A DNA stretch of 63,756 nt, filler included, from Trichosphaerium sp. ATCC 40318 (lineage: Eukaryota > Protista > Tubulinea): assembly GCA_038496445.1 (NCBI GenBank). It is 3 parts of 3 records of this genome, joined end to end, with 100 filler letters (N's around TTAATTAATTAA, not from the genome) between each part and the next. Parts side by side here need not be neighbours in the genome. Positions count along the whole stretch, not along the records: positions 23,039 to 45,226 come from JALMLS010000432.1; 2 more parts are not named here. One strand, written 5' to 3'. Each line of letters starts with the position of its first letter. The stretch's first letter is position 1. The position numbers and the translations under genes are program-made. The notes below the pieces were generated by a model. It saw only the letters and a list, made by a program, of their open reading frames with translations, did not search any database and was not told where the DNA came from. Of the stretch, positions 1-63,756 are shown in pieces.

Positions 1-25
1 TTTTTTTTGATTTCTATTCTTACAT

Positions 26-3000
26 TCACGTGTTCACGCAGTTGCCAACGAATTTGGCTACTTTTGCGCACATTTTAAAGTGTAGGGGTAGTATAGTGTT
101 GTTGTGGTTAATGTGCGGCATCTGTTCAACCCCAGCCCACGCTAAATTATACAAGTCCAACACTATTTCCCTACAAATGAATTAGAAAACTGTCGTTCAC
201 TTTGTCGACCCATAACAAAGACGCACCTCAGCGTTAAGCCACAATCAACCACACCGTTTTCGACCATGGATTCGCAGTCCCAGAGAGCCACTATAATAAA
301 GTAATGAGCAAGGGAAACAGCGCAAGTTTTGTTCCAACCTTTGAGCGGCAAATGAGAGATAGAGATTGGTGAGGTAGCGGCAGTATGTATGCTGTCTGCT
401 TTGGCTTTTCTGCAACATCTCCAAGTTGTAAGCAACCGCAAGGAGGGAATACTGCTATACTAGCATCTTCAAACCCGGCCTATGTTCTCTGGTGGTAGTC
501 CACAAACCAACTGTTTTAATTTGCGTACCGTATCAGTGTTTGTGGTGGCATTGCTCAGTATGACGTCCTCTTCAATGGACACAGATACAAGCGCAATGGT
601 TCCTAGTCGGAACATCAGTCAACTGTCTTGCATGACTGAATGCGAGAGTGGTACCTGTGAGTTGCGATTGCCGTCCTGGCGGTGCTATGGCTTCTTTGAA
701 TTGCCTAACTTGCGATGCGGTTGGAGAACCCAAAAAGGTAAATACCAGAGTCTCGGACCCCTCACTTTGGCCTTGCAAGAATGCGTTTGGATATTGTAGT
801 AGCGATGCATAATCGAACTGGTAATTTTACATTAGCTCCAGCATAAGGGCGCAAAGGCAAAAGTGATTTTTGATGTTTTGAAAGAAACATAAAGTTTTGT
901 TCAGCTAACGTACGTTGCCCTCAAATATATTGACATCTCGAATCTCGCTCATGCTGTCTGTCATTGCTGCAACACCCCACCCATTTGGTAGGTCATTGTC
1001 TTGTTCATAGGACAAGAATGCAATGTGTAAGATGGTCTTGGCTTGCTGTCCTAGGCCTGTCGAGAGTAGCATGTGATGCTCTGTTTGGAGTACAACTGGC
1101 GGTTCAAAAACTTCACGCAGAGTTTGAGTGAAAGGGTCCAAGCACGAACGCCTTGACCTGGCAAACACGCTGAATGCCATCGCTTGGACAAGCCCTACGC
1201 CTTGTGAGTTCAACTAGTCGCAACCTTCGAGTTACTGAATAGTAACAACGTACTGCTGTCTAATGTATCAGAAAGTATCCAGTCGAGTGGGATTGGCTGT
1301 GTTGTGATTGTGTTGGATATCTCTGTCTTATCACCAAGTCCTTTGTACAATTCGGCCATGACGTCAAACAGTGCGAGCCCTTCGCGCCCTGTCCAGCCCA
1401 ATGGCCATACCAAATACAACACTACTGTGTGATTTGATAGAGGAGAAGCCCATGAGCGTATTGTCTTACCTGTACATGGATATGTTAATTTTAGAATAAT
1501 TAAAAAGTTATGCAACCTGTATTTGATACGGCCTTTTTCAATTTATTGATAATGGTTGCTGTGTTGGTCTCTGTCTTTTCTGGTGTATCAACAAATACGA
1601 TACCATCACGGCGTTGTGGTGTTCTAGTATTTCCAACTGAAGCCTTTTTGGGTAGATGAGTGAGCATGTGACATGCAGTGAACTATGTAATAAGTGTCAT
1701 TGTTGAGCGTACTGGTTTGTGGTTTCCCAGGTTGTATAGTTGATACATAGCACCCAGTTCCGAGAAGAACAAACTAATATGCGATTCGTTATCTATTTTT
1801 GGCGCGACAACCATGTAACTCACATGCTTTTCATGCGCATAGGGTTCTAGAGAGGTCGTTATATTATTAATGACACAACCTTAAATTGTGTACCTAAGCT
1901 CAGTTTGTCCCAAAGATGCAGGTAGCGGTGTTGCATCGCTATTTGATCGCCATATTGATATCCCATCATCACACAAGGTTCCCTGAGACTAACCACTCGA
2001 GGTAAATCAGATCGAGGTTGAGGTTCAGGGTCGCAATCTAGAGGTTTGAGTCAAAATACGTCCAGGAAGGATAAACGTCACTCTACCTTGTTTAATGTTG
2101 AGTATGTCTTGAAGTGTTGTGGTCCGTTTCTCTGGACCTACAATCCACTCTGGAAGTGCATTGAGCATCTTTGCCATGATGAGGTCGAGTGCTTGCCCAT
2201 GGTTGTGCTGGACCAGATTGCGTCGATGGAGGTGCAATGCATCGAATGGTTCTGTGAACTTGGGGTCACTACAAAACGTCCCAGCGGCCAGCATCTTGCA
2301 CAAGTACGCTGATATCGCGTTCTGATAGGGTAATGGTAAATTTGACATGGCTGATTGTGAAATGACCTTGAGCCTGCGCTTCAACGTGCTGTGTTGTGCC
2401 TTGACGAGACCTTGGCGTGTTGTGTCATTGTCACCATCACATGTACGCCAAGACAGGAACAAAGGCAAAAGAACAGGATTCACTGTGCCGGTAGTATCTA
2501 CCCAAGAAGGGATCGGCTTCGTAAATGCAACCTTGCTTGATTTTTGTACAAAGGTTAATACTTCCTCGTCTGATGAGTAATCGTCGTCCTCCATAAATTT
2601 TTGAGTGTTTGTTGTTATTGGTCCCGCTGGGGACGTGCCACTAAGCGATGGCCCTTTGTCAGGTTCTTTGTTGAAGGCAGTGGCAGTTAGTGATTTATTG
2701 GCTTCATTGTCATTGCTGTCAGTTTGTGCGGGTCGTGGGACATATCCCATTTGTTGAACGCTGATAGGTAATGCGGCTTGGGTCATGGCAGTGTAATCTT
2801 TAGGTACCAGATGGTAACCTTCGTATGGGTTCTATTAATGCAAGTGTTATCAACCTTAGCTGGAGCAAAACTAAAAAACGGAGAATTGTGCGCACAAATG
2901 GGCTTGGGAGCGGCGACGTGACTGGTGTAAATGTTTCTGGTACAACCACCCCAGGCGTCGGTTGCTCCATAACTGTGTTCATAGCGATTGGTGTATGTAC

Positions 3001-4841
3001 AATTTGTTGCAGTGGTGTGCCGGCCTAAAAGGAAAGGCGGTTAGGAAAGACTACGAACGGATCGCGTGGTGTGGCAAAAAAAAAACCAAAACAAACTAAA
3101 AAAATTGTTTCACGCACGTCAAGATGGATAGGTGTGGTTGGTGCACCAAAACCTAGAGGTGAAACGACACAAAAGTCAGTAGGCGTTGTAGGTATGGGAT
3201 TGGAGCTTAAGGACTCCATCCAGCCATCCAAGTCAATGTCGCCAAGGTCGTCCAGAGGGGGTGCTGACACTGGACTAGTTGCAACCTGATAGTCACTTGG
3301 TAGTTTGATAGACGTCACTATTGGTACATTCTTTGGAGGTGCGTTGTACTTGGGCAACAACAAGGTGACCTTTTTAATGTGACTAAATGGCCCAGGCGGC
3401 GGTGGTGCTTCTGTTTTGATAACAATGCTCTTGGGCGGCCGTTTGGCTTTAGGTTGTGCGCTTGAACCACTACTCACGTGGAGTTTACGCTTTCTAGGAG
3501 GTGTGGGTGTAATGCTAATGCCTGTCCCTCCTGGAGAGCCTGCGCGACTTTGCCGCTTTGAGCGGTTAAGCCTCTCTGTGCTTGTCTGCAAGCCAGGTGA
3601 TGATCGATTGCTGTTCTTCTTGTCGTCTGTACCATTTGCGTCAGGGGATTGCTGTTTTGCAATGAGGTCATGCCAGTTATGTGCTGCTCGAAGTTTTTTT
3701 CTGTCGCCAGTTGCACGCGGTTTGTGTTTACAACAAAAAGAAGTGTCGGTGTTGTTCGTATTAATGTCAAACACAGGGACCCACACGGCATCCAATGGCA
3801 CCTTTAACGAGATGCCTTTGACACAAAACTGTAGATAAGGGAGGTATGATGATGTGCTTGCTGCATTCGCTTGATTCTACAATTGGCCCAATGTCAGTTA
3901 GATATTGTTTGGTTGGGCTTAGAAAATAAATTTGACTGAAACAAAAAGATAACTAGGTTGGATGTCGTCGTACGTACACCATAGTTTGGTAAAAGTTCGT
4001 TCCAAGAGGTTTGCGTCGTAGGAGAACCCTGACAGATAGCTTGCATATCTCCCACAATGCCAAAGGGACCGAGAATGCCTACAAAATAAGATGAACAATA
4101 CGGCTTCCTTTTTCTAGATATCTCAAAGCTGGTAGTTGAGTCAGAACTTACCTTGTGCTGGCAACTTGAAACTTGGAGAGCCTGCACATGACGGAAATCT
4201 TTGTATTGGAAGAGCTATTGGTCTAAACGCAATCCCAAGGCAAGTGCCGAGTCGAAAAACATTGAGTCTAAGGGCTTGAGCAGTTGTCCTGTCCTGCGTT
4301 TCCATGACAAAATGTCGCCCAACACGAACCACTCCTGACCCTTCCATATATCTACAATGCTAACTTAGGTTTTGCAAGCTATTCAGAGTTTTTTGTGGTA
4401 CCTGTCAACGAGATTGACGAACGCCTCTTCAAACGCGCTTCCAAAAAGTTTCTGGTACTCTGTCGGCTTGTTCAAGTGCCAAACACCCGTTGCTGCTTCT
4501 GTTCAAAGTGTCAGTCAGAGCGCGGGCGCTCGTGTTATTACCACACACCTGTAACGCCATCTAGAAGGCCATTTTCGCCCCGCATGTCTTGCGAATCGTA
4601 CTTGACATTATCCAATGTGAAGAGCAACAGAAACAACGGGTCATCTTCAATTATTGCGACTAACTGCTTTGCTTTTATATATTCTCTGTACAATTCAAAC
4701 AGCTGATGCGGGTGGGCCTTCGAATCTGATCCAATACACCTCACGTACTTGCTTTCAACTGAATTAACGGAAAGTTAATAGGAACTCACGTACAACTAAG
4801 AATACGCGTGTTGAAAGCTTTTTAACCAACTCTTCTGTCAT
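26..4841 (-). CDS. MED13: Mediator kinase-module subunit MED13 (multi-exon)
   Basis: Spliced translation gives Med13 motifs in order: EPYAHEKHVSYMVVAP..LFFSELGAMYQLYNLGNHKPV, VVLYLVWP, LVQAMAFSVFARSRR, VFEPPVVL, AAMTDSMSE, and C-terminal LYNLAW...LPLHF with TGA at 26-28. Probable ATG at 4841 (MTEELVKKLSTRVFLV). GT-AG introns with CTAAC/CTGAC branch points. Confidence 0.85.
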
Positions 4842-4975
4842 TTAGGCAATCAAGTACTTGTTTGGTGTTATGTTGGTCATAGGAGGCGGCTGCTACGTAA
4901 TATTGCAGCAACGAAATGACTTATTGAGACTTTGGCTTTACGTGAACAGCAAAATAAACAATAAACGTAAAAAAC

Positions 4976-5328
4976 CACCCAAAACAAACAAACAGAACAA
5001 GCAAACATTTACAGACATCAACAACATTGTAAATGATTTGTTGAATGACGCAGAGGGAGTAACAGACATATAACATTGTAAATCATATAAATACGTTGTA
5101 TATTGTAGTTTATTGGTACCCCAATATTCAAAATGTTACATATATCAATTGGGCGAGTGGTGTAATTGGTATCACACGCCCTTAGCATGGGCGAGGTACC
5201 GGGATCGAAGCCCGGCTTGTCCAACCATCTTTTTACATTTTGTTTTTATATTTTAATGGTTTTGATTAAGTCTACCAACAATGTTGTAATCATTGTTCAG
5301 GTTTGAACATATGCATAAACACAATTTT
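4976..5328 (+). repeat. Left arm of 353-bp inverted repeat (partner 15548-15900)
   Basis: Reverse complement of 15548-15900. By eye the outer ~315 bp are identical, with 3 transitions in the innermost ~40 bp. Contains a copy of the last ~32 codons of the ARM-repeat gene plus the tRNA gene. Confidence 0.97.
5151..5223 (+). tRNA. tRNA-Ala(AGC)
   Basis: Acceptor stem GGGCGAG/CTTGTCC with the Ala G3:U70 pair, anticodon arm CGCCC-TTAGCAT-GGGCG, T-arm CCGGG-ATCGAAG-CCCGG, discriminator A, TTTTT Pol III terminator 6 nt downstream. Confidence 0.97.
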
Positions 5329-6030
5329 ACCTGGGCAAATACTTTAAAATTTAATCAAAGATATTTTTTTTTTATTTTTTAAAAGATGACAATAACCACA
5401 TGTGTTATTTATTACAATTTATATTTTCATAGTTCAAAATAAAGATCTTCATCCCATTTGTCTGAGCTTTCATCAATAATAGTTGTGTCTTTGTCTACTT
5501 GACCTACATATAGGTGTGGTTAGTAATTTTAACTGGTTGTTGATATAAGTGTTTTTGGAGTTGGTAGGTGGTAAACCAACACCTCAATCCTCCCATGTAT
5601 CTTTAAAATAGGCCATTCAATTAGCAGATTTCCAGTAACTACCAACTAGTATAAACTAGTCTTTATTTGGTAGTGATTCACATTGGAAATTGTCAATATT
5701 CAAGGCTACAAGGATGTTTTGTTGATGCCAAAACATTATCTTGTGAGTGTTGGGAATTTTCTGATCATGTGTGACATTTTCATATACAGTGCATGATGGA
5801 GCTTATATGAATTGCTTTTTCCTTATTTGTGGATACCTTGAGTGTATTTTCATTCCAACTATTAAGCCCAGTAGAAATGTGCTTAATAAGCATATTTATT
5901 GCCTATAGCTGCCACATAATCCCATTCAAAGAAAAGACAATGACGCTGAAGTGGGTACTGTGACTGAATGCTTGACTGGTAGTAGTTTTAGTAGAAAACG
6001 CCACAAAATATCACAAAAATTCCCCTAAGA

Positions 6031-6236
6031 CAGTAGTAAAATCGGGAGTACAGATAATGTACAGGTAGAGTATGGGTCAAAAAGTACAGATTCCATACGA
6101 GTTTTGTACAGGTCAAAAGTATGGAACATGTATGGGTTTAATCCATGTCAAAAATACAGAACCTGTACAGGTAGAGTACAGGTCAAAAGTACAGGTTCCA
6201 TACGGTTTAGTACGGGTCAAAATCCTGATTCCAGTG
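6031..6236 (+). mobile_element. 206-bp non-autonomous DNA element (CAGTAGTAAAATCGG end), 2-bp TSD GA
   Basis: Degenerate 35-bp GTAC repeats inside. Removing it plus one GA restores collinearity with the second retroelement copy near 12778-12800. Confidence 0.8.
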
Positions 6237-6478
6237 GAGAGCTGACAGACTTCAACATCTTGTGGACTTTCCATTCTTTATCCCTCATTGCCTGTAATGT
6301 GGGAAGCCATTTGACTTCAAAAGCTTTGGATGTGTTGTGTTTGACAATGTCAGATACTTTAGCATACCTTTGAGTTGGGGGGTATTTTGACATTTTTAGC
6401 TAATTTGAGTCATTGGGTGAAACATTCGTTGCCTATATTAGAAAGTTTAGATTTCCACAAGTTTGAGTATAAAGTAAT

Positions 6479-6524
6479 AACTCTGGTATGCCTAAAAAAA
6501 AAAAAAAAAAACTCTGGTATGCCT
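6479..6524 (+). other. Solitary poly(A) insertion flanked by ~15-bp target-site duplication
   Basis: AACTCTGGTATGCCT - A tract - (AA)CTCTGGTATGCCT read directly. Confidence 0.85.
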
Positions 6525-7509
6525 GGACCATAAAAAAGCTTTAAAGTTGTTGGCTATGGTAGATATATCAGGGATAGATAAACCACCCAACGGAATGGCA
6601 AACAAATTCTAGTTTCTACAAAAGATCGATAAGTATGAGTGCTATTGTATACTTACTTTGGCCACATTATTCATATTGTCATAATATCCATAAAATAAAA
6701 ACCTTGACTATGTTCCTCCATTGTTTATCAATGTAGGGAGGTATAGTCAATGGCCTAGAAAAGTATAGTATTAGTGATTGGGCATAGGTTCTGAGTATTG
6801 CATGTTTGGATTTAAGAGTTTGGCATAAGGTTTCCAAGATTTGGTAATGTTGGCTAGTGTCTTATGAAAATCAAAAGTTAGCTGAAGAAAAGGGGAGTGC
6901 CTGCTTTAAGTGACCAACAACATTGATTTGAAAACACTTGGACTTGTTCAGAAATAGACCAGATGCTGCAGAAAATTTGTTGATCATATCTAGACACAAA
7001 ATAGTATTTGAGGCAAATAGAATTTGTTTAAGTAAGAGAAAAATAGCTTTAGCCCCATTAACATTCTTGCTTTGGTTAATCATGCAATTGAGAGGTACCA
7101 ACATGATGGCAAAATGGGTGGGAGAAAGTGGGTTACCTTGGCCTGTACCTCTTTCAACTTTAAAAGTTTTGGAAACAACACCATTGATCCTAACTACAAC
7201 TTGAATTTGTAGCTGGGTGCCAATGGCTTGAGCTATAATTTTTGAGACTTCAATGTGCATGAGAACAAGTATTAGTGCATTGTGAGCACAACTATCAAAA
7301 GCTTTTTTGTTGTCTAATGGGCATAAAGAGAGATGTGCCTGACTTTTGGTGTGATTCTACAATTTCTAATGTAGCAATTTGGTTGTCCACAATATGTTGA
7401 CCTGGAATAAAACCATTTTTGTTAGAGCTGATAATGTTGGGTAAAAACTTAAGTAGCCTGTTATTGATGACCTTCATAAATATTTTATAGTTGTTATTGA
7501 GCAGGACAA

Positions 7510-8538
7510 CAGTGGTGGCATCAGACAGAACGCGAATCGCACGTTTTGGGCACGTTTTGGGCACGTTTATTTTCCACACAAAAGACACATTTTGGACACG
7601 TTTTGGGCATGTTTTTTTTTCCACACAAAAGGCACGTTTCTCTTCCACATGCTGGCCACGCAAATCACACGTTTTGGACACGTTTTGGGCATGTTTATTA
7701 TCTACGTTTTGGGCACGCATAAAACACCACTTTATAGAGGGAAAGAAAATAACAGTTTATTATGATACATAACACATAACAATTAAGAGGTTTGGTACAA
7801 TTATTACAAACTTTACATAAAACTATCCCCACACAAACGATACCCAGTTTATATCAACCAACTTCATGTTTTTGCCATTTTACCTGCTTTTTTTGCCAAT
7901 CCTGCCTTATTGTAAATACTTAAGCAAAAACTTACCTAATTAGGCAAAAAATCTTAAATCCAATAATCGTCTTTAAAAAGGGGTTTAATGGAGTTATTGA
8001 GCCATAATATCCTTAAACTACCCTAAATACCTATTTTCTATCATTTTTGCCTTAAAAAGGGGCACCGAACCCCAAACCATCACGAAACCATGCATCGTAC
8101 CTAATAGTGGGCCATACTTCGTTTTTTAAAGGATTCGTACTAGTAGACCTGAGTTATTTACGAAAAATAGGAAAATCAAGAAATTGTTGGTTTTTGGGTA
8201 TTTTTAGATTTTTTCACCTACTTTTAGAGCCATGCCAATACAAACCTAACTACTGCTTACTTGGGTGAAAATACATGTTTTATTGTTAACGATCAGAGGC
8301 GATCGGCTTTGGGGTGAGATGGTTGAGTTTTGAGTTTGTCAATTTTTTATTTTGAATTTTTCTCCAAATTTCTATTAAAAACAGGTCATGGTTAAAACAC
8401 GCAAATGGCACGTTTTGAGCACGTTTATTGCAAATATACAACACGCGAATGGCACGTTTTGGGCACGTTTATTGCATGTTTATTTTCCACGCAAATGGCA
8501 CATTTTAGGCACGCATATTTTGTCTGATTCCACCACTG
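7510..8538 (+). mobile_element. ~1-kb MITE-like element, TIR CAGTGGTGG(A/C)ATC, 2-bp TSD AA
   Basis: Ends CAGTGGTGGCATCAGACA / TGTCTGATTCCACCACTG, with subterminal 11-bp GCACGTTTTGG repeats. Excision with one AA restores the RT motif KPIVLLNNNYKI in frame. Confidence 0.93.
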
Positions 8539-9514
8539 AATGGGTTTATATAATTGTCCAACAAGCTGGCGTCACCTTTTTTGTAAAGAAGGCAAATAAC
8601 TCCTCTACCAATCATGGACATTACCTTCTATGATATCATTGAAAAGAGGACACATGGCAATGGATAGACCTAGATCTTTGTAAAGACACATACCAACACC
8701 ATTTGGGCCAGAAGCTGAGTTGGATGGCATAGACTTTATGGCAGTGAGTATTTCCTTAACAGTAATGGCAGACATATTTGTGGAAATTTTATTTTTGCAA
8801 TACACTTTCCAATAATCCAAAAACTCCTCCATAGCATCTTCATCACCTGACCAAAGAGCATACAAATTTATTTTGTACTAAAGTAATCCTTTGTTGAGCA
8901 TACCTGAAAGCCTAGCATCCTTGGGGTGATCGGTAGAGCATCTCAATTCCTTAATCTGTTGTGATGCTTGCTTACCCTTTAACATCTTAGTTAAATAGAG
9001 TGAAGGTGTTTTTTCATTAGTAACACGGGAAACTTGAGGAACTCACAACTGAGACTCTTCAAATGGAGAGACACATTCTTCATTAACTATTTTTAGTGTG
9101 TACTTGCGCCAAAACTTGTTACACTTCTGTAAAAATAACTTCTGGTTATGCTTAACATCTTTTACTAGCACCAACTTGAGATCACAGTAATTGGATGGCA
9201 GGGATGCATCCATGTAATCAAGCGTGTCTTTCAAGACAGAAGAAATATGTGACTTTTCCAAACCACAAAATTAAGCCACCATGGTTTACATCATTTATAG
9301 GGCATTGCAAAGGTCACTAGAAGTGTATGGTGATCAGCACCTGGAATATGCACTGAATGGAAACATTTAATTGTGTTGAGCCATTTTTGGCTAACAAAAA
9401 TGTAATTGATACAGCTATGTGTATCAGAGAAAGAACAAAATGTGTGAGTGGGGTTGCTGTACCACAGTGCAGCATCCACAAACCCAAGACTGTGCGTGAT
9501 ACTAGTCATGACAC

Positions 9515-10534
9515 CAGTGGTGGAATCGGACAAAATACGCATGCCTAAAACGTTGCTTTTGCATGGAAAATAAATGTGCCCAAAACATGCCCAAAACGTG
9601 CCATTCGCGTGTTGTATATTTGCAATAAATGTGCTCAAAACGTGTCATTTGCGTGTTTTAACCATGACCTGTTTTTAATAGAAATTTGGAGAAAAATTGA
9701 AAATAAAAAAATTGACAAACTCAAAACTCAACCATCTCACCCCAAAGCCGATCGCCTCTGATCGTTAACTATAAAACATGTATTTTCACCCAAGTAAGCA
9801 GTAGTTAGGTTTGTATCGGCATGGCTCTAAAAGTAGGTGAAAAAATCTAAAAATACCCAAAAACCAACAATTTCTTGATTTTCCTATTTTTCGTAAATAA
9901 CTCAGGTCTACTAGTACGAATCCTTTAAAAAACGAAGTATGGCCCACTATTAGGTACGATGCATGGTTTCATGGTGGTTTGGGGTTCAGTGCCTCTTTTT
10001 AAGACAAAAACAATAGAAAATAGGTATTTAGGGTAGTTTAAGGATATTATGGCTCAATAACTCCATTAAACCCCTTTTTAAAGACGATTATTGGATTTGA
10101 GATTTTTTGCCTAATTAGGTAAGTTCTTGCTTAAGTATTTACGATAAGGCAGGATTGGCAAAAAAAGCAGGTAAAATGGCAAAAACATGAAGTTGGTTGA
10201 TATAAACTGGGTATCGTTTGTGTGGGGATAGTTTTATGTAAAGTTTGTAATAATTGTACCAAACCTCTTTGTGTTATGTATTGTAATAAATCGTTATTTT
10301 CTTTTTCTCTATAAAGTGGTGTTTTATGTGTGTTCAAAACGTGCGATATGTGTGGCAAATATGTGTGCCCAAAACATGTGCAAAATGTGGAAAATAAGCG
10401 TGCCTAAAACATGCCCAAAACGTTTGATTTGTGTGGCCAGCATGTGGAAGAGAAACGTGCCTTTTGTGTGGAAAATAAACGCGCCCAAAACGTGCCCAAA
10501 ACGTGTGATCGTGTGTCATTCGATTCCGCCACTG
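9515..10534 (-). mobile_element. Second, inverted copy of the ~1-kb CAGTGG element
   Basis: Highly similar reverse complement of 7510-8538; ends CAGTGGTGGAATCGGAC / GATTCCGCCACTG. No TSD visible, so the flank may be rearranged. Confidence 0.9.
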
Positions 10535-10609
10535 TGGAAAAAAAACGTGTCCAAAACAGCATGTAGAAGAGAAACATGCCTTTTGTGTGAAAAAAAATGT
10601 GTCCAATCT

Positions 10610-11150
10610 ACTGTATTACTTCAGTGTGTTACCAAATTCTTTATAGATTTCCTATCAATAAGATTGACCATTGTTTTCTGGTCTCTTATATTTCTACCCA
10701 AACAAAAAGAAGTTCTGTCTTTGGCATTGCCAGTCCTGGATGCAATACTAATGTTCTATGTTGTTAGCATCGATTTTAACTCAATCAACATGAAAAAATT
10801 GGACTGCTATGCTGCTGGAACAATGAGGTACCTAAAAACCTATTGTCCAACATGATCAGACATTTACTGAAAAAAAATAATGCCATCAAACAGCTAAAAC
10901 CACTTTGCTTTGGGTTTTGATGGTTATGAAGTCTTCAAACTTCATCTTTATGCTTATTTGTGTATTCAACAGCATTATAAGGTAAGTCCACCTCATTCAC
11001 CAAAAATGTTTTCATTTCACTCTACAAGAACTGAGACATTTTATATCCAGCCAATAAACATCCATAAGTCTTCTCAATGCTGATTACAAACTTTTAACAG
11101 TCCTTAACAATAGTCTCAAAACTATTATTCCCTTTGTTGTACAAAACCAT
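10610..11150 (+). mobile_element. Probable decayed retroelement ORF2 fragment
   Basis: CpG-poor, stop-riddled coding-like sequence; LPKQKEVLSL resembles the post-RT LPKxxGGLGL motif. Weak. Confidence 0.35.
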
Positions 11151-11164
11151 TTGTCCTAAAACCC

Positions 11165-11965
11165 AACTTAATATCCACAACTTAACGACTACTTCAGAAA
11201 AATGCTTGAAACCCATAATCGCCTTTAAAAAGTGGTTTAATAGAGCTATTAGGCCATAATATCCTTAAACTACTCCAAATACATATTTTCTGTCGTTTTT
11301 GCCTAAAAATGGTGAGCTGAACCCCAAACCATCATGAAACCATGCATTGTACCTAAATATACCTAATGCTACATTTTCTGAGCAGTTCGTACAGTCAGAC
11401 CAAAGTTATGCAATAAAACAACAAAATTCAGCAAAAAGCTACATTTTGCACTTTATTAAGTTTTCTCCTCTACTTTTTAAGTAAATGCCCTAATAACCTT
11501 AAAACACCCTCATCTATTAATAATACATGTTTTTGTACCTTACGATTACAAGTTGCCATTTAATTGCAGTAATTTTTTTTTGGATTTTTTGATCGCCAAA
11601 TCCAAACAAAATTTGATGGCCAAATTTTTTTTTTGATTGCAAGTGTATACTGATGGTTGTGGTTTTGGCACACATGTGATATATGTGTACACATACATTG
11701 TATGGAAAAAGAGGAGTATATTCTGTATCCAATTTTTCATATTATTTAATTGTACTCTACCCGTACAGATCCCGTACCTAACCCGTACGGGTAGAGTACA
11801 GGTCAACAATACGGAACCCGTACGGATTAAGTACGGGTCAAAAGTACGGGTTCCGTACGGGTTTAGTACGGGTCAAAAGTACGGAACCCGTACGGGTTAA
11901 GTACGGGTCAAAAGTACGGGTTCCATACGGGTTTAGTACAGGTCAAAATCCCAATTCCAGTACTG
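11165..11965 (-). mobile_element. Truncated CAGTA-ended DNA element
   Basis: 11165-11640 is an inverted homologue of 13340-13820. The terminus read on the minus strand, CAGTACTGGAATTGGGATTTTGAC, matches CAGTAGTGAAATCGGGATTTTGAC at 12111. Confidence 0.8.
11790..11945. repeat. Tandem array of 35-bp unit GTACGGGTCAAAAGTACGGAACCCGTACGGGTTAA (~4.5 copies)
   Basis: Read directly; subterminal repeat of the element ending at 11965. Confidence 0.92.
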
Positions 11966-12127
11966 GATTTTGACCTGTACTAAACATGTACTTTTGACCT
12001 GTACTTAACCCATACAGATTCCATACTTTTGACACAGATTAAACCCATATGCAACCTGTATTTTCGACCTGTAGGGATCTGTACTTTTTGATCCATACTC
12101 TACCTGTACACAGTAGTGAAATCGGGA

Positions 12128-12312
12128 TTTTGACATGTACAATATACGTACGTGGCACGTACTTTTGACACGTACAATATACGTACGTGGCACGTACTTT
12201 TCACACGTACAATATACGTACATGGCACGTACTTTTTCACACGTACAATATACGTACGTGCCACATACTTTTCACACGTACAATATACGTACGTGGCATG
12301 TACGTGTTACGT
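12128..12312. repeat. Tandem array of 35-bp unit TTTTCACACGTACAATATACGTACGTGGCACGTAC (~5 copies)
   Basis: Read directly. Confidence 0.95.
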
Positions 12313-12648
12313 ACGTATTAAACAAAATAAGTAAAATTGTTTTACAAAAAGAACTGTATCAACAGTTTCTACTATGTACATCATAATAAACCATACTATT
12401 GAGAAATTGTATTTTATTTAACCATTAATTTGGAATGGTATGTTTGTAATGATTTTTCAAATATGTTTTGTTTCCATTGAATCAAGTACTACAGCTGTGT
12501 TTCTGATTATGTTATTTGCTGTAACAGTACTGTAATCAAGATTTTGGCATATACAAAACCTGTATATGACACATACTTTTGCCTTGTACTTAATCCATAT
12601 GTGACACATACTTTTGACATGTACCTAACCTGCATGCGGTACGTACTT

Positions 12649-13261
12649 ACTCAAAGGTATGTTAAAGTATCTGACATTGTCAAACACAACCCAACCCAAA
12701 CTTACTGATATAAAATGGCCTCTTACACTAAAAATTATGTTGATAACAGTTGAAAGGTTCACAAAATGCGAAACTCTGTTAGTTTTTTAAGGAGAATCAA
12801 CAAACCACATGATATTTTGGAGATTTCTACCAAAATTACTTTCTGCCAGACACACAAATAGCCAGTGTATCCTTTACAATGTCATTGTCTTTTTTTTGAA
12901 TGAAATTATGCCAAAGCTATTGGAAGTATGCTTGTCAAACATATCTCACCAAATCTAAATGGATGCTTTGACTATACTTTGAAATATTCATCTAACAAAG
13001 AAAAAGATATAAAGAACAGTTTTGTTATGCATTGTATTTGGAAGTGTAGGAATTCTCTTTTTTTTGACAATGAAATACCACCCCACAAAAAGACATGTTT
13101 TGGCACCAACAAAACAGTCTTATTACACTCAATATAGATAACTCTCAATGTGTATCATTGTTAGATGAAAAAAAATTTACACAGATAGAAATTATGGGAA
13201 AGCTTTAAGCTAAATGGCCAACTTTATTTTTTTGAACTATGAAAAACAACTTGTAAAAAAA
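12649..13261 (+). mobile_element. 5'-truncated non-LTR retroelement 3' end, nested in the 2.2-kb element
   Basis: Homologous to the reverse complement of ~5420-6375; CIWKCRNSLFF motif typical of L1/Tx1 ORF2 C-termini; ends TTTGAACTATGAAAA...AAAAAAA. Confidence 0.8.
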
Positions 13262-13877
13262 TGCATGCATGGCCTGTATGTGTGGCATGTACTTTCAAAC
13301 TGTATCTAATTTGTATGTGGAATGTACTTTTAACATGTACATAAAAAAAGGTAAAAAAAAATTTGCCCAAAAAATCTGGCATTTGGTAGCCAAAAAATTC
13401 AAAAAAAAATCTCAAAAAATAACAGACAGCTTGTAGTCGCAAGGTACGAAACCATGTATTATTAATAGGAGAGGGTGTTTTAGGATTATTAGGGCATTTA
13501 CTTAAAAACTAGAGGAGAAAACTTAATAAAGTGCAAAATGTAGCTTTTTGCTGTGTTTTGTTGTTTTATTGCATAACTTTGGTCTCTCTGTACAAACCAC
13601 TCAGAAAATGTAGCATTAGGTATAATTAGGTACAATGCATGGTTTCATGGTGGTTTGGGGTTTGGTGCACCATTTTTAAGCAAAAACGACAGAAAATATG
13701 TATTTGGAGTAGTTTAAGGATATTATGGCTTAATAGCTCTATTAAACCACTTTTTAAAGACGATTATGGGTTTCAAGCATTTTTCTGAATAGTCATTAAG
13801 TTGTGGTGGTTAAGTTGCAGTTGTAGGTCGGTAAGGCATGATGATAGAAATATCTCCAGAAACATGGTCGTTTAGTG

Positions 13878-13940
13878 GTAATGTATTGTAATGTATTGTA
13901 ATGTATTGTATGTAGTGTATTGTAATGTATTGTAATGTAT
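13878..13940. repeat. (ATGTATTGTA)n microsatellite
   Basis: Read directly. Confidence 0.85.
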
Positions 13941-14014
13941 AAGTAGTTGTAATTACCAATAAACCAATCCATCGTTTTTAGTATTTTTTGTTCAAAACGA
14001 GGCAAAATTCCAAC

Positions 14015-14294
14015 TTTTGACACGTACAATATACGTACGTGCCACGTACTTTTCACACGTACAATATACGTACGTGGCACGTACTTTTCGCACGTACAAT
14101 ATACGTACGTGGCACGTACTTTTCACACGTACAATATACGTACGTGGCACGTACTTTTCACACGTACAATATACGTACGTGCCACGTACTTTTCACACGG
14201 ATGAAATACGTACGTGGCACGTATTTTGACACGTACAATATACGTACGTGCCACGTACTTTTTCACACGTACAATATACGTACTTCACACGTAC
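14015..14294. repeat. Second array of the 35-bp ACGTAC unit (~8 copies), same orientation as 12128-12312
   Basis: Read directly. Confidence 0.95.
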
Positions 14295-14399
14295 TTCCGA
14301 TTTTACTACTGCATTATCTACTCCCGATTTTACTGTTAGAAAAGTGGTGTCACCTAGCACTCACAACTGGTGAAATAGGATTATGACTTTGTGTTTGTT

Positions 14400-14580
14400 G
14401 TCTTTCAAAAACTTTGACTCAGTTGCTCACAAGGCTATTCAATGCATGTTGGCTAATCTTCCAGCATAGTTTCACATTTAAGATTAAAAATGGAAACAAG
14501 CAAGGTGATTCTCTTTCTCCAACACTTTTTGTTCTCACTCTCAAGTCTTTGCTGTACCATATGCATGAGGTCAACCAACC
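14400..14580 (+). mobile_element. Reverse transcriptase fragment
   Basis: FKIKNGNKQGDSLSPTLF matches the non-LTR RT GxxQGDPLSPxLF motif. Confidence 0.75.
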
Positions 14581-14748
14581 CATCACATATACTTTTCATT
14601 TTTTACATAGTTTGCCACACATATTACTAAAATTAAGAAAGCTGCTAGAGTGTTGTTCAATCTCCATGCATCAACACAACACTCTTCATGTTGCTGCTAT
14701 AACCCTTTGTCTGCATGTGGGCTTGGCTTTTTGGACCTTGAAAGTACA

Positions 14749-15162
14749 AAAAAGGGCACTGAACCCAAACCACCATGAAACCATGCATTGTATCTAACAG
14801 TGGGCCATACTTTTTTTTTAAAGGATTCATACTAGTAGACCTGAGTTATTCACAAAAAATAGAAAAATCAAGAAATTGTTGGTTTTTGGGTATTTTTACA
14901 TTTTTTGCCTACTTTTAAAGCCATGCCGATACAAACATAACTACTGTTTACTTGTAGATACATGTTTTATTGTTAGTGATCAGCTTTGGGGTGAGATGGT
15001 TGAGTTTTGAGTTTGTCAATTTTTTTATTTTTGAATTTTTGACCAACTTTCTATTAAGGACAGGTCATGGATACAACACGCAAATGGCACGTTTTGGGCA
15101 TGTTTATTTTCCACGCAAATGGCACGTTTTAGGCATGCGTATTTTGTTTGATTCCACCACTG
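14749..15162 (+). mobile_element. 5'-truncated third copy of the CAGTGG element
   Basis: Collinear with ~8055-8538; ends GATTCCACCACTG. Confidence 0.85.
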
Positions 15163-15547
15163 TACATTATATGAGAAAAAAAGGTATGTTGTGTATCCAA
15201 TAATTACAATTTGTACTTTACCTGTATGTAACCTGTATGGTTAAAGTATAAATCAATAGTATGAAACCCATACAAGTTAAGTATATGGGTCACATAAGTA
15301 CAGGTTCCATATGGAGTTAGTACAGGTCAAAATCTCAATTTCAATATTGATAGAAACAACCCAGCAACTTTTAAAATTGGTCAAGCTTGAAGATATCAAT
15401 TTTAAGGCATGCCATAACCACCATAGCTACACTTTGGATACCACTCACCATTTTTTTACTAAGCAACACATACACTTTGACCACATTGGCCAATGACTGA
15501 TGACAACCATAGAACAATGCCAATCTATTCTTCACTGATAAAAGTAC

Positions 15548-15900
15548 AAAATTGTGTCTATGCATATGTTCAGACCTGAACAACGATTACAACATTGTTG
15601 GTAGACTTAATCAAAACCATTAAAATATAAAAACAAAATGTAAAAAGATGGTTGGACAAGCCGGGCTTCGATCCCGGTACCTCGCCCATGCTAAGGGCGT
15701 GTGATACCAATTACACCACTCGCCCAATTGATATATGTAACATTTTGAATATTGGGGTACCAATAAACTACAATATACAACGTATTTATATGATTTACAA
15801 TGTTATATGTCTGTTACTCCCTCTGCGTCATTCAACAAATCATTTACAATGTTGTTGATGTCTGTAAATGTTTGCTTGTTCTGTTTGTTTGTTTTGGGTG
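15548..15900 (-). repeat. Right arm of 353-bp inverted repeat
   Basis: Reverse complement of 4976-5328; overlaps the final exon of the ARM-repeat gene. Confidence 0.97.
15653..15725 (-). tRNA. tRNA-Ala(AGC), identical inverted copy
   Basis: Exact reverse complement of 5151-5223. Confidence 0.97.
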
Positions 15901-18900
15901 CAACAACAGGTGACGTTGTTTGCAGTTTGGCAAGCAAGTCTGCAGTCTTTCAATTGAAATTAGCACTAACGAACCATACCGTTTTTACATACCTCTGTAG
16001 TGGCTTTAGTATTGTCATAGCACAGTGTGACTACACTGTCCAATAAGTCCCATATTTCCTATTGTACACACAGTCAGACAAAGGTATATTGGAAGACACC
16101 AACGGTACCTGATTAGGACATCTACTGTTTATATCCTCTTGTATCCAGTCATGTAAACCCTTTAAAGGTTCCAACACAACAGTAATGTGTGTTTTGGGCG
16201 GATATAAGCAGGAATCACTGGTGAGTATTTCTTTGATTGTGCCAAGACATGGCACACATACTGTATTGACAATTTCTTGTCTATAATATCGTTTGATTAC
16301 TGGTACCAGGTAAGAAACACCGTTCAAGTCAGCAAAGCACTGGGCAGTTTCTTGATGTTGTGCACATATGTGGAGGAAGCGTACAATGTAATACCTGAAA
16401 AACAAATTTCAGAAAAACCAGTACCAATAACAACGTACAAGAATAACGGCCGTGCGCTAGCTTCCTCTATTCTAGCTAGCGTCTTTTCAATTACCTTGTT
16501 GCCTAATAAACTCTTTCTCCCAATACAAACATCAGCAATCAATGCAATAGCCTACAATACACAGTAAACAAATTGACAACAATGTAAAGAAATGGTTGTA
16601 CTTGAAAGCAAGTGCGACTGAGCGCATCTTCTGGCCCAGCTTCTTGAATACTAGCCAACAAGGTCTGAACACCTCCGCCACCAACGACCTCTAATACTAT
16701 TCGATTGTCTGTCTTCATGGCTAGTGCAACAAAGGTCAGATTTGCAAATCAAAAAAAAACAACAATACGGAAGCGTACATCCTAGTAAGCTGTCTGCGAC
16801 TTCATTTCGCGATCCGTCACTTTTGCGCAGGGCCTATTGCGCCAGCGTCAATGTAATTGCCAATAATTGCAAGAATTACGCACGCCAAGTAGTTTCGATG
16901 TAGCCTCACTGACAGGAAGACAATTCAAAGGATCGCCTATGGCATCAAATATCATGTACAAATTCCCCTCGAAATCGTAATCGAGAGTACTCCGCTTTAC
17001 AAACCCACGCAGCTCATCTAGCCTCTGAACTGCGCACTGTCCCATAGATACCATCTAAAGCTCATGGTTGAGTATCTATCTACAACAAAAGGCACACTAT
17101 ATCAAAAAGGCGGGTTCGTACCTCCAATAAGGCTGAAGCAGCATGGCGCTTCAGATTCAAACCAGACTCAGACAATAATATATCTGTCAATGTGTTTTGC
17201 AAGTTGTTTTCACGCATCGCATAAAATCCACAATACGACGTTGCAAATTTTGTCAAAGTTTGCGCAGCTGCCTGTCTCACGTTGGGCATGTGGTCCTATA
17301 ACCACACCTGTTAGGAAAAGCATGGCTCTAGTCGATAAAAAAACCCAAAGAGAATACGAGTTCAAACGTACGTCTAGGAGCTTGCTGACTTGTGGTACAA
17401 CACTACCAGCAATAATATGAAACATGCCGTTTGTGCTATCTACCAACTGGCCTAGTATCTCGCAAGAATACTTGCGCACACCTGAGCCTTGGTTTCCCAG
17501 CATGTGACAAATGGTAACCACAACGCCCTGCTCTACAAGCTAGAAAATAAGTTAGAAGGGGAAAAAAGCGTCGAGTGTGCGTGTGGGTATCGTACCTCAT
17601 CAGCCGTTTCTAAATCTTTCAAGGCACGCTGTATATCCAACATACAGGTGAGTACCTGCATTTTACTTAATTTCATTTCAGGGTTCTGTGATAGGGTGCC
17701 AAGCATGCCTAGCGCTTTAGTGGCCTTTGCTTGATCTGGAGCAGTCTGTTGCTTGCCTCTTCTCTCTTGCCATCTTTTGAGGCGAACATGAGCACACAAT
17801 TACACAAAGAGCGCGGTTGTATAAGGATACGTACTTGGCGTATAGAGGCCCTCCTCTAAATACGGTGGCCAATTGCTTGTGCAACATGTCATCAAATTCT
17901 AGTGATTCCACGCCGGACAAAAATCTACGCGTATACGTAACAAACTGTTGTCTCACCCTGCACCAATAGAAACAACATGTTAACCAACAAAATAGATACC
18001 AAACCAAAATGCAAGCGAGAGATACGCACCATTCCTCCTTTTTATCGGATGTTTTCCAATCTCTCTCTTCCAGGCACTTTATGATGTTCGTAATGAACTT
18101 TTTGGCTTGACTGCTTAATGTCTTTTCTCCCTTTACAATAATACCTGTATTGAATGATGCACAAGTGTCGTACCACTGTGGTTTTGATTCGAAAAGTAAG
18201 TTTGTGGTGGACGAGATTGTTCCTGGTATAAGCATGATCTCAGCGCTTGTCAATGCAACATACGGTCTAATTTTGTCTCCAACACCTATTGCAACAACAA
18301 CAGTTAACTATTACTCGAGTGCAATGCTTGGACAGTACCTTGCAGAGGATGCACAAATAACGGACAAGCTATCGCCATCGCACATATTGCAGCCGCAGGT
18401 GCACCAACGAAAAGGATTCTTTAAGACAACAATTAGAATTCCTTTCTTACAAAAGTACTGACGAAATAAAATTACCTGTAACCCAATAACACTGAATACC
18501 ACAGGTGCATTGTATCAGGACCGAATTGTGTAATAATACTAACTAATGACGCGCCGGGGTATACATTCACCTCCAATGTTGGTACATCCACTTTGAATTG
18601 CTGCTCTCGAAATGTGACGGTAGTTTTGCCGGATATCCAGCCTGAGTTGAGGCTATCGTAGACCTCTTGCAGGATATTGGGATCAGGATTGTCCTGGGCA
18701 CGTGTCAACACCAATAATGGTTAAATGACAAACACATCATATGCGTACAATGTATTGTTTTACAGCCTCGCGACCAATAGGGCCAAACACATCAAAATAG
18801 GGTTCGCGTCCAAATATAACTATGAAAATAAAAATGAGTGTGCACAATGACACTTTGACTGATGCATACCAAGACTCTTTTGGATAGCACCACGCTTCAC

Positions 18901-19048
18901 TGTTGCGTCCGATTTGTTTCTAAAGAGCGCTATACCATACAGCGCTGGTTTGCCTTGTGGATTGTTTTGGGGCGGCAAGAATAGCATTGTTCCATCTTCT
19001 TTCAGTAAGTGGCCCTAACAGTACAACCCGTCAGCGTTTCACTACCAT
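15803..19048 (-). CDS. Multi-exon ARM/HEAT-repeat protein (start uncertain)
   Basis: Exons with ARM-like helices (VRKYSCEILGQLV..IIAGSVVPQVSKLL; GGGVQTLLASI; ADLNGVSYLVPVI) and canonical introns. Last exon TADLLAKLQTTSPVVAPKTNKQ...GVTDI* stops at 15803-15805. Confidence 0.65.
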
Positions 19049-19877
19049 TGATCCGCGAATAAATGGCCTGACACAGCGAAAACACAAAATAATGGGAAAA
19101 TCAACTTGGTTGCGCGTAGAGGAAACACTGTACCCTATCTGGAAGACAAAGATCGGCTATATAATTAATGGAGTAACCAAGGAAGTCGAACTACAGCAAA
19201 TACCGTCAAAAAGGCTGTAAGATACTGTGTTAACGGTATAGGAACATTACGTACGTTGTCAGGGTAGCTGCTAGATATTGTATTGCCTTCATTAATGTCG
19301 AACTCTAATTTTGTCACAACAACCCTCTTTTAATTACCCAAAGTGCGCGTACCTGCTACTGCCACCGCAGCAACCAATTTGCGAGGTGATCCGTCTAAAC
19401 GCTCCTGTTCTTCACTCATGCATGCTCCTGTTCGATTTGCCAATATTACGCTTGGGTAACAGTTTATACTGCGATGAAAACTCAAATTGCTACACCACAA
19501 ATTAAAACTCACTTAACTGCCTGCTCTTCCTTGATAAACCAACCTCGCGTTACAACGAGTAAACACTATCACCCCACACCTGTATCCGGAAAGATACCAA
19601 CCAAAAATGCACGTTACCCACCACAAACAAGTTACGCACCCCTCCTCTGGATCGCGCCTACGTGTGACTGGTTCAATGAGCGATCTAAACCGCCCAACGA
19701 ACAACAGAGGCACAGAAAAAAAACTCACCAAAACCACACGACGGGTACGCAAAAAGCTATCCATTACGCGATTGTTCGTATCCGTTTAGCTAAACGAATT
19801 TGGTGTAGGATAGAATTGCGAGTACGCACCGCCAATCAATAAGACAGAAACCTATTCTACAAACAAGAGCCTGCGCG

Positions 19878-21297
19878 ATGAAACTACCTAAAAAGCAATC
19901 ACAAAAATCTTTGTTCGATGTTGTATCTGACAATGCTCACCGTCATGCCGATGAATACACGCAATTAAGACAAATAGAGCATGGGTACGACATTTTATTT
20001 ATTTTAGTTGTTTTGGGTTTTTTCATTTCAAAAAACGAACAACAATCCATTTCCGAACAACCATTTTCGTCAACAATGTAATAAAACGCCTCACACGCAT
20101 TGCAACCTGAGAAAGCTCATTATGATTATTTTAGTACGTCTGGCACCATATTTTCAGCTCTTCACAAAAAGGCCAAAAAGATGGTGTGCATAAAGCGCAT
20201 GAAGCTAAAGGAAAATGTTATAACACCACAAATGATGAAAAACGAAATCCAGGTTATGAAAAAGTCAAAGCGACACAACAATGTCGTCACCTACCTCGAC
20301 AGCTTCATTGTCACCGACGAACTATGGGTACGGCACGGACAACTGGAGAACTAAAAATAAGCGAAGCAAACACTGTACTAACAGCGCATGGTAGGTCGTG
20401 ATGGAGTGGATGGAAAAAGGCGCTTTGTTTGAGTTTTTGGCGGACGGCATTGTATTTGACGGTGCGCAACATAAAGTGCTAGCATGTGTCATTGCCCTAA
20501 TTCCTATTGTAGAACGCGCTATTGCACACGTTTGTTTGTCGATACTGAAGGCTCTGGAATTTCTACATTCAAAGGGAAGGATACACAGGGACGTTAAAAG
20601 CGATAATATACTCATTGACGCTTACGGCAACGTCAAAATAAGTACGTTTTAAACAATCTATCTCAAAGACTTCGCCTATCAAAATCTGACCAAGGTTTTT
20701 CGCAATAGCCGACTTTGGATTCGCAGCACAACTTACCAAGAAAAAACAAAAGCGGCAAACGGTTGTTGGCACGCCGTATTGGATGGCTCCAGAAATTTTG
20801 GGGAGTCCTGCTGGTTATGGCGTCAAAGTTGATATATGGAGTCTCGGTATTGTTTGCTTCGAAATGGCAGAAGGTACCCTTTGCTGGCTTGTTGCTTCTG
20901 TTTTTTTTTTGTCAACAACCTCAAAGTAAGTCCCTCACACTTTGGTACTTTAGGAGAACCTCCGTACTTTAAATCAGCACCTATGCGTGCTATGACATTG
21001 ATGAATATACACGGCATACCTCCACTCTCTAACGAGGGGTATTGGAGCTACGAATTCAAGGAATTTAAGAACTACTGCTTAATGAAGCACCCAATGCGAA
21101 GACCAGATGCCCATCAATTGCTTTCAGTGCGTGTCATATATAGCCTTTCCATACATAGTACAAGCTGTCAAGTATCTGACATTTATTATTATTAGCACCC
21201 ATTTGTGAAAAACGCTTGCTCCAAAGAACACTTTTTGCGAGCGCTCACGCCAGAGACTACGAGAGGCGACCGTGCTGATGTTAGGGCTACAGTCTAA
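19878..21297 (+). CDS. STE20/PAK-family Ser/Thr kinase, essentially catalytic domain only
   Basis: [55 protein letters not shown] motifs across six exons; no CRIB motif seen. Confidence 0.92.
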
Positions 21298-21539
21298 CTC
21301 TTTTGTTTTTTTGATTTGCAGACAAAGCAAAAAAGAACAACCACCAATCAATTATCCTATTTTTGTGGCACTAGGCCAAAAAAGCTCTGTACCAACTTTC
21401 TTTACGTGTACCTAAGTGTATATTGTTATTAAAATTGTATGTTAACATGTGTTTGGTTGTTTTCTGTTTAGGCCTGACACCTCACTTAAAGTTTTTGCTC
21501 AAGTTACCTCAGTGGCCACACTTTTAGATTGATGGCTCT

Positions 21540-22489
21540 ATGAGCAAGAGAAAAGGTTATTTTCTTTACTGTGCTCTTGTTGTGGCTCACGTTGATTAGT
21601 TTCCACGCGTAGTACACGCAGTTCGACAAGTAAACCGGCCAAACGGCAAAAAATCGCAAAGGAAGGCGCTGACGACGCGAAATCTGGCGCTTCAAATGCG
21701 TCGGTTGAAAGTGCACCTGAAAAACCGTCCATGCTTGATAATATTGAAGGTAACTCGTATTTTCAGATGTAGGACGTTAATTCACCGTAAATTTCAGCTT
21801 TTAAGCGCGAAACAACTGAATACTCGCAAAAAGTACGAGCACTGGCCGATCGCATGCAAAAAATGAAGAAGGAAGCGCAAAAGACGCTTCTATTTTTTCA
21901 GGTTCTTAATTCTATTAGTTGTACACCCATTAGACTTAAAAACCGTTAATAGGACTCCACAACATTTTGGCGAGAGTATACACGCTTTATGGAAACAAAC
22001 AGAAAGGTATTTATTTTTTCAGGTGTTGAAAAAATAAAATTTATCAAAAAAACCAGCTAACACTGTGTCAAAAGGTGGAATTGGACGATTTGCCAACTGG
22101 TTGCTTTTCAGTGGCGGACAACAACATTAATTTATATTTGCTGTACAGTGAAGTGATATCACGTGGGGGTTTTCTACGCGTGCGTGTGTTGCAAAGAGAC
22201 CACACCTCATATTTTTACTTGCGTGTGTATTCACGTGCAAATACCTCTTTTCGTACATCCCCAGTGCTGAAACATCTTTTGATTATAGGTAAATCACGTG
22301 ATGGCTTGGAACGATGTTTATCACAGCGTTTGCGATGCAGTGCCACACGCTACGTACCTGACTTACGAGGCTCAAGAACGACTGAAAGATCTGTACAAAT
22401 ACTTTTTACTCGCATACGAATGCAATCAGCGTCTAGAACACGATGCAATTGCATTACCGCACCGTGCCACAGAAGATGCTTCAACCTAA
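21540..22489 (+). CDS. Small ARID/BRIGHT DNA-binding domain protein
   Basis: INLYLLYSEVISRGG..V...W..V....LKDLYKYFLLAYE is the ARID signature; multi-exon, start approximate. Confidence 0.8.
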
Positions 22490-22938
22490 TCTGACGCATG
22501 TCAAGAATGCTTGCCTGTACAATAACCACCCAGTATAACGTTTCCAGTGTATGAAACAGCTCGAATTATAAAAAAAAACCAAATGTATCAAAAATTGTAT
22601 CAACAACAGCATTACTGTGCTTGCGAACTGCGTCATTGCAACTAGCTGCAGCAATCACATACCAACCAGCCATCAAAGCGTATTTGGGTGGCGACAACGG
22701 TATAGGCTACAGCAAAGAGTCGCTATGGTTACACGCTGCAAAAGTTACCAGTACGCGTGAAGATTAAAACTAGACCTAGCGAGGTGCAGCTCTGTGACCC
22801 GCTTTGTGGGTCCTATTCATGTTGGTTGTTGTAACGTTGAGTGGTTGAGGCTTATTGAAGAATTGTGACCAGTGCGCATAAAAATCAGTTTCTGTTTTGA
22901 AAACTAACAAAGAGGCACCATGATACGTATTGCAAGGG

Positions 22939-23038
22939 NNNNNNNNNNNNNNNNNNNNNNNNNNNNNNNNNNNNNNNNNNNNTTAATTAATTAANNNNNN
23001 NNNNNNNNNNNNNNNNNNNNNNNNNNNNNNNNNNNNNN
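22939..23038. other. Artificial contig spacer (N44-TTAATTAATTAA-N44)
   Basis: Six-frame-stop linker inside an N run; identical to 45227-45326. Confidence 0.97.
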
Positions 23039-23331
23039 AGAGACATGGCGTTTACAAAGAGTGGGAGGATAAGTATAATACGAATAGGTTCTTGAAGATA
23101 CATTGCATGTACAAGAATGGGGAGTTTGATGGGTTTTATAAAAGGTGGCATTCAGAAGGAGTACAAAGCAAAGATTGTTCTTTTTCTGATGGTTTAAAGG
23201 ATGGAGAGTATAAGGAGTGGTTGAATAATGGAAGCCTTTACATCCATTGTTATTATGAAAAAGGTAAACTTGTTGGTGAATTCAAGCAGTGGGGTATCAA
23301 CGGTAGACTTCAAATGCACAAATTTTACTAG
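23039..23331 (+). CDS. MORN-variant (YwqK-like) repeat protein, 5' end cut by contig edge
   Basis: Repeating G(E/F)YKxWxxxGxLxxxCxYxxG units; no intron in the visible part. Confidence 0.8.
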
Positions 23332-23392
23332 CAACAAAAAAAAAACCAAACTAAGTTTGAACCGGTCTTGTGGAACCAAATACTTTTATTTG

Positions 23393-26123
23393 TTAGACAC
23401 GGTTGAATTTCCATTGCTGGTTTGTATTGCCATTGCTTGAAGACCACAAGTGAACATTTTTATTGTTGCCTACAACAAAACTTCAACTTCGAATAAAAAA
23501 TAAATAGAAATTACCTCCACCATCAATTGAGTAAGCTGGAGCGTTCCTCTTTTGTAGCCTGAACTTCCCACCACCAACTGACACTGTTACACAAAAACAG
23601 TTAGTTTAAAAAAATAGACTGGCAACTAGTTCTGTTTTTTGACACGTGCCTTTTTTCCAATGTTGGTTGTGCTCGCTCGCTACGCAAATCCATAGTTTTA
23701 CGTTTTGTTCATTTGAACCTCCCGAATTACCGTCAAGACAGAATTGAGTGTTTCTCTTTTGGTAAGAGTAGTATCCATTTCCTCGAGAAATCTCAACCCA
23801 TTGCTGGTTTACATTATTTTTGTTATGAGTGTTAATGATAACCTAACGTCTTATAAGTACATATAACTGGTGTAGAAAAGCGTACGTTTTGATCGTAAGA
23901 GCCGCCATTTTTACCATCAAGAGCATAAGAAAGTGAGTTCCCTTTTTGGAGAGTAAAAATGTTGCTTCCACCTAAATACAAAAGTTACAAAAAGGACGGC
24001 TGGTTTGAATACAAAGAAATGAAATACGATTGGAGGTGCTTACCGCTTACTGAAACTGTCAATTTTCCATTTGTTTTAGCGCCCTTTTTGGTTGATGTTA
24101 AAGGAAGTACGCAGTTATGCTTAGCATACCTGTGAGGCAAACACAATTGGCTTCAATAAAATGTTTCCAGTTAACCTTATATCAAGAGTGTTTTTGTTAG
24201 ATTGTACAGGAACTGTCACAGTAAATGTTTTCGACTTTGAAGGCATAATATTGTGTGCATTTCCTTAAAAAACAATGTGTCAACACGTGTTCTTTAGCTA
24301 AAGGAGAAGGTGTAAAAGATAAAAAAATCTTACCAGGGAAGTTTACTGTGGAACTACCATAGTCCATTGTCAATCGCAATGGGTAGTAAAAAGGAGCATT
24401 ACCCTGTAAAGACAAGTTAGCTGTTGTGATAGTAATTTAAATTGTATTTCAGTGTACCCTGTTAAACATCTTTACAGTAACTCTTAGTTGACCACCGGTT
24501 ACAGTAGTTGTAACCGATTGAATGTAGAACTTATATCCCATTGATAGCGCAGCCTACAAGCAACACTTTTAGTAAGTAAGAGGTCTAATATTGCATCGTA
24601 CAGCTAACGCCCTTGGTCTATCTGCAGAACGGTACCCGGAACTGAAAGCAAAATTGTTCCTTATGATAGCTGAGAAAGTGTTTATTGTAAGTTGTAGTAC
24701 CATAACCAAGAAGGATGCGTTGCATCAACACAATCACTGAAATCTTGAGGATCAACCTTCTCACCAGAACAAGCAGATATAGGATCTAGAATTAGAGTGT
24801 CACTGGTTGGACATGATTCTGTTTAAGTTTTTTTTTTAGGCGTACTTGGTCTCATAATACATTCTTGAAGTTCAGGACGAAGCTCTCCACCAATAGGAGC
24901 TTTTTTCCAATTATTAATACCATTGTTGGCGTTAAGCTCAGCTAAAAAGCCAGTACTGAAGAACAACGTGTCTTGAGCCTAAACATCAAGTTAACCAACA
25001 ACATAAATATTTCATGTATACAAATGAGTCATCATGAAAACCAAGGCGAAGTTGAGAAGCACGGTAAGTGCCAATCCTAGCTGGATATCTCGCTTGAATA
25101 GATGTTATCTTAAAGGAGCTATTGTATACATATTCAGTCATTAAAGGGTTATAGGGGTTTTATACTTACTCATCATACGCTTTAAGAATTCTGTTTAGAA
25201 AAGCTGTGCTAGCTAATGGACAACCACTATTATGCCATTCTAGATCGCATTAATTTCTTACAGCAATTTGCTATACATTGTACCTGCCCTAAAACAAAGC
25301 GTTATTAAAATCGTAAATGAGTAGTATTGGTCTTACCAGTGTCCATAAAAACCGACCTGAATTGCTCCTAATTGTAAAAAAAACGTGATTAGATTTTTGT
25401 GTTTTTTGAAAAAAACATGTTTCACATACCTATACGATTATCACCATCATACCTCCTTCCCATTTCTTTTATTAGGTTTATAACAGCATTTTGAAATTTA
25501 GTGTTTCCGTAATCAGGAGCAACACCTTTCTGCAATTTAGCACAACTAAATTCACAACTCTTAAGCTGTTTTTGCGTACCTCCATCGAACTCGCTGTAGT
25601 AACATAAGTTCATGCCAGGGAGCAAGTATGCAGGTATAGCATCGTTGGGTCTCGTTGTTTGATATGGGTAATCCACAAACACTCGAAAGACTGCGTGATG
25701 TCCACGGCTTGCAACTATACAATGTTTAGTTAGTACCTCGCTCAAAAGGATCTGTTTTTGTATTTTCGAGAGCGTACCTTCATTCAGTATAGGTTCCAAA
25801 CCAGTGTTAAATGTGTATCTATTCGGAAATCACGTGTTAGAATGGGCAGTTCTACGGGTTTTTTTGTATAGGAAAATCGTACCTGTTTACACCGTTGGTT
25901 AGGTCCTTCATTTTGACGTAAAAGTTCTCCATGCCTACGGATTCGACATTAGTTTCACCAGAGTGCGTGGCGTACTGAAAGGGAACTTATTGCTTCCTGG
26001 CACAAAAGGGACGAACCCACGTAAAGGATTTTCGTGCGTTTTAGAAGCGTCAAAATTATACGTTGTGGTGCCGCTCATACAAGCCAAAGGGCAACAAATA
26101 AGAAGTAAAAGAAGCAGTTTCAT
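23393..26123 (-). CDS. Secreted putative glycoside hydrolase (DUF4874/DUF4832-like) with C-terminal ricin-B-like lectin domain
   Basis: Signal peptide; ENPLRGF, HHAVFRVFVDYP, PDY, RYDGDNRI, QVGFYGHWGEWH, GFHDDSF, PIGGELRPE; QxW repeats (NQQW, YQKRNTQFCLDG). Many introns. Confidence 0.75.
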
Positions 26124-26866
26124 AGTTTACAACAAGCTTTGAAAGCTCAAGAGTTGTTGTTAATGATATGTTGTTCACGAGATTCTGCTTTTTTATGGTG
26201 AGTTTTAAAACGACACACAAACTTAACCTAGCGCTAGAGAGAAAGTCAAAATTTATATGTATTGTACCTACACGTGCGGAGAAACGACAAGCGTGAGCAA
26301 GCGAATATTACGCACAGTGTACAAAATAACTAGCGAGCTACGGGTAAACAGACCCCGTGTCGTTTCGATCACATGGGCGATACCTTTTGTTCGCGTATTC
26401 TGTAGGCGTGAAGATAAGGAAACAAAGTGATAGTATAATCAAGCAGAAAACGAAAGTTTTCATTGTTTTTCATGTGCGGTCACTACTATGATATATCTGT
26501 ACTATATTTCTATGGTGTGGTATCATAAGTGAGCATAACTAGCGTGATTCCATATTTTTTCAATGTGGTTGATTTTCTCCAATACATCAGAAAGAGTAGA
26601 ACCCAATAGCAAAAAACCATTTGCTATTTCGAGTTTTGTGGTACTAGTGGGTAGTTCATTTAAACAATTCACACATAACAACTAGCGCATGTTTTTGTCA
26701 TGGTTTGTACAAGGCAGTAAATAATACAGCTTCTTGTACTACGCGAGCGCTAGAGATTTAGCCAAACGAGTATCACATGTTATGGAGTACCGAGAATTGG
26801 TAGGTTCAAAAGAATAGTATACTGGTGGTTCCACTAAAAGTACGTGGAGGTAATTGTACAATCTTA

Positions 26867-29800
26867 TTATTTTATTGTTTTTGCACGTGTTTTTTCATAG
26901 TCTCTAAATGGCAGTACTCCGCGTCTAATCTTGGGAACAGCGAGTACAATAGCAATTATTACAATCGCAATGATTAAACCAACGCCCATTGTAACGCCAA
27001 TGATTACGCCAACTGACACTTTAGAACTATCTGTTGATTGCGACGATGGCTCTTTTCCACACGATGGTGGTCTCAGTATTGTAAGTAATGTTGCTTGCCC
27101 TGTTAATAAAATGTATCAGCAAAGTAATAGTTTGTTAACAGCAACATATGTCCTACTTACTGTTAAGTGTAACATCAAGAACACAATTTGGTGTGGCTGC
27201 TGTAAAGTCATCGCTTAGACTTATCTTACAGTTCAAACTCCGAATCTCAAGTAACTTGTCACTTGTTTCATCATCTTCTTCCAATACCACTGTTCCGTTG
27301 ATATCCACACAACCAGTCACATTAAATGTCAATCCTAGTTCAGTCTCGAGAAATGTGTTGGTTGGTAGAATAAAGTTGCCTAAGACAAAACGGTTAAGAC
27401 ATCAGACTTTTAGCAGGTTTTCATACCGTTGATGATGATATCAAAATTGATTATCAACTTGCCATCAACTGTTATGCCCTGAGGAACTATGATGGGTGGA
27501 CTCAGGCATGAGTCACTGCATGGGAGATCTCCGAGTTGTTGACAAGTCGTATTAGAGTCTTGACAAAAGTAGTTGTTTTCAAAAGAAGCTTCAAACTCAG
27601 CACTACAATATGTTAGTAGACGCTTAGCACTTACCTTTTCGTACCAGTTGGTTACTGGAAATGCTACAAATGGACACCAAAAACTATTGTTACGAACGTC
27701 TCTAAGGTCAATGTGAGTATGAGACATAAGAAGTATGAAAAACATCATAGAAACAGTGATGTGCTAGAGAAACGTACATTGTAGTGACATCTCTGAGGAA
27801 CGCAGGCAATGGTCCAAATAGTTCATTATTTGATAAGTCTCTTGTGTTTAAATTTAGTAAACACATGTACAGAAGAGCAAGAGGAAGATACTAAACGTAC
27901 AAATTAACAATGTCAGTTTCAGTAATATTTGGTAGCTGTCCTGATAATTTGGTGTTATTTAAGTTCAAAGTAGTTGCCGTAAGTGTCAGTATAGAAGGAG
28001 GAATAGATCCAGAAAATTGATTCATACTCAAATCTCTAACGAAAAGTAAGGCAAGAATGAAAATAAAATAAATACTCACATTGAATTATAGCTGACATTT
28101 GAATTAAACTCAGGCAGCATTCCAGAGAAATTATTGTTTGAAACGTCTCTTGATTGAATATTAAGACTATACAGAATAATAATTCTATGACATACATGGT
28201 CCTTGTGTTGCCAGTTGTCAAATGCTCTATACCTCCACTTAACATGTTGTTTGCTACTTCCCTTCACAACAGTAAACAATTAGAGCCATACCATTTCCAG
28301 ACGTACACCAGAGAGTAATCACTAAATATAGCACTAAGGTTTCCAGTGAGCTTGTTACCACTTAATCTTCTACGAAAGATTATTAGAGAAAGAAATAGGA
28401 AAAAGTCCAAACTAACATTATAGACTTTTCTATCTGACTTTTTTCTAATTGTGGTAAATCTCCTTCAAACATGTTGTCTCTAAGGTTCCTACAAGTATTA
28501 TTAAATACTATATTCAAGATCACAAAAACTGGGCCATTACACAGTGTCTATGTTGAATATCCATGAAGGTATTTGGCCACTCAAGTTGTTACCCCTAAGA
28601 CTCCTAAACAAGGTCAAAAGAATAAAACTACTTGTGGATGAACATACAACTTTATAAAATTAAGACTACCAAGAAAACTTGGAATAGTTCCTTGTAAGCT
28701 GCAATTAACTATCTCCCTATAATCGATAAACAAGTAACCATAAATAAGGAACAGAAATACTAAAGCATACAGGTTATTTAGCTGAGTCATGTTGCCAAAG
28801 AATTGAGGAAAATCAATCAACTCTTTGTCTGAAATGTGACTATCCACGTGTTAAAAACAAACAGTAGCAAGTGACAAAGTTTTGCGCTTGTCGTACAATT
28901 CACTCACATCCACAAAATTGTCTGGAAACGCCTCCATACGGGCGATATCAAGACTGTCTGTAAACGTTGGTAATCCTCTTACACCCCTTTTCTTTTTAGT
29001 TATAATGTTAACAATTAAGTGCATTCGACGTACAAGCGAGTGAATCCACGTGTGTAAAAAACGTCAGGTATTGCTCCGGTTATTTTACTACTGTAATCCA
29101 ATACCCTATTGGGTAGATAATTAGCAAACGCTCTACAAGAACAAAACGCACAAAGAATGGATGCTAGAGGCTTCTGTAATGATTGGTAAAGGTCCTTCAA
29201 TACTAGTAGAAACAAGACCGCTTCCAAAAACGTAAGCATTAATGTGGCATAGTGCTATCACGTACAAAAACCCAAGCTGAGGAAGCATTGCAAATAGGTT
29301 ATCTGGTATTTTCCCAGTCAAGTTATTGTGGTATAAACTTCTAAACGAAACATTTTAGAAAGACAATAGTTTTAAAATATTGTACTTACAATTTGTTCAA
29401 GTTGTTTAGATTCACTATTTCAGGAGGAATTATACCTTGTAAGCCACCATTACCATCCAATCTGGAATGGCTCAAGTCTCTAATTGTAGCGTTGAGATTA
29501 AAGTACCAGTAAAGGTGAGTGTACATTGATGTTAAGTTGACCATAGTACCAATACAATTTGGAATACTTCCTGAAAGAAATACATTTTCAAGCCGCCTTA
29601 TTGCAATTAGCTGTAAATAGTATACCACAGTAACATACAAGCGCCTGAGTGAAGTCATATTACAAATTCTTGGCGAAATATAAGCTGACTTCGTGCTTCC
29701 CCTTAGAACTCTTTCTTCTGTTAGCCGAAAGTATATTGCCAAACGTACATTACTGCGAGATTTAAGAGTTTCCCTGGATTGATATCAAACGTCCACGTCA

Positions 29801-30215
29801 CTTTATTACTTGAAATGATTCTAAAGCAATTGAGGAGATAATCGCCGAACATTCGTACATCTCCGTAAGAGTATCATAATCATCGAAAGCATCAGTTGTT
29901 AAATTCATAGTTGGCAAATCAGCATCTGTAAGGTGACTATCACGTGATAAGTAGAAATATCACGAAGAATAAATTAGGCGCTGGTACATAGCCTCCATCA
30001 TTCTGTTGGTGTCACAAGCAACTTCCGTAGCGTCACAAAGCTAAAGTATCTTATTGATATTAAATATTAAACCGAATCCAAAACGCACGTGAAACGGGAC
30101 CAAGTTACTGTACTTTGGTTTTAAACCCTCTTCAAAACTTTGTTGTGCTAGCACCATTCCAATGGTCAGTATCAGCCCGATAACGCTTGATTCCAATAAA
30201 CTGACTGCTCGCATT
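26867..30215 (-). CDS. LRR receptor-like type I membrane protein
   Basis: Signal peptide, many LxxLxLxxNxLxGxIP repeats on separate short exons, Cys-rich juxtamembrane region, TM helix VGVIIGVTMGVGLIIAIVIIAIVLAV, short basic tail, no kinase domain. Confidence 0.85.
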
Positions 30216-31382
30216 ACCGTTACTACGCAAAGGGTTTTAATTGGAAAGTTACGATCTTATTTGGTGCCTATCGTCGTGATTTATTTGGTTTGAAACACAA
30301 ATACATTGTTGTATCATTAGTTCACAACGGTTTTACCTGGTACAACATTATTCCATTCTTAATAGTTTACCTTTTGCTCACTTGGAACGTGAACAGGCAA
30401 CACAAGATGTAATGTTTATTTTTATGTTTACCAGAAGGAGTAACGTGGCAACAAACTGACGTAAACCATTACGTGAACAAACTTAGTTTTAAATCAAAAT
30501 ATTTTTTTCACCTGTACAAATAAAAACACTGTGGTTATGAGCTATAACTTCAATTATAGCCTACTGAGTAATTGATAAACAACCACCTCACTGCCACCTC
30601 TAATCAAGCCTACAATGTCATGTGACTTTGAGTTTGAACTCAATCAATGGTCATCGCTTAAGATCAGCAGTAAGAAAAATAAACAGTCTTTTACTTTTTT
30701 TTTTCAAAGGTAGTGAGAGCCTAGTGCCTGAACTGTTTGTAGATGTTGGAGCAAGTGATACTATGCTGAAGCTTGCCCATGCTTCTAGAGCGTTAAATGC
30801 TCTTGATTCATGTATTTACGGTATCCCAGTTCAACAGGATGATCTGGTGGAACCGTCATTTGTCAAACTGCTGGAATCACTTCAAAAAAATAAGAAAATA
30901 TGCAAAGTATTTTAATAATGTACTTTTGACACTTCAGTTCGTTGTCATCACCAACCAGTCTTTAGAATTAGATCCTTTGATTGCTTGTTTTTGTACAGGC
31001 TCTTTAAACCTCTTATGATACTTATATAATGGTTAAAGAAGCATTCAGGCTTGGTAGTTATCACGGTTTATAAAACATCCATGTGGTATTGAGTGGCTTG
31101 GTGTCTTTTTACAGATATTAGAATACACTGCACACGGAAGACAAGCTTATGGGAATGGCGTGTCACGACTGGTTTGTATGTGCAAGTTACAATCTGCCAT
31201 TCATATGCTGGCGTTATATGATCATGGTTTACTGTACCGTAAAGCTGAAGAAGTAGCATTTCTTGGAAAAAAAGTCAAGTATTTGTAAAACCATTTTCAC
31301 TGACTGTTTTTCTGTGCTCTAACTTAAATCCATTTCACAGCCTGTTTGTTTGTGCCACCACACAGAGCTAAGAAAACAAGTC

Positions 31383-31727
31383 ATGGCACAAACGCGTCCT
31401 TTAAATAATTCACTTCTAAAGACCACCACAATTGCGAACTTACCTGTTGAGATCATTTACGCTATTTTTAAAGAGGTAGCAACTGGAAAAGTCGCAATTG
31501 TTGCTCTACAAAGCCTACATAACCTACCAGTGTGTAAACAATGGCACACGATTGCTAAGGATGATTTACTATGGCGTGAGGTTTACAGTATCCATTACAA
31601 CCTGGAAAACAAAGACTACACAACTGGATATTTCTACCCTCCATTTTTCAAGTTTGAGATTCCCAGCCGTGCAATAGGGTACCTTCAGCGTCCAGGGTTA
31701 ATGAACAGTGCTGGAATAGTGGTGTAG
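31383..31727 (+). CDS. Intronless F-box protein (short, possibly a pseudogene)
   Basis: LPVEIIYAIF...VCKQWHTIAKDDLLWREVY F-box motif; early stop. Confidence 0.7.
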   Translation: MAQTRPLNNSLLKTTTIANLPVEIIYAIFKEVATGKVAIVALQSLHNLPVCKQWHTIAKDDLLWREVYSIHYNLENKDYTTGYFYPPFFKFEIPSRAIGYLQRPGLMNSAGIVV

Positions 31728-33813
31728 AGTCTAGTGGGCAGGCCTTGTCTACAGTAGCATATGTAGATATGCCAATAGTCCTAGCACGTACCCGTCATGA
31801 TCTCTTGTTACATGAACACAACGGTACGTGTGTGGGCGTACTAGATAATTCATCAATGAAATGGTTAGAAGAACCCGTTTAGGATGCCTTTTCTGTCTAT
31901 TATTGGTAGAAGTAGGGACTATTTTTGTAAGCGGTTCACACCTCGTATATCAAAGCTTTAGCGTGTGTTAATGTATCTCTAGAACGAATTGCTCTATTGT
32001 TATGGTCTAAGTGTGAAATAAATTATTTACTTTTTTACATGTTTTTTGGCGTATTTTTTTAATACATAGCTAAAAAAGCTTCAATCGAGCTTCATTGATA
32101 ATAAGCAGATGATTCGAGCGTGAAATCATCATAAACCGCTCTTGCAAATAAATTGATGCGTTATGGGCTAAAATAAAGCTTATGGTACCACAATATGAAC
32201 GTGTATGTACAATGTACCTTTAAACGGCGGTTATCGCTCGGAAAACGCTTAAAACGTTGGTTTGCTGTGTTAATATTCTAGTCAAATCGAGTTCCCCAAT
32301 ACCGATGTAGGGCAAGTGTGTACAAGCGTTTAAATGGTGTACATACATTTAATAGCTATTTGACATATGTTAAGAAGGGTTTCAAGTCTGTACAGCCTTG
32401 CGTAATCTGTAAATTCCAATATTCCGTCATCCGTTACCATAAGCAATTTTACGTTTTATGAAATACCATGAATAATTGAAGGTCCCTTACTCTTTGAAAG
32501 TACAGTCCATGCACTGTATATGATACAGCATAACTTTCAGCAATAGTTAAACAATTGTAGCAGCATAGTTTCAAAGAAACTGTTTTTGGTAAGTACTGAA
32601 GTATCTCCATGTAAAAAGTAAGTTCTGTCTCTAAAACTTCTGTAGTGGTAAAACATAACTACAGCAAGCTTTATGGACCTCTGATTCAATAAAGTACCAA
32701 GCAAGAGTGAGTATTTTGACATTTTCATTTAAATATTATGTTCATCAACTTCTATGAAAAAGTAACCTCCGTGTTTTGATACCTAAATTATCAAATACTC
32801 TATAACTGCATATAGGTAGACAATGGTTTATTAAGCACCTGCCGCCAAAAGGAAAGATTTGAAAAAGGTATCTGTGGGTTAGAATGATTGTTCAAAATAA
32901 TGACCAATTTACAGCAATCAGGTCTAGAGACAGGTGATGGTAGCTTTATGTGGAACACTGAAAGTGATAACAAAAGCAAGAAACGACAGAATGTAATCCT
33001 TAATCACTATGGTGTTCAAGAATTACCTGCAAAACATAGTGGTGTTAGAGGAGAAGAAAATGATCCCAGGCAGAAAAAAGTCGGCTTTAGATTCAATGAA
33101 ATAGTTGATTGAAGTACACTATTAATTACCAGCAAGTTCTGGTTCGATAAAATTGTAGACACAAATATGCTCTGAAGCATACCAAAAATTTGGCCAAAAA
33201 TAACGTTTTTGAGGTGTGCTAGACTTTTTTTGAATGTGTGAACTGCTTACAAAAATCGTCCCTAGCACGAACAATGTCTCTTGGACTTGTTGGTCTACTC
33301 CTTTGTTGCATTGTAATAGTAGGACGTGATACTTGTGATTGTGGTCTATTTCTGTGATGTCTCTAGATTGGAAGTTAATCAAATAAAAGGGAGTTTGATA
33401 TTAATGATAAAACACATGTATGTATATGTGTCACTTCAACTATTATTGGAGCTAAGCCTGGTAATGATCCTCATGTCGTTTACTACTGCAAGAGGTATTA
33501 GCACCCTTTTGATTTAATAGTATTCATGCGACACTCAAACAACATACTGGAATAGTACAACAGCAAACGGTATATTTCTCTGATCACATTTTTTAATGAG
33601 ATTAATGACAGATATCTCTGCAATGAACATAAAATATGTTCTCTGAATATGTAGCAACCTTTAATAACACGCTATTAATCCTACAACTAAGGCCACATAT
33701 CCATTCTCATCTTTCGTGTGCCCTTTAACATTTCAGCAATACATTTAGATCAACTTTTAAAACAATCTTTATTTAGCTTATTACATAAAGGTTTACCCGA
33801 GTGAACATTATTG

Positions 33814-35151
33814 TTACTCAAGGTGTTGAGCAACCAATGATTCTGAGATTTCCCATAATTTCTTTGCAAACTCCACATCATTTGCTTTATCAATTGGTTT
33901 CGTCTCCTGCAAATAACAATCAGACCCAAAAAAAAAAATAGGAAAAAAAAAAGAAATTTAATTCTTCTCTTTTCACGTACTGAAGAGTCACTGTAATATA
34001 GTCCAGGAGTGTCTTGTAGGTCTGGATTCAAAGCGCAATACATTGATGTTGCGGCACCCTTTAAAATACGTGAGAAAAAGACAATAACAAAAAGTTCAAG
34101 CTAAAAAAGCTATGTACTTGTTCAGGTGTCTTTAAATTCATAAATACACCCAGCACTGGGGAAAGATAACCTATCCATGATTGATGTCTTCCCAAGTTTG
34201 TTTTCACTGCACCAGGATGTACACTGTGGCACGTGACTTCGGATTTCTTCTCTGTGAGTTGACGTTGAAGTTCTTTTATGAAAAGGACATTAGCAAGTTT
34301 ACTAGCTCCATAAGCGCTCCATGTAGCATAATCTCTTTTCTCCCATTGTAGATCGTCTAACTGTAATGGTGCTCCGTTGCCTAAATACTGCCATTAAAAC
34401 AAAGGAAATAAAACAGTAACACGTGATAAACAAAACGTACCGAAAGTATGTGCAAGTGAAGAAAGACCAATAATTCTTGATTTATCACCTTGTTCAACGA
34501 GATCTAAAAGACGTGTTGCAAATGCGTAATGGCCAAAGTGATTAACACCAATCTGTTTTTCAAACCCATCTACTGTTTTGCCGAAAGGACAAGCCATGAT
34601 TCCTAAAAACGGAGTTATTTTAACAAAGATCTTCCGCAAATAATAATAAAAAAAACAGAATAAGAAAACGGTCATGCTGTACCCGCATTGAGGATGAGAA
34701 AGTCTAGTTTGTCTTCCTTTGTATGTAACTCAGCTACAGCTTCCTTTACAGATGCCAGAGACCCAAGATCAAGCTTAGAGAAAAGAGGTTAGGATATGAA
34801 AAGTAAACTCAGGAGGCGGTTTTTTTTCAGAAAAAAGATCATCTTCGTACTTTTAGGAAGTGTAGTAATTTTTCGTCAATGCCACTCGCTTTGAGGTCAG
34901 CTATGGCTTGAGACGCTCTATCTTCATTTCTGCACGCCAAATACGTCTTAGCGCCTAGCCCTGCGAAGCAACGTGCTGTTTCATAGCCAATACCAACGTT
35001 TGCGCCTAAAAAGATTAGTCGGTTGGTTGACACCTAAAGAACTACCTGTTACAACAGCTACCTTGTCTGTAAGGTCAGGGTTGTACTTCTTGGCTATATC
35101 GCCTGCTGTAGACCTCCATGTAAATTCTCCTGTGCTTGCTGTATTGCCCAT
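33814..35151 (-). CDS. Short-chain dehydrogenase/reductase, retinol dehydrogenase/WWOX-like
   Basis: TGANVGIG, ACRN, LNAG, VNHFGH, YGASK, VHPGAVKT motifs; N-terminal MGNTAS (possible myristoylation). Confidence 0.93.
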
Positions 35152-35498
35152 TTGTATTGATAAGTGGTGGCGTTGTTGTGTTGAAGTAGATTTGTAGACA
35201 GTTTGGTCCAAATTGAGTCGCAGGGAATAACATTTGCCCCAGTTGTGATATGTACCCAATTTACCAATAAACTAAGCTCTCGGTGCCTTTGGGGGCGATA
35301 TACGCGCTGCAAACGCCATTATGTCATCAGGCCACGCACACGTGCTAAAGGGAAAAACCTCTTCCTTAGTTTTTGAGCTTTTTCCGACTCAAGACTATTC
35401 TACGCGTAAAGAAGGTGGTTTGTATAAAAATAGTGCACAAGTATACTGTTGACTGAATTCTGCTTTTTTTGGCTTTTTTATTGAAGTAGTTGTGGTAA

Positions 35499-38400
35499 AT
35501 GGCAAAGCGAGACGCTCTAGTGCGAAGGTCACTCACACAAACTGATTTACAAGACTTTGAACTATCGTTTTGGTACAATTCACTGTACCTTGCTTTGCGC
35601 TACCATAATTCGCTAGGGACAAGGATAAACGGTTCGAAAATACTATCAGAAATAGAAAAGTCAGCTCTCCGCGAATAGCATGGCGTACGCGTTATTTTAT
35701 CTAAGTACATACGCAGGTTATAACGATAGCGTTATAGGCAACAAAAAGGAAGTAAGATCTGTATTTGGTTGGACGGACGTTCAAGACAACAAGGACGCTT
35801 CTTCACAGAGTAGCGGCGAAGAGAAAGAGCCAAAAAAGAAGGAGACGTTACAGGGAACCTTTTCTAATCAAAGCGATTTGCCTAAACTGCCAGTACCTTC
35901 GTTAGAAGATACTTGTAAACTGTACGTGACATCAACACGCGAATTCCCATCATGATGACACAAACACCCAATCATCGCTTTTTTTCGCTTCCTAAGCGCT
36001 CCGCTAACATTATTAAAGGTATTTGGAGTCTGTTAAACCGTTATCAACGATAGAAGACTTTATAACGACAAAAGCCGCTGTAGATGAGTTTATAGCGCCT
36101 GGAGGCGTAGGAGAAATGGTACCATAAGCGACAGGCATACCGGATAAACTTGTAACGCCCTTTTTAGCTTCAAAAAAAATTGGTTGCAAAAAGCCAAACT
36201 CGGTGTCCTAGCTGGCTTGAAGATTGGTGGGATGATAGTTATTGTGAAGGTAGAGCTCCCATTAGGTGCGTTGAACGCTTTGGTTCAGTCTGAAGAAAGA
36301 CTCACTCATTTGTTATTTTCTTGAAAGTTTTTTTAAGTTTTATTTTTTTTCTATCTTTAGTTGCCTGGAATCAACGTGTTGTGACCTGCAATCGAGTAAC
36401 CACAGTATCTTCTGCTGGGAATAAACTTTTGAGCTTCTACACTCTTCACCTAACCTTGAAAAGCATGATTCTTTAGTGTTTGTTTTTTTCTCTTAAACTT
36501 ATTTGATGCTTTAGTGTACACGTCAATTACTTTTATACTTTTGAAGATCAACCTCGTCCAGGTACCGTAGACTACTCAATTTATAGTACTAAAGTTAACG
36601 TCTATCGTAGAGGAACAAAATCAAGTATCACGAGCTGCAGGACTTCTTCATGGCGCATTGACATTCCGTCAAGAAATCGAAGCGAAAACATTATCACCTG
36701 ATTCTGAACGTGGTACACCTCTATGTATGAGTCAATACCCAAGATTATTCGCATGTTCTCGAGTACCTGGAAAGAAACGTGATCACCTCATCACGTATCA
36801 GAAAGAACCAATTGGTCGTGATTTCGGATCAAAAACAACGCAGTATGAATACTGTGACTCTAAACACGTGGTCGTGTTACATAAGGATAACTTTTACAGT
36901 ATGCGTGTATTAGATAAAGGATCTGTACGCTCTATATCGTACATAGAACAGTAAGACATTTAACAGAACTCAAAACAAACAAGGCCAAAGCTAATAATAT
37001 TTCTTCTTTAAATAGATGCTTGTCGTATATTTTAACCGATGCTCGTTCTCAAAAAACTCAGCTTCCTATTGGTACACTCACATCTGAAGAAAGAGATCAA
37101 TGGGCTACTGTAAGAGAAGATTTGATTGAGCATAGTAAGAAGAATGCCGATATATTAAAGGTTATACAGTCAGCTCTTATCATACTTTGTCTTGATGATA
37201 AAACACCTCAAAACGTTGAGGAACTCTGTCGTGTTGCACTTCACGGTACTGACCAAAAACTAATATTTATTAAAAAATCATTCTACTAATTGCACATCAA
37301 CACCTTTTACTGTCACGTGCACAGTGATCTGTTTTCGTGTTTTATGCTCTTGTTTTGTATTTATCTTTATATTTACTTTTGTTCGTTTAGGTGATGGCAG
37401 TAACCGTTGGTTTGATAAAAATCAACTCATAGTATGTCGTAATGGCAAAGCTGGTGTGGTATGGGAGCACGCATCCGCTGATGGAACATCAACTCTTCGA
37501 TTAGCTGATACAATGTATAAACACTGTTGCAAATATGGTTCAAAAGTTCCAAACACAAAGCCTCCAGCAAAACAAGACCGCCCAGAGAGATTACAATTCA
37601 AGTTATCCGAAGATATCAAAGACTCGATAAAAGCAGCATATCTTAAATACAGAGAACTCGTTCTTAATAATGCAACGTCAATGTTAAGGTTTACTAAATT
37701 TGGTGGAAAATGGATAAAAGAAAACAAAATGTCTCCTGATGCCTTTATCCAAATTGCTATACAATTAGCGTACTATAAGATGTTTGGTAACTGTTGCGCG
37801 TACGTACTAGTTTTACTCATAGTGAAGCATGATTTTGACAGGTAATGGTGCTTAGGACGTATGAGTCGGCATCAACAAGGACTTTTTTCCATGGACGTAC
37901 TGAAACTGTAAGAAGCTGTAGTTTGGCTTCTTTAGAGTTTGTAAAAAGCTCTTTTGCACCACTTCTAAGTTATGGTTTTGATAATAGACCATCACAATTA
38001 ACGCTGCTTAAACAAGCTGTTGAGTCTCATGTAGCATACATGAGAAAAGCAAAGAAGGTACGAAACTTTATTGAAAATTTTATTTCAAAACCAAAAATAC
38101 TTTCTTTGTTCTGTGGAGCCTTGTACAATATAATTTTCTTAAAGGGTATGGGAGTCGATAGGCACTTATTTGGTCTTGGTAAAATACTGGAAGAACTTCG
38201 AGCTAAAGGAGAAGGTAAGAAAACAGGATTGTTTTGTTTCTTGTCTTGGCTCACGATTGATTTTTTTAGACATTGAGGTTCCTCAGCTGTTTACAGATCC
38301 TAACTTCAAAAAATCAAGTCACTGGAAGCTTTCTTCTAGTCATTGTGGTTCACCTTCTTTAAGTGCTTTCGGATTTGGACCTGTAGTTACTAGAGGGTTT

Positions 38401-38953
38401 GGTATGACTTTTTTTTTCCGCTTTTTTTCTGACTTTTTTTTGTTCTCAACACAACAAACTATTCCCACCCGTTTAACTTTGTTTAGGTATTGGATACATG
38501 ATAAAGAATGATTCGATATCTTTTTGTGTTACAGGACAACTAAGCAAACACAGAGAAATTCTTATATCTAGTGAGTTATTCGCAAGCTTAGTAGAACAAA
38601 GTATACTTCACATGAACTCAATAGTTTTATCAAACCCAGAACACCAGGTACGCTGTGCTTTGAGTTCCAGCATTTGTGTTCGCCATCAACCCACATCTCT
38701 TGCACTTGGAGTTGTCCATTTTCATACTGTTCTTTGTTTTTACAACTACATCTTTTTAACGGACGCTTTATCAGATAGCTTGTTTTCAATGGTATGCTAA
38801 CTTCTTGGTTTTTTTTATAGATTCACGTGCCAAAGTCTTTAGAATTTACCCATCCTACTGGTATGTACTTCTTTTTAAAAATGGCATTGAACTTGAGTAT
38901 TAATGGATGTTTCCTTTGTAGTAAACTTGGCTCGATTCGCTTCAACAAACTGA
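35499..38953 (+). CDS. Carnitine/choline O-acyltransferase family protein
   Basis: LPKLPVPSLEDT, SWLEDWW, PLCMSQY, NRWFDK, catalytic EHASADG, SPDAFIQIAIQLAY, TYESASTRTFFHGRTET, GVDRHL, GFGPV. Start approximate. Confidence 0.93.
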
Positions 38954-39306
38954 ATAACTCAAAATCCTTTTTGAACATGACCTAGAAAGCACGTGATTGG
39001 TATTCTCTGTTACAAGCTTGTAAGTACCTGTATCGCTTCTGATATTGTTTTAATTGTTTAGAGATTGTTTATAGTGTTTGTAGTTTTATAAATGCAGCAA
39101 CTTGAGAGAATGTAGGTATTTAGTTATTTTGGTCAAAAATTCTCAGTCGATTTTATTCTGACAACTGCTTTAGTTTTTTCACTCAACTATTATTCTGTAT
39201 GTTACTTTTCTATTAAATTTTAAGAATTACAATGACCTCGACATATAAGGATACCGACCTGGTGCAAATAACACAACGCACAACTAGTAGTCCTGAGGCG
39301 ATCCAA

Positions 39307-41016
39307 TCAATGTTGATGTCTCGATTTTAATCCCATCTTCTTCACCAACAAATACCTTGAAAGTTCATAGCTCCAAGGTGCTGCATTGGTACCTTGCTCA
39401 TCTAGTAAGGACATATAGTAAAGAGCTTGTTTTGACACAACACCAGTTGTGAGAGCATCTATTATTCCCTTATCAATAGCATCATCACTATTAGCTAACG
39501 CTTCATCAACTTCAGAGGGATCACACTTCTGCCAATCCAAAATATAATCAAGGGCAGTCTTGCCTTCATGATTCTTTATTGTAGCATCAACACCAGACAT
39601 AACAAGCTGGAAAATCATTTGAGGATTAAAACTTTTGCAAGCAGCAATGAGCGCAGTGTCACCAAGAATATCTTGGTGGTTAGGTATGAAGTTTTTGTGT
39701 TTGCAAATGATTTTAGAAAATTCACCGTACTCTAATGTTTGATGTTTGTCATCAACCTCTGCAATCTTAAAAGCAATGGTCCGTCCATCTTCATCAGGTT
39801 CAAAAATATTGAGGTTTTCCCAATAAGGAATAATTGCTTCATCAAGTAGCAATTCATAATCCTCTCTAATAAACCACATCCAAAATATATCAATATCAAA
39901 CAAGTGCAATCCATTAACTAATATATCATATCTGGGACTATAGTGCAGAAAAGACCATCCTCTATTATCTCTAAGGTTAAAATCAAAGGATTCACATGTA
40001 TCAATGTTGTCTATTGATAAATCCTCCCCTATGTACATCAATACTGTTTTGCCAAAGTTATCTCTAAGGTTAAAGTCGATTTGGTGTTTTTTCACAGTGC
40101 TGTAGATTTTACTATATACCTCACCACTAGCACTCACCTCAGCCCTATCAGCTGCAACATGTAAAGGTGTCATACCAAATACATCAACATTTGTATAAAT
40201 ACTATTTCCATGAATCTTTTCTAGTTTCTTTAGTTTCTTGGTTAAATGACGTGGAGCGTGTTGAATCAATCCTGTGATATTACTGAACCTTTCATAAGCA
40301 AACTGGTTTGATCCATCTTTTAAAACATAACAATCATCTTGGTACAGGTCAACCTCATCTTCTTCGTCCTCTTGGTCACTACATACATATACCTCATCTT
40401 CCTTTGCATTTTCGTTACTATACTCAACGCCAAAAACCCTGCAGAATTCCTGACAGCTATCCCAGTTAATAGCAGTACTTATTGAATGCCGTTCTAATTG
40501 AGATCTTTGTAGGGTCAACTTCTCAACATCCGCATCTTTGATACATTCTGCCGTTTCAGAAAAGCACGTGAATTGTTTTATTATGTATGATTCAGCGCTT
40601 GTTTGAAGTAATAACAAGGCTTCTGGTGACCAACCAAAACCCCTTATCATAAGCCTGCTGATGCTAGAAACTAGTGTGCTAAATGCTGTGCTTTCAATTG
40701 CGAAGTTCTCTGGATGGTATGTGGTGTATTTAAAGTGTACTGGAACGTAATCAAACCAAAACTCCCGTATCGTTTGGTTTTTATAAAATGGGAACATCAA
40801 ATATATGTTTAACCGCTTGCAAAGTAAGACAAAGAAGCTGTCGGGAAGGTGTTGGATGTATTTGCGGAATCTATGGCAAGTTCGCTTCATTATGATAGGA
40901 ACGCGCACTGGGTTGCTAAAAACGAACAGTAGTAACGCTAGCATGTCATCTGGAAGCTGTTGAATATGATTTATGGGTGGTTCGTCATAAATACGCAAGC
41001 TTTTCACTTCAGACAT
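39307..41016 (-). CDS. Intronless F-box / histone-H3-like fold / ankyrin-repeat protein (569 aa)
   Basis: LPDDML..TCHRF F-box; residues ~95-170 resemble the H3 fold; acidic linker; ankyrin motifs GMTPLHVA, GKTVLMY, GDTALIAA, GKTALDY. Confidence 0.8.
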   Translation of the reverse strand: MSEVKSLRIYDEPPINHIQQLPDDMLALLLFVFSNPVRVPIIMKRTCHRFRKYIQHLPDSFFVLLCKRLNIYLMFPFYKNQTIREFWFDYVPVHFKYTTYHPENFAIESTAFSTLVSSISRLMIRGFGWSPEALLLLQTSAESYIIKQFTCFSETAECIKDADVEKLTLQRSQLERHSISTAINWDSCQEFCRVFGVEYSNENAKEDEVYVCSDQEDEEDEVDLYQDDCYVLKDGSNQFAYERFSNITGLIQHAPRHLTKKLKKLEKIHGNSIYTNVDVFGMTPLHVAADRAEVSASGEVYSKIYSTVKKHQIDFNLRDNFGKTVLMYIGEDLSIDNIDTCESFDFNLRDNRGWSFLHYSPRYDILVNGLHLFDIDIFWMWFIREDYELLLDEAIIPYWENLNIFEPDEDGRTIAFKIAEVDDKHQTLEYGEFSKIICKHKNFIPNHQDILGDTALIAACKSFNPQMIFQLVMSGVDATIKNHEGKTALDYILDWQKCDPSEVDEALANSDDAIDKGIIDALTTGVVSKQALYYMSLLDEQGTNAAPWSYELSRYLLVKKMGLKSRHQH

Positions 41017-41695
41017 TGTTTATCTATATCCTAAATCGCATTAGATAGTCGTTTTAAACATGAGCTTACCGTTTTATTATTTGCTTTCGAAAGAACAGTC
41101 GACGAAGTTTAGAGTTCTAGGCGATAGATGTGGATAAGTACTAGTAATGAATGGTATGATTTTGGTCCAGGCTAGTCTGTTTCAGATCACGTGATATTTT
41201 TTTTGTTTTGCATTTTAGTTTACAGTTAAATCTTTGCAAGTACAAGGAAGGAGACGTTCAAGACCACTTCCCTACACATGTAGATGTGTATCAACAAAAA
41301 CTACAAGGTAACTCAGAAAAACATGGGAAAACTGAAACATGTAGTGATTGCTTTCTAATGGCTTGGCTCTTAAAAACTGTTTTTTGTCCAATGGCTTATA
41401 AACTTTATTCCATGCGCTATGTGCTTCAACCGCGATTCTATTACGACCACTAAACGTTCTAACAGCAAGACCATATATTAGGTACCGTTGAAGACTAAGC
41501 CTGTCTCTGAAGACTGTCTGTCTAGTCACTATCTCAAGCTTTGATAAAAAGTAGTGAACATGCAACATAAATGGTTGCTAATTCTAGGGAAGTCAAGCAT
41601 ACATTTCAACTGTAACAAACAGCTTTATTGTATCTCAACAGGCATACAATAATCAAAAGCGTGCCAACGATAAACGGCTAACCTGTTTTAACAAA

Positions 41696-42520
41696 ATGAA
41701 CAGGGAATACACGGAATATACCCCAATCGAGCTTGTAGCGCTTCCAGTAGAAGTAATAGTTCATATCCTCAATCAAGGAACATTTACACTCCTTGCAGCT
41801 CAAACGTGCCGCTTATTACGAGATATCATTCACAAGTTCATTGGCTATGGCGAAATCAGTGTCAAGAGCGAAAGCGAAGTGACAATTCTTTCTGGAAGTC
41901 CTTTACTGAAGAACACAGCTATATTTCTTTGTAACTATGATACAAAGAACAAGCATCTGCAGCTACTTTCGGGCATACACACTATTAACCTATTGGACTG
42001 CCAATCAATAACAGATGAAGGCATCAAAGCTTTAGCATGTGTACATAAAATCGATTTGTCAATGACAAATGTAACAGATGAAGGTTTAAAGGCAATTGCA
42101 GGTGTACACACTATCTCATTATATGAATGCCATAAAATAACAGATGAAGGCATCAAGGCTCTGGCAGGTGTACATGAAATCAATTTAGTACAAACAAATG
42201 TAACAGATGAAGGTTTGAAAGCATTGACTGGTGTACACACTATTTGGCTATGTTTGAACAGATTAATAACAGATGAAGGTGTTAAGGCTTTAGCAGGAGT
42301 ACATACTATTGACTTGTATGAGTGCACATCAATAACAGATGAGGGTATCAAACCGTTGGCAGGTGTACATGAAATCAACATAGCACGTACAAAAGTTACA
42401 GATGAAGGTTTAAAGGCAATTGCAGGTGTACATACTATCTCATTTTCTGGTATGACAAAAGAGCACATCAAGGCATTGACTGATGCCCACCAGATTACAG
42501 TGATGCTAGGCTATGGTTAG
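41696..42520 (+). CDS. Intronless F-box / LRR protein
   Basis: LPVEVIVHIL..QTCRLL, then alternating 21/22-aa (I/V)TDEG(I/L)KALAGVHxIxL repeats. Confidence 0.88.
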   Translation: MNREYTEYTPIELVALPVEVIVHILNQGTFTLLAAQTCRLLRDIIHKFIGYGEISVKSESEVTILSGSPLLKNTAIFLCNYDTKNKHLQLLSGIHTINLLDCQSITDEGIKALACVHKIDLSMTNVTDEGLKAIAGVHTISLYECHKITDEGIKALAGVHEINLVQTNVTDEGLKALTGVHTIWLCLNRLITDEGVKALAGVHTIDLYECTSITDEGIKPLAGVHEINIARTKVTDEGLKAIAGVHTISFSGMTKEHIKALTDAHQITVMLGYG

Positions 42521-42889
42521 TTTTTCTGTACAGCTAACAATTTTTATGGCAACAGTTTTGCTTGCCATGGCTTATTCACCTTTAAAGACACGCAGGAAAG
42601 TGTCATACAGTCTAGTGCTCAGTTATCCACAAGATTCAATCAAAAATAAATAAAAACTTTAAATTTAACACAAGGTACTTGAGGATTACTTATATGCTTG
42701 ATAAAACTGTAAAAAGAACTTTGCAACATATTTTGCCAGCGTCGATCCTCAAGATTTCAGTGATTGTTGATGTAACTCATTCTTCTTGATTGTCGTACTA
42801 CTTACAATAAACACTTTCTCAGCTATTGTAAGGAACAATGCTGCTTTCAGTTCCGGTTACCCTTTTGCAGGCACGGCATTATTTTAATC

Positions 42890-43077
42890 TAAATATATAT
42901 CTAGAACGTGATAGAAAGGTGTTAGGATTACCTGGATCGCAACAAGACTTGGTAGAGAGCATAGAGACTGCTACAAACACTTGCGTTGTACTCATTAATG
43001 GAGGTTCTTTGAGTATTCCTTGTATACACAATAATTCAAATACCATACTAGAGCTGATTAGACCTCTTACTTACTAG
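42890..43077 (+). pseudogene. Fragment of a GH3 (beta-xylosidase/glucosidase) C-terminal domain
   Basis: ERDRKVLGLPGSQQDLVE....CVVLINGG matches the GH3_C DRxxLxLPGxQxxL..VVVLxxGG motif; isolated exon-sized piece. Confidence 0.65.
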
Positions 43078-43087
43078 ATGTGTTGGT

Positions 43088-43570
43088 TATAGGCTGTGCT
43101 ATCAGTGGGATATAAGTTCTACATTCAATCAGTTACAACTTCCGTAAGCGGTGGTCAACTAAGAGTTACTGTAAAGATGTTTAACAGGGTACACTGAAAT
43201 ACAATTTAAATTACTATTACAACAGCTAACTTGTCTTTACAGGGTAATGCTCCTTTTTACTACCCATTACGATTGACAATGGACTATGGTAGTTCCACAG
43301 TAAAATTCCCTGGTAAGATGCTTTTTATCTTTTGTGCCTTCTCCTTTAGCTAAAGAACGTGTTGAGCATCAAGAGCATAGGAAAGTGAGTTTCCTTTTTG
43401 AAGAGTAAAAATATTGTTTGAAGGTGCTGGAGAAGGTGATGGTCCGCTTCTGCCTAATATAAAGTTACATGTAAGAAGATTAAATAGTGACGTTGATTGG
43501 ATATGTAGTGACAGTTGAGGTGTGTACTGAAGCTGTCAATTTTCCATTTGTATTAGCACCCTTTTTGTTT
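43088..43570. pseudogene. Scrambled partial copy of the 23393-26123 hydrolase gene (or a close paralogue)
   Basis: 43088-43365 matches the reverse complement of ~24280-24556 including introns; 43367-43570 matches parts of ~23916-24095 in direct orientation. Confidence 0.85.
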
Positions 43571-43829
43571 GAACCAGAAAATAACAGTAAAACTTGAATG
43601 AGACAGACAATAAAACAGTTTATGACTTGAGACCAAAACAGCCAGTTAATGGGAACTGTTTAATAAAGTTGTTTCGTAAACACTTCTACTTTTACATCAT
43701 CAGCTTCTAGCTCCTGGAGAAGCTTTACAAACTTTATTGCATTTCTTTCAAATTGAGCATGTTTTTCTTCATCTGGCTTGGCGTCCCAAGTAAACTTGAA
43801 TGAGCTCAAAATTATCCCTACAAGCTACT

Positions 43830-44318
43830 TCAGGTATTTAACATAATGAACAAATAGTGGACATACAAAAATTGACGTAGTGCAGTGGCAGCCTTTGTAC
43901 TGTTTCCAAAGATACTGTACTTTTTAGCAACACGGAGCATGGCCTTGTTTAGATCTTTGATGGTATTGAGCTTAGTGATATAGTGGCGACGACAAGAGCA
44001 AGAGTAGTCCAATTTATCATTGAATAAGTCTTCTATGTCATGTAGTTTTGATAATTGTACAGAGGACACAATTGAGCGCTTGGACGCAAGTAGTTTGCCT
44101 GTGTGGAGATAAATAGTTAAATCGTTTGTGGTGCCCAACTTTGGGTTCTTTGGCTGGTTTGTATGCCGATTAGAATTCTTTCTGGCAATATCAATGTATA
44201 GAATATGCTCTGTGCATATGTTGTAGCTTTTTTGCATAATTTCTGAAATCTCACTGTATATGTCTGAATTAATAGCAGCAAGGGCAGTAATTTTTTTTAG
44301 TAGCGTTAGGTTGTCCAT
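43830..44318 (-). CDS. Unknown protein, paralogue of 44405-45131 (second exon probably extends to ~43660)
   Basis: 162-aa ORF; shares IEDLFND.L.Y...LN..MLRVA.KY..F.......L.QFL with its neighbour. Confidence 0.55.
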   Translation of the reverse strand: MDNLTLLKKITALAAINSDIYSEISEIMQKSYNICTEHILYIDIARKNSNRHTNQPKNPKLGTTNDLTIYLHTGKLLASKRSIVSSVQLSKLHDIEDLFNDKLDYSCSCRRHYITKLNTIKDLNKAMLRVAKKYSIFGNSTKAATALRQFLYVHYLFIMLNT

Positions 44319-44404
44319 GAGTAGTGTTGATCATCATGAGTTAAGTCGTTTTTTCTCTGAGAGATATTGAGTCACATATTTCTGTTGAACGTCTTAAACA
44401 CTTG

Positions 44405-45131
44405 ATGTCTAAGCTTAATCAATCTCTGAGAGATGGTCAGGAAAAGTATTTCAACTACGACAAAATGAATACACGTAGGAATGAACTGATGGATAAAACA
44501 AGGGCACTAAATAGTATAAAAACACAAGCGGCAATAAACAAAGTCATAATTGATGAAATTAATCCACTATTTCGAACAGACCATCGCTATGTACAAGCAT
44601 ACCATCTATTAAAATCTCCGAACCTGATAGGAAATATGTATTTCAATGCCCCAGAAAATCCCTCAGGCCAGTTACAGCAACTCTAAGAGTAACAGAAACT
44701 TTCACAGACAGCACTTCCATTGCTGTTGGTTGTATCAGGAGTCATTACGAGCATGCAAGATGTAGCAACATCGAAGACTTATTCAATGACAATCTAAAAT
44801 ACACCTTTTCAACATTTTATGAGATTGTTCATTTAAACAACACCATGCTTCGGGTAGCTATGAAATATGACTACTTTGAGGACAGCTTGAAGATCGTGGA
44901 AATACTGGAACAATTCTTGTAAGCGCTCATTGATCTAGGGTAAATCTAACATATTTTAGGAATAATCTTGTGGTTTTGCACAAACACCTTGAGTGGATTC
45001 AGATTGCGCTGCGAGATACTCCTAGAGATGAAGAAAAACACTTGAAGATGGTAAATAAGGTAAGGAGCTCAACAAATGCTACGAGAATTGGAAAAAGATG
45101 GAACAATAAGGAAGACAAGCGCCGCTACTAA
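44405..45131 (+). pseudogene. Disrupted paralogue of 43830-44318, head-to-head
   Basis: First ORF stops at 44686; downstream NIEDLFNDNLKY..LNNTMLRVAMKYDYF..LEQFL followed by an intron at the same position as in the neighbour. Confidence 0.55.
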
Positions 45132-45226
45132 ACTTAGAAAAAACTGAGAACACGGTTCATTTTGTTGAAGAAGCTGTGTTGTAACAGGCTTTATAAGGTT
45201 TACTTAAGTAACATGCTGTTATTTGT

Positions 45227-45326
45227 NNNNNNNNNNNNNNNNNNNNNNNNNNNNNNNNNNNNNNNNNNNNTTAATTAATTAANNNNNNNNNNNNNNNNNN
45301 NNNNNNNNNNNNNNNNNNNNNNNNNN
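45227..45326. other. Artificial contig spacer
   Basis: N44-TTAATTAATTAA-N44. Confidence 0.97.
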
Positions 45327-45359
45327 ACATATTGCGGATTCGCATGCTCTACGCTTACA

Positions 45360-48300
45360 ATGATGATGGATAAAATAGAAAGTAAATCCTCTGTCAAATT
45401 GCTACAATCTAAGAGTTCACAATGTAACTACCGTGAAAATGCTCGTAATCTTGATATACTGAAGCTAAAACGCGGGTTATCGCGTAAAATGCCTTCGGTG
45501 TTGGTATGTACGCTGTTGTAGCGTAATCTAATAAGAGTGGTAGGAATACTCAGCGTTACATTGGTGTATTGCTGATGGAGACACTGAAAACACCAAACGG
45601 CTCGTAGAAAATACCAATGACGTTAATGCTCGCGATAAATGGGGTTCGTTGCCTTATTAGTACCATAGATAAAACTAAGAATCTTCGCGTAGGAAATACA
45701 CCACTGCATCTAGCTTGCCGTGAAGGTACAATTGATGAGTTATTTGTATTTTTAACTTAGTTTTGAATACTTACATGAATACTAAAGGTAGCCGTGCAAC
45801 AATGTTCTACTTGCTTGAAAACGGCGCAGGCATCAGTTTACAAAATTATATGGTGACGTTTGGTTTTTTATTGTTAAAACATACGCTAACAAGCAGTTTC
45901 AGGGTATTGACGCTTGTGGTATTGCAAAGTATCGTAACTTTGGGCCATTACGACAGTTTTTATTGAACAAGACTATAACAACGACTACCCCGACACAATT
46001 GGATTTTTCGGGTTTAAACCTCAAGTTCATACCTTCAGGCAAGAAATAACAACAATCAAAAAACGTTGTGTTTTTTTTTTCGAATAGAGAAATGTTCCTT
46101 TACTGACGTTTGGTTATTAGAGATATACTCTTGCACAAAGCTTAAGAAACTGGATCTAAGTTACAATAATATTGAGTGCTTGCCCTCTCAGATAACTAAG
46201 CTTGAGAACTTGCAGAGTCTAAACGTACAGCGCCTTTCAAAACCAAACCAAATTCCTGATTTTTTTTTTCTGACAATGAGGACACTAGTTCCCCTTGAGC
46301 TTCTATGTGAAGAAGTATTTAATCTTCTCTCCGAGTCATACTATACAAAACAGCCTCTGCTTCTTGAGACGTGCTAAGGCGTGAATAACTAATTATATTT
46401 AGTTATCCCATAATTACTTACCCGAACTACCACCTGAATTGGCTCAGATGACATCTTTATCAGAACTTCGCGTTGAGAGGAATAACTTGGATATTGAGCA
46501 AAGCATTATTAACAAGTACTTATGAGACTCTTGACTTATTCCTTACTTTGCGTCTGTAGAGGGACTGCTAGTATTATAAGACATTTAAAAACAAGGTTGA
46601 CGGATAATCTTAAACCTTGGCACAAAATTAAACTGTTGTTTGTTGGCAAAGAAGGAGTTGGTATGCTATAGTTTACATGCTACATAATTTTGCTAGTACT
46701 AATACGTGTCTTGGTAGGTAAAACAACATTGTTACGATGTTTGAGAACTAGTAAATTTAGCGGTAAAGATTTATCAACAGATGGCATAGATATGGCTGGT
46801 ATGTCCAGTTTATTGCGTCTTAGGGACCTTTCATGTTATTACTTAGCGTTTTATTAACACGTGAGCTTTTTTATAGAGTGGGTGAACGGCAAAGTTAATT
46901 TTAATTGTATGGACTTTGGTGGACAAGAAGTTTTCTATCCAACACATAGATTATTCCTTACTAAGAGATCTATTTACTTGATTATATTTAATCTTCATGA
47001 TATGGACTCTCTAGTGAGACTTGAGTATTGGTTAAGGTGGATAAAACATACACAAAAACTTGTAGGCAAGTGAAGAAGAAAAGAATTCTTACGAAAAAGT
47101 TTTTTCTTTTTGTTTAACTGTTTCTTTTACAACAGGTCCACCTGTCATTATTGTTGGTACACATATGGATTTAGTACCTTCGGATAAGATAGCGGCTATT
47201 ATAAAGTCCATCAAGAAGAGGTATAAGTCTAAGTTTCCAAACATTAAAGATATTATTGCTGTAAGCAGTAAAGATAAGAAAAATATAGCTTACCTCAAAA
47301 AACGCCTTCAAGAGTACGTATAGATATCCAATCGCATACAGTATCCTTCTCTTAATTTTCTATGAACAGGGTTGCACTACGATCAGCTATACTAAAAATG
47401 AGAGTTCCAAAATCTTGGTAGGTGAAACACGTGTTTGTTTGACTATTTTTTTTTCCTTGCTTACAGTTTCCTAATAGGAAAATTTTTTGGAATTTCTTGA
47501 GTGAGTACAAGAAGAAGCATGGTGCTACTGTAAAATGGGGAAAATATTGCACATGGGCTAAACAAGCAAATATACCGTCAGGGTATGAGATGTCGTCATT
47601 TGATTTATTTGCTTCGACTTATTGTTGTTAATAGATCACTCCAAAACTTGACTTCTTTTCTTCATGATATTGGTGCAGTAATGCACTTTAACGAACCTAA
47701 CTTGAGGCACCTTGTCATTCTAAGTAAGCTTTAAGTATTAATTACTATATACTCATATTTGTTCGTTATAGATTGCAAGTGGCTTGCAGATGTAATGAAG
47801 TCTTTAGTGTCTATGACACAAAATTATGTTTCAAAAGGAATGTTGAGTGTTAAGCACTTACCACTTATTTGGAAACAGTTTCCTTCATCTGAACGCAAAA
47901 CTCTTCTTGATATCCTAGAGAAGTTCGAGATTATATTTCCTATTGACAAGGAGTGTGCTGAGCGTCTATGCGCTAAAGACATAGCACAACGTGCGTACTA
48001 AACGAAGTCATGTTTGATGTTTACTAAAATTGTCTCTAGATTACTTTACACCCAATGTAGGCCGACGACAAAGCTCAAAACGTCTCTCAGCGCCTGCTTT
48101 CAAAAAAAGACCTCATCAAGTTGATCAGTTCACAGCTTTTAGAGGATCACGTGACGAATCAAGTTGGCAATATAATAGTTTACAGTGTATGTATTTTTTT
48201 TTCAAATGAATTGTTCTGTTAATGTTGACACGATGTTATAGCTGTAAGAGAATCAGAAGTCGTTTCAGCAGCTAAATCTACTAGTACGTTTTTTTGGAAA

Positions 48301-51300
48301 GCCAAATATAATGTCTTGTATTAATCAGGTTAAAATAGAACTAAGGAACAAAATTCAGGAGTTGACTGTATGACATGGTGTTTTTTTTATCCCTAAGTTG
48401 TCTTAACTTATTGTATTCACTTTATTTCTTAGTATATCATCCCTTGTTTACTACCTATTGATCCAGATGAATCCAAGTTAGAGGTAAGTAAAGACTAAGC
48501 ATCCTTAGAAAATATGCTAATGGGCATGAAAATTAGTTGGTATTCTCTAAAAAGCTACCTGATAGATTTTGCTCTATTGTTCGAAGGTACTGTTAAACAA
48601 ATTATTTGCTTTTTTGGTAATGACTGTTTAGGTATAAATTTATGTTCATGCCTATCGGATTTTCTGCTTCAGTTGTTGTAAGGGCGTACCACTTGCCACA
48701 TTTCAATATTGTACGTATTAGATAAGTTAATCTTTTTTTTGGATTTCTTCTTGTGAATTCAAATGATGTGAACTAAAACTGGTTATAGCAACTTTGTTGG
48801 CAAAATGGTGTTATAATGAAGCGTGGAAATAGAAATCCAATCTTGTTAGGATTATTCTACAATCCACATCTTCGCACTTTAGATGTTAATGTCAGATATA
48901 TAAAATTACACAAAGGATCCGTTTCTAAGGCGAGACACCTTCTCAAATCAGTCGTACGTGTAATCTGCTGGCATTCAACACGACAAAACAATTATGCAAA
49001 CATGCTTTTACTTATGTTCTTAATATAGCTTGAGATGATAAACAATTTGATTGAAGGTGTTTACAGTAACAACTCCGCTGAGAAGTTTGCTCTTTGTACA
49101 AAATGTGCAGCAAAAGGTCTTGATGATCATCCTATTGAAACTAGTGCATTAGAAATGCTTATAATGAAGAGGGAGAAGCAAGCATTATGTTCTATTCTAA
49201 ATGTGGAAATTAAGTACGGAAGATTCCAGATGGTTGAAAATCACGTTTTCTGTTCTTTTTCTCGTATACTTATCGTTTTGTAGTTTGATTGATTTATGTC
49301 CGGATCTATTACTTGCAGCAAATAATATGATTGAAACATCTACACTTATAATTGGAGAGGAAATTGGAGAAGGTAAAGTTGTTGTTTAGAAGTCTTTGGA
49401 GTATAAGTTAATCGTTTATTTTAAGGCGCTTTCAGTAAAGTATTCAAGGGAACCTATGAGGGTAAAGATGTTGCTATAAAGAGACTTCGTACAGGATCAG
49501 GTATGTCATTAAAAGGGTATACTATCAATACTTCAACAATTCTTCTAGTTTTGTTTTCTCACATTTTTTGTTCAGGTAATCAAGAGGAGCTTGTTCAAAA
49601 ATGGCAGGAGATTCAACAAGAAGCTTTTATAATGGCTGAATTTAATCATCCAAATATTGTTCAGTTTTTTGGTGTTACACTTCAGCCGCCTCAGCTTGTA
49701 CTCGAGTTGTTAAATGTGCGTAACAACGTTTCCTTTTTTTTTTTTGAAAACAGAAAAACCCTCAAACACTCGCTAACTTGTACAAAGGCTGGTGATTTGT
49801 TTGAATTACTACACGACAAGAGTTTCGCGAACAAGGATTTCGCTTGGATTACGAGATTACAGCTTGGTATAGATATTGGTAAAGGTCTTGAACACATGCA
49901 TAAACTTGTACCTCCTATAATGCATCGCGATTTAAGGAGTCCTAATGTACGTTCTTACAAAAAGCTTATTCGAAAGTTTGGTTCTCGGTTCTGTTTACAA
50001 TACTAATGATTATACGTAGATATTTGTACGTAACTCTTGTGATAGAAAAGTAGCTTCATAGCACATAGCTTGTGGAGAACTAGTGATACCATTTTATCCT
50101 GTTTTTTTCTTATTACCTGTCTAACCTTTATTTAGCTCCATCGTGAAGGCGATAAGTTAATAGCGAAGGTGGCAGACTTTGGTCTCAGCCAACGTGTATC
50201 TTATCGAGCCAGTGGTATCTTAACAACATGGCAATGGATGGCACCAGAAACCTTCGATTCTGCACAGAGTAAAAACTATACGGAACTAGCAGATGTGTAC
50301 AGTTATGGCATCATCCTTTGGGTGCGTGATTACGCTTCTCATTTTTTCTACGCTTTCATATATTTTGGAATGTTTTTGCACTAACGGTTACTTAGGAGCT
50401 TTGTTCACGTGAGTATCCATTTGATGAATACCAGATTTATAAAAATGACTCAAGAGGGAATCAAAGCAAGCACATAAATCTCGGAAATTATAAAATATCT
50501 AATAATTTTTTACTCTAGTCGCTGTTGGAGATAAATACGCTATGCAAGAACGTATATCCAAAGAGGTATGTACTTTTTTTTTCTTTTTTTTTGAATTGGC
50601 TTACTAAGTTTATGTGTAGGATTTGAGACCTACTATTCCGCCCAATACACCTAAACAAGTGGAAAAAGTCATAAATGGGCTTTGGAAGAGGAAACCAAGC
50701 GATAGGTATCTCTTTGCTTCAACAACTTTTTAAGTTTTTCTTGTTTTTTTCTAGTTTTGATTAGTATGATTTTCCTTATTTGTATTTATGTAGGTGGCCT
50801 TTGGGTATTGCTATAAAGACTTTAGATAATGAATTGAATAAAGTAAAGCAAAGTATGACAGTACCAGATGATAAGATAACGCGTAAATCATCTATCTCTA
50901 CAGTACGGTTTCTTTGTTTATTTTTTTGCTACTTTTAGATTTGAAAGTCTTTTAATGTGCTCTCTAGGACAAGCGAAGTCTGAAAGCTTTTGCCATTGAG
51001 CGTAAAGAACTAATAATTGAATTGGAACGCCAAAAGTGGAGCTGTAATCGTGCTATGGCTTGTAGATTGTACGTCTTATTTTTTTTTTTTCTTCATTCTG
51101 ATAAATTTTAGCGTTCTTGATTATATTTCGTCTCACAAAGATCCACTTCGTGATCCTTATAGTACAATACCTAATGTAAAATCGAGAAAGTTCAGGAGTA
51201 ATCCTTATCACCGTAAGAATTAAGGAGACTTTGCTCTTTATTGACCCTTTTGTTTTTTATTCCAGATGTATTTGTTCGAAGACAATCAGTTACTGAAGAA

Positions 51301-52359
51301 GCTAATATCTTGCTCGAAACTACTCAACAACATCGTACAACATCACTAGCAAAGAGAGAAATCCTTATTGTGCTACTTGGTTCGTTTCATACTCGATAAG
51401 GTGGTTACTAACTGTGAGTTTCTTAGCTGCTTGGCAACTTGACTTAGCTCAGTTGGATATCTTTTCATTGCCATACAAAATGAGGTTTGTTTTTTGTGAT
51501 TGAATTTTGTTGACTTTGTGTTGTTGGCGTTATTCTTACATGGTTTTGTTCTTAGATTCTTCAACTATACTGGACAACGTAGTATTGGTGCTAAGGCATT
51601 GTTGACAAGATTCGATGACTTTACGGAGTTAGGTTGTCTGTACTATATTGACCTTGCTGAGTATCCTTTTTTTTTTGTTATTTTTTATTTTATTTTTGGA
51701 TTGCGGTTTCAAGGTTGCTCTTGATCCGGCATGTCTTTTCTTTCTTGATTTTCTTCTTAACTAGCATTGACAAATAAAAGACCCTTTTCACTTATCAAGC
51801 TGCTTTGAACAGTATCAGTCAATCATGCGAAACTTCCGACAAGGTAATTTTTCTTGATAACAAAGATTTTTTTTGACTTTCTGATGTTTAGGTGTTCTTA
51901 TTATTCTGTTTGTTAACTTTGATGCTTTCTCTAAATCTTACAAAACCGGTGATTTGGATAAATTTATTCTAACACTACGTACGTATCCGTGACTGCTTAC
52001 AAGTCATAAAAGTTTGCTATGTTTTTTTTTTCATAACTAATATTCTTTTTCAGCAACGAATTACCTCGATGGTGCTGGTGAGCATAATCTAAATCCACTA
52101 AATGCCAATGATGCTATAAATACTATACGCACAGTTTTTAGTAACTCATTTAGAAAAAACGGCACGTGTCACGTGAAAAATTGTTTAAAAGTTTTTTTAA
52201 ACTGCAAAAAAGTGCAAGCTTTTTTTGGATTGAGTTTACTAAGTTGGTTGTTTAGGTCGGTGGAGAACGACTATATTCCATGTCCAAGACCATGTAGATA
52301 TTAATGATGGCATGCGTTTCTATACAAAGACGTACAGAGAAGAGTTTGCTTTTGCTTAA
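45360..52359 (+). CDS. ROCO-family kinase (ankyrin-LRR-ROC-COR-TKL kinase) with C-terminal G-alpha-like domain
   Basis: Ankyrin GNTPLHLAC; LRRs; ROC KLLFVGKEGVGKTT, STDGID, DFGGQEVFYPTHRLFLT, VGTHMD; COR WLADVMKSLV, YIIPCLLP, MPIGF; kinase GEGAFSKV, HRDLRSPN, ADFGLS, WQWMAPE. Start approximate and may be cut by the contig edge. Confidence 0.92.
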
Positions 52360-52565
52360 AAAGACTTTGTAGAGGTTGATAAAGTGCTAGTAAGTAGTAC
52401 AAAATAAAAATTGTGTAAATTACTTTATCTCTGTTATCGCCTTCACTTTATTTCATTTTGGGCTACTTAACTTTACATGTTCACATGTTTAGTTTACTAT
52501 GGTAGCGAGGATCAAATACTTGATGCACAAGAGTCGTTATTTAGGATTGTTGTTCTTTGCGTACA

Positions 52566-53552
52566 CTAAAATATTCGTTGATATAATTCACGTGTTTTGT
52601 CTTTGTCCATATGATCGAGCCACACTACTTCAAGTGTCTTTGCATTATGTGACTAGAGGACAATAAGTAGTGTAGCTGTTTCAAAAGTTGTTCTGGTTTG
52701 ATGTCTTGTCTTACCTCGACGTGTAAGTTGTGGTGTTTTAAAATTGATACAATGGCTTCTCTTATATCATCTTGTTTCCAAACTTCAACATTAGCTCCAT
52801 ACACTTGTAGAATATCTGGGAACGTATTGAGACTTCCTTTTCCGTCTGACGCCTACACAATTCTGATAAGTAAAAAAGAGAAAGAATAGTGTTTTCTCCG
52901 GCACTTGATACTGTACAGAATCTTACCGCTTGTGAGCATTGTTTTAGTATGTATTCTACAACTGTGTTCATCCTGGGAAGTAAATTCTGATACGTAAGAT
53001 ACTTCAGCTTCAATCCTGTTTGAGTATTGTTAGTGAAGTGATGCGATAAGTTGGGCGTTGATTCTCTTATGTTGTATTACCGTAGTCCTTCCAATTAGCT
53101 TTTGAAATATCGTAGTCAATACAATAAAACTCAAGGGCTATCATCAAGTCAAACACTGTATCCATCGTAAACCGTCGTGGGATTATAATACATCCAGAAG
53201 TGTAAAACGAAATAACGTATTTGAAGAAATCTGGATATCTGAAAAAAACCCTCATGATCAGCCACGTGACTTGTTTAGAATAAACAATAAAAAGCTTACT
53301 GAGTAATGATAATAGCTCCTGAATTATCACTCTTAAAGGTTAGAGAAGATCGTGATGTCGAGACACCGAGTAATCGTCCAAGTAATGTATCAGGATGAGA
53401 AGCAAGCAATTCTTTTCGAAGGATATATCTGGATCGTCTTGAAGTTGTTTTATGGCGCACAACAAATCTTAATACATCTTCCTACATACTGTATTAACCT
53501 TCAAATTAACTCAAGCCATAAAACAAGGTACGGAAGAGGTGTTGTTGGCCAT
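52566..53552 (-). CDS. BTB/POZ (KCTD/T1-type) domain protein
   Basis: RYILRKELLASHPDTLLGRL and RYPDFFKYVISFYTSG....ALEFYCI; multi-exon. Confidence 0.75.
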
Positions 53553-54682
53553 ACGCTGCAATAAATTCAACCATTACTTAACAAATCGTTCAGGCTTAAG
53601 CGCTTTGTTTAAGTTGGTTTACTAACGTATTGTATGTTTCATTCAAGTTTTAGTCTAAAATTTTCTGGAAAGTGTTTTTAGCACTTTGAGCAAAATCTGA
53701 CACTTCTGTCAAATGGTGTAGATCTATCACGATGTGAACTATTTGTGTACAATATTGTCCTTCATTGTATGACTTAGGTACCTTACGGTAAGTGATAGCA
53801 AAATTTTCAATTTAAGTTTCAACATACCATGGAAGATGATCGCAGCATTTTACCTACGTGTAATAGTCACATTTGGTATTGAACCGATGTTGACTTTTGT
53901 CCTATTAAACATCTTTACATACTTATAACCGTTGCACCTTTTCTACTATTATATACGCAAACTGTACACGGTACGATCAAACCACAGAAGTGTTCAAAGC
54001 GCTAAAAGCGAATTAAAAAGGTTGATGTCCTACAAAGCTATCGCATTACTGCCAAACACGGTATGAATGCCTCAAACACTGTTTGCTTTATGTTTGCTTC
54101 AAAAAAATCAACGTACGTGTATAACTTACTAGCGCTACGCTAGCACCTCCCCACGCTAACAAAAGCGCTATGGCAGCATCCAAATAGCAAGGCAGTGTAA
54201 TAACGTTAAAACCTCCAAAACACCGCCAGCGTTGCTGTAGGCTTTGTAAACGCGGCGTCAAATATGTAAATAAAATTTTTTGCTAAGGGTTTGTTAAATC
54301 ACGTGGGTTTGAAACGGTTGGATTCACTCGACAGGCGTGAGGGTGCTCACATTTAAAAAATGACAATTTTTAAGGCAAGTTCCAAGTTTGGTATTCGGTC
54401 CTTTTTTGGAATTGCTTTCCGGAAAACACAGAAACAATATCCGACCCTATGCAGTTAGTCATTAGTTGACCTGTTATCAAGATCCTTGGTTGTTTGTGAC
54501 TTGGTGAAACAACAAAACGTCCAAAAATGTCACTGGAAAAGTCCCACCTCTGGTAGGGCTGTTACTGACAATAACAAAGACTAGTTTTTTTCTTAATTTT
54601 TTCTTTTTTCTGTTGAAAATACTGTACATTGTTGCTAAACTAACTTGGCCTTTGGTCACCAACGCTATTAATATATTAAGTT

Positions 54683-56909
54683 TTAAGCAGCTTCTTCAAG
54701 AGCTACAAAATTAGAAGGGAACAAACCAGCCTTTTGGTTAAGCTCACCTAAAGGAAGAAAAAAAAAGTCAATCAAAGCGGAACTGATGTTAGCGTACCAG
54801 TCCACCAACCGGACTCATCTTGTTCATATATGAGTATACGATCACCTTCTTTAAAAGAAAGTTCTGTTTCATCTGTAGCATCATAATCATATGAAGCAAT
54901 ACAATAAATCTCATCGTACTGTGTTAATGTTAGTAAAAAAACCCCCCACAATTTTACGCCACCCTAGTGTAACATACCTCTTCAAGTTCTTCTGGTTCTT
55001 CTTCTAAATGATGCTTAGTAGGTGAAGGAGGTGCTCGAGAAGGTGAGGGCATATCAGGTTCTGGGTTGACTAATAATTCGTTCGTTTAAAACATACATAC
55101 ATATATACTTAGATATTCTATTTGGTTCGTTTTAAATCGTACCTCCGGCAGGAATTGATAGTGGCGCTACAGGTGGCGCCATTGGTGGTGCCTTTGATGG
55201 TGGTCCAGCTTTATTAGACGCCATAGGATTTGCTGGCGGGTGGTTTGGTGGTGGCGGAATAGAGGAACTCTCTAAAACTATTTGTAAGCCCTAAACAATT
55301 TTTCCTAAGTTAAGCTACATGCCTGATTCTGCCTTAACTGGTGCTGGTGGTGCTGCAGCAGGAGCAGGTTTTGGTTTTGTTTTTTCTGGTGCTGGCCTTA
55401 CAGACGATCTTGTAGATGGTGGTGCTGACCTATTACCCACAAATGGTATAAAGTTTGTAAAAAGACCTTTCTGTTTTCTGATAGAAACACGAACAGGCGC
55501 TTCTGCTACTTGCTAAAGCAAACAATTAATCTTGCGGTTCAACAAACATAATCCATTCGTACATCATCAGGGTCACCATAAGCAACATATTTGGGCATTC
55601 CTGGCATTTCTGTACCAGTTTGATTCGCAGAAATCCAAGTAGTCAAATTGTTATCAGAATCAACACTTAAACAATATTGTAAGACATCGGAGATATTTTG
55701 TTTATACGTACTTGTCCGCACTATCAATAATACTTTGAGTCTCTTTTGGTATCTTTTCTTCATGTTCATTTAGTATCGAAGCTAATTTAGAAGCAAACAT
55801 CGCTGTGGAATCAATACGGGCTTTCTCGATTGTTTGCATTTTCTGTGTTAAATTTAGTATGTGAAATAGAAAACTTTGCATACAGCAAACGCAGCACGTG
55901 TAGTCCTCTCCCATTCTGGTCTAAAATTAACTAATTTATCAACACATCCTTTATACTCATTATCAGAAGACTCCTTCTGTTTGTGTGCCTTAACTTGTAA
56001 TTTCTCCATCTTGACATGTTGTCAATAATTTAATACTACACATAAGTCGTACCTTTGCTAGTTTTGATGATCCCGATGCTTGGGCTTGTTTAAGTTTATT
56101 ATCACTCTCTTCACTGGCTTGACACATTTTATAGTGATGATCTTTAGCCTGTAAACATAAGTATAAACAAAAGGAAGTATAGCTGGAGCGTTTTAGTTTG
56201 TATTTAGATTTTTTTCTAATTTCGTGGATAAACAAAGCCTGTTTTGGAATTTATTGTGGAGACGTTTCTATCAAAAGAAAAAATTAACACTTACCTTCAT
56301 TACTGACGAGTAGTATTTGGTATACTCTTTATTTGCTTTTGATGCTGTAGCAACTACTTCTTTTTTTTCGCTTGCTTGTTGCTTTGAGAATATACCAATC
56401 TCTGAAGCTAGCCCAGTTTTAAGCGATGCAGCCAATGCACTAAAAATCAAACGTTAACCAAAACAATACGGTGTTTTTTACATGTAAAAATGTGCTATTA
56501 GTATTTTTAAGTGTAATACGCTTTAAATAAACCGTTTTATAACGCGCGTACTGGTGGTGTTGTGCTTTTTGATTGGTAACATCAACAAGTGTCTGCATTA
56601 ACGTAGTTAACGTGCTGTGACTGTATTAGAAGTATATTAACGCGTGTTTACGTGCCTGTATCCTTGTTCTAATTGAACTAACTTAGAAGCATGTGATTTA
56701 ACTAGTTTCTCGAGCGCTGATGCGTGTTGCTCCTCTACTTTGGATAAAGAAGATACAAAATTACCAAGTTCATCAAGTGCTTGTTTACTCTCCGCTGCGC
56801 GGTTTAGAAGCACGTCTGCACCCCCGGGACCCTACAGAGCCTTAATGTTATAATTTGTACCCAGATTTAGGTTTAAACGCACCCAAAAATTATCAGCGTA
56901 GTCTGTCAT
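54683..56909 (-). CDS. F-BAR (FCH) + proline-rich + SH3 protein (PSTPIP/Cdc15-like)
   Basis: N-terminal YADNFW.G.G..VL FCH start, coiled coils, PxxP linker, SH3 ASYDYDATDETELSFKEGD..GWW...GLFPSNFV. Confidence 0.92.
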
Positions 56910-57376
56910 GCACGTCGAGGATTTGTAAGCGTTTGAAACTGCTGTATGAGAAACTTAACGTGCTTAAGGCCTGACATTTGAGGGTAAACACTTCAATCTC
57001 TTTAACACTGTACACAAGTTACATCACTCTCAGGTGCGTTTTATTTACCGCCGCTGACGGTTCGTTTGCGCAAACGAACCATTATGCTAGGAGAAACTGA
57101 TAAACGATTGTATTTGATACTGGGGTATGGCGTTGAGTATTCGAAAACTGATCTATACTTACAGAAAACGGTGGAATGATTTTAGTATCATTGAAAGCCA
57201 TTTTTCCTATCAAAAAAGGAACTTCCCTAAATTGAGTATTGAACACTTCCGATCTTCGTTTTAGACAAGTAACAAGTGGTACGTGCGAACGTGGTGTTCA
57301 CAATTCTCATAACAAGCGATCAATAGTGTCACAAAGAACTGTTTTGTATCTCACACTGGTTAAACAGGCGAATTGT

Positions 57377-58700
57377 TTAGTTTAGAGAAAGGAGAAATGC
57401 GATTGTTATTATTTGCAGTCCTATGTGTGCTGTTACGCTCTCAAATAGGTACGTGTCGTCGAATACATGTTCTTTAGTTTCGTATACGAACATTGGAGAG
57501 ATTTTCTCTTTTTTACTGCTGAACTTGCTTTCGTGGTTGTTCGACGCTCGTATATAAGACTTCATTCAACGTCTTCTCTTCTAAGACATTTTGATGAGGT
57601 GTTGCGAATGCTCAAACATACTTCTCAAAGACAGCGTCACCAAAGCCAGGAAAGGTTCTAGGGGGGAGCTTTTCAGGTTCAGTATTTGAAGTAGATCCGA
57701 ATGCCATTGGTACGCAAGTAATGTGAGGAATTGACCCGGATTATTGACAACAAAGATTGTCGACAATCGTATTTTTTGGCTTGTATTTGTTCATCACTGA
57801 GCATTCAGTACATTCTAACAAGCATCAAATATGAAATTCACGTGATAGCATCCATTTTATCAAATATGAGGAATGGAAATTATTTAGGTTATGAGTTACA
57901 CGGACTGAAAAATGGAACATTGTCAAGAATGTCAAAATACCGTCATATGCACGCTTTCATTCAACAATGGTATGTGAGAGGGTACAGAGTTAAAGTAACA
58001 ACGTTTAAAAGTAGTGAACAGCCAAAAAACTTAAGCAACTCATGGAGATATTGCACAATAATTTTGAACGCTCTAATTATAACCGAATATGCCCGACATA
58101 TAGTAGATAATGTACATAAAATTAATTCACGTTTTTGTTTACTGCTAAGGACTTGGCGATGTTTTTCCAAATGGGAACTACATAATAAAATTCTCTCTAG
58201 TGGAGAAACACTCAACTGTTAAGGAAGCGGATGATTCTATACATCGATTGTCAAAGCACGTGTAGACTATGGTTTTGAAGCTTTTAGGAAAGAAACGTTG
58301 CTTGATTGAAAAAATTCTGATTTGTGCAATGCTGCAAAGCTGGTTGACAAGGTCTTTAATACAACTCTCTATAAACCTGAGCTTCACATTATACTTAATA
58401 TCTTTCACAAAGCTATCCCTGTATATTTCCATAAACAAGAAATAAATGACTTGTTTTCAAAAAACAAGCCTAAAAAGAAATCTACGTCAACTAACACAAC
58501 TCATCTTGAAAATTTTAGGTGTGACGTGTTCAACTCTCTTCATCTATGCAAGGTTTATCGTAGAATCAATTGCTCACTGGTATTTCGGATACCACTTGTT
58601 TTTTGTTTCTGTTACATTTTTTTTTCTTTTAATTTATTGAATATTAGAGAGCCGTTCAGCAACATCTTCACAATAGGAACTACAATCATGGATATTATTT
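57377..58700 (-). pseudogene. Chain of short same-strand ORFs, possibly one disrupted gene of unknown function
   Basis: Successive minus-strand ORFs (58438-58178, 58215-57961, 57766-57581, 57565-57377) with no recognisable domain. Confidence 0.3.
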
Positions 58701-59009
58701 ACACCGGCTAATGCAATGCCTTAGTAGTAGCGTTGATCCATTTCTCTATTCTAAAATTGCAGCATTTTTAGTGCTTTAAAAAAAAAACCCACTAGCCATT
58801 GTTAATCCAAAGACCCTGGTAACCCCAAGCAAATTTACCCCAAATGTGTCTCAGGGACGTTTATGCGGCATCTTGTTTCTCACTGCCACTACTGGAATAT
58901 GTAAACCAAATACTTAACTTGTAGAAATGAAAGAGAGTTGAAGCTTGTTAGTGTTTGTTTTGTTAAAGTACCTGAAACGTTTTTTTTTCTTTTATCACAT
59001 GACCATGCA

Positions 59010-59653
59010 GATGTAGGTAGAGTTATATGTCGTGTATTATGCATTGGCAAGTGTTTGACGTAATAGGAGTACTTGAATCTTTTTCACTCCTCTTCCTAAT
59101 TTTGGCTCAATAGTACCAAACTTTAACTCATAAAAATAGTAGACATTTTTACGTTTTATTTATCCTTGAAAATACTTAGAATTCTCTTCTACAATGTGTC
59201 TCTAAAATAACTTCACCCCACAATGCTCTTCTCTCGCATTGATACTTTTTGCTTGTTATAATGTAAATCTTGGTCTTGTAAGTTAACGCTCATCCCTGTC
59301 TACTGATTTTACTAGTCCATAGCTCATGTAGCGGTTATGAGTCTTATGTTAGAATCGCGAAAAACACCAGAAAGCAAGTTAGCTGCACATTTACTGAACG
59401 GAACACAAACTTGCTGTTTTGCACGGCCATTGTGATCTCGTCTGTAGTTTTTGGCGTTTTAAAGCGATCATTGCTCAATTCATTAGAAAAAAAACTTGGT
59501 AAGGTCTGGCTTTCAATCCTACCTGACACTTTGCAACCAAAGTTGGTACTATTGAGCCAAAATTAGGAAGAGGAGTGAAAAAGATTCAAGTACTCCTATT
59601 ACGTCAAAACACTTGCCAATGCATAATACACGACATATAACTCTACCTACATC
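59010..59653. repeat. ~115-bp near-perfect inverted repeat (59010-59124 / 59539-59653) with ~415-bp spacer
   Basis: Arms are reverse complements apart from two single-base indels seen by eye. Confidence 0.92.
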
Positions 59654-61651
59654 GCGGTTAGTATCACGTGCTAAAAAAAACTCTTTACTTTCGCAGTATC
59701 AAGAAACTCTATGTATTCTTATACAGGCGTGTTTCCCATAGCAAGGTTAGAAGTCGTTTTAGCACAAAACTTTTTGCGTTTTAAACTTATTTTCCGGTTA
59801 AGTTCACCCTTAAGTGATCTGCTGACACATATTTCACAAACCATTCCAACGAAACTACCAAACGCCCAACAAAACCCCCCTCCGTAACTATTCCAACAAA
59901 CCTACCCAAACACGCACCAAAAGATGGAACAACAGAGCGTCGTCACAACAGTACTGAACCAAGTGTCACAAGTAGCTCGGGTGGTGTATGTTTATTTTAA
60001 CGCATTTAATTTGATTTTTGAATTCTGGGCGTTAACTTTTCTGTTGTTTGCTTTGCCTAACATAATATTAGAGCCCAAGTGTGCACTCATATCGCGAGAG
60101 CCACTGACCGGTTGGGGGTCTTATGGAGGTTAATTCATACCTCTGGCTTGTACAGGACTGCATGTCAAATACTGCCAAAACTTCAACGCTGTAATTCAGT
60201 GATCCAAAACTTCAACTCTGTAATTCAGTAGCGAAGATGAATATATGTGTCGCAAAGCGACACGTATATTAAACGTATTTCTCATTTTAACCATGGAAAA
60301 TACGTTTGATAAACGTGTCCACAGCGATGTCTACAGCGATACGACGTTTTCACCAATTGTTACGAATTCACTTCAGTGAACCTTGCTGTCCGTGCTACAA
60401 AATCACGTCATCAAGACCCTTCACCGGTGAACCTGCCTGAGCGGGTGAAGATGTGGCTTGTAACTCTAAGTGAGATAAACTTAATAAATATAACTTTAAC
60501 CTTTAACAAGAGTTACAAGGTACCTCTTTACACAATGGAAAATAAGTACCAAATACAAGAGTTGAAAGCCACATTAGTGTTCGTTTTGTTTCAAATAATT
60601 GTCAAAGTTTTTCTTTTTTTTTTCTTTTTTTTATCACGTGTTCTGGAAAAATTAAATCCCATGTACGCATACATATTGTGACACCACGTGTTTTTAAAGA
60701 CATTAGAAAGCAAGGTTTCTAATAGGAACATGCGTGTATTTTGGTGCTAAAAGTGTTCGTATTGAAACTTGACAAACTTCAAACATGTTTGTCAATTAGG
60801 TACTTGGGTCAATTTCGTGTTGTCAAATGTAAATGGCCAACGTGTATTGAAGAAGACTTGACATACCAAGATTATATTGACGCAATGCTATCAGCATCAA
60901 TTTAATAAATATCACGTGCGTTTTTAGTATTTGAATGTCCTGATCTTGAACTTTTAAACGTAGCTTAACATCAACATAAAAAGTGGTTAGATTGTACTGA
61001 CATTGACAATAGGACGCTCTGGAGGCGGAAAGCTCAGTCTTTGGTGGATCTGGTGTAGCCACGTGAGCCTATTTATTCTACATTTAGGCACTTGTGCGAT
61101 TAAAGAAAAAGGAAAAGAAAAAGAAAAATGGCCATGTGATGAAGTTTAGAGTGATGCAATATATTAAATCAACACCCGCTTGATGTGTCGGTGTACACAG
61201 ATTGATCCGTCTCCCTTGAGTGTATTTACAAAACCGAGGTATTTGTTAGGATTACTTTTGTTTTGATTGATTACCATATGCTACAACCTTGCTCTGGTAG
61301 CGTTTATTTAAGCTTCAATTGTTTGACGTCAAGCTCCATACAGGTGTAATGTAGTTTGATTGAATTTGGGAAGGGATGTTTATTATATTATCAGAGGGCA
61401 TTCAAGGCGCAAGGGGTTTTGATTGTTTACAACTCGCCGTTGTTTGATCTACCGTACCTGACTTTCTTTTCGCAGTCTTGTCTAGTTAAACCAAACGCCA
61501 GAAATGTGTCACATATTCATTCAAGTCAAACTTCGGGACTATCTAGCGCAACTATTTCGTAACAAAACTACCCTGTAAAGCCTCACGTGATGATAAAAAG
61601 GAAGGTAACCACAAAAAAGCAAACGTATGTTTAAAATAGGTCTATTTACGC

Positions 61652-63158
61652 ATGCTAACTCACTGTAGTGTTAAGAAAAGCGTTTTAGGACTCCTGATAG
61701 ATATTTTAGCGCATATTTATCAAAAAACGATAGCAATGATTACGTCTTGGCAAACACGTGGCCTAGACCTCCTGACTGAGGTTTTAGCATATATTTTGCT
61801 TAAAACGACGAAACCAAGGATTACGCCTTGCCAAACAAGTGACCTTTTAGACCTCCCGACTGAGATTTTAGCATATATTTTGCTCAAAACGACGAAAGCA
61901 AGGATTGCAGCATGCCAGACATGTCATCGCCTTGCTTCTATCGTTCACGACATTATCGGATATGATAGTGTTTGTATTTCAAGACCCTCTCAAGCTCTAG
62001 TGGCTATACAATATTCAAGTACTCTCCAACACTCAAGAATCAAACTTTTTGGAACCTCCATTTCTGATGTGGTTGCCAGAGCATTTACTGGAGTGACTGA
62101 AATTGAGCTCTTTGACACCAATATAACAAATGAAGGCCTAAAGTCATTTGCTGGCATACACACAATTACTATTAGTAAATGTCACAGTATAACAGATGAA
62201 GGTATCAAGGTACTTGCTGGAGTACATACAATTAATCTTGCAGGTTGCGATATAACAGATGAAGGCCTCAAGGCACTTTCTGGAGTACATACAATTAATC
62301 TTGCAGGTTGCGATATAACAGATGAAGGCCTCAAGGCACTTCCTGGAGTACATACAATTAATCTTAGAATGTGTCACAATATCACAGATGAAGGGTTAAA
62401 AGCACTTACTGGAGTACATACAATTAATCTTAGAAAGTGTCACAATATCACAGATGAAGGGTTAAAAGCACTCTCTGGAGTACATTCAATTGATCTTACA
62501 TGCTGTTGGCTAATAACAGATGAAGGGTTAAAAGCACTCTCTGGAGTACATTCAATTGATCTTGTATGGTGTCAGCTAATAACAGATGAAGGGTTAAAAG
62601 CACTTACTGGAGTACATACAATTAATCTTGTAGATTGTCGATATAACAGATGAAGGGTTAAAAGCACTCTCTGGAGTACATTCAATTGATCTTGTATGGT
62701 GTCAGCTAATAACAGATGAAGGGTTAAAAGCACTTACTGGAGTACATACAATTAATCTTGTAGATTGCGATATAACAGATGAAGGCCTCAAGGCACTTTC
62801 TGGAGTACATACAATTAATCTTGCAGGTTGCGATATAACAGATGAAGGCCTCAAGGCACTTTCTGGAGTACATACAATTAATCTTAGAAGGTGTCGCAGT
62901 ATCACAGATGAAGGGTTAAAAGCACTCTCTGGAGTACATTCAATTGATCTTGCATGGTGTCGGCTAATAACAGATGAAGGGTTAAAAGCACTCTCTGGAG
63001 TACATTCAATTGATCTTACATGCTGTTGGCTAATAACAGATGAAGGGTTAAAAGCACTTACTGGAGTACATACAATTAATCTTGTAGGTTGCCGTATAAC
63101 AGATGAAGGCCTCAAGGCACTTCCTGGAGTACATTCAATTAATTGTTTTAAAGTCTAG
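61652..63158 (+). CDS. Intronless F-box / LRR protein with ~16 tandem 63/66-bp repeats; +1 frameshift near 62638
   Basis: Paralogue of 41696-42520. GATTGTCGAT versus consensus GATTGCGAT breaks the frame; repeats continue in the shifted frame to TAG at 63156-63158. Confidence 0.85.
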
Positions 63159-63189
63159 GCTATACAAGGACAGCTCACCAAGCCAACGA

Positions 63190-63756
63190 TTACAAGCAAT
63201 TATTTGCATACAAGATACATAGTTCCTTCGATCGCCAACAGAGCACCAAAAACGTGAAGCTACGAACTTCCGCCCAAAATGTTAAAAGGGATTTGAACCC
63301 TTCCCATCCTTTCCACCTGAATGTTAGGGAGAAAACCAACTCCCAGTTGACCGGGCAAGTCAAATGGTAATTGTAAGGTTGTAGCGATAAATGTAAGTTT
63401 TGTTGAATATGTGTTGAATCTGTTTCCATGTGTCATCGAGCTCATCTTTAATTACTTTTCTATGAACTGATATTGGCAACAGACCTTTCGAATGTGTAGC
63501 ATTGTTATAAAGCTTCCATGTCCATTTGATCAGGATAGCCATAGCCACCTGGCCATACAAGCTTAAGGAAGGCAATTTGTGAAGTGTCAGAATTATAAGG
63601 GAAAGCTAACTGTAACGACTTGACCGTCAGACGAACAAACAATTAAACATCTTTATCTATCGTGTCATAGTGTTTGTTTGTGAACTATAATTAACTCTGT
63701 GTTCTACATCAAGCTGACATAAATGACAATACAACCCTTGCATCTTTCACAATGTT
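63190..63756 (-). mobile_element. Possible decayed non-LTR retroelement ORF2 fragment
   Basis: LPSLSLYGQVAMAILIKWTWKL resembles the post-RT GLGLPxL...ALLxKWxW motif; frame disrupted. Confidence 0.4.

Follow-up and report, generated by a model that had tools for sequence, protein, structure and literature searches.

The window analysed here, 63,756 nucleotides of DNA from Trichosphaerium sp. ATCC 40318 with filler included, contains at positions 4976-15900 an island that is enclosed by two inverted tRNA-Ala(AGC) genes. This arrangement raises the question whether the island is a compact regional centromere or an insulated heterochromatin domain, as proposed by the original prediction, or an accumulation of mobile DNA beside a duplicated tRNA gene.

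Inverted arms and tRNA-Ala genes

The island is bounded by the following features:

4976..5328, unstranded: left arm of the inverted repeat, 353 nt, 350 of them matching the right arm, with sharp edges
15548..15900, unstranded: right arm, the reverse-complement partner of the left arm
5151..5223, plus strand: left copy of tRNA-Ala(AGC), pointing to the interior (Rfam, ARAGORN, B box, T5 run)
15653..15725, minus strand: right copy of tRNA-Ala(AGC), same sequence as the left copy and likewise pointing to the interior (Rfam, ARAGORN, B box)

The predicted pair of 353-bp inverted repeats with identical, inward-facing tRNA-Ala(AGC) genes was thus recovered, and the arms are 99% complementary, with an inter-arm divergence of 0.85% (3/353). 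In the left arm, the 73-nt tRNA is preceded by 175 nt and followed by 105 nt. Beyond the arm edges the identity drops to 18-25% inside 40 nt, so that the edges are sharp, and the outer 40 nt of the arm flanks share 25% identity and are unrelated. Neither a target-site duplication outside the arms (4976/15900) nor a poly(A) at the outer edge of either arm was found, and the arm termini are not themselves inverted repeats. The arms account for 3% of the island length, and the mirrored part is restricted to these 353-nt tRNA cassettes: a self-comparison revealed no mirror or palindromic order of the interior and no outer repeats beyond the tRNAs, every self-similar stretch of at least 80 nt falling within 4976-15900.

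Both tRNA-Ala genes look functional as judged by their sequence. ARAGORN assigned tRNA-Ala(AGC) to 5150-5227 on the plus strand and to 15649-15726 on the minus strand, and each copy gave a full-length match to the Rfam tRNA model with a score of 48.7 bits, compared with a gathering score of 29. A cloverleaf above the Rfam threshold, an AGC anticodon, the G3:U70 pair of tRNA-Ala in the Rfam alignment, a B box and an oligo-T terminator were all detected. The B-box match GGATCGAAGCC occurs in the window only at the two tRNA genes, with 0.09 chance matches expected, and the T5 run starts six bases past the tRNA 3' end. A metagenome scan with a 41-mer from the tRNA yielded no match.

The three inter-arm mismatches (positions 5292, 5303 and 5318) are all transitions and lie within the inner 37 nt, a clustering with a chance of approximately 0.001 if they were placed independently, and gene conversion therefore fits better than one recent duplication. 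The divergence of 0.85% between the arms has to be compared with 4.9-11.2% for pairs of transposon copies and approximately 30% for one pair; at 4.9% divergence, the binomial probability of three or fewer differences in the 280 non-tRNA arm bases is 5e-4. By this measure the arms either date from a far later time than the transposon copies or have been homogenised more, which indicates that the cassette was recently duplicated or held uniform by gene conversion.

Composition of the island interior

The interior between the arms comprises 10.2 kb and consists of LINE remnants, TIR elements of about 1 kb and elements made of 35-bp arrays:

5362..9514, minus strand: decayed, 5'-truncated non-LTR (LINE) retrotransposon (Pfam RVT_1, PDB match, frames)
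5362-5388, minus strand: A-rich tail of the LINE, 139 nt downstream of the left tRNA and 33 nt short of the arm edge
6031..6240, unstranded: Z1, a 35-bp-array element within the LINE 3' region, missing from the paralogous copy Y2
6480..6525, plus strand: orphan A18 tract at 6494-6511, with a 13-14-nt direct duplication, CTCTGGTATGCCT, on either side
6874-7356, 7298-7520 and 8608-8877, minus strand: LINE reverse-transcriptase pieces (Pfam RVT_1, frames)
7510..8538, plus strand: X-L, a 1,029-nt non-autonomous TIR element inside the LINE reverse-transcriptase region
9294-9510, minus strand: candidate C-terminus of the LINE endonuclease (motif reading only)
9515..10532, minus strand: X-R, an inverted copy of X (577 nt at 97%) that abuts the 5' end of the LINE remnant
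11155..11633, plus strand: X-related arm, pairing with 13353-13827 (480 nt, 88%)
11762..12342, unstranded: two adjoining, partly palindromic arrays of 35-bp units, the first of the GTACGG and the second of the CACGTAC type
12649..13345, plus strand: Y2, a further copy of the 3' region of the LINE, older and with about 70% identity to 5604-6384
13353..13827, minus strand: X-related arm, inverted partner of 11155-11633
13980..14311, unstranded: 35-bp array, 8 copies, 90% matches, related to 12128-12303
14387..14747, plus strand: second LINE reverse-transcriptase fragment with a QGDSLSP motif, ended by X3 (Pfam, frames)
14748..15162, plus strand: X3, the right-hand 415 nt of an X element, with a terminal repeat at 15145-15162
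15350..15547, unstranded: single-copy segment of 198 nt from the last array element to the right arm, without a second copy in the window

The prediction of a block without an intact protein gene is borne out, since the longest stop-free frames between the arms are 207 aa, in repeat units, and 161 aa, in a reverse-transcriptase fragment. The best PDB matches of the reverse transcriptase were to that of human LINE-1 ORF2p (E about 2e-5), whereas the endonuclease segment gave no match in Pfam or PDB. The search of the protein collection with the 161-aa fragment was also negative, although weakly so because its length window excluded full-length relatives. Element X-L is delimited by the terminal inverted repeats CAGTGGTGGnATCAGACA at 7510-7527 and 8521-8538 and carries the subterminal repeats GCACGTTTTGG, and the LINE reading frame picks up again across it; no target-site duplication was found at X-L or X-R. 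The orphan A18 tract with its direct duplication is, by its structure, a footprint of target-primed reverse transcription. Decayed LINE fragments form a mosaic in the interior together with non-autonomous TIR or array elements, with mutual insertions. Nesting up to three layers deep had been claimed, and two layers were verified: the LINE remnant holds the 1,029-nt TIR element X-L, the 35-bp-array element Z1 and the orphan poly(A) insertion. The single-copy segment beside the right arm is possibly the original tRNA-downstream flank; neither a displaced continuation of this segment nor a target-site duplication of the LINE was found in the window. Matches to microRNA families in the 35-bp arrays were far below the gathering scores and were rejected as artefacts of palindromic repeats.

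The confinement of all transposons to the island likewise withstood examination: repeats of at least 80 nt are restricted to it, and Pfam detected no transposon domain in the ORFs of the flanks. This distribution is expected anyway, because the DNA outside the arms consists mostly of exon-like ORFs of neighbour genes and, both tRNAs being inward-facing, the downstream regions of both are the interior.

Base composition, flanking genes and transcripts

The GC content of the island is 31-38% and that of the outside DNA 42-47%, in a contig without N runs. In the interior the observed/expected ratio of CpG is 0.56, against flank values of 0.78 and 0.93. Of the 175 substitutions between transposon copies, 40 are CpG transitions, which are thereby overrepresented. 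Both the depletion and the enrichment fit past cytosine methylation.

The left neighbour gene begins close to the island:

4794..4909, minus strand: first exon and mRNA 5' end of the left neighbour (spliced 3,848-nt contig), 67 nt outside the left arm

The mRNA contig covers 3200-4909, thereby reaching up to the left arm edge, and reveals introns at 3877-3977, 4078-4150, 4352-4401, 4499-4548 and 4752-4793. The transcript evidence consists of contigs from four runs, and the part of the island examined was 5004-9199; no contig covered it in these runs, although the neighbouring gene was covered. The ATG of the left gene is located at about 4842, approximately 134 nt from the arm, which agrees with the predicted distance of about 135 bp, but Pfam analysis of the ORF pieces did not confirm the name MED13 given to this gene, nor the name ARM given to the gene at the other edge. 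The search of the protein collection with a 258-aa exon ORF gave no match, a weak negative since the length window excluded full-length relatives. A kinase exon matched only distant kinases among protein representatives, with at most about 60% identity, and a protein-guided metagenome scan with a 196-aa exon gave no match.

Origin of the island and alternative explanations

Altogether, the island is best read as a silenced transposon nest in a tRNA-downstream gap, with the tRNA genes as candidate chromatin boundaries; it resembles an ordinary dump of transposons beside tRNA genes, in which the tRNA cassette was duplicated recently. The explanation we favour, with a probability of roughly 55%, is a transposon graveyard downstream of tRNA-Ala(AGC), located in the only stretch of notable length without genes in the contig and carrying the 353-nt cassette in inverted orientation at both ends. 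Elements would first have piled up beside a tRNA gene, where they did no damage and to which the RNA polymerase III complex may also have guided them, in the manner of the dictyostelid elements TRE3 and Skipper-2. Cytosine methylation would then have silenced the pile, with subsequent decay of its CpGs, and more recently a second, inverted tRNA cassette would have been created across the pile. Among the known mechanisms with this outcome is an inversion of the interior through staggered breaks; alternatively, an older pair of cassettes may have been held uniform by gene conversion. If transcribed, the tRNA genes probably delimit the silent block as well and protect the promoter, 67 nt away, from it, as a by-product, and no kinetochore role is part of this explanation. 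Even a mere transposon nest would add to the cases in which Pol III genes mark sites where mobile DNA is tolerated, here outside the amoebae and yeasts that have been studied well, and would show a tRNA cassette copied or homogenised across a transposon pile.

The case for targeting consists of one element end in this contig, the LINE tail at +139, which stops 33 nt short of the arm edge; the other LINE-derived pieces are not beside a tRNA. Owing to the distance of 33 nt, the inner arm edge was rejected as a LINE insertion junction. Moreover, the position of Y2 and of the orphan poly(A) away from the tRNA indicates that the elements are not strictly tRNA-directed. Three further origins were considered and discarded: LINE 3' transduction of the cassette, since neither outer edge carries a poly(A); a tRNA-derived SINE, since the arms run 175 nt upstream of the tRNA; and a DIRS-like element with inverted terminal repeats, since the reverse transcriptase is of the LINE type and no tyrosine recombinase was found.

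An insulated heterochromatin domain, in which the tRNA genes are retained as TFIIIC/RNA polymerase III barriers that keep a silent methylated block off the left promoter and the right gene end, is unlikely, yet the strongest of the alternatives. It accords with a CpG decay limited to the interior, a neighbour mRNA starting 67 nt from the arm, near-identical arms and two tRNA genes that look functional, as well as with the tDNA-Ala barrier of S. pombe (PMC2040200) and the tRNA clusters at other fission-yeast centromere edges (PMC6538654). Silencing itself is supported indirectly by the CpG ratio, the CpG transitions and the lack of contigs over the examined part. However, CpG decay is a record of past methylation and not of present boundaries, selection for a barrier does not explain the identity across 280 non-tRNA bases, and a lone tRNA gene beside a transposon pile is common without a selected boundary role. 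If the tRNAs did hold methylated DNA 67 nt from an active promoter, they would constitute a compact natural insulator, a finding of greater import than the nest.

It is very improbable that the island is a regional centromere of about 10 kb, with CenH3 chromatin on the methylated transposon debris of its core and homogenised, convergent tRNA-Ala cassettes as Pol III barriers against the active genes, in the manner of a miniature fission-yeast plan. A gene-free transposon island of lower GC content between inverted tRNA-Ala genes is compatible with such a role, and transposon clusters or inverted repeats constitute certain small centromeres (PMC6538654, and further known examples). Nevertheless, no positive evidence for this part of the original prediction was obtained. 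Mirroring is limited to the cassettes, outer repeats are missing, the contents are much older or less homogenised than the arms, and transposon piles are in general low in GC and silent. Furthermore, the assembly in short pieces suggests many repeats and hence many such islands, and the prior for any single island is a few per cent. A centromere of this kind would amount to the fission-yeast design in minimal form, evolved independently, and the import would be greatest if CenH3 sat on the island.

There is little to recommend an assembly artefact, namely a dispersed 353-nt tRNA cassette at which the assembler joined unrelated pieces. The contig is short, but the three inter-arm differences mean that the arms are not collapsed, N runs are lacking, the unmirrored interior argues against hairpin or amplification chimeras, and the mRNA contig confirms the left flank, though only the flank. 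A single giant composite transposon with tRNA-bearing 353-nt terminal inverted repeats would explain these repeats and their sharp outer edges, but can be dismissed almost entirely, given the absence of a target-site duplication outside the arms and of a transposase or other intact gene inside (Pfam, frames), arm termini that are not themselves inverted repeats, and an interior of unrelated, much older elements.

Comparison with known systems

The closest parallels to a transposon graveyard of this type are found in dictyostelids, in which TRE3 and Skipper-2 elements follow tRNA genes at a downstream distance of about 100 bp and in which tRNA genes of the same anticodon are found in pairs. The island shares with these clusters a non-LTR element downstream of a tRNA, with its A-rich tail at +139, paired tRNAs of the same anticodon and a gene-dense genome using the tRNA neighbourhood as a dump, but differs in that only one element end is tRNA-proximal and DNA-type TIR elements form much of the pile. 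The likeness to TRE elements is one of position, no relative of the reverse transcriptase having been found in the protein collection, and the base composition (35-45% GC) is unlike that of Dictyostelium.

In Komagataella phaffii and Candida tropicalis, most of the centromere consists of its 2-4-kb arms, which enclose a core of 1-3 kb. The island resembles them as a short gene-free region between inverted repeats, whereas its arms are a small fraction of its length and represent a tRNA cassette. In fission-yeast centromeres, a CENP-A core of non-repetitive DNA is enclosed by kilobase-long inverted repeats, and heterochromatic outer repeats follow past the tRNAs. Like these centromeres, among them cen1 of S. 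pombe, the island has tRNA genes including tRNA-Ala in inverted repeats that edge a silent repeat domain. Unlike in them, 353-nt arms and a core of nested transposon debris were found in place of kilobase-scale inverted repeats (imr) around a non-repetitive core, and genes start 67-134 nt outside, with an expressed gene 67 nt from the left arm where heterochromatic outer repeats would lie. In S. pombe, tDNA-Ala acts as a barrier in either orientation and requires Pol III and TFIIIC to do so (PMC2040200). In S. octosporus and S. cryophilus, tRNA clusters mark the centromere edges, and it was suggested that transposons were first drawn by Pol III promoters (PMC6538654).

With regard to the duplicated cassette, inverted duplications arise at inversion breakpoints according to the staggered-break model, as in Drosophila. 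The island corresponds to this model in that a short non-repetitive sequence, otherwise single-copy, stands once at either end in opposite orientations; its edges are sharp, and a target-site duplication is lacking.

Structure of the tRNA-Ala cassettes

The island at positions 4976-15900 is bordered by two inverted arms, as had been predicted, since a repeat search paired 4976-5328 with 15548-15900 (353 nt, 99% complementary) at a spacing of 10,219 nt. In a direct alignment, 350 of the 353 positions were identical and the similarity ended abruptly at each edge, with identities of 25% over the 40 nt beyond the outer edges and 18% over the 40 nt beyond the inner edges. The three differences (0.85% of positions), located at 5292, 5303 and 5318, are exclusively transitions and are confined to the inner 37 nt. 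That all three fall at the same end would happen by chance with a probability of about (37/353)^3 = 0.001, and this distribution fits a conversion tract.

The inward-facing tRNA-Ala(AGC) gene proposed for each arm was recovered by ARAGORN, on opposite strands, and the Rfam tRNA model located the genes at 5151-5223 and 15653-15725 with 48.7 bits, compared with a gathering score of 29. According to this placement, each arm represents a cassette composed of 175 nt of upstream sequence, the 73-nt tRNA gene and 105 nt of downstream sequence. The Rfam alignment contains the G3:U70 pair, a T5 run starts six bases past the tRNA 3' end, and the B-box pattern GGWTCGANNCC is confined to the two tRNA sites (chance expectation 0.09 matches). 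A search of the whole contig (1-22938) in Rfam gathering mode gave no match. Because both tRNAs exceed the threshold in an E-value mode search of 4900-16000, this blank was taken as a filter effect, and a blank of the fast-filter search is untrustworthy for tRNAs on this contig. The island structure of the original prediction is accurate and more than a product of chance.

In the ARAGORN register (5150-5227) the acceptor stem is extended by one base pair and an encoded CCA follows the discriminator; in the Rfam register of the left tRNA one additional A precedes the CCA. A genomically encoded CCA is unusual in a nuclear tRNA gene, and the apparent one of the left tRNA is probably due to chance.

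Flanking genes and transcripts

The GC content falls from 45% (left flank) and 42% (right flank) to 35% in the interior together with the arms. The left gene, encoded on the minus strand, is certainly real and expressed, since it is covered by a spliced mRNA contig of 3.8 kb from public runs that contains five GT..AG introns and extends to 4909, 67 nt outside the arm. The sequences of four public runs behaved as transcript contigs and thus carry no information on DNA junctions; none was detected at 5004-9199 except for a 35-nt repeat match. Exon-like ORFs are present on the minus strand of the right flank; its plus strand carries the exons of a protein kinase at 20085-21192, one of which matched Pfam Pkinase with E 4e-19. 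By motif reading this kinase is STE20/PAK-like. The lineage seems to be poorly sampled, since the kinase shares no more than about 45-60% identity with the nearest cluster representatives. Pfam searches with individual ORF pieces from 1-4909 and 15901-19000 returned neither of the names, MED13 and ARM, that had been assigned to the left and right neighbours; given the shortness of these pieces, neither name is refuted by this result.

Antisense to the first exon of the left gene, another run from this sample yielded a low-depth contig of 233 nt at 4721-5003, whose plus-strand splicing removes a GT..AG intron (4790-4845) and which reaches 27 nt into the left arm. Its similarity is only 90-95%, several indels being located at 4945-4963, and it may be an upstream antisense transcript or derive from an allele or paralogue that has diverged.

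Transposons between the arms

The longest reading frame of the interior (5329-15547) comprises 207 aa and is built from repeat units. The elements detected there are listed below.

Transposon-derived features located between the arms
9514 to ~5362, minus strand: 5'-truncated LINE, with its pieces listed separately
9294-9510, minus strand: putative C-terminus of the LINE endonuclease (motif reading only)
8608-8877, 7298-7520 and 6874-7356, minus strand: LINE reverse-transcriptase pieces (Pfam RVT_1)
5362-5388: A-rich tail of the LINE
7510-8538: X-L, a 1,029-nt copy of element X with terminal inverted repeats CAGTGGTGGnATCAGACA and subterminal repeats GCACGTTTTGG
9515 to ~10532: X-R, an inverted copy of X (97% identity over 577 nt)
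14748-15162: X3, a truncated copy of X
11155-11633 and 13353-13827: X-related arms
6058-6194, 11780-11948, 12128-12303, 14013-14296 and elsewhere: arrays of 35-bp units
6494-6511: orphan A18 tract with a 13-14-nt direct duplication CTCTGGTATGCCT on either side, within 6480-6525
14387-14747, plus strand: second reverse-transcriptase fragment

The best solved relatives of the LINE reverse transcriptase were residues 588-714 of human LINE-1 ORF2p (E ~2e-5), and the endonuclease piece at 9294-9510 had no match in Pfam or PDB. The element X-L is inserted within the reverse-transcriptase region, beyond which the LINE frame picks up again, and the array at 6058-6194 was inserted into the LINE 3' region and is absent from the paralogous second 3' copy at 12649-13345. 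The predicted nesting, proposed to reach three layers, was verified to a depth of two. The nearest tRNA lies 1.3 kb from the orphan A18 tract, which appears to be the product of a retrotransposition cut down to its poly(A) tail; with its duplication, the tract bears the footprint of L1-like target-primed reverse transcription inside the island.

The three X copies belong to a family of non-autonomous elements of about 1 kb with terminal inverted repeats, and no recognisable target-site duplication was found for this family. The elements carrying 35-bp arrays terminate in ..CTGATTCCAGTGG; because this motif is related to the termini of the X family, both groups may be mobilised by the same transposase.

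The claim that every recognised transposon lies between the two tRNAs was borne out, as every self-similar stretch of at least 80 nt falls within 4976-15900. Pfam searches with the flanking ORFs detected no transposon domain, only the protein-kinase domain and weak sub-threshold matches.

Symmetry, age and decay of the transposon pile

When the arms are set aside, all matches within the interior, direct or inverted, represent scattered copies of a few families, none of them at mirror positions; the region 5604-6375, for instance, pairs with 12649-13226 and not with its mirror position at ~14500-15270. Accordingly, the island is not palindromic, and the inversion is limited to the tRNA cassette. 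The X copies and X-related arms differ pairwise by 4.9-11.2%, and the two LINE 3' copies by about 30%. For arms of the same age as the youngest transposon pair, at most three differences in the 280 non-tRNA bases would be expected with a probability of 5e-4. The sequences thus indicate a duplication of the cassette at a time when most of the pile already existed, or an exchange of sequence between its two copies.

The observed/expected ratio of CpG is 0.56 in the interior, compared with 0.78 and 0.93 for the two genic flanks. Moreover, CpG transitions account for 40 of the 175 substitutions (23%) between transposon copies, even though only a few per cent of the positions are CpG sites. Such a pattern is the signature of methylated-cytosine deamination and suggests that the pile has been methylated for a long time, so that it has probably been silenced over a long period as well; the organism probably methylates the CpGs of its transposons.

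Probable origin of the pile and possible origins of the arms

These data are best reconciled with a known kind of locus, of which the island is a new example: a transposon nest associated with tRNA genes and decayed through methylation, whose two ends carry a tRNA cassette that was duplicated recently or has been homogenised. The confinement of transposons to the inside needs no barrier, since the outside consists mostly of exon-like ORFs of neighbouring genes and, as both tRNA genes face inward, the interior is the downstream region of both. Insertions outside the arms would be selected against, and elements preferring tRNA-downstream sites, a well-known preference, could land inside only. 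Only one element ends close to a tRNA, namely the LINE with its tail at +139, a single case that is suggestive of such a preference. The arm edge was ruled out as an insertion junction, the LINE tail ending 33 nt before it. Since none of the remaining LINE-derived insertions adjoins a tRNA, passive accumulation accounts for at least part of the pile. The arms might have arisen when the interior was inverted through staggered breaks, an event that leaves an inverted duplication of the sequence between the staggered nicks, as observed at 59% of Drosophila inversions (PMC1885836), or from an older inverted pair homogenised by gene conversion.

Comparison with known centromeres and barriers

A silent domain with edges at the tRNA genes as candidate barriers is compatible with the transposon nest, and a selected function of this kind is possible, if rather unlikely. 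The tDNA-Ala at S. pombe cen1 is an orientation-independent barrier that needs Pol III and TFIIIC (PMC2040200), and tRNA clusters of fission yeasts are located at CENP-A/heterochromatin transitions and at the outer centromere edges, with Pol III promoters surmised by the authors to be original transposon targets (PMC6538654). The proposed compact regional centromere is very improbable, about as probable as the prior for one island in a repeat-rich, fragmented assembly, because the tRNA frame raises this prior only slightly, low GC, silence and gene absence are generic to transposon piles, and the defining anatomy is absent. The significance of the island is modest unless chromatin data reveal a boundary or kinetochore role.

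The predicted likeness to fission-yeast centromeres holds for the tRNA gene that borders a silent repeat block. Unlike these centromeres, the island contains neither imr-type inverted repeats of kilobase scale around a non-repetitive core nor outer repeats, and genes are located 67-134 nt beyond the arms. In the small inverted-repeat centromeres of budding yeasts the arms make up most of the locus, whereas those described here constitute 3% of the island.

Follow-up and report, generated by a model that had tools for sequence, protein, structure and literature searches.

We found that the window, a stretch of 63,756 nucleotides (filler included) from Trichosphaerium sp. ATCC 40318, carries an uninterrupted 569-aa open reading frame (ORF), running from ATG to stop at 39307..41016 on the minus strand within the piece 23039-45226, and that this ORF is, judged from its sequence, an orphan gene: protein-coding, without introns and restricted in its taxonomic range. 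Of all the domains that have been proposed for the 569-aa protein, the ankyrin repeats alone appear solid; an F-box near the N-terminus is plausible, and a likeness to histone H3 and CENP-A over 47 residues is borderline. We give a probability of roughly 0.55 to the reading that the gene encodes a lineage-restricted, acidic ankyrin-repeat protein, perhaps an SCF adaptor, with a helical linker that is locally and marginally H3-like. As the evidence stands, the gene mainly exemplifies an orphan, fast-evolving repeat protein.

The region is coding now or was so very recently, since a 1.7-kb open frame is unexpected by chance in DNA of 37% G+C. The composition of the ORF is like that of its surroundings (34-42% G+C along the piece), and neither strand at 39307..41016 shows another notable overlapping ORF. 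The initial annotation dealt with positions 40507-40965, which correspond to aa 18-170 of the 569-aa protein, and the peptides that it quoted are all found in this frame (NFAIEST from aa 104, IIKQFT up to aa 150 and CIKDADVEK at aa 158-166). It also described the gene as intronless beside intron-containing genes, and this held: the 569-aa ORF needs no intron, whereas the adjacent choline/carnitine O-acyltransferase gene (36658-38511, plus strand), whose 3′ end converges on the ORF, is broken up into five or more exon ORFs that together cover Pfam profile positions 112-546. Thus, the genome does have (short) introns. Elsewhere in the piece, a 162-aa ORF at 43830-44318 (minus strand) is without a Pfam family. 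Searches for tRNA genes and Rfam families gave no match.

The ankyrin-repeat region comprises aa 278-512 (39481..40185, minus strand), and here the earlier assignment of ankyrin repeats was confirmed. In Pfam searches, Ank_2 matched aa 443-492 with an E-value of 9.2e-9 (36.2 bits, with a cut-off of 27.3) and Ank_4 also scored above its cut-off (25.6 bits vs 22.7). Only about aa 442-492 of the region score above the Pfam gathering score, and five repeat starts of the form G-x-T/S-x-L can be read from the sequence at aa 281, 322, 353, 452 and 485; the region thus has both a match above the gathering score and the tandem units of ~33 residues by which ankyrin repeats are recognized. A 20-nt direct repeat inside the ORF (39965-39984 and 40058-40077), with copies 93 nt apart and 95% identical, shows that one ankyrin unit, that with the ...DFNLRDN... 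motif, was duplicated recently.

The protein is otherwise nearly alone in the collections that we searched. An exhaustive HMMER search with aa 1-200 among 1.84 billion (1.84e9) representative proteins found no relative at E<=0.001, and a word search of 5.8e9 proteins returned a single match, which is confined to the ankyrin part (E 0.006). Metagenome contigs likewise yielded no relative. Looking up the exact 569-aa protein returned no record, and there is no paralogue of it within the piece 23039-45226. Only one public run has contigs with short stretches of the ankyrin part, at 95-99% identity.

We considered whether the N-terminus contains an F-box, as had been claimed. An F-box-like pattern is visible by eye at aa 21-54 (LPDDML ... 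TCHRFRKYI, that is, LP-x-D/E followed by C-x-x-F), within a basic stretch (aa 18-70, pI 10; 40807..40965, minus strand) that no model confirms. Neither Pfam F-box (PF00646) nor F-box-like (PF12937) matched at E<=10, whether the query was the whole protein or one of its parts (aa 1-260, aa 1-80 and aa 16-60), and a phmmer search with aa 1-80 matched none of the PDB sequences. A neighbour named as an F-box cluster in the ESM-feature search (score 0.77) has 55 of 256 features in common with the query, which is chance level. Thus, the part of the claim that stands is the by-eye pattern, and the Pfam and PDB searches do not support it.

The setting of the gene bears on this question: the same 22 kb contain two further ORFs with F-box-like domains. 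The first is an intronless 274-aa gene (41696..42520, plus strand), divergently oriented to the 569-aa ORF, with a weak Pfam match to F-box-like (E 0.006) and a strong one to LRR_6 (E 8.5e-22). The relatives that come closest to it are protist transcripts from MMETSP (44% identity) and an FBXL14-like protein of Acrasis kona (30%), and it is a member of a multi-copy family, since diverged copies of its 24-aa repeat unit are numerous in run X1. The second (31350..31727, plus strand) is an ORF of 125 aa whose F-box-like domain is clear (PF12937, E 2.7e-8); it is probably an exon belonging to a third F-box gene in these 22 kb. The 569-aa gene is like the LRR_6-containing neighbour in being intronless and lies among F-box-like ORFs, although BLASTP detected no pairwise similarity between its product and the two neighbouring F-box-like domains. 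In overall plan, the 569-aa protein is like F-box proteins with C-terminal repeats (FBXL, FBXW), having an LP-x-D/E and C-x-x-F pattern, a linker and then repeats. Unlike in FBXL- and FBXW-type adaptors, the repeats are ankyrin repeats and not LRR, WD40 or Kelch repeats.

From this arrangement, the most likely reading is that the 569-aa gene is a fast-evolving member of a local crowd of genes for F-box-type substrate adaptors. In an adaptor of this kind, Skp1 may be contacted through the N-terminus and the target would be bound by the ankyrin repeats; the 260 N-terminal residues would be helical, made up of the F-box-like pattern, the H3-like linker and an acidic tract. This tract, which had been noted earlier and is readily seen in the composition, lies at aa 202-228 (40333..40413, minus strand); over aa 195-235 there are 16 D+E and only 2 K+R (pI 4.05).

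The main proposal of the initial annotation was that residues ~95-170 form a histone fold of the H3/CenH3 type, and we examined this segment at length. The likeness is concentrated in aa 104-150 (40567..40707, minus strand), which align without a gap on H3 residues 59-105, that is, on helix 1, on loop 1 and on helix 2 for the first two thirds of its length, with 12-13 identities in 47 residues (~28%). In this alignment, all of the buried H3 positions I62, F67, L70, V71, I74, F84, A88, L92, Y99, L100 and F104 are occupied by identical or similar residues, and an S-P-E helix cap falls exactly at the start of H3 helix 2, so that helix 2 begins at the same place in both. The segment has the pattern common to H3 and CENP-A (PF00125), F..LV..I ... 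A.L.LQ..AE.Y[LI][VI]..F. The tryptophan that had been remarked upon is indeed at an H3 phenylalanine position (W129 on F84), where CENP-A has W.

Searches of this segment converged on the same family, and tools given no hint of a histone also recovered the likeness. A phmmer search with aa 85-185 against all PDB sequences gave 13 matches at E<=10, all of them H3 or CENP-A (best E 0.12, 16 bits; range 0.12-1.9 for the core aa 104-150), and all 13 alignments place aa 105-150 on helix 1, loop 1 and helix 2, ungapped with H3 and with a 2-residue gap with CENP-A. When aa 1-260 were used as the query, the same H3 and CENP-A matches were obtained at E 0.56-1.4, together with an unrelated integrase at E 0.26. 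We also scored the segment with an H3 profile made from 26 distinct sequences, which we retrieved from IMG/VR contigs with the help of a short, degenerate DNA pattern and from which metagenomic CENP-A-type sequences were left out to avoid human contigs. The excised segment aa 80-185 scored 14.2 bits, a value reached by none of 5000 shuffles (best 8.9). Similarly, the BLOSUM62 local score of the core (45) was attained by 1e-4 of 20,000 shuffles. Finally, in an ESM-Atlas feature search with aa 88-182, the top three rows were Histone (PF00125) clusters and the ten best named matches all belonged to the Histone family or clan; the Histone clusters have 169-172 of 256 features in common with the query, where the mark for true family members is 170, at a cosine of 0.77, which shuffled proteins often reach. 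The PDB matches, the H3 profile and the ESM neighbours, three partly independent sequence measures, all point to the same family in the same register, at borderline strength.

Several observations limit this likeness. The Pfam Histone family did not match at E<=10, and hhalign of the single sequence against the 26 H3 sequences was weak (P 0.007, probability 5%). The whole protein scored only 10.2 bits against the H3 profile, compared to 9.1 bits for the best of ~2,800 non-histone six-frame segments; thus, the separation of the segment from noise rests on its post-hoc excision. Moreover, the likeness ends beyond aa 150. The H3 profile leaves aa 151-185 unaligned, and these residues show no likeness to the conserved H3 stretch 105-131, which takes in the end of helix 2 together with loop 2 and helix 3. 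In particular, CIKDADVEK, which had been placed on loop 2 and helix 3, could not be maintained there (local BLOSUM62 score 18, shuffle mean 16.9; P = 0.36), and the helix N region is also at chance level relative to H3 in local alignments against shuffles (P = 0.81). Of the proposed fold, then, a borderline likeness to H3 and CENP-A over ~47 residues (PDB E 0.12) stands, while the rest of the fold does not. There are further differences from H3 and CENP-A: the DNA-contacting residues R63, K64, R69, R72 and R83 of H3 are E, S, T, S and G in the 569-aa protein, the segment has a pI of 5.2 vs 9.5 for H3 over the same span, and it is without a basic tail and embedded in a 569-aa multidomain protein.

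The H3 profile scores correspond to a per-sequence P of ~4e-5 when the whole protein is scored and ~3e-6 when the excised segment is. Multiplied by the number of families, this gives roughly 0.1, in agreement with the PDB E-value; applied to all the ORFs of a very large by-eye scan, it predicts many chance cases. A by-eye likeness of 47 residues at 28% identity, coming from a very large scan, is therefore at a level that chance can deliver.

We turned to structure prediction, running AlphaFold without an alignment and keeping H3 sequences out of the input, since imposing a histone fold in this way would be circular. The single-sequence models were of low confidence, with pLDDT 36 for aa 1-260 and 58.7 for aa 94-183. 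In these models, helices are predicted at aa 102-127, 131-153/161 and 164-177, the last of them in the predicted helical continuation of the core (aa 151-177; 40486..40566, minus strand), which has no measurable H3 similarity. The low-confidence helix lengths are compatible with H3 helices 1, 2 and 3 in the ungapped register (~30 and then ~13 residues for helix 2 and helix 3). Foldseek (PDB), VIA-align and Atlas searches with the two models (pLDDT 36 and 58.7) retrieved generic helical hairpins only and no histone. The models are too poor to refute a histone fold because there were no homologues from which to build an alignment, and without homologues structure prediction cannot settle the matter. 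The initial annotation had named the lack of any histone-fold match or predicted fold as the outcome that would speak against it; what we obtained was mixed, with weak and exclusively H3/CENP-A sequence matches and Histone neighbours in ESM space, and with no Pfam Histone match and no predicted fold.

The reading that survives best beside our own takes these matches at face value: aa 104 to ~177 would be a genuine histone fold that derives from H3 and is highly diverged, or at least its helix 1-loop 1-helix 2 half, which no longer binds DNA and now acts as a module for binding proteins. The module might pair with H4, an H4-like protein or a viral histone, or might be recognized by H3 chaperones, and the partner, once brought to the ankyrin/F-box scaffold, might be ubiquitylated or sequestered, with the acidic tract helping to hold basic partners. 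Such a module would account for PDB matches that are exclusively H3 or CENP-A, for a segment score that no shuffle reached, for a core score that few shuffles reached, for ESM neighbours that are all PF00125, and for the conserved hydrophobic core positions and helix 2 N-cap. The compatible helix lengths, at the low confidence of the models, agree with it, as does the position of the acidic tract directly after the segment, an arrangement seen in many histone binders. However, an H3-derived module is harder to reconcile with the silence of the Pfam Histone model, the dissimilar C-terminal third of the fold, a whole-protein score barely above the best decoy, the weak hhalign result, the failure of either predicted model to match a histone, and the acidic character of the segment compared to H3. 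In addition, the segment was chosen by eye in a huge scan, a way of selecting that favours chance likenesses, and there are no relatives in which conservation could show. We therefore consider an H3-derived module a tentative alternative, with odds clearly against it, and think it more probable that the H3-like stretch is a helical hairpin whose likeness to H3 is due to chance or convergence than that it is a working histone fold.

The fuller proposal, in which an H3-derived half or whole fold set in an F-box/ankyrin scaffold with an acidic tract acts as an H3 mimic, capturing H4, histone chaperones or viral histones for an SCF ligase, seems to us a shade more doubtful again, at about one chance in four. 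It does have a parallel in known biology, in that SCF-type ligases are linked to H3-variant biology: the yeast F-box proteins Met30 and Cdc4 target CenH3 for degradation, but adaptors of the Met30/Cdc4 type recognize CenH3 via WD40 domains and without a histone-like segment (PMC7032732; PMC8424319). In the literature and protein collections that we searched, we found neither an architecture of F-box, histone fold and ankyrin repeats nor a histone-like segment inside an F-box protein. If the histone fold were true, this would be the first histone mimic inside a ubiquitin-ligase adaptor, and it would provide a handle on how a protist keeps free histones in check or defends itself against histone-encoding giant viruses.

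Another reading dispenses with both N-terminal domains. Here the gene would be young or decaying and lineage-specific, its N-terminal half would contain neither an F-box nor a histone fold, and only the ankyrin repeats would be functional, or the gene might not be expressed at all. The 569-aa gene was present in none of the public RNA runs, aa 1-260 have no family match in Pfam, PHROGs or PDB, and both the low pLDDT of the model of this region and the lack of relatives are as such a gene would have them. Yet the 260 codons upstream of the ankyrin repeats stay open at 37% G+C, which argues for coding constraint, the LP-x-D/E ... C-x-x-F/W pattern looks to the eye like that of an F-box, and two neighbouring genes carry detectable F-box-like domains. 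For these reasons, we regard a domainless N-terminus, or a decaying gene, as unlikely. The SCF-adaptor role that we favour for the ankyrin protein is inferred.

A retro- or virus-mediated origin, which had been suggested for the gene, found no support: nothing marks a retrocopy or mobile-element insertion, as the stop is not followed by a poly(A) tract, flanking duplications are absent and the composition does not shift, and nothing marks a viral source, as the N-terminal half has no relatives in viral contigs or phage records and no match in PHROGs.

In the course of assembling the H3 references, we noted that several of the IMG/VR contigs (L009, L012, L013, L024, L025 and L031; L017; and L001), which are of giant-virus type, carry H3 genes that are themselves unusual. 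One group of these genes has an insertion in the N-terminal tail that contains WNGQDWV. In L017, the H3 fold lies behind an acidic extension of ~190 aa, and in L001 there is an insert of ~20 aa in H3 loop 1; this insert may be an intron that has not been spliced out.
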